This document shows positions 1 through 64,000 of a DNA stretch of 64,000 nt, piece after piece (positions within the stretch are counted from its first letter, which is position 1; each line of letters starts with the position of its first letter). A program made the translations under genes and the position numbers. The stretch comes from Mobula hypostoma (Eukaryota). The DNA lies in the NCBI RefSeq assembly GCF_963921235.1, contig NC_086108.1, positions 23,250,001 through 23,314,000 on the forward strand, given 5' to 3'. The notes below the pieces were generated by a model. The model did not search any database. It was not told the DNA's origin and worked only from the letters and a program-made list of their open reading frames with translations.

Positions 1-319
1 CCTTTCCTATCCCTGCACCCCTATCTGGCTCCATCTGCTCATTTTCCCTTGTTATCATTCTCCACCTGTCACCTACCAGCCTCTATCTCACCCGCACTCT
101 CTCACTTCTGGCAGCATTTCTAAAATCCATAGCCTGTACCATTAACAAGCACATAGGAAAATACTGGAAATAGCAGCTCAGGTAGCATTTGTGGGAGGGA
201 AATAAAATCAATATTTTAGATTCTTGAGATCATCAATCTGAGACATAACTCCGTTTCTTTGTTTCTTTACCCATGGATAATGCTGATCTGCAGAGTAGGG
301 TTTATATTTATTTTTGGTG

Positions 320-800
320 TTATAAGGGATTAGATTCAAAGGATAGATAAGTTATTATTAAATTGTTCTAGCCATTAACACAACTACATTTTGGAGTACT
401 ATCATTTGGTCATCTTACCAGTAGACGATACATTGGCCTTGAAGATATTGTAACAAAATATATGAGTTAATTCCTAAGATGAGGAAAAATTAAGCAAGAT
501 TGTCCTCTGTTTACTGAATTTGGAAGAGTCAGAGGTGGTCAGAATGAGGCATACAGGATGCTGAGAGAGATTGAAAGAATAGATCTTGAGAAATTCCCTT
601 CGAGAAATGAGAAATGCTACCTTAAGAGTAAGGTTTGGCCATTTTGGGCTGAGATGGGGAGAAAATTCAGAATATTTTAAATGTTTAGAGCTCTAATTCT
701 AAGTGAGAAATCACCACTTTGTGGAGTTTATTCAAGGCTCTGTCAGAATTTTGACAGGTTATGGTGACTAAGCAGGAAAATGGAGTTATAGTACAGGATC
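320..800 (+). mobile_element. Old, degenerate CR1 LINE 3' fragment
   Basis: Decayed similarity (catttggagtac, tggaatttggaagagtcagagg) to the 3' RT-tail of the intact CR1 copies in this window; no ORF. Confidence 0.5.
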
Positions 801-1689
801 ATCTATCTTCTAACTAAATACCTGTAAGCAAATGAATCTTTAGGTGGCATATGGTAACATATACAGTACATACATTGATAATAAATGTTATTTTGGACTT
901 TGAAATGATGAACCAGCCTTAAGGGACATTACAGTCTTCTCTATGGTTTCCTTTGTCTGTTTACCTTTCGTTACAATTCTCACTTACGATAATACAATTT
1001 CTTCCTTGATGCTCACTAATATCACTGTTTTCTTTTTCAAGGTTCTCTATCCTTTTCCTGTAGTCCTTCTCAGTTCTTAAGTTTCATTCTTCATCCCAAC
1101 CACTTTGGAGCCATATCAAATCCACTATGCTGCAATTCATTCTGTTTGCTCTTTATATCCAGTGCATCTATTTACAAATGTTTATTTGGACTGCACACTC
1201 TTATTTCCCTCTATTCTCCAAAGTTGTTGTCCTCTGACATTTCCCATGTCTCTTTACTAATTGAATCATCGATGCTGCCCATCTTAGAATTTCTTACAAT
1301 GACATTTTTTTCTTCTTTTCAATTGTTACAGAATTATCATTTTTTATAATTTTCCTCTTTTTTTAATTATGGACTAGTTTAAAAACCTTAAGATTGCCAT
1401 ATTTATACTTTGCCATTCTAATTCCAGTTTTCCTCATGGTGAAACCCATCAAAATGGTACAATTCATTTGCCAACACTGTCGCTCACCAGTAGAACACTT
1501 TGTTCCTCATGTTGTGTATTCACTTCTTTTACCGATATATCATTATTCAAATTTGCATGGTGCAGGTTATAAATTATAACTTTTGAGGTTCTCCTTTTGT
1601 TAAATTTAGTCGTAGCTCTTAACCTCTGAACAGAAAACCTGGCTACAAATGTGGTTGGCTTGAAGATGGGGAGATGCGGAAAGGGGGCA

Positions 1690-2370
1690 GAAGCAGATTA
1701 TGTGGCTACTCAAGCCTGCTCCCCATAATGCAAAGTAATAGCTCATTTAAGCATAGCTTCAACTCCACACTCTGACTTGTTTCCCCAGCCCTTCACTCTC
1801 CTAATGACTTGTCACAGTTCCTCCTTGCCTTGAGTATATCAATGGAGACAATCTATACAACTGTTTTGAATTGAGAATTCCAAAGACTTACAACCTTTTC
1901 TGAGAGGAAATTTTTCTCCATCTTAGTCTTAAATGGGTGTTCACTTATACTGACCTATGCGGCCCAGTTCTTGGCTTTACATAAGGAAATCTTCTCTTAA
2001 CATATCAAGAGAAAATCCGCAGATGCTGGAAATCCAAGCAACACACACAAAATGCTGGATGAACTCAGCAGGCCAGGCAGCATCTATGGAAAGGAGTAAA
2101 CAGTCGATGTTTCGGGCTGAGACCCTTCATCAGGACATCTCTTATCAAGGCATCTCGGGTTCATGTATGTTTCGGTAAAATTATTTTTCCTCTACACCAC
2201 AGAGAAAATTGGCCCAAACTGCTTTGGCAACTCTTGTTAGTTAATGAGACTAGAGTAGTATGCAGTAATTCAAGTTTGGTTAAACTATGCATCATTTTGC
2301 ATTCCACATCTTGCAACAGTGGCAAATGTCCCATTTCCCTTCTGAATTACTTGCTGCACCTTAATGCTAA
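1690..2370 (-). mobile_element. Old CR1 3' fragment interrupted by a PLE pseudo-LTR piece
   Basis: gagaattccaaagactta and tttttctccatcttagtcttaaatggg resemble the minus-strand CR1 tails at 24043 and 37485. Confidence 0.5.
2009..2136 (-). mobile_element. Short PLE pseudo-LTR fragment with hammerhead motif
   Basis: Reverse complement reads gtcCTGATGAagggtctcagcccGAAAcATCgactg...ttccagcatctgcgga, homologous to 54402-54530. Confidence 0.85.
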
Positions 2371-2487
2371 CTGAAGAAGGACCTCAGCATGAAATATTGT
2401 CTGTTTGTTTATTTCCATGGACCCACTGAGTTCTTCCAGCAGTCTGAGTATGTTGCTTTGGATTTCCAGCATCTGCAGAATTTCTTG
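2371..2487 (+). mobile_element. Short degenerate PLE pseudo-LTR fragment
   Basis: CTGAAGAagg...GAAA...ttccagcatctgcagaatttc, flanked by a TGCTAACT duplication (2365-2372 and 2488-2495). Confidence 0.75.
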
Positions 2488-2716
2488 TGCTAACTTTCTG
2501 TGATTATTATATGAAGATATTATGATTTTTCAAAAAACTATTAAACCAAACTGCCATGACTACTTCCATTCAAGGGTGAAAATACCTGATTACCATTGTA
2601 TACTGAAATGTACAATTCCTTTCTTACCAATGACCCATACTGGCCCTTGTCTACTTGTTTTCACCTTTGCTTCCGCCCCAGAATCTTTCAGGTAACTTGA
2701 AATGCTTTTTACCCTG

Positions 2717-3241
2717 TGTCATGTGTGAAGCCAAGCAGAGCTGCAGAATGGATGATGTTAATGAGAGAGATAACGAGAGACAATGAGAGCCATTCAAAAT
2801 GCTAATAAGAGAGAAGAGAGGGATAACGAGACACATAATTCAGTATGTTGGTGTCTGCCACGACAGTTTGCTTTGAACCTGAACTGTTCATTAACAATCC
2901 TGCTGAGACAATAGGAAATGTGAAGTTTGATGGACAGGTGATACCCCACCAGGGGGATAAAAATGGCGGGTTTGCTAAGGCACAGGACACACACCACGAG
3001 ACCCTGGAAAGAGCATTGTGCCCCACAAGTTGGTGGGGGTTTGGAGGACCGATTCATGGGAATTGGCCAGAGGCTCACAGGGTGTAAAGGTACGACAGGT
3101 GGGGACCTGTTGTGTGTCCGCCCTTGCCTGGGTGCCAGGTTCACCACGGAATAACGGTCGCATCTGGAACGGAAGGGTCACCATCGGTGACCACAGCGGG
3201 ATCAGAAGGCATTGAAAAGTTTGCCTGAAACCTCAACTGTA

Positions 3242-3297
<56 letters not shown>

Positions 3298-3572
3298 CCT
3301 CTCTCTCTCTCTCTCTCTCTCGACTGAACTGAACCCTGCTTCACCTTAGGACTGATCATTTTACCCCTAGACTGCGATAGAGCTTGGTTGATTCCTATTA
3401 CCCTATGTTTGTGTATACTATCATTGCTAACCTGTTACATTTATATCCTTGCGGTTCATGTACTGTATTACTTATTTTTGTTAATAAAACTTTATTAGCT
3501 TCTAGTAATCACAGACTCCGACGAGTGTTCCATTTCTGCTGGTTTGACATCCCAGTTATGGGGTACGTAACA
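2717..3572 (+). mobile_element. Solo LTR (856 bp), Gypsy-like or ERV
   Basis: TGTCATGT...ACGTAACA imperfect inverted termini, 4-bp TSD CCTG (2713-2716 and 3573-3576), AATAAA at 3483-3488. Confidence 0.85.
3238..3320. repeat. Compound microsatellite (TG)n(TA)n(TC)n inside the LTR
   Basis: Read directly from the sequence. Confidence 0.95.
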
Positions 3573-5053
3573 CCTGGCATTGATGGGCAACATTCTACAT
3601 TTGGGACTCTGCTTCCAAAGAGAATTAGATGTCCCCCTAATTATGAAATCCCATAGAACAACCACAATACACATTCTCCCTTTGTCAATGCCCAACTTCA
3701 AGTCGACGACAAAGTACTACACTGGTTTAGAAAGAATTATTCACGATTACTCCAGTCTCAATGACTTTGAGCCACAGAGATTGAAGTCATGTGCTGATGA
3801 GTTCAATTTGTAATGTGACTGGCCTCAAACTTACCCCAACTGTATTTCACACACAGCCTGTATTACTATGTTCTTCTATCATTTGTGACAATGCTTACAG
3901 AGAGATTTTCTGCAGTTTTAGGATTATTAGCCAACAGAGACATGAATAAATAAAATAATTCTATGTTAATAGATAAAAACACTAGCTGAGAGAGGATAGC
4001 TTTGCTTTGTGTGACCTTTAATGAACCCAAATACAATTCATCCACTGTCACACATTTAATTTTTCAGTATTGATATCCCTAGAATTAGCAAACACAGAAA
4101 TTACGGGGGAAAATGTGATTCATATTTGTTTGTTTTATATAGAAGTTCTGCTAGTCTACTTTTTGCAACTTGTTAATGTCAATTGGACTTTTAAAGTTTG
4201 ATTTATGTCTTTTCTTAACGTCCTTATCAAAGATATAAGAACAGGTCACACTGATTGTTGTAAGTTCAGATTTACTGCACGTTCCACTTCCCCTGTTTCA
4301 TACTTTAGTGGGAGTTATCTGATATAGGCCCTGTTTGCAAATGTAAGATTAAGTCATTCAGATCTCGGAACATTGCTATCCCCTTGTGTCACATACCTTT
4401 TGTATTTAGTCTTCCTTGCATTTTTAGAGGTCAGTCTGAGGAAACACTCGTTGAGATGAGCATTGATTTCAATCAATAATCTGTTTGACAGTACAAGGTG
4501 AACTTGTGGAGCAACAGAAATGATTGATCACAGTTTGTTCTTATTAATACATTAACACACAAAACAGTTCTGCCCAGAAATTGTACCCTTTTGAAGTGGA
4601 AATCTTGAAATTAATTTAATGCAGCTTTTAGTGCAATAGAAACCATTTCTTGTTAAATTCCTGCCCAAATGGAAAATTGGACAAGGCACTTATGAGGTGT
4701 AGTTCACTTTGGGATAACTAATACCTTACTGGTACTATTCAGTTACAGACCTGCCTTACTAATGGAAACTAAAGCAATAATATGCCACCAATTACTTTCC
4801 TTTTCTACCCCTTGTAAAATAGGGCGCAAGTCAGCAAGGCAAAATTATTTATAGGATTACTGTCAAATTGCCAAATTATAATTGTTTGTATTTATCTACC
4901 ATTTAGTATTCTGCATATTTCAAATGGGGTAAACACAGCACTGGATTTGTGTATCATGTAAATGTGAATTGTTTCTAGTCCTGCACATTTTCACACTAAA
5001 GTGTGTTAGCAGTAAATTAGCTTAACAAAGATGTGCAGCTCTTTCTTTTACTG

Positions 5054-5824
5054 AGGTGGTACACTTTGGAAGGACAAACTCCAAGGCAGAGTACAAAGTA
5101 AATGGCAGGATACTTGGTAGTGTGGAGGAGCAGAGGGATCTGGGGGTACATGTCTACAGATCCCTGAAAGTTGCCTCACAGGTGGATAGGGTAGTTAAGA
5201 AAGCTTATGGGGTGTTAGCTTTCATTAGTCGAGGGATACAGTTTAAGAGTCGCGATGTAATGATGCAGCTCTATAAAACTCTGGGTTAGGCCACACTTGG
5301 AGTACTGTGTCCATTTCTGGTCACCTCACTATAGGAAGGATGTGGAAGCATTGGAAAGGGTACAGAGGAGATTTACCAGGATGCTGCCTAGTTTAGAGAG
5401 TATGCATTATGATCAGAGATTAAGGGAGCTAGGGCTTTACTCTTTGAAGAGAAGGAGGATGAGAGGAGACATGATAGAGGTATACAAGATATTAAGAGGA
5501 ATAGATAGAGTGGATAGCCAGCGCCTCTTCCCTAGGGCACCACTGCTCAATACAAGAGGACATGGCTTTAAGGTAAGGGGTGGGAAGTTCACGGGGGATA
5601 TTAGAGGAAGGTTTTTTACTCAGAGAGTGGTTGGTGCATGGAATGCACTGCCTGAGTCAGTGGTGGAGGCAGATACACGAGTGAAGTTTAAGAGATGACT
5701 GGACAGGTATATGGAGGAATTTAAATTGGGGGCTTATATGGGAGGCAGGGCTTGAGGGTCAGCACAACATTGTGGGCTGAAGGGCCTGTACTGTTCTGTA
5801 CTATTCTATGTTCTATGTTTTATG
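5054..5824 (+). mobile_element. Young 5'-truncated CR1 LINE
   Basis: ORFs 5056-5289 and 5297-5698 encode the CR1 RT C-terminus (RPHLEYC, FFTQRVV..WNALP). (TTCTATG)n tail. Nearly identical to the 3' end of 31723-33875. Confidence 0.93.
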
Positions 5825-6129
5825 TTACTGTAACAAATAATGTTTCATCAACAACATCACGGTCAGTGGCAGCTATAGTGTCTTTAACATGGCAAAACAT
5901 ATTTCCAGAGAAGAAAATCGTGTGTGGCACATTGTCGGAGAATTGTCATATAGAAATCGACATTTAAGTCAAAGAAAGAAAAGCACGGTTGAGCAAAGAT
6001 TGCTCAGAAAAGTAAGTCTTAAAGGCTATCTTGTGATTAAGATTCCAAAAAGGTTTAGGACAGAAATTCCAAGCTTGACAGTAAGCTCCTATCTTCAACA
6101 TCATTATGTGCCGTGTTGTATGACATAGG

Positions 6130-6500
6130 TGAACAATGGTCTTCCACCTGTCTTTAATCTGCTAATAAGCTCTTCTTATTCTTTTCTCTATCCTTGACCA
6201 TGATTGTTCTTGGCAAATTTTCTACAGAAGTGCGGCCTTCTGGGCTGTGTATTTACAAGACGGGTGACCCTAGCTATTACTACTCTTCAGAGACTGTCTG
6301 CCTGGATTCAGTGGTCGCATAACCAGGAGGTACTATGCCCCAACCGCTCATCCGACCATCTGCCACCTGCTCCCATGGCTTCTCGTGACCCTGCTCAGGG
6401 GGCTAAGCAGGTGCTATCCCTTACTCAGTGGTGACCTGCAGGCTCATGGAGGGAAGGAGTGCCTTAGACCTGCTTTGGTGGAGATTCCACCCTTAATTCA
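6130..6500 (-). mobile_element. Probable RTE-mobilised SINE or non-autonomous fragment
   Basis: ttgttcttggcaaattttctacagaagtg resembles BovB/Sauria-type 3' tails; recognised from memory only. Confidence 0.4.
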
Positions 6501-6562
6501 GCCCTAAAGTCTCAGTGAATGAAGGGGTCACTGGTGGATGTGACCTAAGAAGGATCATACTT

Positions 6563-6657
6563 ACACATCCATAAAATGCTGGAGGAGCTCAGCAGCTCAG
6601 GAGGCATCTATGGAAAGGAACAAATAGATGATGTTTCAGGCTGAGACCCTTCATCAT
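6563..6657 (-). mobile_element. Short PLE pseudo-LTR fragment
   Basis: aaaatgctggaggagctcagcag...tgtttcaggctgagacccttcatca, homologous to 2009-2136. Confidence 0.8.
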
Positions 6658-9262
6658 CACGTGTTCATTCAAGTGTAAACACAGTTCCTTGGGACTGGAG
6701 TTGCCAACATCCTGTCCTCATACACCCTAGACAGCATTTTGAACCTGCTATGTTGAAAGCTTTTCTATTTAGCTTGTCTTAAAGTTGAATGGGTTTGGGG
6801 GAGTCTTCTGTTTGTATCTAGTGGGAATTTTCCCACCATGAAGAACTAATCATTCAGGCAACAGTGAAAAGGACTGTGAAATGATTGTCTAGACAAACTG
6901 TGTGCTTTCTTGTGGTTGGGGTTTCGGCCAAATCAGAGGAAATTTATGCTTTTCTTGACCTGTGGGTGACTGAGGCAGGAAGGTATTCCATTCTTCAGAA
7001 TGACCTTCCTCACCAAGAAAATATTAAATCACACAGAGGGAGAAAAGAAAAATTGTCTCTTGCCAGTAAAACATTAAACTGGTGTGGCAAGAAACATTCA
7101 TGTAATTTTAGTTACATAACTTAAGAATTTGGAATAACATGATCAGTACAAAAGTTGCTTTTTGAGTCATTTCCTCTTTCTACCTTTCTGTTTTTTAATT
7201 TCTTGCCAGTGAGATGTCAACCTTGGCATGACTATCACAGTGTTCTTGTTCCTGCCAGGGTTGCTGGTGAAGAGGAAATAGTAAGCAGGCTCTCTGTGTC
7301 ATTTGTTTGCCAAGTATCCTCTGGCAGGATGGAAAATGTGCTATAATTGTGCTTTAAGAAACCACATCCAGAGTATTGTTCATCTGCGGGCACCACATTG
7401 CAAGAAGCCTGTATCACTTTGGGAGAGGTTGCAACACAGAATGATATTGTAAGAACAGGTCTCATAAACTTGTTTTATATTCCATAACTATAGGAGACTG
7501 AGGCATGAGCTAATTGATTTATTTTAACAAGATTAAATCATTTGATAGGATAGTTAGAAAGTAAAGTTTCCTTTGAATACAAAATAAGGATACATAAATA
7601 AAAGCAGGTATATGTCATTCAGATTTCCGGGTACATGTTATTCAAGCAATATTTCTGTAAATCTTTCCACCATCTCCCTGTCTCCTCTCTCAAAATAACA
7701 AGCTGTTAAAAGCTAGGATCAGGTGAAAATGTCAAAACTGAGATGGTCACACAAGCACAGTATAGAAGCAGCCCCTTCAGTATTTCTCCTGCCCCCAAGA
7801 CTGTGCTAATTATCTTGCACCCATTTTAAACAACACACAGATAGCACCGGAAGTCACAACTGAATCTGGGTTGCTGGAGCCATGAGGCAGCAGGTGTACA
7901 GGCTGTGCCACTGTACGCCGCCAATATAAGATATGGGTTAGAGGATTATGGAGCTCAAACATGTAAAGGGCAGCCAAAAGTTGAGGGAATGCCAAAATAA
8001 CCTCAAGCAGTTGGATGACCAGCTCTTGGACCTTTCTGTGTATTTTTGGCTTGGTGAGACGAAGTATGTGACTAAATACAAAATTGTTCGTGTGTTTCTT
8101 TGACTTGGATGGAAAATGTCTCTCTAAACCAGTTAACCTCCCAGAATTATGTGCATCTGTATGCATTATGAAACAGTACCATCTCATGTCACAAACTGTA
8201 TCATTCTAATAGTGTATATGGCACTCAGCAGCATGTTTCTGAAGTGCTGTTAACATTTGGACTGAGGTTTTGCCAAGCCTGGTCATTCTTCAAAGAACAA
8301 TATAAAGGGAGGAGGTACATTTATCCAGCGCATTTATCTTCTCACCATGTCTTGGAACATTTCACAGCTGGACAGGTACTTGGAAAATATGGCCACTGTT
8401 GTCATATGGGGAAACACAGGAACCAATGTCATTACAGTTAGCTCCTGCAAGATCAGTGAGACAAAAGGAATAAATGTTGGTTTAGTTAGTTTGGGTGGAG
8501 GGGGTAAATATAAGCTAGAATACAAAAAGGGCAGTTCTTTCAAATAGTGCCCAAGATTTTCCTTTTTATATGTTCGCTTGAGAGGAATGATCTGGTATAC
8601 TATTTTGTTTTGGGGAAATGGGCAGTTTAAGGATTGTAATATTCCCAGTGCACTAAGCTAAGACAGAAAAAAACATAATAAACTGGATGAGGCATTAGCC
8701 AATTGGCCCTTTCACCCTGTTGCACTGTTAATTAACATCATGGCTGTTACTTCACTTTCCCTTTCCCCTTGCCTCCTTTGTTGTTAAGGTGTTTGTTAAG
8801 CTGTGCCTTGAATTTATTCAGTGCCACCACCTCGAGAACTCTCTGGAACAGAGAGTTCCAAAGACTCTTAACCCTCCGAGGAAAGAAATCCACCCCTATC
8901 TCCATCTTGAGGACGTGACCACTTTTTTTGAAAACATGTCCACCAGGGGAATCATTCTCTCAACATCCACCCTACCAAAGCCTCTCAGAATCTTATATAA
9001 TTCCATAAGATCATATTTCATTATTCTTATGATCCAATGAGTGTAATACCATCCCAGATTAAATCCTCATTATTGAATTTGAGATAACTACTGACTTGGG
9101 TATAAGCTCCAAATTGTTTTTAATAGGATTTGTAATTTAATAGGAAAAGAAAATTGAGGCAATACTTTCTCTCCACAGAGTCAGACCTCAGCTATGTGTT
9201 TTGTCTGCATTGATCCTTGCTTGGTTTTGGTTCAATAAAAGCCAACAGCCTTTTCCAAGTTG

Positions 9263-9872
9263 CAGACATCCCACCCTGAAAAAATAATTTTAGGCAGGTA
9301 GCACCCCATCCTCCACAACCCCATGTACCCCATACCCCCAGTTGACCTCCAAGGGTGTATGTAATACTTTGTTTAATGATTTTTGTCTAATCTGTAAACC
9401 AAGTTGGGTATATGCAGAAAAAGTGACATTAAAATATGTACTTATATTATCATGTTTATTCTATTACAACTTTAAGCATGTCTACAGGGAGTTTGGCCTC
9501 ATCACATCGGACATCAATAGAGTAGCTCTTTAGCAGCTACCCAGCTAGTTTAAATAACATTAGCTATGTTAATGAATGAATGACACCTGTTAAACTCACC
9601 TCAACATGTCTTTTACATTTTAACCCACCATGAGCAATAGAAAAGTCATTGTTGCAAACAGTGCAACGAGCAACACTTTCATTATTTTTGAGGTTGACTG
9701 TAAAGCCTGCCCACAGAGAAAACTGATAGGTCTACTTAGCATGAAGAGAGACCAATCAGGATGCTCCCTCTCCCTCTGAAAAAAATAGATTTCTGGGATA
9801 TTGTGTATAATTTCCAGGCATCAGGGAGCCACTATCAATATATGGGAGACTGAATGCGGGGTGAGATGTCTG
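9263..9872. mobile_element. Non-autonomous DNA transposon (MITE-like)
   Basis: Terminal inverted repeats CAGACATCCCACCC and GGGTGAGATGTCTG (1 mismatch); flanks AAGTTG and TAGTTG. Confidence 0.7.
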
Positions 9873-10107
9873 TAGTTGTTACCTCACCCAAGTGTCCATT
9901 CTTCATATTTAGCAGTTCTAGTAATGAATGATACAGGAACTTCATTACCATTGCAGAAATTTTAAAAAATGATTACAGTTAATGAACGAAAAAATAATTG
10001 TCATAAAAACCTTATTGGTTTGCTGTTGACGCAAGGAAGGACATTACCTCAACTTCAACAGTGAGTTGCTCATTGATCAGAGTAGCTGGACTGGTGTCGA
10101 AGGAGTC

Positions 10108-10194
10108 AGCTGAGATGTCAAAGAAGCCTGTCAGGATATTAGAGGAGACCATCCGGATATCAGAGGAACCTGTTAGAATATCGGAGGAGCCTGA
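10108..10194. repeat. Degenerate minisatellite, about 21-bp unit, about 4 copies
   Basis: Variants of gtcaggatatcagaggagcct in tandem. Confidence 0.7.
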
Positions 10195-11440
10195 CTCTGT
10201 TAGATAGTGATAATGTAAGCTGTCACAGGCCTGTTACCCTTGCCTGCTGGAGGGGCAGTCAACATGCGAGCTATGTAGCCTCAGTAGCAGCAAGAACTAG
10301 GCCTCAAGCCTTGGGCTTGCCTGCTGCTGCAGAGCAGGTGAGAGACGCGGAAGCGCTACAGTGTGGGTGAACTCAGCTGGGGCCTGAGCTTGCCCGTTAG
10401 TGCCATTCTCCCACGTTCAAGCGATGAAATGACAGGCTGATCTGCGTGCATCTGTACACTGCCGGGAGACTGTACCGTCAATTGCTGGACATTGTTGCTC
10501 AGGGTCTTGGACTATATATGTTCAGTTTTCGAGTGAATATGCTTCTTCTTTGCTCGATAGTTAGAATTATGTTACTTGCTACTTTTGAATGTTTGCTTGC
10601 TATTTTGAATATTTTAGAAACTCTGTCTCATTCAGCTGTATCTATGCATTGTTTGAATGATTATTAAATTTGATTTGATTGAAGTAATATATGGCATCAA
10701 AGGAATTGACTGCTGTTAACTTTTGGAGTGCTGAGGCAAACCTCTTAGCACTGGTGTTTCTTCATGAATTATTGCGGCAATCTAATGAAATTATGTTCAT
10801 CAAATGAGTAGAGATGGACAAAAATAGCAGCCCTGGCAAGAATGTCCATTTCCCAAGTAGGAACAAAACTAAAGTGATTAGTAGATACTGAATGTCTACT
10901 AATTAGGCTGATTGATCATGAGTCTTATTGAGATCAATTTATAACAATCAGGGCCTGGAATATGTGTTTCTGAGGGCTGCAGAAATAGCATAACCATTGA
11001 TGAAATCTCTGTGTAACTTAATGCTACATCAGGATGTAAACAATCCTTGTCTGTCTTAACGTTGTCCACTATTCATTGCTTAGTCACATACCGTAAACTT
11101 TCTGACTTGCTTGCCACATGGATGCCTGGTTATTCCAAGTCTCCTCCACTCCTATATCATTGGCTTTCGGAAAAACCATGAAAGGCAGCATTCATGATGT
11201 TGGAGTGTGGTGGTTAGGCCTGTTGACCTAGACCTGTTGCTGCAGTGGAAGTCTCCCTTACAGCTAGGAAATGAGAAGGCAAGCATTGCAAATTTGAGGT
11301 TTTACAAAAATTGATGTGGATTATTTTTAACACCATATTAAAACATCAGGGCAGTACTTCTGAATGAAATTTCCACCAAATTTCTCTCACATTGAAGATA
11401 TTTTTCTCATTTTTTGGGGGGTCCAGTAACTAGTGACCTC

Positions 11441-12455
11441 AAAATGAGAAAATCTGCGGATGCTGGAAATCCAAAGCAACACACACAAAATGCTGGAGGA
11501 ACTCAGCAGTCCAGGCAGGATCTATGGAAAAGAGTAAACAGTCATTTTTTTGGGCCAAGACCCTTCATCAGGACTGGAAAGGAAGGGGGAAGGAGTCAAA
11601 CTAAAAAGGTAGAGGGTAGGGAGGAACTAGTAGAAGGTGGCAAGTGATAGGTGAAACTGGGAGAGGGAGATGGTGAAGTACCGGGAAGTTGATTGGTGAA
11701 AGAGATAAAGGGCTGGAGAAGGGGGAATTTCATAGGAATGGACAGAAGACCATGGAGAAAGGGAAGAGGGAGGTGATTGGTAGGCAAGGAGATAAGCTGA
11801 GAGAGGGAAACAGAAATGAAGAATGTTGAAGCGGTGGCGAGGGGGTGGGTGGTAGCAATTACAGAAGTTTGAAAAGTCGATTTTGGTTAGAGGCTACCCG
11901 GATGGAATATAAGGTGTTCTTCCCCCAACCTGAGTGTGGCCTCATCGTGGTAGTGGAGGAGGCTGTGAACTGACATGTCAGAATGGGAATGGGAAGTAAA
12001 ATTGAAATGAGTGGCTGCCAGGAAATCCTGCTTTTGGTGTCAGATGGAGCGAAGGTGCTTGATGAAGCAGTCTTCCGATCTATGTCGGGTCTCGTGGAAA
12101 TACATGAGGCCATACGGGGAGCATCAGATACAGTAGATGACCCTAACAGACTCACATGTGAATTTTCACTTCACCTGGAAGGACTGTTTGGGGCTCTGAA
12201 TGGTAGTGAGTGAGGAGGTGTAGGGGCAGATGTGGGCACTTGTTCTGCTTGCAGGGATAAATACCAGGAGGGAGATCAGTGGGGAGAGACAAATGGAGAA
12301 GAGAGTTGCGTAGGGAGCGAATCCTGAGCAAAGTGGAAAGGTGGGGGGGGGAGAGAAAGATGTGCTTGGTGGTGGGATTCTGTTGGAGATGGCAGAAGTT
12401 ATGGAAAATTATGCGCTAGACGCAGAGGCTAGTGTTGTAGTAAGTAAGGACAAGA
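11441..12455 (-). mobile_element. Decayed Penelope-like element (GIY-YIG region plus pseudo-LTR)
   Basis: Reverse-complement homolog of about 53570-54530. The hammerhead GAAA box is lost at 11539-11574. Confidence 0.85.
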
Positions 12456-12865
12456 TCTTGCTGATTCCCAAGGTCAGAATCCCATAGCACCAGCCACTCA
12501 AGCTCATGGGCTGGACAAGTTGCTCATTTTGTTAAATAGAGGGCAGTTTAAGAAAACCTCTCTGATAGGCTTGTCAGCACGAAAAAAGAATTTTGGAGTA
12601 CAAAATGGTGTTGGCGGTATAGGGTGACTTTTTACGGGCAGCTCGCAGGAAAGCATCTGGATATACATCTTCTGAACCATTATCACTGCAGTTTGCAGCC
12701 TGTAATTTCTCTTAAACACTTTGAATAATCTGAATTCACTAATGATTTTACAATCTGCTGATGAGCCTGAAGGACTTGGCGAACTTGACTCTCAGCTACG
12801 TAGGTACAGTACCTGAGAGCAACCTGATGTCCATCATAGAAAGCAAGGTCACTGCAGGGGTCTCT

Positions 12866-14630
12866 AAGTTCAAAGTAAATTTATTATCAAAGTATGTATA
12901 CAGTAACTCACCGTATATGACCCTGAGATTAATTTTCTTGTGGGCATACACAGTAAATCCAAGAAACACAATAGAATCAATAAAAGACTGCACCCAACAG
13001 GATGAACAAACAAGCAATGTGCCAAAGGCAACAAACTGTGCAAATACAATAATAAATAAATAAGCAATAAATATTGCGAATGTTAGATGAAGAGTCCTTG
13101 AAAGTGAGTCCACAGGTTTTGGGAAGGTGTCAGTAATGGGGTAAGTGAAGTTATCTCCTTTGGTTCTAGAGCCTGAGCAATAACTGTTCCTGAACCTGGT
13201 GCTGTGGGTCCTGAGGCTCCTGTGCCTTCTCCCTGATGGCAGCAGTGAGAAGAGAGCTTGGCCTGGTTGGTGGGGGTCCTTGATGATACATGCTGCTTTC
13301 CTGTGACAGCACTCTGTATAGATGTGCTCAATGATGGGGAGGGCTTTACCCGTGATGGGCTCCCACTACTTTTTGTAGGAGTTTTCACTCAAGGGCATTG
13401 GTGATTTCATACCAGGCCACGATGTAACCTGTCAACATGCCCCCCTCCCCCACACACATCTATAAAAGTTTGGCAGAGTTTTGGACGACATGCTGAATCT
13501 TCGCAAACCTCGAGGAAAGTGCAGGTGTTGCCGTGACTTCTTTGTAATGGAGCTTAAGTGCTGGACCCAGGACAGATCCTCTGAGATGATAATGCTGAGG
13601 AATTTAATGTTGCAAACCCTCTCCTCCTCTGATCTCCAATGAGGACTGGCTCATAGACCTCTGGTTTCCTCCACCTGAAGTCAATAATCATCTCCTTCGT
13701 CTTGCTGACGTTGACTGAGAGGTTGTTATTGTAGGACTATTCAGTCAGATTTTCAATCTCCTTCCTATATGCTGATTCATCACTACCTTTGATTTGGCCA
13801 ATGACAGTGGGGTCATGGCATTGAAGCTGAGCTTAACCTCACAGTCATAAGTATAAAGTATGACTGCCAGACTGAAGCAATAACCACTCATCCCTAGCAT
13901 CGTTCTGGCCAATATACAGTCATTGGAGAACAAAACAGAGGACCTAAGACCAACAATACAGTATTGGAAGGAAATGAGGGGTTTCTGTGTACTCTGTTTC
14001 AGTGAGGCACAGTTCCCCCTCCCACACTTCAGACACGGCACTCCTGTTGGAGGTATTTTCAATCCACTCGATGGACCAGATGGTGGCATCAGGAAAGGGC
14101 AGAGGTGGTGGTTCCTGCTTCATGGTAAACTCATTGTGGTTCTCAGATGTACCAGTCTTGTCTTGCTCTTGTCCTCCTGACCTGGAACATCTAACAATTA
14201 AGTGTCGACTGTTCTTATCAATTGAGTTCTGCTCCGTAATCCTGGCTGCAGGTTGCATACCGCTAAAGACAGACGTCATGCTAACACTTAATGTATTGAG
14301 TGCCATGATTAACAAACAAGAAACAGCTTATCTGGTGTCTTTCACTTGCTTGCTGGGAACTCCAATCAGGCTTGCTTGAAGAAATCACTGCTCAATTACC
14401 ATCAGCATATCACCTGCAGCCCCAAGGGATCCAACACACTCAGCCAATCTACACTTACTATCAAGAATGCCTACCTTTCCATCCCTTGACAGTATTTCAG
14501 AAAATCTGACCATCTGGTTGTCCTCCTACCTCGATATAGGCAGAGACTAAAGAGACACCAGAGGTAAAGACAACAAAGCGGTGGTCATGCGAATCAGAGG
14601 AGCAGTTGTGTGCTACTTCAAAGGCCGGGC
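12866..14630. mobile_element. Rex1/Babar-type LINE derivative: minus-strand 3' part (12866-13860) joined to a plus-strand endonuclease part (13868-14630)
   Basis: Minus part has a tail starting aagttcaaagtaaatttattatcaaag and RT C-terminal remnants. Plus part translates PSIVLANIQSLENKTEDLR...CVLCFSE, an APE endonuclease start. Confidence 0.75.
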
Positions 14631-14663
14631 ATTGTCAAAAGGGAGGATGCTGGGGCAGACTAG

Positions 14664-16555
14664 AAAGTTCAAAGTAAATTTATTATAAAAATACATATAT
14701 ATCACCATATACAACTCTGAGATTCATTTTCTTGTAGGCATACTCCACAAATCTATAGCATAATAACCATACCAGAATCAATGAAAGACTGCCTAACTTG
14801 GACGTTCAACCAGAGTGCAGAAGATAACAAGCAGCACAAATTCAATGAATGAATAAATAAATAGATAGATAGATAGATAGCAAGAAATATTGAGAACATG
14901 AGATGAAGAGTCTTTGAAAGTGAGTTCATTGATTGTGGGAACATTTCATTGATGGGTAGTAAATGTTCCTGAACCTGGTGGTGTGAGTCCTGATGCTCCT
15001 GTACCCTTTTCCTGATGGCAGCAGTGAGAAGAGAGCTTGTCCTGAGCGATGGGAGTCCCTGATGATGGATGCTGCTTTCCTGTGATAATGTTTCATGTAG
15101 ATGTGCTCAGTGATGGGGAGGGCTTTACCAGTGACGGACTGGGCTGTGATCGCACTACTTCTTGTACAACTTTCTGTTCAGGAACACTGGTGTTTCCACA
15201 CCAGACTGCAATGTAGCTAGTCAATATACTGTCCACAACACATCTATAGAAGTTTATCAAAGTTTTTCGATGTCATGCCAAATCTCTTCAAACTCCTAAG
15301 GAGGTAGAGGCGCTGCTGTGCTTTCTTCATAATTGCATCTACCTGCTGGGCCCAGGACAGGTCCTCCAAAATAATAACACTGAGGAATTTAAATTTGCTG
15401 ACCCTCTCCACCTCTGATCCTCCAATGAGGACTGGCTTGTGGACCTCTGGATTACTACTTCTGAAGTCAATAATCAGCTCCTTGGTCTTGCTGACATTGA
15501 GTAAGAGGTTGTTATTATGGCAACACAGTCAGATTTTCAATATGGTGATTCATCTCCACCTTTGATTCAGTCAGCAAACTTGAATAGGCATTAAAGCTGA
15601 GCTCGAGCCAGACTAAAGCAATGGGGTATGAAATGGCTTCTCACCAGCATTTTGCTAGCTAATGTATAGTCACTAGAGAAAAGGATGGAGGACCAGAAGG
15701 GAAATGAGTGATTGCTGTGTTTTCTGTTTCACTGAGAAATGGATCACACTGGACATGCCAGACTTGGTGATCCTGTCTGCTAGGTTCTCGATCCACCAGA
15801 TGGACAGAACTGCATAACATTCTAGGAAGGTAAGAGGTGGGGGACTGTGTTTCATGATAAATTCTTTGTGGTTCTTGGACATAGTGGTTTTGTCACACGC
15901 TTGTTCTCCCAACCTAGAATGTCTAATGATTAAGTGTCGACCATTCTATTTAACAAGAGAGTTTTCTGCCATGGTCCTGACTGTAATTGCATACCACCAA
16001 GGTAGATGTTAAGCAAGTACTTCATGTTTTGCAGCACACATAAAAGTTGCTGGTGAACGCAGCAGGCCAGGCAGCATCAAAATAACCCATCCCAATGCTT
16101 TTTACATCTTTGCTGGGGACTTCAATTAGGCTAACATGAAGAAATTTCTGCCAGCAGCACATCACCTGCAGCACCAGAAGCCCCAGTACATTTGAACACT
16201 ACTATACTATTATCAAGAATGCCTACTATTACATCCCTTGACTGCATTTTGGGAAATCTGATCATCTGGCTGTCCTCCTCCAATTTGCATATAGGCAGAG
16301 AGTTGAGAGTAAGGCACCGGAGGTAAGGACAACAAAGAAGTGGTTATGGGAGGCAGAGGAGTGGCTGTGGGATTGCTTCAAGTCAGTGGACTGGGCCATG
16401 TTCAAGGACTCATCAGAGGATTTAAATGAATATGCCACCTTTGTTATGGACTTTATAAAATCACTGATGGACAAGCGTATCTCCACAGAATCATGGCTTC
16501 CTCAACCAGAATACCTAGATGAACCAAAAAATTAGAAATCTGCTGAGAGTAGATG
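14664..16555. mobile_element. Second Rex1-type derivative with the same inverted architecture; resumes at about 19965-20320
   Basis: Collinear homology with 12866-14630; strand junction at about 15605. Confidence 0.75.
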
Positions 16556-17620
16556 GCATGCAGGACTGCATTCTTGTATGCTACATAGAGATTTTCAAAA
16601 CAGTTACCAGAAAGGTTGATGAAGGGAAGGGCAGTAGATGTTGTCTACATGGACTTTGACAAAGTCCAGCATGAAAGACTGGTAAAGAAGGTTCAGTTGT
16701 TTGGGAATCAGGATGAGGAGGTAAATTGGATTAGACATTGGCTTCACAGAAGAAGCAAGGGAGTGGTAATAGATGTTTGCCTCTGACTGGTGGTGTACTA
16801 CAGGGATCAATGTTGGGTCTGTTATTGTATGTCATCTATATCAATGACCTGGATTGTAATGTGGTAAAGTGGATCAGTAGATATATGGATGACACCAAGA
16901 TTGGGGATGTAATTGACAGCGAGGAGAGTTATCGAAGATGCAGTGGCATCTGGACCTGCTGGAAAAAAAGGTCTGAAAATTGGTAAATGGAATTTAATGC
17001 TGACATGTGTGAGGTGTTGCACTTTGGGAGGATGATGGAGCTCTGAGGAGCGTGCTAGAACAGAAGCATCTGGGTATACAGATCCATAATTACTTGGAAG
17101 TGACGTCATAAGTAGATGGTGTTGTGAAGAGAGCTTTTGGCACATTGGTCTTCATAAATCAGTATTGAGTATAGGAATTGGGATGTTAGATTGAAATTGT
17201 ATAATACATTGGTGAGGACAAATTTGGAGTACTGTGTGCAATTCTGGTCACTGTCCCATAGGGAAGATATCAATAAGATTGAAAGAGTGCAGAGAAAATT
17301 TACAAGAATATTGTTGGGGCTTGAAGAATTGAGTTTTGGGGATTGATTGAATAAGTTAGGGGAATGAGGGGAGATTTCACAGAAAATAAAAAATTGAGAT
17401 GTTTAAATAGGGTTAAAGCAAGCAAGCTTTTCCACTGAGGTTGGGTGAGACTAGAACTAGAGGTCATAGGTTAAGGGTGAAAGATGAAATATATAAAGGG
17501 AACCTGAGCAGAAGCTTCTTTATGCAGAGGGTGGTGCAAGTGTGGAACAAACCGTGAATAGAACTGGTGGATGTGGGTTCGGTTGCAGCATTTAAGAGAA
17601 GTGTGGATAAGTACATGGAT
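16556..17620 (+). mobile_element. Decayed CR1 RT fragment; its 3' end resumes at 19873-19965
   Basis: Translates GGVLQGSMLGLLLYVIYINDLD...DDTKIG. Split by an insertion with a TGGAT duplication (17616-17620 and 19873-19877). Confidence 0.8.
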
Positions 17621-18791
17621 TCCCCAAAAGCTGCTGGGAAAACTGTCCATGATGAGTCTGAGCAACTCCCACTGTAACTGCTTCTTGGACTTGGTGAAGA
17701 AGAGATCACAGACAGTCCATACTGACAGCAACGTCTCTGGTTCTGTTACATGATGCACTGACACCCCCAGGGCTACATGCTCAGCGCACTGTTGTTTACA
17801 CGGGTAATCCACTACTGTACTGCCAAATCCATTTCTAACTACATCATTAAGTTTGCTGACAACACAACAGTGGTTAGCCCCATCAGCAACATTGATGAAA
17901 ATGTAAACGGGGAGGAGGCAGAGCAGCCTATGGACAGGTGTAAGCATAATAAACTAACCTGAGTCTCAATGTGGACAAGACTAAAGAGATAATTATGGAA
18001 TTCAGGAAGGTGCAGGCAGATCACTCCCTACTGCACATCAGTGGCTTCTTGGTGGAGAGTCAGGAGGACCAAGTTTCTTGGTGCTCACAATACTGACACT
18101 TTGTTTTCGACACCACCTCTTCAGCCAAGAGAGCACAGCATCATCTCCACTTCCTGCTGAGACTAAGGCAAGCGAGGCTTCACCCCAACTCTCAATTCTT
18201 ACTACGTTCTAACAGAGCACATTGGGTGTGTCCTGACCAGCTGCATTATCATCTGGTATGGGAATTTAAATGCATCAGGTCGCAAGACCCTGCAACGGAT
18301 AGTGAGGGCAGCTGAAAACATCACTGGGGTCTCTTCCCCACCCCCTCCTTATTCGGGACATGTCAGAAGCGCTGCCCATGCAGTGCCTGCAGCATTGCCA
18401 AAGACCCCTGCCTCCTTCCCGCCAGCTCTTCAACCTCCTGCCGTCAGGCAGAAGGTAATGCAGCAGAAGAACAATAACTGTCAGGCTGGGTAACAGCCTC
18501 TTCCCCCGGGATGTTAGACTTTGTAGCACCCTGTTGCCACCCAGTACATACGTACACCCTATCTGAATGTCCTCCACTCCCCAACTCACAGACATGCTCT
18601 CATCCTGTGTTGGTCACCTTTCATCTTTTATTGCTGCTGTTACACATATTTACACTGCTACTTGTTTTATTATAATAGCACCAGTAACATTATACTGTCT
18701 CACATAAACATGCATCTCCCACTTTATGTCAACCTGTAAATCTTCAGGCCCTGTCACTCAGGGACTTGTGCCAATGTTATGTGTGACTGTA

Positions 18792-19742
18792 CAGTACTCT
18801 ATAAAAGTCTTAGGCACATATATATAGTCATGGTGCACAGCACTGCATTACATATGTGAGTGATGATAAACCTGATTTTGATATGAACCTCTGTTGTGGA
18901 CTGAAAGTGGGAAGGGGGCAGGGTGTGGTTGGGAAAAGGGAGGGAGCAGGAAGTACTAGGGAGACATTCGGCAATGATCAATAAACCAACTATTTGAAAT
19001 CAAATTACTCTGCCTGGTGTGTCTCACGCTGGGTGCATCTGCACCTGTGCCAAACCTGCCTCTGGCACTCCATCTCTTCCAACCGTCCCATGCCCTTCCC
19101 GTGGCACTCCATCCTCACTTTTCCCGACATCCTTTGCTCCTGCCAGATTTACAAACTCGGTTTCTGCTCCACTTTGACAAATACAGTAAAGTCCTAGGCA
19201 TCCTAGCTATATAGTATATGTGCCTAAGACATTTGAATTGAATTGAGTTTATTACTTACACCCTTCATGTACATGAGTAAAAATCTTTACGTTACATCTC
19301 CATCTAAATGTGCAATGTGCAATTTATAGTAATTTGTAATAAATAGTATGTTCAACAGGACAGTCAATATAACATAGAAATACAATTGTATCAGCGTAAA
19401 TTAATCAGTCTTATGGCCTGGTGGAAGAAGCTGTCCCGAAGCCTGTTGGTCCTGGCTTTTATTCTGTGGTACCGCTTCCCAAATGGTTCCAGCTGGAATA
19501 GTTTGTGGTTGGGGTGACTCAGGTCCCCAATGATCCTCTGGGCCCTTTTTACACACCTGTCTTTGTAAATGTCCTGAATAGTAGGAAGTTGACATCTACA
19601 GATCTGCTGGGCTGTCTGCAGCACTCTCTGCAGAGTCCTGCGATTAAGAGAGGTACAGTTCCCATACCAGGCAGTGATGCAGCCAGTCAGGATGCTCTCA
19701 ATTGTGCCCCCGTAGAAAGTTCTTGGGATTTGCAGAATACTG
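18792..19742. mobile_element. Tc1/mariner-type MITE whose right TIR is split by a Rex1 fragment
   Basis: TA|CAGTACTCTATAAAAGTCTTAGGCAC on the left; GTGCCTAAGACATTTG[insert]CAGAATACTG|TA on the right. Confidence 0.7.
19236..19727 (-). mobile_element. Rex1-type LINE 3' fragment
   Basis: ORF 19391-19624 (LPTIQDIY...RTNRLRDSFFHQAIRLIN), (AATTG)n tail, ATTTG TSD (19231-19235 and 19728-19732). Confidence 0.88.
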
Positions 19743-20514
19743 TATGTGCTGGATCATAACTATATGTGTTGTGTGTGACTATATGTTCTGAATTTTGCAC
19801 CTTGGCGCCGGAGGAACAATGTTTAATTTAGCTGCATACACGTGTATGGTTGAATGACAATAAACTTGAAATTGGATGTGAGGGTAATGGAGGGCTATGA
19901 TCCAGCTGCGGGTCAGCGGACTAGATGGGCGGAAGGGCTAGTTTCTGTGGTGTAATGCTCTATGGTGTTATGACTGGCCATCCAAGAAAGTAGAAGGGGT
20001 CCAGGTATGAGCTCCAGAAATCCATCTCACATGCAAGTTGGCAATTCCAGGCTAAACTTGAATCACACATGGATGCTTGACAACTGTGGCAAGGCTTTAA
20101 TATTATCACTAAAGCAAAACCAAGCAACATAAATGACACCAAGGTATCGCTCCCAATTGAGTTCAATGCCTTTTATGCCCGCTTTGAATGACAACTTGGA
20201 GGCGTCTTCACAAACCCCTACAGCCCCCATTGACCCTGTGATCTCAGTCTCTGAGGCTGACATGAGAGCATACTTTAGGAGGATAAGTACATGAAAAATG
20301 TCTGCCTCAGACAGCATATAAGATTAATTTGGAAAGCAAACATACTAATCATCCACTTGAATGTCTAAATGCAATCATGTTGGATTAAAAAATAAGAATG
20401 TTTGTGTTACTGTTCATACATCCATGTCTTCCCGTCACAAAGGAAAAGAGGTACTTGTCTTAAACTCAGTGATATAAAGTATACCTGATTGAATCAGGTT
20501 TCCATTACGGGAGC

Positions 20515-20900
20515 AAGAATCAATCTGCTGGAGGCACTCAATGGGTCAAGCAGTAGCGGTGTGGACTTGTTGATTTTTCAGGTTGAAACACTATATCAGC
20601 TCTGAGAGCCGAGAGGGAAGATAGCTAGTACAGTATAAAGAAGTAAGGAAAAGAGTTGAGACAGGGACCGATAGGTAATTGATGGACTGAGGAAGGAAAG
20701 GTGATAACGGGTGGATTGAGCTTGTTGGGGAAGGGGAGGAGAGGAGTTGAGAGACAAGAAGCGGGTGGATGTTGGATGGAGGCAGGCAAAATTAAAAAGC
20801 AGATGGAGTTGAGAGGGGGAGGGGAGGATGAAGATGGAGACAGCTAGGAGGGAAAAAAGTGGGAAAACTGAGACTATGGTACTGGGATTTTACAAGTCAG
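20515..20900 (-). mobile_element. Old PLE pseudo-LTR-like remnant
   Basis: atctgctggaggcactcaatgggtcaagcag followed by a purine-rich tract, the same layout as 11441-11860. Confidence 0.45.
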
Positions 20901-21070
20901 AATCAATGCAGGAATGTGATACAAAATGATTAGAACTGGAATCTGATACATCAGCGCCAGAATATGATAGGACAGATTCCAGAGCTGAAATCTGCCCTGG
21001 GAGGCTGGGGCGGGCCAACAAAATGCTGCAAAACATATGACTGCTGCCCTTCATGAGCCAGGCAGGTATC

Positions 21071-23375
21071 ACCCCTTGGGTAAGAGTGACCATAATATGG
21101 TGGAATTCTTCATTAACATGGAGAGTGACGTAGTTAATTCAGAAACAAAGGTTCTGAACTTAAAGAGGGGTAACTTTGAAGGTATGAGACATGAATTAGC
21201 TAAGATAGACTGGCAAATGACACTTCAAGGATTGACGGTGGATATGCAATGGCAAGCATTTAAAGGTTGCATGGATGAACTACAACAATTGTTCATCCCA
21301 GTTTGGCAAAAGAATAAATCAAGGAAGGTAGTGCACCCGTGGCTGACAAGAGAAATTAGGGATAGTATCAATTCCAAAGAAGTAGCATACAAATTAGCCA
21401 GAGAAAGTGGCTCACCTGAGGACTGGGAGAAATTCAGAGTTCAGCAGAGGAGGACAAAGGGCTTAATTAGGAAGGGGAAAAAAGATTATGAGAGAAAACT
21501 GGCAGAGAACATAAAAACGGACTGTAAAAGCTTTTATAGATATGTAAAAAGGAAAAGACTGATAAAGACAAATGTAGGTCCCCTGCAAACAGAAACAGGT
21601 GAATTGATTATGGGGAGCAAGGACATGGCAGACCAATTGAATAATTACTTTGGTTCTGTCTTCACTAAGGAGGACATAAATAATCTTCCAGAAATAGTAA
21701 GGGACAGAGGGTCCAGTGAGATGGAGGAACTGAGCGAAATACATGTTAGTAGGGAAGTGGTGTTAGGTAAATTGAAGGGATTGAAGGCAGATAAATCCCC
21801 AGGGCCAGATGGTCTGCATCCCAGAGTGCTTAAGGAAGTGGCCCAAGAAATAGTGGATGCATTAGTGATAATTTTTCAAAACTCGTTAGATTCTGGACTA
21901 GTTCCTGAGGATTGGAGGGTGGCTAATGTAACCCCACTTTTTAAAAAAGGAGGGAGAGAGAAACCGGGGAATTATAGGCCGGTTAGCCTAACGTCGGTGG
22001 TGGGGAAACTGCTGGAGTCAGTTATCAAGGATGTGATAACAGCACATTTGGAAAGCGGTGAAATGATCGGACAAAGTCAGCATGGATTTGTGAAAGGAAA
22101 ATCATGTCTGACGAATCTCATAGAATTTTTTGAGGATGTAACTAGTAGAGTGGATAGGGGAGAACCAGTGGATGTGGTATATTTGGATTTTCAAAAGGCT
22201 TTTGACAAGGTCCCACATAGGAGATTAGTGTGCAAACTTAAAGCACACGGTATTGGGGGTAAGGTATTGGTGTGGGTGGAGAATTGGTTAGCAGACAGGA
22301 AGCAAAGAGTGGGAATAAACGGGACCTTTTCAGAATGGCAGGCGGTGACTAGTGGGGTACCGCAAGGCTCAGTGCTGGGACCCCAGTTGTTTACAATATA
22401 TATTAATGACTTGGATGAGGGAATTAAATGCAGCATCTCCAAGTTTGCGGATGACACGAAGCTGGGCGGCAGTGTTAGCAGTGAGGAGGATGCTAAGAGG
22501 ATGCAGGGTGACTTGGATAGGTTGGGTGAGTGGGCAAACTCATGGCAGATGCAATTTAATGTGGATAAATGTGAAGTTATCCACTTTGGTGGCAAAAATA
22601 GGAAAACAGATTATTATCTGAATGGTGGCCGATTAGGAAAAGGGGAGGTGCAACGAGACCTGGGTGTCATTATACACCAGTCATTGAAAGTGGGCATGCA
22701 GGTACAGCAGGCGGTGAAAAAGGCGAACGGTATGCTGGCATTTATAGCGAGAGGATTCGAGTACAGGAGCAGGGAGGTACTACTGCAGTTGTACAAGGCC
22801 TTGGTGAGACCACACCTGGAGTATTGTGTGCAGTTTTGGTCCCCTAATCTGAGGAGAGACATCCTTGCCATAGAGGGAGTACAAGAAGGTTCACCAGATT
22901 GATTCCTGGGATGGCAGGTCTTTCATATGAAGAAAGACTGGATGAACTGGGCTTGTACTCGTTGGAATTTAGAAGATTGAGGGGGGATCTGATTGAAACG
23001 TATAAGATCCTAAAGGGATTGGACAGGCTAGATGCGGGAAGATTGTTCCCGATGTTGGGGAGGTCTAGAACGAGGGGTCACAGTTTGAGGATAGAGGGGA
23101 AGCCTTTTAGGACCGAGATTAGGAAAAACTTCTTCACACAGAGAGTGGTGAATCTGTGGAATTCTCTGCCACAGCAAACTGTTGAGGCCAGTTCATTAGC
23201 TATGTTTAAAAGGAAGTTAGATATGGCCCTTGTGGCTACAGGGGTCACGGGGTATGGAGGGAAGGCTGGGTTCTGAGTTGGATGATCAGCCATGATCATA
23301 ATAAATGGCGGTGCAGGCTCGAAGGGCCGAATGGCCTACTCCTGCACCTATTTTCTATGTTTCTATGTTTCTATT
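21071..23375 (+). mobile_element. Young 5'-truncated CR1 LINE with near-intact ORF2 RT
   Basis: 621-aa ORF with KSPGPDG, NYRPVSLT, LDFQKAFD, GVPQGSVLGP and FADD. One frameshift near 22885. (TTTCTATG)n tail. Confidence 0.96.
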
Positions 23376-23644
23376 TCCAAAGGGGTATCCTGGTATCCAG
23401 TGGCAGCACAGATGCATGAGATGTATCAGATTAAGTCAAAATACTATTTGACATTGCAATTAATTGCAAAGTATATTTGATCCCTCTCAACTAAATTACC
23501 AGATATTTAACTGCAACTCAAATGAACATGATATCAGTACCTCTTTTCATGGGATTGTTAGGCACAATTCTAAAACTTGTCTTTTTGTAGGGCTTCCAAG
23601 CAACCAAAATAAAACTCTCATAAAGTAAAATTACATATTTTTAT

Positions 23645-23912
23645 CATACCTTGCTGGGTACTGAAGACTTGTGCTAATCAACTGGCTGGAGTGTTTATGG
23701 CATCTTTGACTCTCTCGCTTCATCATTCTGAAGTATCCATCTGCTTCAGGCAGGCTTTAATCATGCCAGTGCTCAAGAAGAACCTTCTTCATCTTGATAA
23801 CCTGCCTCATTGACTATCGTCCAGTAAGACCTACATCCACTGTATTGAAGTGCTTTCAGAGGGTAGTCATGAAACGTATCACTCCTTCCTGAGCAGTGAC
23901 CTGGATCTACTT
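23645..23912 (+). mobile_element. Rex1-type RT fragment
   Basis: Homologous to 41190-41440 (gactatcgtccagta...gaagtgcttt). Confidence 0.7.
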
Positions 23913-24042
23913 ATGGTCTTAGAAAAGAATCAGCTAAATCAACATAGTTGAGATCAGCAAGAAGGCTGGCATAGCCATGGTAGGCTAACGAACCTGCTTC
24001 TATACTGTACAACTTTGACTCTGTCTGTCGGAATGCATCCAT

Positions 24043-24620
24043 AAGACCATAAGTTGTAGGAGTAGAATTAGCCTATTCAGCCCATTGAGTCTGCTCTGTC
24101 AATCTATCATGGCTGATTTATTATCCCTCTCAACCCCATTCCCCTGCCTCCTCCCTATATTTTTATTCCTTGACTAATCAAAAACCTATCAACCTCTGTT
24201 TTAAATATCCCGAATGACTTGTCCTCCACAGCCATCTGTGGCAATAAATTCCACAGATTCACCATCCTCTGGTGAAAGAAATTTCTCCTTATCTCTGTTC
24301 TAAATGGACATACCTCTATTCTGAGGCTGTGCCCTCTGGCTCTAGACTGTTTCATTATGAGAAGCATCCTCTTCTTGTTCTAGGCCTTTCAATATTGAAT
24401 AGGTTTCAGTGAGATCCCCCTATTCTTCCAAATTCCATTGAGTACTGGCCCAGATCCTTCAAAAGCTCCTCATATATTAACCCTTTTGTTCCTGGAATCA
24501 TTCTCATGAAACTCCTCTGGACCTGCTTAAGTTCCAGCAATTCCTTTCCTAGGTTAGGCGCCTAAAACTGCTCATAATACTTCGAGAGGAGTCTGACCAA
24601 TTCCTTATAAAGCTTCATGT
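24043..24620 (-). mobile_element. CR1 3' fragment
   Basis: ORF 24155-24367 (RGHSLRIE...NFFHQRMVNLWNLLP) and a cataagac tail. Confidence 0.85.
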
Positions 24621-24889
24621 TGTGGATTCTGCTGAGGTGCAGCATTGTTTGGCATGGTGTGCAATTCCCACTGAGTGCAATGTACTGTAAATGGAACGTG
24701 GTCTTTTGTCAATAAAGGTCTTTGATGACATCATAGTAGCTGTGAAGGTATATATTTAAAGAGTTAAGTAAATGGATTACACTGTTAAGTCATTTTTCAT
24801 GACAGGACAGAACAAAACCTGAGTTGCTGAAGCAGAGTGAGGTACAGTGACAGCTCTACTAACTTTATTTTGTGCTGCCTTTTGTTTGG

Positions 24890-25290
24890 ACTTTCAATGC
24901 CTTTGATAAGATGCCTCTAAAGAGATATAACCCAATATTGGTAATATATTGTCTTGGATTAAGAATTAGTTGACAAACAGGAGATAAAGTATAAGAATAA
25001 ATAGGCCACCTCAGGTTTGTGCTGACATGGGGACGGATTCTGGAACCAATCTGTCTCTGAGGAGGAATTTCTTGAGCCAGAGGGTAGTGAATTTGTGTTG
25101 TTCTTTGCCACACACAGCGGTGTGGACAAGTCATTGGGTATATTTAAAGTGGAATTTGAAAGGATTTTGATCAGTTAAGGGTGTCAAAAGTGTCATGGAA
25201 AAGGAACGAGGCTGGGGTTGAGAGGGAATGGTGAATCAGATTTGATGGGCCAAATGGCCTAATTCTGTTCCTCTGATTTATGATCTTAAG
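24890..25290 (+). mobile_element. Internally deleted CR1 remnant
   Basis: RT-like ggactttcaatgcctttgataag followed by the CR1 3' end (cagagggtagtgaatttgtg, gatgggccaaatggcctaattctg). Confidence 0.65.
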
Positions 25291-25964
25291 GTGCTACTGA
25301 GAAGTGTAGATGAGAAATCTACTGAGAAACCCAGAGTGGTGAATTTTTGGAAACCTCTCCCCATGAGTTGTGGAGTGTATTCTGTATCTCACTGCAGTCA
25401 CCCATTCTGTCGAGGAGTTGAATAGCACATGTTCTTATTTCTGACATACATACGTTATGAGTAGGTCATTTAGTCATCATAGACAAGGGAAGCATCATTC
25501 CTGTCTCTAACCTGTGAAGCTTTGCAAAATTGTGTGTGAAGGTGACTCATTCATTAATATCCAAAAGGGCATTAGCCAAGTCTGTTTATCTCCCCTCTTT
25601 GGAGAAACCCAATATTCAGAAATCTAGCGCAGCAACCTGTGTTGCACCAACTGTATTCCATGCATATTTTTGAGAGGAGACCAGATATAAATTCTTGCTT
25701 CTGTCTCTTATTGTTCTTATGTTTTTATGTACCACACCAGGATTACTTAAATTGGTATTGTCACTCAGAACACAGTATAGCCATGTCATGGCTGTCTGCC
25801 ACTCTGGCCATTTCCTGTTTTCCCTTCTGACTTCTAGGAGAAAATACAAAAGCTTTAAAAGCAGGACAAACGTTGACCTATATAGTTAAAGATTAGTTTT
25901 ATTTGCCACATGTGCGTTGAAACATACAGTAAGTGAATCATTTCCGTCAAATCAAAAAAGTGAT

Positions 25965-26250
25965 GATTGTGCTGGGCTTTGGAAAGTATGTCTTTGGAAA
26001 ATGGGAGGAAACTGGAGCACCCAAAGGAAAACCAATACAGTAACAGGAAAAACATACAAAACTCCTTACAGAAGGTCAGAGAAAACGTACAAACTCCTTA
26101 CAGAAGGTCGAAGAAAACGTACAAACTCCTTACAGAAAGTCGGGGAAAATGTACAAACTGCTTACAGATAGAGACAGAAGTTGTCCTTGATCCATGATTG
26201 CTATAAAGCAATGCACAAGCTGTTATGCTACCATGCCACCCTAGTTGCAT
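25965..26250 (-). mobile_element. V-SINE/HE1-like SINE
   Basis: gggaggaaactggagcacccaaaggaaaacc is the reverse complement of the V-domain-like motif seen at 48700-48745. Confidence 0.6.
26049..26168. repeat. Tandem repeat, 32-bp unit, nearly 4 copies, inside the SINE
   Basis: aaacgtacaaactccttacagaaggtcgaaga repeated with few changes. Confidence 0.9.
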
Positions 26251-26830
26251 CGCACAGATCTGGAACATTCCATGTTCGAACATCAGCAACTTATATGTGA
26301 TTGTGTCCTTGGTTAGTTTTTTTTAAACTTAAATAACTTCCAGTTTACCAATATGTGCATGTGTTGGTGCTGGAAGGGAAAATCACTTCTGTGATATACT
26401 ACTTCACCTCATCTATGTTGAATTTCTGTTGTCACCATACATGATAAGTGCTCTGGTCTTCAATTCTCTTGATCCTCTGCCATAGTTTTTGTTGGAGATA
26501 TTGTGCATAATGTGAGGAAAATCCCAAAGGAAGTTCAGCTTGACTGGTTATATCCACATTAATCATGCCCTCTATCATTCCATGCATACACTTTTAGTCA
26601 AGTGAACCTAAATAATTTAAAACCAAAAGCTTAGAATTGTCTCAGGCACTCTTTATTTTCCATGTATGTCTCATTCTTTTAAGTCCTAATGTCTTGTATG
26701 GCCTTCCCTTTTACAAAATTTGATTAGCCTGTGGTTCAATAACCCAGTTTTTCATGCCCAGAAGCTGATGATAATTGCTGGAGAATGAATTGGGTTGTCT
26801 GATGTTGGCCTTTTCTCTTTTGTTGTTTAG

Positions 26831-26976
26831 GACCTACATGAGTGTGAAGGAACTGAAGGAGATGCTGCAGATCAATGGTTCCATGCATCTGAACGTCTAT
26901 TTTGCCAGTTCGGTGCGGGAGGAGCTGGCAGGTGCTGCTACTTGGCCCTGGGATAAAGAAGCCCTGACTTATTTGG
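26831..26976 (+). CDS. PAPPA2: Pappalysin-2 internal coding exon (146 bp), N-terminal part of the M43 protease domain
   Basis: ttgttgtttAG acceptor and GTaagt donor. Translates (R)[48 protein letters not shown](G). The SVKELKE and [17 protein letters not shown] motifs resemble PAPPA2 more than PAPPA. The phase-1 end joins the 49030 exon in frame (G+GT = Gly). Confidence 0.93.
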
Positions 26977-29900
26977 GTAAGTGTGCTCAAGAGCACTAGT
27001 GGGTAGGGTTTTCCATTCGCTGGGTGATGTCGGTCAGTTATATACTGTACATTCTGTGCCTATCAATCTCACTGTGATTAAAGTGAACAGAACCACTTCT
27101 AGTGTTTGTCAGATGACACATACACCAAATGGTCTTTGGCTATGCTTTTGTGAAAAGTTGAGATCTTAGAAAAGAAGGAGTCAACAGATCAAAGCCTTTC
27201 TTAAAAGGAAGGACCAACGTCTTCTTTTAGAGTCATTGCTCTTAACATTAGATATGATTGTGGCATTTAAGAAGCTTTTTGATGGGCAAGTGAATTTGTA
27301 GGGAATGGAGGGATATAGACCTTGTGCAGGTAGAAGGGATTGGTGTAATTAGACATCATTAGCTTAGGTCGTTTGGTACGAGATTGTTGGCTGAATGCCT
27401 GTTCCTACGCTTCACTGTTGTAAGTTCTGTTGGCAGTTTCTGTGCTGCCTCAGTTATCTGCAGCTGGGACTCCTATCTATTACTTGTTAACTCAAAACAT
27501 TATTGCTGAACACTCCTCTGAAAATGTTTAGACTGGAGTGGAAGGGTTGGCATACGGGGTGTAGTGGTAATGTGAGAGGCTGGAGCTGTTAAAAATAGGT
27601 CAATAAACATGGAATGAAATGATCTCTGAGCAGGTATGATGAGATCGACTGAGACAGGCAGAATTTTGATTAGCTATCCTGTGATATATTGGTGCTCAGA
27701 TGTCTCTTAGGACAGAGTTCCACTTTTGATCCACAGGTTTTGAGTCATGCCATTGACAGTCTAAGAGTTCAGTAGCTTAAAGTTTTAATGATCCTTTCAA
27801 GAGAAGGAAAGCTTAGTAAGTTTTCATGTGCATGTCTTAAGTTGTGCGTCTGCATTGATCAAAGAAAAATAGAGTGTGTTATGTTTCAGATTGCAGAAAG
27901 GAAGGAGATGTGTCCTTTGTTTTTTTTCTGTTCCTTTTATTTCTGCTGTAGATAGTTTTTTTGTTGTTCAAAGACTGAGCCTTTGGGACTGATGCTTTGG
28001 GGTGAGTGCATGTTCCTTTTGCTGCTTTATCTAGGGAATGAGATAGCTGCAATTATTCTTCTTACCTGTGCACAGAGGGAGAGGTTGCTTATAATTTACG
28101 TAGACCATGGGTAAAAGAAAGATATGGTTTAAATCTCAAGGGACATGGACTTTTTATGCCAAATCATGCTGAATCTGATATATTGTTATCACTTTCAGCG
28201 TTATCTCATCAATAAAAGTATGGAGTTGACAGTGAAAATTACCGCCCCTACCCCACACCCAGGACAAGGGTAATAATCTGATGAAAGATAATTGACATGA
28301 AATTTTAATTCTGTTTCTTTCTGTATAGACACTATCTAATCTTTGTGTACTTTCCTCACATTTCATGTTACTAATGAACACTGAATGGCCTTGGCAAAGA
28401 ATGGAGTTTGACCTGTTAAATTATTGTCCTGTTTGTGGGTCTGTAGGTATCCCCTATTTGGAATAAGTAATTATAATGCTATAAAACAGTGAATCCTCTG
28501 ACATGTACAGGCATACGCTCAAACACAGTCGCCGAATCGGTAACGTTGAGAACTCCAGATGTGTCCAGAAATGCAGCAGGGAAATGCACTTCGCTACTCC
28601 ATTCAGTTGGTGTTTTGTCCTCTTGCAGCCCACAGTGTTGTTCCTTGCTTTTTGGATGAGGGACCTTGTATCAGCAAAAATACAAGTCAAATACAAGTTA
28701 TCAGCAAAAATTAAGAACAGATTTGCTAACTTCTGAGGAAATATTTTCAAAAGTTATATAAAAGTAGGACTGCAATCAGATTTTATTTACGTTATACTTT
28801 AGCCAGGGTGTATTGCATAAACAGTGGTTACGCACACCTTTCAAGTCAACTGGGAGCTGTTATTAAAAAAAAGCACTTGTCTTAAGTTAACAGCGCAAAC
28901 TGTTTATTTGTGCATTAGCTTTAGTTAAGTTGTCAAATTTCTAGCAGTTCAGAAAGTAATGTTGGTTCAAGTTTAGAGGTTTTCTCCAGAATTTGGACTA
29001 AACTCTTGGCCAATGTAAAACTGGAATACAAGTGTGCAAGTGTATGACCACAGACGGGTTGGTAGAAGGTCACCTTGGCAGGTTCCGAAATGAATGTGTA
29101 CAGAGGATTGGTAAAGGAACACAAATGTACTTAGATTTTAAAAATAATATTGAAATACATTAACTACATATGGTGTATGAAATTAAAAAGCTTACAATTA
29201 CACAGGCTTCACCTCTTTAATTCTCATCTCATGCTTAGGTGATAAATTTATGACATTATTTAATATTAAAATTTTTTGCAGCACAGTTGTTTTATAATGG
29301 TATTTTCTGAAGAATGAAGTGCTCAGTCAGATCTTTATTTTGAATAGCTCAAGTGTGTTAAGTATTTTTGTTCCATTTACGATATAAAATAAAATTCGAA
29401 AAGCTTTGTTAAGTTCCTTGTTTGAAGTCATTCTGGGGTCTATTTAGACTTTTGTTGGTTTTTATTTGAAAATATCAGTTTTTAGCAAAGCTTGTGTTTC
29501 GTGTTGCTTTTGTCCAGTATAAAGATGATTAAATCAGTCCCTTGTGGATAATTTGACAAGGCACATCAGTAGCTTTTAAATTAAACCTTGTTGATCAAGG
29601 GAAGCTTACTACCATACTAAAGAACTTACACACCCAATTCAGGGTTGAACTCTTGCTCTCAATTGCCCTTCAATATTGATAACATGGCAGGATGGTAGAA
29701 GTGAACCTTAGACCAAATTTCATCCAATTCTTCTAAATGTATTTGTTTTTTGTTGGTTCACTTTTTCCTAACAGATGCAAGACACAGTGATTCAGAAACA
29801 GTTTTACTAGTTGTTGCGGAGCATATAATCACGTGAATGTAATGATACACAGCCTCTCATATCCAGCAGTGTTCATAAATACCACGTTGATGGGTTACTT

Positions 29901-30012
29901 GGCCACTGTAAATTTTCCTTAGTATATAGGTGAGTGATGGAATGTATGGAGAATAGAAGAGAATGTGGGAAAAATAAAAATTAAATTGATGTGGGTGAAG
30001 TGGAAATGGGTG

Positions 30013-30600
30013 GTTCAAAGTTCAAAGTAAATTTATTATCAAAGTACACATATATCACCATATACAACCCTTAAATTTATTTTCTCATGGGCATTCATAG
30101 TAAATACAAGAAAGAAAATAGAATTAAAGAATGACCAACCCCATCCAATGTGCAAAAGACAAAAAACAAACTGAGCAAACACAAATGAAATAAAAATAAT
30201 AGATATTGAGAACATGAGATGAAGAGTCCTTGAAAGTGAGTCCATAGGTTGTGGGAAAAATTTAGTGATGGTGCAAATGAAGTTGAGTGAATTAGACCCT
30301 CTGGTTCAAGCTGGACTTGCATGCTGGACAGATACTCTGATCAGAGGCTGCTGACCCTCTCCATCTCTGAGCTCCCAATAAGGACTGGCTCATGGACCTC
30401 AAGTTTCCTCCTCTTGAAGTCAATCATCTCCTTGCTCTTACTGACATTACGTGGGAGGTTGTTGTTATGACACCATTCAGCAAGATTTTCATTCTTCCTC
30501 CTGTATGCTGATTTGTCAGCACCTGTGATTTGGCCAACGACAGTGGCGTCATCAGCAAAATTAAATATGGCATTGGAGCTGTGCTGAGACTCACAGTAAT
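30013..30600 (-). mobile_element. Rex1-type 3' fragment, same family as 12866 and 14664
   Basis: Same (ttcaaag) tail and body, with an internal deletion. Confidence 0.8.
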
Positions 30601-31722
30601 GAGTTGGTGGATGGTCTGTGAGCCAAAAGGCCTGTTTATGTGCTTTAGCTCTCTGACTTCATGGCTCTGTTTATTAGGACCACTGCTCCCGCTGTTGATC
30701 TTCTCTTCTGAGCATGTAGGATTGCCAGAAACCACCAAGATCCTTCAGCAAATATGCAGAGTAGATTTTGACTATATCATTGATATCACCAGCAGAAGGG
30801 ATGGGAATCAGTGAAAGCGGCTTCCTCTTCAAACCCAGCTGGTGACTGTGACAGTTTGTACCCACGTCTAAAAAGACAAGATTATGTATCTACTTTCATG
30901 GCCACCTGTGTATAATTCAAGGAAAGAGATTGCACTCATGTCAGAACAGCTGCAGTTAATTTAAAAAAAAATGCCCGAGTCTTTAATTAAATACTGTACT
31001 TTTTATTTGTACAGTCTGGGCCTTGGCCATCCTTTCGTTTGAGTGTGTTTGATATTTTCAAATGAACTTTCCTTTAGCCTTACTAAAATCCCATTCCCAA
31101 ATAACAGCTCGTTCATGAAACTAGATGGTCTGATTCCCCATTACCAGTTCCTCCATTAATTCAATCTCTCCCATTCCCAAGTACCAAACTTTCCATTTAC
31201 TGGCTCATTTCCAAACATCAGTCCCTCTATTAATCCAGCTTGTCACATACCAGCTCCTTCTTTAACTCACCCAGTCCCAATATGGAATTTCAGATGCTTT
31301 GCTAATGTAACAAATCCTATTGCACAATATCAGATCTTCAAGTTACTCAATCCTCCCATTCTCACACACAAGCTCATTCTCAAATGTGGTAAGTTTGTTT
31401 CTCAGAAGCAGTTGTTCCATCACCAACATCATGTATGTTGTTTTAGATGTAATTTTCCCTTGTCTTGCTCTCCTTTGAGCTTATATACTGAATACTCTGC
31501 ACTAGGTATTCAACAATTAGATTCAGCTGCTGGCACAGAGTCCATAGATTTGTTTGACATGTACCAGATGTGTATAAGTTATTATCTGTGATCTAAGCTG
31601 TTCAGACTGTTACGTTTTGCACACTTTGCAAAATGCTCAGCTCTGTATCATAGTGTAAATCTACAGTACGTTACTATCATATGTTGTGTTAGCACCACTA
31701 TCATAGGCTCATTAGTTATGTT

Positions 31723-33875
31723 TAGAACATAGAACATAGAATAGTACAGCACAGTACAGGCCCTTCGGCCCACAATGTTGTGCCGACCCTCAAACCCTGC
31801 CTCCCATATAAGCCCCCACCTTAAATTCCTCCATATACCTGTCTAGTAGTCTCTTAAACTTCACTAGTGTATCTGCCTCCACCACTGACTCAGGCAGTGC
31901 ATTCCATGCACCAACCACTCTCTGAGTGAAAAACCTTCCTCTAATATCCCCCTTGAACTTCCCACCCCTTACCTTAAAGCTATGTCCTCTTGTATTGAGC
32001 AGTGGTGCCCCAGGGAAGAGGCGCTGGCTATCCACTCTATCTATTCCTCTTATTATCTTGTACACCTCTATCATGTCTCCTTTCATCTTCCTTCTCTCCA
32101 AAGAGTAAAGCACTAGTTCTCTTAATCTCTGATCATAATGCATACTCTCTAAACCAGGCAGCATCCTGGTAAATCTCCTCTGTACCCTTTCCAATGCTTC
32201 CACATCCTTCCTATAGTGAGGCGACCAGAACTGGACACAGTACTCCAAGTGTGGTCTAACCAAAGTTTTATAGAGCTTCATCATTACATTGCGACTCTTA
32301 AACTCTATCCCTCGACTTATGAAAGCTAACACCCCATAAGCTTTCTTAACTACCCTATCAACCTGTGAGGCAGCTTTCAGGGATGTGTGGACATGTACTC
32401 CCAGATCCCTCTGCTCCTCCACACTACCAAGTATCCTGCCATTTACTTTGTACTCTGCCTTGGAGTTTGTCCTTCCAAAGTGTACCACCTCACACTTCTC
32501 CGGGTTGAACTCCACCTGCCACTTCTCAGCCCACTTCTGCATCCTATCAATGTCTCTCTGCAATCTTTGACAATCCTCTACACTATCTACAACACCACCA
32601 ACCTTTGTGTCGTCTGCAAACTTGCCAACCCACCCTTCTACCTCCACATCCAGGTCGTTAATAAAAATCATGAAAAGTAGAGGTCCCAGAACAGATCCTT
32701 GTGGGACACCACTAGTTACAATCCTCCAATCTGAATGTACTCCCTCCACCACCACCCTCTGCCTTCTGCAGGCAAGCCAATTCTGAATCCACCTGGCCAA
32801 ACTTCCCTGGATCCCATGCCTTGTAACTTTCTGAATAAGCCTACTGTGTGGAACCTTGTCAAATGCCTTACTAAAATCCATATAGATCACATCCACTGCA
32901 CTACCCTCATCTATATGCCTGGTCACCTCCTCGAAGAACTCTGTCAGGCTTGTTAGAACGATCTGCCCTTCACAAAGCCATGCTGACTGTCCCTGATCAG
33001 ACCATGATTCTCTAAATGCCCAGAGATCCTATCTCTAAGAATCTTTTCCAACAGCTTTCCCACCACAGATGTAAGGCTCACTGGTTTATAATTATCCGGA
33101 CTATCCCTACTACCTTTTATGAACAAGGGGACAACATTCGCCTCCCTCCAATCCTCCGATACCATTCCCGTGGACAACGAGGACATAAAGATCCTAGCCA
33201 GAGGCTCAGCAATCTCTTCCCTCGCCTTGTGGAGCAGCCTGGGGAATATTCTGTCAGGCCCCAGGGACTTATCCATCCTAATGTATTTTAACAACTCCAA
33301 CACCTCCTCTCTCTTAATATCAACATGCTGCAGAACATCAACCTCACTCATATTGTCCTCACCATCATCAAGTTCCCTCTCATTGGTGAATACTGAAGAG
33401 AAGTATTCATTGAGGACCTCGCTCACTTCCATAGCCTCCAGGCACATCTTTCCACCTTTATCTCTAATCGGTCCTACCTTCACTCCTGTCATCCTTTTGT
33501 TCTTCACATAATTGAAGAATGCCTTGGGGTTTTCCTTTACCCTACTCGCCAAGGCCTTGTCATGCCCCCTTCTTGCTCTTCTCAGCCCCTCTTAAGCTCC
33601 TTTCTTGCTTCCCTATATTCCTCAATAGACCCATCTGATCCTTGCTTCCTAAACCTCATGTATGCTGCCTTCTTCCACCTGACTAGATCTTCCACCTCAC
33701 TTGTCTCCCATGGTTCCTTCACCCTACCATTCTTTATCTTCCTCACCGGGACAAATTTATCCCTAACATCCTGCAAGAGATCTCTGAACATCGACCACAC
33801 GTCCATAGTACTTTTCCCTGCAAAAACATCATCCCAATTCACACCCGCAAGTTCTAGCCTTATAGCCTCATAATT
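31723..33875 (-). mobile_element. Young 5'-truncated CR1 LINE
   Basis: ORFs 33582-33911, 32953-33552 and 31790-32926 reconstruct ORF2 RT (MDFSKAFD, FADD). (AGAACAT)n tail. Confidence 0.96.
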
Positions 33876-34029
33876 TAGTCCAAGATTTTTTTCCCTTTCC
33901 ACTGAAGGCATGTGTGAAATGTGACAATTAACTATATGTAAAATTTATCGGGTGGCTGCTTTACTAAGAAAGACATGAAAATTCTTGTCAGTTCTGACTC
34001 CTTTCTCAAGGCACAATCTTGGACCTCTT

Positions 34030-34450
34030 GTCCTAACCTTGTTTCCTGAGATGAGGGTTTACTCTGTGAAGAAAGATTGAAGAGGATTGGCTTGCTCACT
34101 GGAATTTGTGAAAATGAGAGGTGTTCTCTTTGAGATATACAAAATTTTGTGTGAGAATTTGACAGAAGCTGTTTCCTCTCAGTGCAGGGTTTAGAATGGG
34201 AAGCCCTTCTCTTAAGATCAGAATGAGGTGAGAAATTTCTTTGCGCAGAGGGTTGTGAATCTTTAGAATTCTCTACCTCAGGGTTGTAGATGCAGAGTCA
34301 TTGCATATATTAAAGATTAAGGTGAAGAGTTTTTTTTCAAAGAGGGTCACAGAATGTAGACATTGGGCATGTAAATGGAAGAGGGACAGGATTAGCCAGG
34401 ATCTTGCTGAACTTCAGATCAGGACTGGTCTATTCCAGCTGCCTTGTGTT
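34030..34450 (+). mobile_element. Old CR1 3' fragment
   Basis: cagagggttgtgaatctttagaattctctacctcag matches the CR1 tail motif. Confidence 0.6.
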
Positions 34451-34611
34451 CGTGAAATCCTTTATCCTTATGATGTGGGCAGCACACTGTCTACTTTTCT
34501 GTCTGAGCTTGCTCTTATTCATAAGCTTTCTACCGGGTTAAAATTAAAACTGTGCCTCTTATGTCCTGGTACTTATGGTCATTCCATCAATTCCTTGGTA
34601 TTTCTTAAACC

Positions 34612-37352
34612 AGAGAAACCATAGAAACTACAGCACAGAAACAGACCTTTTGGCCCTTCTTGGCTGTGCTGAACCATTTTCTGCCTAGTCCCACTGACCT
34701 GCACACGGACCATATCCCTCCCTACACCTCCCATCCATGTATCTGTCCAATTTATTCTTAAATGTTAAAAAAGAACCCACATTTACCACCTCGTCTGGCA
34801 GCTCATTCCATACTCCCACCACTCTCTGTGTGAAGAAGCCCCCCCCTAATGTTCCCTTTAAACTTTTCCCCCCTCACCCTTAACCTATGTCCTCTGTTTT
34901 TTTTCTCCCCTTGCCTCAGTGGAAAAAGCCTGCTTGCATTCACTCTATCAATACCCATCATAATTTTATATACCTTTGTCAAATCTCCCCTCATTCTTCT
35001 ACGCTCCAGGGAATAAAGTCCTAACCTATTCAATCTTTCTCTGTAACTGAGTTTCTCAAGTCCTGGCAACATCCTTGTAAACCTTCTCTGCACTCTTTCA
35101 ACCTTATTTATATCCTTCCTGTAATTTGGTGACCAAAACTGAACACAATACTCCAGATTCAGCCTCACCAATGCCTTATACAACCTCACCATAACATTCC
35201 AGCTCCTATACTCAATACTTTAATTAATAAAGGCCAATGTACCAAAAGCTCTCTTTACCACCCTATCTACCTGGACGCCACTTTTAGGGAATTTTGTATC
35301 TGTATTCCCAGATCCCTCTGTTCCACTGCACTCCTCAGTGCCTTACCGTTAACCGTGTATGTTCTACCTTGGTTTGTCCTTCCAATGTGCAATACCTCAC
35401 ACTTGTCTGTATTAAACTCCATCTGCCATTTTTCAGCCCATTTTTCCAGCTGGTCCAAGTCCCTCTGCAGGCTCTGAAAACCTTCCTCACTGTCTACTAC
35501 ACCTCCAATCTTTGTATCATCAGTAAATTTGCTGATCCAATTTACCACATTATCATCCAGATCATTGATATAGATGACAAATAACAATGGACCCAGCACT
35601 GATCCCTGTGGCACACCACTAGTCACAGGCCTCCACTCAGAGAAGCAATTCTCTACTACCACTCTTTGGCTTCTTCCATTGAGCCAATGTCTAATCCAAT
35701 TTACCACCTCTCCATGTATACCTAGCGACTGAATTTTCCAAACTAACCTCCCATGTGGGACCTTGTCAAAGGCCTTACTGAAGTCCATGTAGACAATATC
35801 CACTGCCTTCCCTTCATCCACTTTCCTGGTAACCTCCTCGAAAAACTTCAATAGATTGGTCAAACATGACCTACCACGCACAAAGCCATGTTGACTCTCC
35901 CTAATAAGTCCCTGTCTATCCAAATGCTTGTAGATTCTGTCTCTTAGTACTCCCTCCAATAACTTACCCACGACCGACGATGAACTCACTGGCCTATAAT
36001 TTCCCGGATTACTTTTCGATCCTTTTTTAAACAACGGAACAACATCAGCCACTCTCCAATCCTCCGGCACCTCACCTGTAGACAGCGACATTATAAATAT
36101 TTCTGCCAGGGCCCCTGCAATTTCAACACTTGTCTCCTTCAAGGTCCGAGGGAACACTCTGTCAGGTCCCGGGGATTTATCCACTTTAATTTTCCTCAAG
36201 ACAGCAAGGACCTCCTCCTTTTCGATCTGTACAGTTTCCATGATCTCACTACTTGTTTCCCTTAATTCCATAGACTTCATGCCAGTTTCCTGAGTAAATA
36301 CAGACGCAAAAAACCTATTTAAGATCTCCCCCATTTCCTTTGGTTCTGCACATAGCCGACCACTCTGATCATCAAGAGGACCAATTTTATCCCTTACAAT
36401 CCTTTTGCTCTTAATATACCTGTAAAAGCTCTTTGGATTATCCTTCACTTTGACTGCCAAGGCAACCTCATGTCTTCTTTTAGCCCTCCTGATTTCTTTC
36501 TTAAGTATTTTCTTGCACTTCTTATACTCCTCTAGCACCTTATTTACTCCCTGCTTCTTATACATATCATACAACTCCCTCTTCTTCTTTATCAGAGTTG
36601 CAATATCCCTTGAGAACCAAGGTTCCTTATTCCTATTCACTTTGCCTTTAATCCTGACAGGAACATACAAATTCTGCACTCTCAAAATTTCTCCTTTGAA
36701 GGCTTCCCACCTACCGATCACATCTTTGCCAGAGAACAGCCTGTCCCAATCCATGCTTTTTAGATCCTTTCTCATTTCTTCAAATTTGTCCTTCTTCCCA
36801 TTAAGAACCTCAACCCTAGGACCAGATCTACCCTTGTCCATGATCAAGTTGAAACTAATGGTGTTATGATCACTGGAACCAAAGTGCTCCCCTACACAGA
36901 CTTCTGTCACTTGTCCTAACTCGCTTCCTAACAGGAGATCCAATATTGCATCCCCTCTGGTTGGTCCCTCTATATATTGATTTAGAAAACTTTCCTGAAC
37001 ACATTTTACAAACTCTAAACCATCTAGACCCCTAACAGTAGGGAGTCCCAATCAATATATGGAAGATTAAAATCCCCTAGCACCACAATTTTATGTTTCC
37101 TGCAGTTGCCTGCTATCTCTCTGCAGATTTGCTCTTCCAAGTCTCGTTGACTATTGGGTGGTCTGTAATACAATCCCACTAATGTGGCCATACCTTTCCT
37201 ATTTCTCAGCTCCACCCATAAGGACTCAGTAGACAAGCCCTCTAATCTGTCCTGCCTGAGCACTGCTGTAATATTTTCCCTAACAAGCAATGCTATTCCC
37301 CCACCTTTCATTCTCCTGCCTCGATCACATCTGAAACATCGGAACCCTGGAA
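34612..37352 (-). mobile_element. CR1 LINE ORF2 (partial endonuclease plus RT), few disruptions
   Basis: ORFs 37024-37311 (GGGIALLV, YRPP, GDFN), 35267-37051 (594 aa; SDH and RT) and 34803-35192. (agaaaccat) tail. Confidence 0.96.
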
Positions 37353-37484
37353 TCTTCTCTTCTTAGGAGTAAAGATGGATGGAAGGAAGGTAGTTAGCCA
37401 GATGTCAAGTACCCCTGACACAGAATAGAACTCTCAGAACCAAGGGTGCCGATTTCAAAAGGGAAAGCCTTGAAGGTGATAATA

Positions 37485-38200
37485 ATACATAGGAGTAGAA
37501 TTAGGCCATTTGGACCATCGAGTCTGCTCCATCATTCCATCATGATTGATTTATTAACCCTTTCAACCTCATTCTCGTGCCATCTCCCTGTAATCTTTGA
37601 CACCCCGACTAATCAAGAACCTATCAAACTCTGCTTTAGATATTCCCAATGACTTGGCCTCCACAGCCATCGGTGGCAATGAATTCCACAGATTCACCAG
37701 CCTCTGGCTAAAGAAATTGCTCCTCATCTCTGTACAAAGGTCCGAGGCTATGCCCTCTGGTCATAAACTCATCCTTTCCACATCCACTCTATCAAGACTT
37801 TTCAATATTTGATAGATTTCAATGGCATCCCCTCTCATTCTTTTAAATTCTAGTGAGTACAGGTCCAGAGACAGCAAACACTGCGTATACCCTCCCTTTC
37901 ATTCCTGGGATCATTTTCGTGAACTTTTCTCTGGACCCTCTCCAATGGGCAGCGTATGCTTCCTTAGATAAGTGGGCCAAAACTGAATAAGAGCAAGTGC
38001 AGTCTGACCAGTGCCTTATAAAGCCTCAGCATTACATCCTTGCTTTTATATTCTCGTCCTCTCGAAATGAATGCTAACATTGCATTTGCCGTCCTTACCA
38101 TTGATTCATCCTGCAAGTTAACTTAGGGAATCCTGCATGAGGACTCCCAAGTCCCTTTGTATCTCTGATTTCTCAATTTGCTTCCCGTTTAGAAAATAGT
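37485..38200 (-). mobile_element. CR1 3' fragment
   Basis: Homologous to 24043-24620 and to the reverse complement of 57690-58400. Confidence 0.85.
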
Positions 38201-39435
38201 ATCTGAATTAGTCTCCCTGTCAGACACTAGCACAAGTGAAAGTAGAATGATGAGGCAAATTCGTACATAGCTAGAAACGTGGTGCAGGGTGGTAATATTC
38301 TTGGGACAGCAGAACTATAGTTCCAGTGCAGTGAGTACCTGATCAGAATGGATGGGTTGGACCTCAATAAGAAGCCCAAATAAAGTGGAGAAGGTTTGAA
38401 TATGGTTGAGCAAAGGGCACCTTCATACTGCATTAGATAAAAATCAGTGTGATTAGAGCATAACTCTAGAGTAGTTCTTCTATCTTTCCTCTCTATGAAC
38501 AATGCCAACACAGTGTTATCTGAAAACTTCTGGTTTCACTTTACTTCAGCCACTTTATCCCCTGTCATTCCACTGATAATAGTCTTTCTCCAATTATGTG
38601 ATGTAGGTATTAGATAGTTCTTTATTCTTCTTAGTCACCTTGCTCCCCAGATGCAACAATATTTCCTTCCTCTTCAAGATGAAACTATACTACCTCTGGA
38701 CACATTTTAGTAAACCTTTCACTGTCGTTCGTATCCTTTCACCTGAAATTTTTCCTTCACTCTCACCATTTGACAGTTCTTATAACTTCCCTTCAGGTTT
38801 CCTCCTTTTATTTCCCTCTCAATATATGATGGCCAATGGAATATCCCTAGCAGTGCGATACTGTCCTTCCTGCCTCTTATCTTAAAAAAATGAAACTTAG
38901 TTTTTGACTCCTTTATTCTCTTGGGCACTCTATCTCATAGAATTGCTTTTCTATTTTTCCTCTCTAATTTTTCTGAACACTTTGTATCCAAGGATATTAA
39001 AACCTTCCTCTGTCTTTTCCTGTAATGCAGTCATTGCCACCCTGTGGCATTGTTCATTGTGTCACTGCTCACTGATATAGTCTGCAACCTATCTTTTCAT
39101 TCTTGTGGTCTCACTTAATCTGTCCATAACACAAGCTGGATGACAGGTAAAAATTATGATGGAACAAAATAAAGACGAAAGACACCTGTCAGATGATTAA
39201 ATCTGTGACAAACAGGTTGAATGGAATAAGCAGAGAGGGTGATAAAGAACAAAATATGATGGGGAAAGGGAGAATATGAGAATGCAATTCTAGTAAGACA
39301 GAAAGGGAAATCCAGAATCTTTAAGCATAGAGCAAGATGCTTGCAATAGATGTTGAATGAAATAAAAATTGATAAGGAGATGAAGAAGGACAAGTGATTA
39401 CTTCCTACAAAGTGAAATCCAACATCATGAATGAC

Positions 39436-41005
39436 CAACATCAACATCATGCAGACCAGCTAGCTAAGATTCTCACTGACATCTTCAACATCTCCCTGAG
39501 CAGCACCGTCATTCCTACGTGTTTCAAGGCTGCCACCATTGTCCCCATGCCGAAGAAGTCTTCAGTGTCCTGCCTCAGCAACTACTGTCCTGTCGCACTC
39601 ACATCCATCATCATGAAGTGTTTTGAGAGGCTCGTCATGAGGCACATTGAGACCCTGCTGCCCCTCACTGGACCCCCTGCATTTCGTGTACCGTCCCAAC
39701 CGTTCAACAGACGATGCCATTGCCATCACCCTCCAGCTGGCCCTAACCCACCTGGACAAAAAAGACACATACGTTCGAATGCTGTTCATAGGCTTCAGTT
39801 TAGCATTCAACACAATCATTCCTCAGAAACTGATTGGAAAGCTGAGCCAAATGGGTCTGAACACCTCCCTTTGCAACTGGATCCTAGACTTCCTGAGTGG
39901 GAGACCTCAGTCAGTCTGGATTGGAAACAGCGTCTCCAACACCATCATACTGAGCGCAGGGGCCCCCCAGGGCTGTGTGCTTAGTCCACTGCTGTTCACT
40001 CTGCTGACCCACGACTGTGCTGCAACACACAGCTCGAACCACATCATCAAGTTCACCGATGACACGACCGTGGTGGGTCTCATAAGTAAGAACGATGAGT
40101 CAGCATACAGAGAGGAGGTGCAGCGGCTAATGGACTGGTGCAGAGCCAACAACCTGTCTCTGAATGTGAACAAAACAAAAGAGATGGTTGTTGACTTCAG
40201 GAGGACACGGAACGGCCACTCTCTGCTGAACATTAACGACTCCTCTGTAGAGATCGTTAAGAGCACCAAATTTCTTAGTGTTCACCTGGCGGAGAATCTC
40301 ACCTGGTCCCTCAACACCAGCTCCATAGCAAAGAAAGCCCAGCAGCGTCTCTACTTTCTGCGAAGGCTGAGAAAAGTCCATCTCCCACCCCCCATCCTCA
40401 CCACATTCTACAGAGGTTGTATTGAGACCATCCTGAGCAGCTGCATCACTGCCTGGTTCGGAAATTTCACCATCTCGGATCGCAAGACCCTGCAGCGGAT
40501 AGTGAAGTCAACTGAGAAGATCATTGGGGTCTCTCTTCCTGCCATTACAGACATTTACACCACACGTTGCATCCGTAAAGCAAACAGCATTATGAAGGAC
40601 CCCATGCACCCCTCATACAAACTCTTCTCCCTCCTGCTATCTGGCAAAAGGCACCGAAGTATTCGGGCTCTCACGACCAGACTATGTAACAGTTTCTTCC
40701 CCCAAGCCATCAGACTCACCAATACCCAGAGCCTGGACTGACACCAACCTACTACCCTCTACTGTGCCTATTGTCTTGTTTATTATTTATTGTAATGCCT
40801 GCACTATTTTGTGCACTTTATGCAGTCCTGGGTAGGTCTGTAGTCTAGTGTAGTTTTGTGTTTTTTTTTTACGTAATTCAGTGTAGTTTTTGTATTGTTC
40901 ATTTAGCGCCATGGTCCTGAAAAATGTCTCGTTTTTATTGTGTACTGTACCAGCAGTTATGGTTGAAATGACAATAAAAAGTGACTTGACTTGACTTGAC
41001 TTGAC
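39436..41005 (+). mobile_element. Young 5'-truncated Rex1/Babar LINE
   Basis: ORFs 39394-39984 and 39647-40741 (one frameshift) give [26 protein letters not shown] and SFFPQAIR. (GACTT)n tail; TGAC on both flanks. Confidence 0.93.
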
Positions 41006-41862
41006 AGTCATGCTACACTCTCAGATGATCTCAACGCCTTTTATGCTCACTTTGAAAGGGAGAATAAAACTACTGCTAGGAGGATCCCTGGAGAATCTGG
41101 TGACCCTGTGATCTCTGTTTTGGTGGCCGACGTCAGGCTGTCCTTCAAAAGGGAGGACCCCTTGCAAGGTGGCAGGCCATGATGGAGTACCTGGTAAGGC
41201 TCTGAAAATTTGTGTCCACCAACTGGCGGGCATGTTTAAAGACATTTTCAATCTCTCACAGCTACAGTCGGAAATTCTCATCTGCTTCAAAAGGGCAACA
41301 ATTACATCAGTGCCCAAGAAAAGTAGTGTAAGCTGCCTTAATGACTATTGTCCAGTAGCGCTCACATCTACGGTGATGAAGTGCTTTGAAAGGTTGGTCA
41401 TGGCCAGAATCAACTCTTGCCTCAGTAAGGACCTGGGCCTGCTGCAATTTTCGTATTGCCAGAATAGGTCTATGGTGGACACGAACTCATTGGCTGGGCA
41501 TGCTGTCTTGGATGACTTGGCCAATATAAATAATGATGTCAGGGCGCTGCTTATTGGTTATAGCTCGGCATTTAACACTTGACCTTACAGTCTTAATCAA
41601 AAAGTTACAGAATCTGGACCTTGGTACCTCTGTCTGCAACTGGATCCTCGACTTCCTAACTGGAAGACCACAATCTGTGCGGATTCGGAATAACATCTCC
41701 ACCTCGCTGACAATCAACACTGCTGCACCTCGGGGATGTGTACTTAGCTCACTGCTCTACTCTCTCCACACCGGCTCAAGTACCATCTATAAGTTTGCTG
41801 ATGATACAACCATTGCTGGCAGAATCTTAGATGGTGACGAGAGGGTGTACAGGAGCGGGATC
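41006..41862 (+). mobile_element. Older Rex1 host element; other pieces at 39394-39435 and 46130-46275
   Basis: ORFs 41169-41582 and 41533-41865 (KFADDTT). The frame ERVYRS.. continues at 46130 (YQLAEC...FNISKTKQLIVDFR). Confidence 0.82.
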
Positions 41863-42012
41863 TGAGTCTGAATCAGAATCAGGCTTAATATATCCGGTAT
41901 AGGTCGTGAAATTTAACTTTATGGCAGGAGTACAATGAAATACATGATAAATAAATATAGAGAAAAAAAATCCGTATTACAGTAAGTAAATAAGTCTATA
42001 CTTATATAAATA

Positions 42013-43460
42013 CAGGTGTCCCCCGCTTTCCGAACGTTTGCTTTACGAAACCTCACTGTTATGAAAGACCTACATTAGTACCCTGTTTTCGCTAACAGAA
42101 GATGTTTACACTGTTATGAAAAAAAAGCGCGCGATAAAAAATCAACGCGTGAAAAAATCAGCGCGCGATAAAAGGCAGTGCGCGCCCTGAGCAGCTGCTC
42201 TCCCCCGGATTCAGAACAGCATTGCTTTAACACGTGCCCGTGAGCAGCTGTTAGCAAGGTGAGTTCTGAGGTGTCGGAAAAGCCTGAAAGAGCTCGTAAG
42301 GGTGTTACACTTAGCGTAAAACTAGACATAATTAAGCATTTTGATCGTGGTGAACGAAGTAAGGACAACGTGAGTTTGGCTTGTGGAAGCTGATGAAGAA
42401 GATGATGTTGAAGAGGTTTTGGCATCCCATGACCAAGAACTGATTGATGAAGAGCTGATGCAATTTGAAGAGGAAAGGATAACAATCGAAACCGAATGCA
42501 GTAGCGAAATGAACGTGAAGCAACTGCGTGAGATTTTCGCTGCAATGATAAAGTTCGACTTTAATTTTGAAAGGATACGTGGGTTTAGGGGATATTTGCA
42601 GGATGGTTTGAATGCTTACAAAGAACTGTATGATAGAAAAATGCGCGAGGCTCAGCAGTCAAGCAAGCCTTCCACATCAGCCACAGCAGACGACGTTCCT
42701 CGACCTTCGACATTGAGGCAGGCAGTCATAGGAGAAGATGAGCTGCCTGCCCTAATGGAAACAGATGATGACGAGATGACACCCCAGTGTCCCACCACCC
42801 CAACCCCCGGGCCCCAGACAGATACCGATTTGCGGAGAATGCAGCGGTAGCCAGGAGGCACACAGCACATCTTTAAGAAAAAAGCCAAAATAAACATGCT
42901 AATTAATTAGGTGCCGACCAACACATAAATGTCGGCCCAGATCAGAGGCGATGCAATCAGCAATCGGCACTGATCTGGGCCGACAATTACGTGTCGGGTG
43001 GCACCTAATTAATTAGCATGTTTATTTCGGCTTTTCTCTTAAAGATGTGCTGTGTGCCTCCCGGCTACTGCTGCATGCTTCGCGGCAATGTATTGGTCGG
43101 TGGCCTGGAGGGTGGGGGCCACTGCACCACCCCAGCCTGTGACGACTCAGTCTAACACACCATCATCAGTGTGCTCTGCGCTGTCTTCCCAATTCCAGTA
43201 AGTGATACTACACTGTACATACATTATTTCTACTTTATGTAGGCTGTGTATTTATAATATCATTCCTGCCTTTACTATATGTTACTGTTATTTTAGACTT
43301 TATGTGTTATTTGGCATGATTTGGTAGGTTATTTTTGGGTCTGCGAACGCTCACAAAATTTTCCCTTATAAATAGATGGTAATTGCTTCTTCGCTTTACG
43401 ACATTCCGGCTTACGAACCGTTTCATAGGAACGCTGTACCTTCGGATGGCGGGAAACCTG
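42013..43460 (+). mobile_element. Tigger/pogo internal-deletion derivative
   Basis: TA|CAGGTGTCCCCCGCTTTCCGAA ... TTCGGATGGCGGGAAACCTG|TA. N-terminal remnant RARKGVTLSVKLDIIKHFDRGE is joined directly to a Tigger-like C-terminus (ORF 42383-42850); no DDE core. Confidence 0.88.
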
Positions 43461-43952
43461 TAGTTAAGTTAAAATAAGTAGAGCAAAAATAAAAAAAAGT
43501 AGTGAGATAGTGTCCATGGGTTCAATGTCCATTTAGAAATTGGATGCCAGAGGGGAAGAAGCTATTACTGAATTGCTGTGTGTGACTTCAGGCTTCTGTA
43601 CCTCCTTCCCGATGGTAACAGTGAGAAGAGGGCATGTCCTGGGTAGTGAGGGTCCTTAGTTATGGATGTCGCCTTTACTAGGGCACTGGTCCTTGAAGAT
43701 ATATTGGATACGATGGAGGCTAGTACCTATGATGGAACTGACTAATCTTACAAGTTTCTTCAACTTACGTACTTCGATCTTGTGCACTAGCCACCCCCCC
43801 ACCCCATACCAGATGGTGATGCAGCCAGTCAGAATGCTCTCTCCATGCTACATTCGTAGCAGTTTTCGAGCGTTTTAGTTGATAAACCAAATCTCAAACT
43901 CCCAATGAAATGTAGCCGCTGTCTTGCCTTCTTTATAGCTGCATCAATAGCT

Positions 43953-45997
43953 TAGAACCATAGAACCATAGAACATTACAGCACAGAAACAGGCCTTTTG
44001 GTCCTTCTTGGCTGTGCCGATCCATTTTCTGCCTAGTCCCACTGACCTGCACCTGCACCTGCACCATATCCTTCCATACACCTCTCATCCATGTACCTGT
44101 CCAAGTTTTTCTTAAATGTTAAAAGCAAGCCCATGTTTACCACTTCATCTGGCAGCTCATTCCACACTCCCACCACTCCCTGTGTGAAGAAGTCCCTGCT
44201 AATGTTCCCTTTAAACTTTTCCCCCTTCACCCTTAACCCATGTCCTCTGTTTTTGTTTCTCCCCTAGCCTCAGTGGAAAAAGCCAGCTTGCATTCACTCT
44301 ATCTATACCCATCATAATTTTATATACCTCTATCAAATCTCCCCTCATTCTTCTAAGCTCCACGGAATAAAGTCCTAACCTATTCAATCTTTCTCTGTAA
44401 CTGAGTTTCTCAAGTCCTGGCAACATCCTTGTAAACCTTCTCTGCACTCTTTCAACCTTATTAATATCCTTCCTGTAATTTGGTGACCAAAACTGCACAC
44501 AATACTCCAAATTCGGCCTCACGAATGCCTTATAGAACCTCACCATAACATTCCAACTCTTATACTGAATACTTTGATTTATAAAGGGCAATGTACCAAA
44601 GCTCTCTTTAAGACCCTATCTACCTGTGATGCCACTTTTAGGGAATTTTGTATCTGTATTCTCAGCTCCCTCTGTTCTACTGCGCTCCTTAATGCCCTAC
44701 CATTTACCTTGTTTGTTCTACCTTGGATTGTCCTTCCAATGTGCAATACCTCACACTTGTCCGTATTAAACTCCATTTGCCATTTTTCAGCCCATTTTTC
44801 CAGCTGGTCCAAATCCCTCTACAAGCTTTCAAAACCTTCCTCACTATCCACTACATCTCCAATCTTTGTATCATCAGCAAATTTGCTGATCCAGTTTACC
44901 ACATTATCATCCAGATCATTGATAGAGATGACAAATAACAATGGACCCAGCACTGGTCCCTGTGGCACACCAGTAGTCACAGGCCTCCACTCAGAGAAGC
45001 AATCCTCCACTACCGCTCTCTGGCTTCTTCCATTGAGCCAAAGTCTAATCCAATTTACTACCTCTCCCTGTATACCTAGCAACTGAATCTTCCTAACTGA
45101 CCTCCCAAGCGGGACCTTGTCAAAAGGCCTTACTGAAGTCCATGTAGACAACATTCACTGCCTTCCCTTCATCCACTTTCCTGGTAACCTCCTGCAAAAA
45201 CTCTAATAGATTTGTTAAATATGACCTACCACACACAAAGCCACGTTGACTCTCCCTAATGAGTCCCTGTCTATCCAAATACTTGTAGATCCTATCTCTC
45301 AGTACTCCTTCTAATAATTTACCTACTCCGACGTCAAACTTATCGGCCTATAATTTCCTGGATTACTTTTAGAGCTTTTTAAAATAACGGAACAACATGA
45401 GCTATCCTCCAATCCTCCGGCACCTCACCCGTAGATACTGACATTTAAAATATATCTGCCAGGGCCCCTGCAATTTCAACACCAGTCTCTTTCAAGGTCC
45501 AAGGGAATACCCTGTCAGGTCCTGGAGATTTATCTACTCTGATTTGCCTCAAGATAGCAAGCACCTCCTCCTCCTCAATAGGTTCCATGACCTCTCTACT
45601 TGCTTGCCTTATTTCCATTGACTCTATGCCAGTTTCCTTAGTAAATACAGACGCAAAAAACCCACTTAAGATCTCCCCCATTTCTTTTGGTTCCATACAT
45701 AGCCGACCACTCTGATCTTCAAGAGGACCAATTTTATCCCTTACTATCCTTTTGCTCTTAATAAACCTGTAGAAGTTCTTTGGATTATCCTTCAACTTGT
45801 CTGCCAAAGCAACCTCATGTCTTCTTTTAGTCCTCCTGATTTCTTTCTTAAGTATTTTTTTTGCACCTTTTATACTCCTCAAGCACCTTATTTGCTCCCT
45901 GTTTCCCATACATGTCATACATCTCTCTCTTCTTCTTTATCAGAGTTCCAATATCCCTTGAGAACCAATGTTCCTTATTCTTATTCACTTTGCCCTT
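43953..45997 (-). mobile_element. CR1 LINE, same subfamily as 34612-37352
   Basis: Frameshifted ORFs 45445-45918, 44819-45154, 44579-44812 and 44211-44591. (AGAACCAT)n tail. Confidence 0.94.
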
Positions 45998-46750
45998 AAT
46001 CACTTTAATCACTATATTCACTTTGCCTGGCAGATATATTTAAAATCTTGCATCCAGGTTAGGTCCTCAGTGATAATGGCACCCAGGAACTTGAAATTTC
46101 TGACTCCTTCCACTTCTGATCCCTCTATGGTATACCAGTTAGCTGAATGCTGTTGCTGCAGCAACCTTGCATTCAACATCAGTAAGACTAAACAGCTGAT
46201 TGTGGACTTCAGAATGGGTAAGACAAGGGAACACATACACCAATCCTTATACAAAGATCAGAAGTGGAGAGATTAAATCTGATCAAGTAATAAAACTGAA
46301 GCAACTGTATTTCATTTTTACCATTCTTCCTTTTGTAAATTGGAATTTCAGGTCAAGTTGAACAAGTTTATTGTTGTCACAGCGATGCATACGTAGTGTA
46401 TACTACACATGCCATGAAGATTTACATTTGCTTCAGCAGCACAATACATTACAAGAATATAATAAACATAGGTTAACATAAATGTAAATTAACACATTTC
46501 CAGATAAGAATATATCTCTATGTTGGCCATTGTCATAGAGTTAAATGGTATGGAAGCAGACCTTTCAGGCTGACCAAAATGCTCCCTCCAAGTGAGTCCT
46601 ATTTGCTAGCATTTGGTTGATAACTTCAAAACCTTTCCAATCCATGTCCCTTTACAACAGTCTTTTAAAAGTTGTTCTGGTATGTGCCTCAACCATTTCC
46701 TCTAGCAGCTCATTTCACATAGCTACAACCCTTTCTGTAATGTATGTTCT

Positions 46751-47057
46751 GTTGGCACGTGGCCAAGTGGTTAAGGCATTGGTCTACTGATCTGAAGGTC
46801 GCTAGTTCGAGCCTCAGCTGAGGCAGAACTTCTACAGGTATATTAAACGCTTAACCACACATTGCTCTGTGACGACACCGGTGCCAAGCTGTATTGGCCC
46901 TAGTGCCCTTACCTTGAACAACATCGGTGGCGTGGAGAGGGGAAACTTGCAGCATGGGCAACTGCCGGTTTTCCATACAACCTTGCCCAGGCCTGTGCCC
47001 TGGAAACTTTCTAAAGCACAAATCCATGGTCTCATGAGTCTAATGGATGCCTATAAA
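46751..47057 (+). mobile_element. tRNA-derived SINE inserted in a minus-strand CR1 remnant (pieces about 46530-47300 and 48500-48630)
   Basis: A box TGGCCAAGTGG and B box AGTTCGAGCC, then about 230 bp of unrelated body. Flanks tgtatgtt and tatatgtt. Confidence 0.8.
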
Positions 47058-47308
47058 TATATGTTACCCCTCAACGTTCCTAGTAAATCTCTCCCTTCTC
47101 ACCTTAAAGCTATGACCTCTAGTTCTTGATTTTCCAACCCCGAGGAAAACAGACTGCATTCACTCTATCGATGTCACTCATGATTTTCCACACCTCTCAA
47201 TCTCCTGCACTCAAGGGAACAAAGCCCTAGTCTGTCCAACCTTTCCTTATAACTCAAGTCATCATCATTGTAAATGTTTTCTGCACTATTTCCAGTTTAA
47301 TAATCCAA

Positions 47309-48495
47309 TCACAAACAAGAGAAAATCTGCAGTTGCTGGAAAGCAAATCAACACACACAAGATGCTGGAGGAACTCGGCAGGCCAGGCAGCATCTATGGA
47401 AAAAGTACAGTTGACATTTTGGGCTGAAACCCTTTGAGAAGACTGGAGAAAGAAAGCTGAGTAGTAGAATCAAAAGGTGGGGGAGGGGAGAGGGAAACAC
47501 CAGGTGACAGGTGAAACCTGGAAGGGGAAGGATAAAGTAAAGAGCTGGGAAGTTGATTGGTGAAAGAGACAGAAGGCCATGGAAGAAAGTGGGGAGGGGC
47601 ACCAGAGGGAGGTGATAGGTGGGCAAGGAGATAAGGTGAGAGAGAAAAAAGGGGAACAGTGAAGGGGGGGAGTCATTACTGGAAGTTCGAGAAATCAATG
47701 TTCATGCCATCAGGCTGGAGGCTACGTAGATAGAATATAAGGTGTTGTTCCTCCAACCTACATGTGGCCTCATTATGATTGTGGAGGAGGCCATGGATAG
47801 ACATATCAGAATGGGAATGAGAAGTGGAATTAAAATGGGTGGCCACTGGGAGATCCCGCTTTTTCTGGCGGTTGGTGCTCAGGTGCTCGGTGAAATGGCC
47901 TCCCAATCTACCTCAGGTCACACTGATATACAAGAAGCCACACCGGGAGCACCGGACACAGTAACTGACCCCAACAGACTCATGGGTAAAGTGTCACCAG
48001 AATCTCCCAGTGGCCATCCATTTTAATTGCACTTCCCATTCCCATTCTGATATGTCTATCCATGGCCTTCTCCACTGTCGTGATGAAGTCACGCTCAGGT
48101 TCAAGGAAGAAGAAGAAGAAAAGCCCTTAACTCGGCAGACGAGTTATTGGGGCACCGTCATGACAGTGTTTCCGTAGCAAGCTATTCTTGTTTTTATGAG
48201 GCCGAGTTGCTAGCTCCACGCTCAACCCGACTTGGATTCAAACTCGGGAATCTTCGCTCCGGAGTCCGGCACCGATATTATTGCGCCACCAAGCGGGAGG
48301 TTGAAGGAACAACACCTTATATTCCACCTGGGTAGCCTTTAACCTAGACTTCAGGTAATGCCCCCCCCCTTCCCCATTTTCCATCCCCTTTCCCTCTCTC
48401 ACCTTATGTCCTTGCCCACCCATTGCCTCCCTCTGGTGCTCCTTCCCCCTTTTCTTTCTTCTATGGCCTTCTGTTTCCTTCACCAATCAGCAGTT
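47309..48495. mobile_element. Decayed PLE with inverted structure (minus 47309-47998, plus 48000-48495)
   Basis: ORF 47676-47906 (DLPVATHFNSTSHSHSDMSIHGL...LQPDGMNIDFSNF) matches the C-terminus of the 52155 ORF, and the same segment recurs on the + strand. Confidence 0.88.
48109..48297 (-). mobile_element. Short tRNA-derived SINE with (TTC)n tail
   Basis: Minus strand has A box GGTGGCGCAAT and B box GAGTTTGAATCC. 12-bp TSD AGGTT(C/G)AAGGAA (48097-48108 and 48298-48309). Confidence 0.85.
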
Positions 48496-48639
48496 TGTGC
48501 TTAATGCATATTTTCTAAAGCACAGGGATCAAAACTGAACACAATACTCCAAGTGTAGCCTCACCAGAGTACTGTGCCACCACACCGTGATCTCCCAGCT
48601 TTTATACTCCATGCCCTGACTTATGAAGATCATTATCGT

Positions 48640-48900
48640 TGTGGGTAGTGTAATGCCAGCCAGTATCTAGAAGAAGTTTGTGCATTCTCCCCATGACCAT
48701 GTGGGTTTCCTCTGGGTACACGGGTTTCCTCCCACATTCCAAGGATGTATGGATTGCAGTCAGTATGTTATGTACTGTACATACTATTCCGGTGCTGGAA
48801 GCATGGCAATACAGCACATCCTTGGACTGTGTTGGTCGTTGATGTAAATGATGCATTACATTGTACGTTTTACTGTTTTGAAGTGAGTGTGACGAATAAT
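48640..48900 (+). mobile_element. V-SINE/HE1-like SINE fragment
   Basis: gtttgtgcattctcccc...gtgggtttcctctgggtacacgggtttcctcccacattccaa, a V-domain-like motif. Confidence 0.65.
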
Positions 48901-49029
48901 TTTTAAAGATCTGTTTAAAAAAAACTTTAAATCACTCTGTCCTCTGTCTACCTTTGAGTCCATGTTCAGTGATTCTGTAATTGTTGAATCTTCCAGTCTG
49001 GCCTAATACTATTTGTATTTTGATTTCAG

Positions 49030-49323
49030 GTGGGGTTGTTCTGAGTCCAACCTACTATGGAAGACCTGGTCACACCAACACTATGATTCATGAGCTTGGC
49101 CATATTCTTGGCTTGTATCACGTTTTCAAAGGAGTGAGTGAGAAAGAGTCATGTGATGACCCTTGTAGGGAGACTGTCCCATCGATGGAAACTGGAGACC
49201 TGTGTGAAGACACTGCACCAACTCTTAAGAGCAAAGTCTGTCGCGATCCAGATCCAGTGAATGATACATGTGGTGAAGTGCAATATTTTGACACACCTTT
49301 CACTAATTACATGAGCTACACAG
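49030..49323 (+). CDS. PAPPA2: Pappalysin-2 internal coding exon (294 bp) with the catalytic zinc site
   Basis: ttttgatttcAG acceptor and GTaagt donor. Translates [63 protein letters not shown]...[10 protein letters not shown], with HExxHxxGxxH at 49089-49121 and the NYMSY Met-turn. Confidence 0.95.
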
Positions 49324-49349
49324 GTAAGTCCTCAGATCTGCCAGGATCC

Positions 49350-50300
49350 CTGAATATAAAAGTTGGGAGGTTGTGCTGCAACTATACAAAACACTGGTTA
49401 GTCTGCACTTGATACTGTGTGTGGTTCTGGTCACCAGTCTACGAGAAGGATGTGGTTACACTTGAGGAAATTCATCAGAATGTTTCCTGGACTTTGCTTA
49501 TGGCAAGAGCCTTTGTGGGATAGATTTCTGTTCCATGGACTATGGGAGGCTGAGATGTGACATGATAGAAGCATATAAGATTATGAGCGGCATAAAAAAG
49601 GGAGATAGTAGCCTTTTTCCAAAGGTGGAAGTATATCAAACAAGAAGGCATAGATTTAAGATGAGAGGAAAGAATTTTAAAGGGGGTCTAAGGTGTAAGA
49701 ATTTTAGGAATCAGATGTAATTACTCCATTTAAGAGGCATTTAGGTATGCACAAATAAACACCCACCAAAAGGACCACAACCTTGTCGTTGGGTTTGGAG
49801 CTTGCTTGCCTCAATGATCCAGAGCGCTACAGTGATCAGGGCTTTATGCTTTGGCTCTTGGTAGAGTCACCCATGCCAAACAGGTCAAAGGATAGAGGCC
49901 AGACGATGATTGGTCCACCGGTCCTCCAGGTTTGGGGGTTCAGCTCAGGCCTAACAATCCGATTGGTCAAAGAAATTTGTTATGGAAACAATAATGAAGA
50001 ATCCTTCTGCATCTGAGTGTGAAGGTGTTCCTGAGTCTCCACCCGGGACTTGCATGACTGACAGTAGTGAAAACCGAGGGGAAGCTACTGACATGATGAA
50101 GAAAGCCCTGAACACTGCCAGACATTGAGCACTTTCATTGCTGCCCTAAACACCAGTGGCATAATGGGCAGTAAGTAAGGAAGTCAAATAAACACGGCGT
50201 ACAGGGATATGGTCCAAATGTGTGCATACTGGATGAGTAGGCAAAAATGGTCAGGATTAATATGGGCTGAAGGACCCATTTCTGTGTGCTGTGATTTAAA
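49350..50300 (+). mobile_element. Decayed CR1 3' fragment interrupted by an RTE derivative
   Basis: ORF 49535-49720 (RLRCDMIEAYKIM...TRRHRFKMRG); 3' UTR gggctgaaggacccatttctgtgtgctgtg. Confidence 0.75.
49763..50184 (+). mobile_element. Non-autonomous RTE-type element (5' UTR-like head joined to 3' tail)
   Basis: Perfect 11-bp TSD CAAATAAACAC (49752-49762 and 50185-50195) and a (TAAG)n tail. The head resembles RTE/Expander 5' UTRs as recalled. Confidence 0.72.
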
Positions 50301-50407
50301 TAATACAGCTAAGTCAGCAAACAGATCAACAGTGCTGTGGATGATATCATCATCTCTTGTCTCTGCAGCAGTATATAGCCCAACAATGTACATAATCTAA
50401 AAAAGAT

Positions 50408-50942
50408 AAGGCAAGGCAAGGCAAGTTTATTTTTATAACACTTTTCAAACATAAGGCAGTGCAAAGTGCTTTACATAAAACAAGATATAAAAATCAAACA
50501 TCAAATTTCAAACAATACAAAGAGAATAAAATTACACATAAAAATAAAGAAATAAAAGTTACAGTGCAGGAGATTCTAATTAAAAGCTGCAGCGAAAAGA
50601 AAAGTTTTAACCCTTGATTTAAAAGAGCATAAAGTTGGAGCAGACTTCAGGTCCTGTGGAAGGTTATTCCAGATATGTGGAGCATAGTAACTAAAAGCTG
50701 CTTCACCGTGTTTAGTTTTGACCCCGGGGACGGTGAGCAGACTTGCCTCAGACAATCTGAGAGCTCAGGAAGGTTTGTAATGCAGCAAGGGATCAGATAT
50801 GTATTTTGGCCCTAGACCATTCGGTGCTTTTTATACCAGCAGTAGTCTTTTAAAGTCAATCCTCTGATGGCCAGGAAACCAGTGGTGTGATCTGAGAAAT
50901 GGAGTGATATGTTCTACTTTCTTGGTCTTAGTGAGGTCTCTA
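50408..50942 (-). mobile_element. L2 LINE 3' fragment
   Basis: Minus-strand translation LTKTKKVEHITPFLRSHHW...RIDFK...KTKHGEAAFSYYAPHIWNNLP...FKSRVKTFLF (2 stops). (AAGGC)n tail next to caaagtgctttac. Confidence 0.9.
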
Positions 50943-52219
50943 AAAGACCAATTCCATCACTGGGGTTAAGAGCAGAGTGTATAAACTACCTCCTCCATTT
51001 TCAGGTGGCATGAGAGCCTTTTCAGGAGAAGAGGAACAGAAATCAGATGATGTTACAATTAAAAGTAAAACTACAGCTACAGGAAATCTGAAATAAATGC
51101 AGAATACACTGGAAACGCTTAGCAGGTCAGGCAGCTTCTAAAGGAGTTATATCACACAAGAGTAGGCTACTAGATCCATTGTTCTTTATGGAGCTGTTCA
51201 GTTGATCCTATTAATCTTTCCTTGTGCTTTTACTTCAGTAATTATCCATTTTGCTTTTGAATGTTACCATTGAAATTGCTTCTAGCATTCTTTCTGGCAG
51301 TGTAATGCAGGTCACAACTTGCTATGTAAAGACAAGATAATACTTGTTTGGTTCCTGGCTCTTCTTCCATTCACCTTACACTTATACGATCTACTCTACC
51401 AAAACCAACCACAACTTCCTCCAAATCTCCACTAAACCTAAAATCAAAGAATAGATTTTTAGATAATAAGAGAATCAAGTGACCTGGGGTTAGCATAGGA
51501 ATGTGTCACTCAAGTGGCAGAGCATTGAGGGGGTGCTGAATGGTCTAATTGCTTTTATTTCTGGTGTATCTTGCAACTATACCAATATTATACAACCACT
51601 TATGTTATATTAATGCTATATTTTCCCATGTTTTGTGAGCTTAGGCAAGTTGATATCCCTGCTACCGTTGTTCCTGTCACTTTGCCAACAAGGCTGCGTT
51701 AAGATAATTGATTAAATGCCCTTGGAAAGTTTATAGAAACAAAATACAGTACGGTAAATTGGGTTAAGACAGTAGGTTTTGTGGGAGAGAACGAGATTTC
51801 TGGATGCCATGTTGCTTCCTGGAGGCCAGGGTCTAGGATATCTGGGATCAAGTCCTCAGCATTCTTAAGTGGGAAGGTGAACAGCCAGAAGTCGTGGTCG
51901 ATGTAGGTACCAATGACATGAGTGATGAGGTTCTGCATAGGGAGTTTAGGGAGTTAGGTGCTAAGTTAAAGGGCAGGACCTCCAGGGTTGTAATCTCAGG
52001 ATTGCTACCCATACCACAAGCTAGTGAGGCTGGACCTAGGAAGATTACACAGTTTAATATGTGGCTAAGGAGTTGGTGTAGGAGGGAGGGCATTATATTT
52101 TTGGATCATTAGCCTCTCTTCCAGGGAATTTGGGACCTATACAGACAGGATGATTTGCATCTGAACTGGAGGGGGATTAATATCCTAGTGGGGAGGTTTG
52201 TTAAAGCTGTATGGTGGGG

Positions 52220-54107
52220 CTTCACCGCACCTTGTCCCCATTCCAACCTCACTCCTTCGGAACGCTCTGCTCTCCACTCCCTCCGCACTAATCCTAACAT
52301 TATTATTAAACCCGTTGATAAGGGGGGTGCTGTTGTAGTCTGGCGTACTGACCTCTACCTTGCCGAGGCACAGCGACAACTCGCGGATACCTCCTCTTAT
52401 TTATCCCTCGATCGTGACCCCACTAAGGAGCACCAGGCCATTGTCTCCCACACTATCAACGACTTTATCCGCTCAGGGGATCTCCCATCCACTGCTACCA
52501 ACCTTATAGTTCCCACACCCCGCACTTCCCGTTTCTACCTCCTACCCAAGATCCACAAACCTGCCTGTCCTGGCCGACCTATTGTCTCAGCTTGCTCCTG
52601 CCCCACCGAACTCGTTTCTGCATACCTCGACACTGTTTTATCACCCCTTGTTCAATCCCTTCCGACCTATGTTCGTGACACTTCTCACGCTCTTAAACTT
52701 TTCGATGATTTTAAGTTCCCTGGCCCCCACCGCTTTATTTTCACCTTGGATGTCCAGTCCCTATATACTTCCATCCCCCATCAGGAAGGTCTCAAAGCTC
52801 TACGCTTCTTTTTGGATTCCAGACCTAATCAGTTCCCCTCTACCACCACTCTGCTCCGTCTAGCAGAATTAGTCCTTACTCTTAATAATTTCTCCTTTTG
52901 CTCCTCCCATTTCCTCCAAACTAAAGGTGTAGCTATGGGCACCCGTATGGGTCCTAGCTATGCCTGCCTTTTTGTTGGGTTTGTGGAACAATCTATGTTC
53001 CGTGCCTATTCTGGTATCTGTCCCCCACTTTTCCTTCGCTACATCGACGACTGCATTGGCGCTGCTTCCTGCACGCATGCAGAACTCGTTGACTTTATTA
53101 ACTTTGCCTCCAACTTTCACCCTGCCCTCAAGTTTACCTGGTCCATTTCTGACACCTCCCTCCCCTTTCTAGATCTTTCTGTCTCTGTCTCTGGAGACAG
53201 CTTATCCACTGATGTCTACTATAAGCCTACTGACTCTCACAACTATCTGGACTATTCCTCTTCTCACCCTGTCTCTTGCAAAAACGCCATCCCCTTCTCG
53301 CAATTCCTCCGTCTCCGCCACATCTGCTCTCAGGATGAGGCTTTTCATTCTAGGACGAGGGAAATGTCTTCATTTTTTAAAGAAAGGGGCTTCCCTTCCT
53401 CCACTATCAACTCTGCTCTTAAACGCATCTCCCCCATTTCACGTACATCTGCTCTCACTCCATCCTCCCACCACCCCACTAGGAATAGGGTTCCCCTGGT
53501 CCTCACCTACCACCCCACCAGCCTCCGGGTCCAACATATTATTCTCCGTAACTTCCACCACCTCCAACGGGATCCCACCACTAAGCATATCTTTCCCTCC
53601 CCGCCTCTCTCTGCATTCCGCAGGGATCGCTCCCTACACAACTCCCTTGTCCATTCGTCCCCCCCATCCCTCCCCACTGATGTCCCTGCTGGCACTTATC
53701 CGTGTAAGCGGAACAAGTGCTACACATGCCCTTACACTTCCTCCCTTACCACCATTCAGGGCCCCAAACAGTCCTTCCAGGTGAGGCATCACTTCACCTG
53801 TGAGTCGACTGGGGTGATATACTGCGTCCGGTGCTCCCGATGTGGCCTTTTATATATTGGTGAGACCCGACGCAGACTGGGAGACCGCTTTGCTGAACAT
53901 CTACGCTCTGTCCGCCAGAGAAAGCAGGATCTCCCAGTGGCCACACATTTTAATTCCACATCCCATTCCCATTCTGACATGTCTATCCACGGCCTCCTCT
54001 ACTGTAAAGATGAAGCCACACTCAGGTTGGAGGAACAACACCTTATATTCCGTCTGGGTAGCCTCCAACCTGATGGCATGAACATTGACTTCTCTAACTT
54101 CCGCTAG
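52220..54107 (+). CDS. PLE reverse transcriptase plus GIY-YIG endonuclease (N-terminally truncated)
   Basis: Motifs IKPVDKG, LPKIHK, PGRPIVS, DVQSLY, GVAMG, LRYIDD, the Cys cluster CKRNKCYTC, and GVIYCVRCSRCGLLYIGET...RFAEH. Confidence 0.9.
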
Positions 54108-54400
54108 GCCCCACCTCCCCCTCGTACCCCATCTGTTACTCTTTTTAATGCACACATTCTTTCTCTCACTCTCCTTTTTCTCCCTCTGTCCCTCTGAATA
54201 TACCTCTTGCCCATCCTCTGGGTCACCCCCCCCCCCGTCTTTCTTCCCGGACCTCCTGTCCTATGATCCTCTCGTATCCCCTTTTGCCTATCACCTGTCC
54301 AGCTCTCGGCTCCATCCCTCCCCCTCCTGTCTTCTCCTATCATTTTGCATCTCCCCCTCCCCCTCCAGCTTTCAAATCCCTTACTCACTCTTCCTTCAGT

Positions 54401-54438
54401 TAGTCCTGACGAAGGGTCTCGGCCTGAAACGTCGACTG
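54401..54438 (+). ncRNA. Minimal type I hammerhead ribozyme, copy 1
   Basis: agtc-CTGACGA-agg(gtctcgg)cct-GAAA-c-GTC-gact. Stem I is agtc/gact, and a palindromic ACGT replaces stem III. Predicted cut after 54433. Confidence 0.8.
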
Positions 54439-54887
54439 CGCCTCTTCCTATAGATGCTGCCTGGCCTGCTGCGTTCACCAGCAACTTTGATGTATGTTGC
54501 TTGAATTTCCAGCATCTGCAGAATTCCTGTTGTTTATATTCCGTCTTGATAGCCTAAACCTGATGGCATGAACATTGACTTCTCTAACTTCTGCTAATGC
54601 CCCACCTCCCCCTCGTACCCCATCCGTTATTTATTTATATACACACATTCTTTCTCTCTCTCTCTCCTTTTTCTCCCTCTGTCCCTCTGACTATACCCCT
54701 TGCCCATCCTCTGGGTTTTTTTCCCCCTCCCCCTTTTCCTTCTCCCTGGGCCTCCTGTCCCATGATCCTCTCATATCCCTTTTGCCAATCATCTATCCAG
54801 CTCTTGGCTCCATCCTGTCTTATCCTATCATTTTGGATCCCCCCTCCCCCTCCCACTTTCAAATCTCTTACTAGCTCTTCCTTCAGT

Positions 54888-54925
54888 TAGTCCTGATGAA
54901 GGGTCTCGGCCTGAAACGTCGACTG
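54888..54925 (+). ncRNA. Minimal type I hammerhead ribozyme, copy 2
   Basis: agtc-CTGATGA-agggtctcggcct-GAAA-c-GTC-gact. Differs from copy 1 only at the variable N7 position. Predicted cut after 54920. Confidence 0.8.
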
Positions 54926-54999
54926 CGCCTCTTCCTATAGATGCTGCCTGGCCTGCTGCGTTCACCAGCAACTTTGATGGATGGTGGGGTTTAAACTAA

Positions 55000-55311
55000 T
55001 CATAGTCATAGTCATAGTCATAGTCATACTTTATTGATCCTGGGGGAAATTGGTTTTCGTTACAGTTGCACCATAAATAATACATAGTAATAGAACTATA
55101 AATAGTTAAATAGTGATATGTAAATTATGCCAGAAAATTATGAAATAAGTCCAGGACCAGCCTATTGGCTCAGAGTGTCTGACCCTCCAAGGGAGCAGTT
55201 GTAAAGTTTGATGGCCACAGGCAGAAACTTTACAACTCCTCCCTTGGAAGGTCAGACACCCTGAGCCAACAGGCTGGTCCTGGACTTATTTCATAATTTA
55301 CTGGCATAATT
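55000..55311 (-). mobile_element. LINE (Rex1-type) 3' tip with (CATAGT)n tail and fold-back duplication
   Basis: Tail at 55000-55028, inverted arms 55123-55209 and 55225-55311, AACTA on both flanks. Confidence 0.7.
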
Positions 55312-58300
55312 GAACTAGAGTTACAGGGGGCTGGGAACCGGAGTACCAGAACAGTTAGTGGAGAGGTTGTGGAGGCAGATGTTGGTAAGAGCTCAGACAA
55401 AGTTAGGAGTCAAGACGTTGAACATGGCATGACTAGTATCCTGTGCTGTGTATATTTCAATTCAAGAAGGATCGTAAGAAAGGCAGATGGTAGTGCTGAA
55501 GATGAGGTAGCAGGTTTACCAACAGAGAAAATGTGTAGTGAGGAGGGGCTGTTGATAAGGCAAAATTGCAATCAACAGGATGAGTTGCAATGTAAAAAGA
55601 GGACAAAATTGAAAAGGGTGAATACAGGACTGAAGGCGTTATATTTCAGTGCATGCAGCATACGGACTAAGGTAGACGAACTTGCAGCACAGTTGCAGAT
55701 TGGCAGGTATGATGTCGTAGACGTCACTGTATCATGGCTGAAAGAAGATCATAGCTGGGAGCTTAATGTCTAAGGATACACATTGTATCAAAAGGACAGG
55801 TAAAAAGGCAGAGAGGGTGGTGTTTTGGTAAAAAAATGAAATCCTATCATTATAAAGAGATGGCATTGGGTCAAAGGTGTTGAATCATTCTGGATAGAGC
55901 TAAGAACTGCAAATGTAAAAAGAACTCGAATGGAGTTGTGTACAGGTCCCCAAACAGTAGTAAGGATATGGTCTACAAATTACAATGGGAGATAGAAAAT
56001 GCATGCCTAAAGGGCAATGTTACAATAGTCACAGGGGATTTAAGTATGTAGGTAGGTTGGGAAAATCAGGTGCTGGATTCCAGGAGGGAGAGTACCTGGA
56101 GTGCCCATGAAGCGGCTTTTTAGAGCAGCTCATGGTTGAGCCCACTAGGGGATCAGCTATTCTGGATTGCAATGAGAATTTAAGATAAAAGAACCCTTAG
56201 GGACAAGTGATCATAATATAATTGAATTCACCTTGAAATTTGAGAAGGAGAAGTTAAAGTCAGATATAGTAAAGGGAATTACAGAGGCATAAGAGAGGGG
56301 CGAGGCAGAATTGATTGGAAAAGAACACTGACAGGGATGATGGCGGAGCAGCAATGACTGAAATTTCTGGAAGCAATTCAGAAGGCACAAGATATATACA
56401 TCCCAACCATGACACAAATGACACAACTGTGGCTAGCAAGAGAGGTCAAAGCCAACATAAAAGCCAAAGAGTGGGCATATAATAGAGCAAAAATTAGTGG
56501 GAAGTTAGATGATTGGGAAGATTTTAAAAACTAACAGAAGGCAACTAAAAAAGTCATTAAGAAGGTAAAGATGGAATACGAAAGTCAGCTAGCCAATAAT
56601 GTTAAAAAGGATACCGAAAGTTTCTTCAGATACATAAAGTGTGAAAGAGGGATGAGAGTGGATATCGAACTACTGGAAAATGATATTGGAGAGGTAGTAA
56701 TAGGGACAAGGAAATGTTGGATGAACTGAGTAATAGTTTGCATCAGCCTTCACTGTGGAAGACACTAGCAGTATGGTGGAAGTTCCAAGTGTCAGAGGTC
56801 ATGAAGTTTGTGAAGTTACCATGACTAGAGAGAAGGTTCTTGGGGAACTGCAAGGTTTGAAGGTAGATGAGACCTGGACTAGATGGTGTACACCCCAAGG
56901 TTCTGAGAAAGGTGGCTGAAGAGATGGTGAAGGCATTAGTAATGATCTTTCAAGAATCACTAGATTCTGGAAGACTGGAAAATTGCATGTCACTTCACTC
57001 TTCAAGAAGGGAGAGAAGCAGAAGAAAGAAAATTATAGGTCAGTTAGTATGACCTTGATGTTTGAGAAGATGTTGGAGTCAATTGTAATGGATGTGGTTT
57101 CAGGGTACTTGGAAGCACATGATAAAATAGGCTGTAGTCAGCATGGATTCCTCAAGTGGAAATCTTGCCAGACAAATTTGTTGGCATTCTTTGAAGAAAT
57201 AACAAGCAGGATAGACAAAGGAGAATTGGTTGATGTTGTGTGCTGGGGTTTTCAGAAGGCCTTTTACAAGGAGCCATACACAAAGTTGCTTAACAAGTAC
57301 CCCAAAAGCCCATGGTATTACAAGAAAGATTCTAGCATGGCTAGCATGATAAAGCAATGGCTCATTGGCAGGAGGTAAAGAATGACAATAAAGGGAGCCT
57401 TTTCTGGTTGGCTGCCAGTGACTAGTAGTGTTCCACAGGGGTCTCTATTGGTACTGATTCTTTTTATGTTATATGTCAACGATTTGGATGATGGAATTGA
57501 TGGCTTTGTTGCAAAGCTTGCAGATGATATGAAGATAGGTGGAGGTGCATGTAGTTTTGAGGAAGTATTGAGGCTACAGAAGGACCTAGACAGATAAGGA
57601 GAATGGGCAAAGAAGCGACAGATGGTATACAGTGTTGGGAAGTGTATGGTCATGCAGTTTCGTAGAAGAAGTGAAAGGGTTGAATATTTTCTAAATGGAG
57701 AGAAAATACAAAAAAGTACTGAGGTGCAAAAGGACTTGGCAGTCCTCGTGCAGGAGTCACTAAAGCTTAATTTGTGGGTTGAGGTCATGGTGAGGAAGGT
57801 AAATGCAATGTTAGCATTAATTTTAAGAGGAGTAGAATTTAAAAGCAAGGATGTAATGTTGAGACTTTATAAAGCACTGGTGAAGCCTCACTTGGGGAGT
57901 ATTGTGAATAGTTTTGGGCCTCTTATCGAAAAAAGGATGTGCTGACTCAGGAGAAGGTTCACATGAGGTTCAGGAAAATGACTTCAGGATTGACTGGCTT
58001 GTCATATGAAGAGCTTTTGATGGCTCTGGACCTATATTCACTAGAGTTCAGAAGAATGAGGGGTAACTTCATTGAAACCTATTGAAAAGTGAAATGCCTT
58101 GATGAGTGGATGTGGAGAGGATGTTTCCTACGGTGAGAAAGTCTAAGACCAGAGGACACAGACTCAGAATAGAGGGGCGTCCTCTTAGAATGGAGATGAG
58201 GAGAGTGGTGAATCTGTGGAATTCTCTACCACAGGCAGCTGTGGAGGCCAGGCCTTTATATATATTTAAGGCCGAGATTAATAGGTTCTTGATTGGTCAG

Positions 58301-61300
58301 GGCATGATTTTGGGCCAGAGGGGAAAAATTAGATCAGCCACAATGAAATGGTGGAGCAGATTCGATGGGCCAAATGGCCTAATTCTGCCGTTGTATTTTA
58401 TGGGCACATGGTATGGCCAATGGTTCTATTTTGGGGTAGTTGGGGGAGGAGATGTCGCTTGTTTGCAGCCACTTATGGATAAGCTTGGTACAGATCTAGG
58501 GTGGGCTGAATGATGGATGTCAGCACTTCTGGTGCTTCTCCCTAGCACAGCAAATCATGCTGCAGGAATTGGCTGGGAAATCTGCCGCTGTGAGCCAATG
58601 CAGGATGGATCTGGCATTGGATCAGAATACACTTCCATTTTTAATGGCAACCTCTGACATGAAGATGAGGAGGTTAATTATTTAACTTTATTTTTGTAAC
58701 TTATTAAAGTTTGAATGTAGTAGTTTAATTCCCAAAAGCAAAATATAGCAGAGCTGAGAACTAACTGAGTTATTTGACACAGGAGGCCATTTAGCCCATC
58801 GTGTCATTAGAGCTCCTAGCAGAATTATCCCATCAATCTCATTACCTGTCACCTCTCTATGACCCTATGACCTATTCTCTCTTGCACATGCCCCTTTTGT
58901 CACTGAGGGGCAATCTGGGAATTTGGGAAAACCAGAATAACACAGAGTTTTGGAGAGAATATGCAGACTCCACAAGGCGAGTGTCTGGGGTAAGGGTTAA
59001 ACCTGGACTTTCTGGAGCTATTTTGTTTGTAGGCTGAACTGAGTATTTCAACCCATTGGCTACACTGCCTACTCACTTTATTAAAGAATTCAGTTGCAAC
59101 CTCATTTTGTTTTTTATAGATTTTTTTTTGTTCAATACTATTTAATATTATACAATCTTGCTGTCTTGACTGGCTTGTAGTTGATGGCTTTATCCCACTT
59201 CTTTTTTAAACAACGGATGTAACACCAGGGCATCATTATAGGATTACTGATATTTCTGCTGTGATTCTCTGAGCTAGCCCCTAACATTTTTATTTGGTTC
59301 GGGATCAGATTCATTTGGGTCTGCTGGGTTGGGAAAATGCCCAAGCACAGAAAATAATTCTGTTTTGCTCATGTCCCTAATCACATGGTTAACTCCAGGG
59401 GAAATGGCTAAATGATTCTAATCTGGTGGACTGTTCTCACCATGTTATGCAAACTAGGACCAATCGAAAAGGGCTTGGATATAAGAGTGGAAGAAACATT
59501 TTGTGATTGCATGGAATTTCTTTCTAACAAAAAAAGAGAAACCGAGTAACTTGGCTGTTGCTGAGGTCAGCAATTTATTAAAGATTTATGGACAAAAAGT
59601 GCAAGGATTGATAATGTATATCAATTAAAAATAACTCAAAAGGATAGTGGAACACAGAATTAAATGGGAATAAAGATTATGATGTGTTGTGAGTCTGGAA
59701 GGGAGGTGCATCAGTTAGTAGACTATGATCAACAAGTATGCCAATTTGTATAAAAGTTACCTTAAATGATTGTTGATTGCTACAGTTACTTAGGAATAAA
59801 AGCTCTTGTTTAGACTAGGGCCAGTGATGGGTGAACCTGTTGCTCTAACATTTCTGTGTGACAGTATATATCCTTGATAATAAAGCTGATTCTGATTTCA
59901 CTGTCATCAAATTCCCAGCTTCCAATTCGTACCTCATCTATATTTCTTGGAAAGGTCTGAGTTTGAGATGTTTCTAGAAGTGTAGGGAGCCAGGTTTTCC
60001 CAGCTTGTATTGTTGCTGGTGATGGTAATGTACCTGCGAGTTTACTGTGACCCTATGTGGATGAAACAGGAGGCGTTGTTTTTGAGGAACTAACAGATCA
60101 AGCAGCCACAACTAAAGCATATGCTTGAGGAAACCCAAGAACTAAGTGGCCTGGAATTATACAGAGCAACAGCAATACATGAAAACTAAGCAAATTTGTC
60201 TGATGAACCTCTCATTACTCTCTCATAGAGCTGTTAATTAAGCTAAAGTAAACAGTCACTGGACCATTAAAATAAAGGGAATTCAGGGAAGTGCTTTAAA
60301 TGTTGATGCAGTTGCATTTTGAAGCAAAAGTATTTACAAGTTAATAAAATGATGTAATATTATAAAATTGAGGAGCTGCTTAGGAGCAGATGGAACTCTG
60401 TGAATGGTCAAAGAATAGCAAATGCTCTCTGAATCTTCATTGTGAAATATCTGAGAGACACAAATCCTAAATAGAGTTGACTGTTGAATTAGGAATCAGT
60501 CAAAATAAATAATTATCTTGACCGATCCCCAATAAAAAATAATTATTGTTTTTACATCCTGTACTTATAACACCATTAAAAGAGGCTATTTCTTCCATTG
60601 GGTTCATCTTAGCTTCTAGTCAAGAAATCACATTAGTCCTATACTCCTGCTTATTTCCACACAGATCTTGTACGCCTATCAACTCTCCTTTAGTTGTTTT
60701 TGCCATTTATCTGTACTGAGCGATAATTTATTAATGCATATCTTAGGACATGGAAGGAAACCAAAGCACCTGGTGGAAACTCCCACCATGTAGAGGGAGA
60801 ATATTCCAGACATTAGAGGTCTGTGTTGAATGTGGTTCACTATTTACCACAAGTTTTACATTTTCCTATGTTCTGTTGGGTTGGTACTCAGATAAAAAGA
60901 TTATTATATTTCTTGTTTTCTGGAAAGCAGTGCTCTTTATGCCAAAAAACAGAGATCAGTGAATTACCTTTCAAAGATAAAAGCTTGCATCGAGTCGCAC
61001 ATGATAATGAGGCCTTGTACTCTCCAGCCAATGTTCAGGGTCAAATTTGGCACTGCTTTATCTTGAGAGAACCTTGGTATTTCTGCAAGATGTAAAAGTG
61101 TGTTAAGAATACCTTCAAGTAACATAGTTGGCTGCAGGAAATCAACATGTGATGATAGATGATTCCCACATCACTTGTGTTAGACTCCAAGCCATTTGTA
61201 CAAGAATCAGTCAACTTTACACTGGTTGCTCTCAGATCTATCCAAACTTGATCTCATTCTGTTCTTGAACTTCAAAGATTTTTCTTAATTTAAAAAAATC

Positions 61301-62013
61301 AGAATTTGCAAAACTTTGATATTCCTTTAAAACAGCATCTGCAAATCATTGTAGTTGTCATTTCATTTTTACGTGCCTTTTTTCTTTTTTTTTTGAAATC
61401 CAGTGAAAACTGATTTAACTTTAAAGGATTTAACTTTTCCTGTTTCATTCTAATTTCTTAAGAGCAGAAAACTTTGTAAAAATTATTCTTTGAATCATTT
61501 TTTTAAACACACCGGTCACTCTCAATGCTCATCTAAACAAATACGAAAATTTAGGCATTTAGAAGTTAGGTCATAGATAAAGTCAAGATTCCTGTAGGAA
61601 TTGGCTGAGCCAAGTGAGATGAAAGGCTTATCCAATTGATGTAATTCACTGGAGTTTTCAGGGAGAAATAGATGAAAGTCCATTTCAATGAAAATTATTA
61701 AGATTTATAGAACCTTAATTTTATGGATTGAAAGCCATATTGGCAGTATTTAACAAAAGGTGATATTTCAAGGATAATGTGGAGATATTCACTTATGAGG
61801 TTTTGCCCTGTTTGTTTTGCGACATCACTCTGTTCTTTTTTTTACTGGTCACGGAGAGTATTTCTTGAAGTGTTTGTCGCTAATATTTTTGAATATGGAG
61901 TGGGAAAGAGTTATTCATTTATATCTTTATCTGCAGGGCTATTTATCCAAAATGTTATTATTTTTCAGTCTTGCCTGGCAAAGTTAGACAATGAGAATAT
62001 CAGCTTTGCACTA

Positions 62014-63279
62014 TCGTTAAATATGAGAGATTCTGCAGATGCTGGAAATCCAAAGCAACACACACAAAATGCTGGAGGAACTCGGCAGGTCAGGCAGTAT
62101 CTATGTAAACAAATAAGCAGTCGATGTTTAGGGCTGAGACCCTTCTTCAGGACCAAAAAGGAAGTGGGAATATGCTAGAATAAAAAGGCGGTGGGGGGGG
62201 GGGGGAAGGAGGATAGCTGGAATCAGATGAGTTCGAAAGCTAAAAGGCTGGAGAAGAAGGAACCTGATAGGAGAGGAGAGTGGACAATAGCCTCTGCTTC
62301 CAACACAGCATCGTCCGCAATTTCTGTCATCTCCAAAAGCACTTTAGTCTTACCACAAAACATAACTTTACCTCCCCCTTCACTCTTCTTTCTGCAGGGA
62401 TCACTCCCTCCATGATTCCCATGTCCATTCATCCCTCCGCACTAATCTCCCTCCGAACACATATCCCTGCAAGTGGCCAAAGTGCTACATCTGCCTATTC
62501 CTCTCTCACCTCCGTTCTGGGCCCCAAACAGTCCTTCAAGGTGAGGCGACACTTCACCTGTGAATCTGCTGGAGCCATCTGGTGTCTGTTGCTTTCAATG
62601 TGGCATTCTCTATATTGGTGAGATCTGTCATAAGTTGGGAGACTGCTTCATTGAGCACCTCCACTCCATCTGCCAAAAGCAGAACTTCCCAGTGCCAAAT
62701 GTTTTAATTCCAATTCCCCTTCCCACATGCCAGTCTATGGCCTCGTCTTGTGCCAAGATGAGTCCACCCTTAGGGTGAAGGAGCAATACCTTGTATTCCA
62801 ACTGGGTAGCTTCCACCCAATTTATCCTTCCATTAAAAAAATTCCCTCCCCCTCCCATCTTCCTCTATTCCCCACTCTTGCCTCTTACCTTTTCTCACCT
62901 GCCTATTACTAACCACCCCCCCCCCCCGGCCCCCGTATGCCATCACCCTTCCCTATCTCCTATGGTCCACTCTCCTCTTCTATTAGATTCCTTCTTCTCT
63001 GGCCCTTTATTTTCCAATCCACCTGGCTTCACCAATCACCTTTTAGCTAGTCTCCTTCCACTTCCCCCACCTTTTTATTCTGGCATCTTCCCCTTTCCTT
63101 TCGAATTGAATTGAATTGGATTGGCTTTATATCTTACATCCTTCACATATATGAGGAGTAAAAATCTTTATGTCATCTCCATCCTGAAGAAGGTTCTCAG
63201 CCTGAAACGTTGACTGTTTATTCATTTCCATCGGTGTTGCCTGACCTGCTGAGTTCCTCCAACAGTTTGTCTGTGTTGC
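62014..63279. mobile_element. Decayed PLE with inverted pseudo-LTRs at both ends
   Basis: Minus pseudo-LTR at 62021-62290, then plus GIY-YIG remnant and pseudo-LTR at 62290-63279. 15-bp TSD ATCAGCT(T/C)TGCA(C/T)TA (61999-62013 and 63280-63294). Confidence 0.85.
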
Positions 63280-64000
63280 ATCAGCTCTGCATTACTCACA
63301 ATTCGTTCCATATTTCCATTTTGATTGGTATTGTGCTTTCATTTGTATGTGTGCAAGCTGTATATCCTGGCTGCAGAGAAAGGTAGTAGCTGACACAATG
63401 GACAAACAATGTCACCAGCAGCATATTGGTGAGCTTGTATGTCTCACATTTTTCTATCATAGGGAGGTGGAATGAAGCAATTCATAGAGATCTCTGATGA
63501 AATGAAAACTGCTGAGATAAGTGGTACAGTGTGACATACACAAATTCTTCAGGGCAGTTTCTTATGGCATGAATATACACAAACAAAATTGACTTCTTAA
63601 AATCTTATATGTACTGCTAAAGCTTGAGGGAGTGTTCTGCACTGTTGTTTTATTGTTGGGGTCAATACGTTGTCCTGTGTTTTGTTTTTTGTAATGTAAT
63701 GTTTAACGTACACCTTCTGCCTGATTTCCCAATCATCTGGCACTTGCAGTCATTCTTATACTTGGTCACGTAGTTAGTGATTTTTTAATCATATCTCAGC
63801 TTCATTAATGTTTTTATCCCTAACTTTATTTGGTGTACTGGTGCAATTGAAATTTGCATTGTTTGAATCATTGCCACAATAACTCAATTAATCTGGATTG
63901 CTTGATTTAACACCACAGCCACCATGGTGCTGATCCCCTTCCTCTTAACGCAACTGGAATTGCACACTGGAATCATAATCGAACAGATATGCTGCTTATC

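Follow-up and report, generated by a model that had tools for sequence, protein, structure and literature searches.

A composite Penelope-like insertion in a LINE remnant

Positions 52220-54979 of the window, by which we mean the whole 64,000-nucleotide stretch of Mobula hypostoma DNA analysed here, are a single insertion, a 2.76-kb composite of Penelope-like element (PLE) sequence inside a LINE-like remnant with a GDSL-type frame. The insertion is flanked on the forward strand by the target-site duplication ATGGTGGGG, with its left copy at 52211-52219 and its right copy at 54981-54989; the duplication reaches 10 bp with one mismatch when positions 52210 and 54980 are counted. The interrupted host retains a GDSL/SGNH-like frame at 51837-52109, also on the forward strand (Lipase_GDSL_2, E 4.5e-6, below the cut-off), which may be ORF1 of a CR1-type LINE. 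At 55123-55311, a 15-nt spacer separates two inverted arms of 87 nt that are 94% complementary; this element is adjoined by a (TCATAG)4.8 run at 55000-55028 and looks like a small non-autonomous DNA transposon inserted in the same host LINE. Other decayed PLE pieces are found in the window near 2000-2500, 11450-12450, 47300-48350 and 62000-62800, as are four further LINE-type RT frames (20989-22902, 31790-33028, 35267-37051 and 39641-40741) that match Pfam RVT_1 above the cut-off.

The 5′ part of the insertion (52220-54107, forward strand) is a 5′-truncated, uninterrupted Penelope-like ORF containing RT, linker and GIY-YIG regions, with YIDD near 53040, the CX4CxxC linker CKRNKCYTC and a GIY-YIG motif with CxxC from 53811. 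Pfam matches RVT_1 (E 1.8e-5) and GIY-YIG (E 5.5e-4) were both below the curated cut-offs. The locus has the features of EN+ PLEs: one ORF with RT and, at the C terminus, GIY-YIG, two cysteines between GIY and YIG (motif GVIYCVRCSRCGLLYIG), a pseudo-LTR arising from a partial tandem, a tail, 5′ truncation and a target-site duplication. The linker CKRNKCYTC conforms to the CX2-5CxxC pattern upstream of GIY-YIG and, as read from the translated frame, points to the Neptune/Nematis type.

A sequence-only reading of this DNA had described the ORF as intact. The frame is indeed free of stops, but it starts at 52220, behind the target-site duplication, and corresponds to residues 415-1042 of the 1042-aa ORF at another locus, L105, to which it is 98.7% identical; the 36 codons extending the open frame back to 52113 are host LINE sequence. 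In the window copy the first 414 of the 1042 codons are missing, as are the start codon and the 5′ pseudo-LTR; it is not an autonomous copy. Twenty-nine other loci are near-identical to the first 482 bases of the ORF, and eight of these carry a hammerhead 1350 nt upstream of this anchor. The full unit measures 3514 nt from hammerhead to hammerhead, and two of the eight full-length loci fetched (L104 and L105) combine a 5′ pseudo-LTR with an open frame of 1043 codons. The tail that lies 3′ of the hammerhead is, in full-length copies, the start of the ORF.

Two hammerhead motifs at a doubled 3′ end

The 3′ end of the element occurs twice, and TRF reports a single array at 54043-54983 (period 487, 1.9 copies, 87% matches). 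All segments lie on the forward strand. The unit 1 body (54043-54401) consists of the ORF end and a pyrimidine-rich 3′ UTR of a young subfamily, and is followed, beyond hammerhead motif 1, by a young-subfamily tail (tail 1, 54434-54535) ending at the common RT start CTGTTGTTT. The junction TTATATTCCGTCT (54534-54546) is the right copy of a duplicated target whose left copy is found at the locus L031. It leads into the unit 2 body (54536-54897), the rest of an older-subfamily copy with private changes common to exactly seven loci, and then, past motif 2, into tail 2 (54921-54979), which is young-type, identical to tail 1 and ends at the short RT start region. Two such start regions are evident from the ends of 30 sampled copies, 14 of which fall at 54498-54508 and 16 at 54534-54535.

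The two complete minimal hammerheads 487 nt apart that the sequence-only reading had reported were confirmed at 54402-54437 and 54889-54924. Both are minimal type I motifs on the forward strand, with predicted cleavage after 54433 and 54920, respectively, giving the spacing of 487 nt. Each consists of stem I AGTC/GACT, the core CTGA(C/T)GA, stem II GGGT/GCCT with a CTCG loop, a GAAA box, the palindrome ACGT in the place of stem III, and the cleavage triplet GTC^. As had also been noted, the cores differ only at N7, and we find this to be the sole difference from core through tail (54410 C, 54897 T). With a CUGANGA/GAAA/NUH core, helices I and II and a palindrome replacing helix III, the motifs are minimal PLE hammerheads, and their description as dimer-type holds; a dimer can be drawn with standard pairs throughout (20/20). 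The conserved G10.1-C11.1 pair is absent, U at 11.1 making it a G-U wobble in both motifs. Among 153 sites counted, some of them duplicated between overlapping loci, 111 have GGGT-CTCG-GCCT and 12 have GGGT-CTCG-GCCC. U at 11.1 is the state of the currently dominant subfamily, so the G-C pair closing stem II is now G-U in thousands of recent copies.

A search of the 3.48 Gb genome with 36 nt of the young hammerhead and tail gave 16,442 exact matches, against none with the reversed control; the motifs are therefore not chance occurrences but the 3′ motif of an abundant family. The covariance-model search by which they were to be checked gave no hammerhead hit: with Rfam, the whole window at E≤1 yielded five weak miRNA-family hits, attributable to the inverted-arm element at 55123-55311, and 54350-54990 at E≤10 yielded four hits far below threshold. 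This null result does not refute the motifs, since they lack helix III. A third, decayed hammerhead motif at 63184-63211, with the cleavage triplet GTT, belongs to an older relative of the family. One regex match, in L111, was discarded as it is not a family motif.

A seven-copy lineage built from two subfamilies

Median identity to 36 young copies is 98.4% for unit 1 and 83.2% for the unit 2 body. Against 23 older loci the unit 2 body reaches a median of 92.2%, a figure that is partly circular because the older loci were picked by their similarity to unit 2. On these identities the two units belong to different subfamilies. That the cores nevertheless differ only at N7 could be read as implying selection on them. 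In its 3′ part, however, unit 2 consists of young sequence that likely replaced an older tail, and we rejected the proposal that selection keeps the cores identical as unshown.

The private sequence of unit 2 occurs at exactly seven loci genome-wide. Marks of unit 2 include T at 54897 and a 10-nt deletion near 54810. The exact junction from tail to unit 2 is present at six of these, the seventh copy starting inside the search pattern, and unit 2 is joined to a young tail at six loci. The seven copies are ~99% identical to one another, and start at window-equivalent positions 52220, 52395, 53437, 54156, 54325, 54513 and 54524. They carry a lineage haplotype (A53363, G53603, G53688, C54054, T54284) that is found in none of 37 other long young copies. 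The window copy was considered as the master of the lineage and rejected, as it has six private substitutions and a short tail 2.

We consider it very improbable that the seven copies arose by DNA duplication, gene conversion or assembly artefact, with no two-hammerhead RNA ever having been copied. Two of the six daughters (L032 and L036) have no target-site duplication of at least 7 bp, as this explanation would allow, and conversion could have homogenised tail 2. The copies are, however, located on six contigs with unrelated flanks and differing 5′ truncations, and end at the family's two RT start regions, while the other four daughters (the window copy, L033, L034 and L035) each have their own 9-15 bp target-site duplication, so that duplication at the DNA level is largely refuted.

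A putative founder and a recurrent self-insertion site

The remaining member, L031, reads in order older copy, young insert, TTATATTCCGTCT, and unit 2 with an old-type tail. Its left part is an older copy (94% identical) ending CACCTTATATTCCGTCT, the target being TTATATTCCGTCT, and the whole is a nested insertion whose target duplication measures 8-13 bp. L031 is likely the founder of the seven-copy lineage, judging from this arrangement. Its old tail is followed by GTCTGGGTAG, which continues the sequence of the target site; there may have been two successive insertions at one site, or L031 is perhaps a daughter as well. Its young insert starts at 52395, while the window copy extends 175 nt further 5′, to 52220. 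L031 was therefore not the only template of the window copy, and another switch or a missing master is needed to supply the extra 175 nt.

The self-insertion site, named ACCTTATATTCCG, lies ~60-70 nt before the stop codon and has been used repeatedly. The tail-to-site junction occurs at 18 loci, four of this lineage and 14 others, compared with one and five matches for control 12-mers taken ~35 nt to either side of the hotspot, a comparison with two controls only. Ten of the 14 unrelated junctions (L156, L157, L158, L159, L161, L163, L166, L170, L171 and L172) retain the left half of the older copy with a 10-15 bp duplication, and in L156 and L161 the cut is at the same nucleotide as in L031; by their junction sequences, all ten are nested in this way, with the target duplicated. 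L165 has the left half but no duplication, one junction (L162/L173) belongs to a two-hammerhead unit with its own outer duplication, and two (L167 and L169) fall outside these classes. Two detectable hammerheads, 438-506 nt apart, are present at eight of the 14, and two of the 37 long young copies, fetched for another reason, have a second motif at 499 and 549 nt. As the 14 other junctions share the insertion site, a spacing of ~490 nt follows from geometry: 487 nt is simply the distance from site to hammerhead plus the length of the tail.

The outer duplication just mentioned is the 10-bp CCTGTACTCA, and the unrelated unit that it flanks (L173:4143-6480, minus strand of the fetched stretch) has its hammerheads 494 nt apart. 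Since this unit has an outer duplication of its own, it is likely a second composite that was copied whole.

A tandem could also be formed in one insertion by template jumping, with a short cDNA of the older type extended on young RNA and L031 being a daughter whose target was an older copy. The GTCTGGGTAG that follows the tail in L031 may then be the target's right half, with 3-4 bp duplicated. At L173 and L167 the junction has no left half, and part of the sequence required for the window copy is absent from L031. Against this, the duplications of the family are 9-15 bp here, not 3-4, and the ten unrelated junctions of ordinary nesting, two of them at the nucleotide used in L031, have duplications of 10-15 bp. 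Unit 2 is also aged, at ~92% identity to its nearest siblings, which fits genomic DNA better than an RNA that is currently copied. We therefore regard template jumping as unlikely.

Probable re-copying of an uncut two-hammerhead RNA

The reading we favour, with a probability of about 0.72, is that a young PLE copy inserted into an older one near the end of its ORF, and that the resulting two-hammerhead composite was then reverse-transcribed uncut into six sites. As read from the assembly, seven loci share the composite, and L031 holds both the older left half and the duplicated target. Entry of the young copy at TTATATTCCGTCT would have duplicated the target and doubled the 3′ end, and RNA of this composite, with both hammerheads uncut, would have been reverse-transcribed into the six new sites. 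Reverse transcription would have begun in a tail of the young type and changed over to the composite RNA at a point inside hammerhead 2, whether a single time, in a master absent from the assembly, or anew in trans at each event, so replacing the old tail. In the RNA that serves as template, the hammerheads would be passive or slow.

Both motifs, with ORF-side unit 1 upstream, are kept in all five copies extending beyond hammerhead 1. No copy of the seven has its start at 54434 or its end at 54920, a second unit 2 is found upstream in none of the six junction copies, and there are no head-to-tail arrays. The template was therefore likely an uncleaved linear RNA, although copies surviving in DNA cannot show the fate of RNA that was cut and never copied. 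Tail 2 is young-type in the six daughters and old-type in L031 which, together with the 175 extra nt, calls for template switching or an unfound master. Position 54912 is T in the daughters and C in L031, and provided L031 keeps the ancestral state a switch between 54897 and 54912 may be inferred. The crossover interval 54898-54911 rests on this one position, a CpG site and hence a weak marker; if 54912 decayed in the source allele, the interval would include the scissile bond. Two of the daughters, L035 and L036, begin inside tail 1, by 22 and 12 nt, respectively; a circular template would suit them equally well. Hits starting at 54425-54441 number none of 148 distinct ones, a count that carries no weight as the loci were picked by patterns spanning the site.

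In 19 of 30 sampled young copies (L043-L072, a sample that could not include starts at the cut site) the 5′ end falls at 54381-54412, just before or inside the 5′ half of the hammerhead and often with an inversion, and the clustering of these ends points to a transcript start or to stalling of the RT at the ribozyme. In L136, a long young copy, the sequence passes directly from the ORF (window-equivalent 53765) into the hammerhead core, the two sides sharing a short stretch where they meet, possibly a template switch at the ribozyme.

The sequence-only reading had instead proposed a candidate retrozyme-like or circular-RNA unit, in which the two hammerheads could pair as a dimer and excise a 487-nt RNA. 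In its fuller form, this RNA would be joined into a circle and now and then copied by reverse transcription in trans, making the locus a retrozyme at birth. We give this little credence. Equally doubtful is its extension, in which a self-targeting endonuclease keeps building ~490-nt dimers, the lineage is mobile via the circularised 487-nt interval, and L035 and L036 are single-turn copies, the founder locus of this retrozyme being still present in the genome. A circle from L031-type RNA would join young tail 1 to the unit 2 body, as is seen in all six daughters, and L035 and L036 exceed a single 487-nt turn by 22 and 12 nt, respectively. No daughter of six stops inside the unit 2 body, against two of 11 comparable young copies, a difference that is not significant. 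The dimer pairing can be drawn, as described above, and in its tandem repeat the locus agrees with the published screening rule for ‘active retrozymes’ (bioRxiv 10.64898/2026.07.22.740005). That rule of Li et al., at least two tandem units each with a complete hammerhead, was judged here from the TRF array and our motif reading.

Against excision, unit 1 lies upstream in four of the six daughters and in L031, whereas a circle would lack it, and none of the six junction copies contains a second turn. The T at 54912 in the daughters, as opposed to C in L031, places the switch 5′ of the scissile bond unless the CpG decayed. Two members of the seven are single units, ambiguous between a linear and a circular template; with unit 1 upstream in the other five and no arrays, the lineage does not spread as monomer tandems independent of the PLE ORF. 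Nor is the motif a canonical type I hammerhead with loop 1-loop 2 contacts; it is minimal. In folding predictions, which ignore proteins, the active dimer lies 31.8 kcal/mol above the MFE of the two-copy transcript with a helix probability of 0.000, so the active hammerhead form is predicted to be disfavoured in naked RNA. Cleavage of the Anolis carolinensis Poseidon element PAc is reported to be protein-assisted (PMC11167929). The predicted circle is 13% G and 37% paired (z -1.8 vs 40 shuffles), whereas the retrozyme circles described in PMC7229834 are highly self-paired.

The wobble at 11.1 in both motifs also weighs against cleavage, and published minimal PLE hammerheads cleave poorly: cleavage was weak even as dimers (PMC4209133), and eight of nine Xenopus dimer elements gave no cleavage and one was active (bioRxiv 10.64898/2026.07.22.740005). 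Four assembled-contig sets over 52000-55300, from runs not recorded as RNA, have no pile-up of ends, though contigs cannot show ends, and a circle junction would be identical in sequence to the genomic junction. The 487-nt spacing is likely the product of nesting at the recurrent site, as at the 14 other junctions, and with all five informative copies uncut, no end at a cut among seven copies and no second unit 2 among six, the doubled hammerheads are probably the ordinary tail motifs of two PLE copies, not a circular-RNA unit.

Implications and comparison with known systems

The occurrence of minimal hammerheads in PLE repeats, the partial tandems and the connection with retrozymes have all been published before. 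Searches of openly accessible literature gave no report of this hotspot, this family, or a founder with six daughters. The additions here are the self-insertion hotspot, the re-copied two-hammerhead unit and a traceable putative founder with six daughters, which add detail to a known system. Under the favoured reading the lineage is a natural experiment, in which a pair of hammerheads capable of forming a dimer was retrotransposed uncut at least four times, and it would support in a genome the in vitro result for the anole element PAc. Recurrent self-insertion offers a concrete route to two-hammerhead tandems at Penelope ends; such tandems would be counted as ‘active retrozymes’ by pipelines though possibly never making circles. 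Were the circle reading true, the lineage would allow the proposed origin of animal retrozymes from Penelope elements to be tested on a founder and its daughters.

The window motifs resemble the hammerheads of metazoan PLE pseudo-LTRs, as described in PMC4209133, in their short helix I, the unpaired base between A9 and 10.1, the absence of loop 3, the palindromic 15.2-16.2, their location in terminal repeats and their occurrence mostly in solo truncated copies. They differ in having U at 11.1 rather than the conserved C, and in that the second copy here lies downstream, is of an older subfamily and follows at a distance of 487 nt instead of the length of a whole element (here 3514 nt).

With Neptune/Nematis-type EN+ PLEs the window element shares RT plus GIY-YIG at the C terminus, the CxxC inside that motif, the upstream CX4CxxC, 5′ truncation, partial tandems and an optional tail (PMC8557442, where partial tandem and inverted insertions are described for this type). 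The partial tandem of that source places a truncated copy before a full one, as at eight of the 29 loci here, whereas in the window an older truncated unit follows the element.

Metazoan non-LTR retrozymes, as described in PMC7229834 and bioRxiv 10.64898/2026.07.22.740005, likewise have two tandem type I hammerheads a few hundred bases apart, a GC content under 50% and sequence derived from PLE terminal repeats; Li et al. list a cartilaginous fish in the latter. Compared with these retrozymes, the window ribozyme is minimal, its units are only 87% alike and of different origins, and it is attached to a PLE ORF, without multimers and known here from DNA alone.

A further parallel is PAc (PMC11167929). 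The tail that is the ORF start, two RT start regions, AT-rich nicking, an uncleaved RNA template (here the probable one) and the lack of ends at the hammerhead cut are common to both. The window element differs in its CX2-5CxxC linker, which PMC8557442 gives as absent in Penelope/Poseidon, in targeting itself ~60-70 nt before the stop codon, and in that the evidence is genomic rather than biochemical. In the in vitro work on PAc, mutations of the hammerhead left insertion unaffected and none of the reads had its end at the cut, and our reading of an uncut template agrees with these results (PMC11167929).
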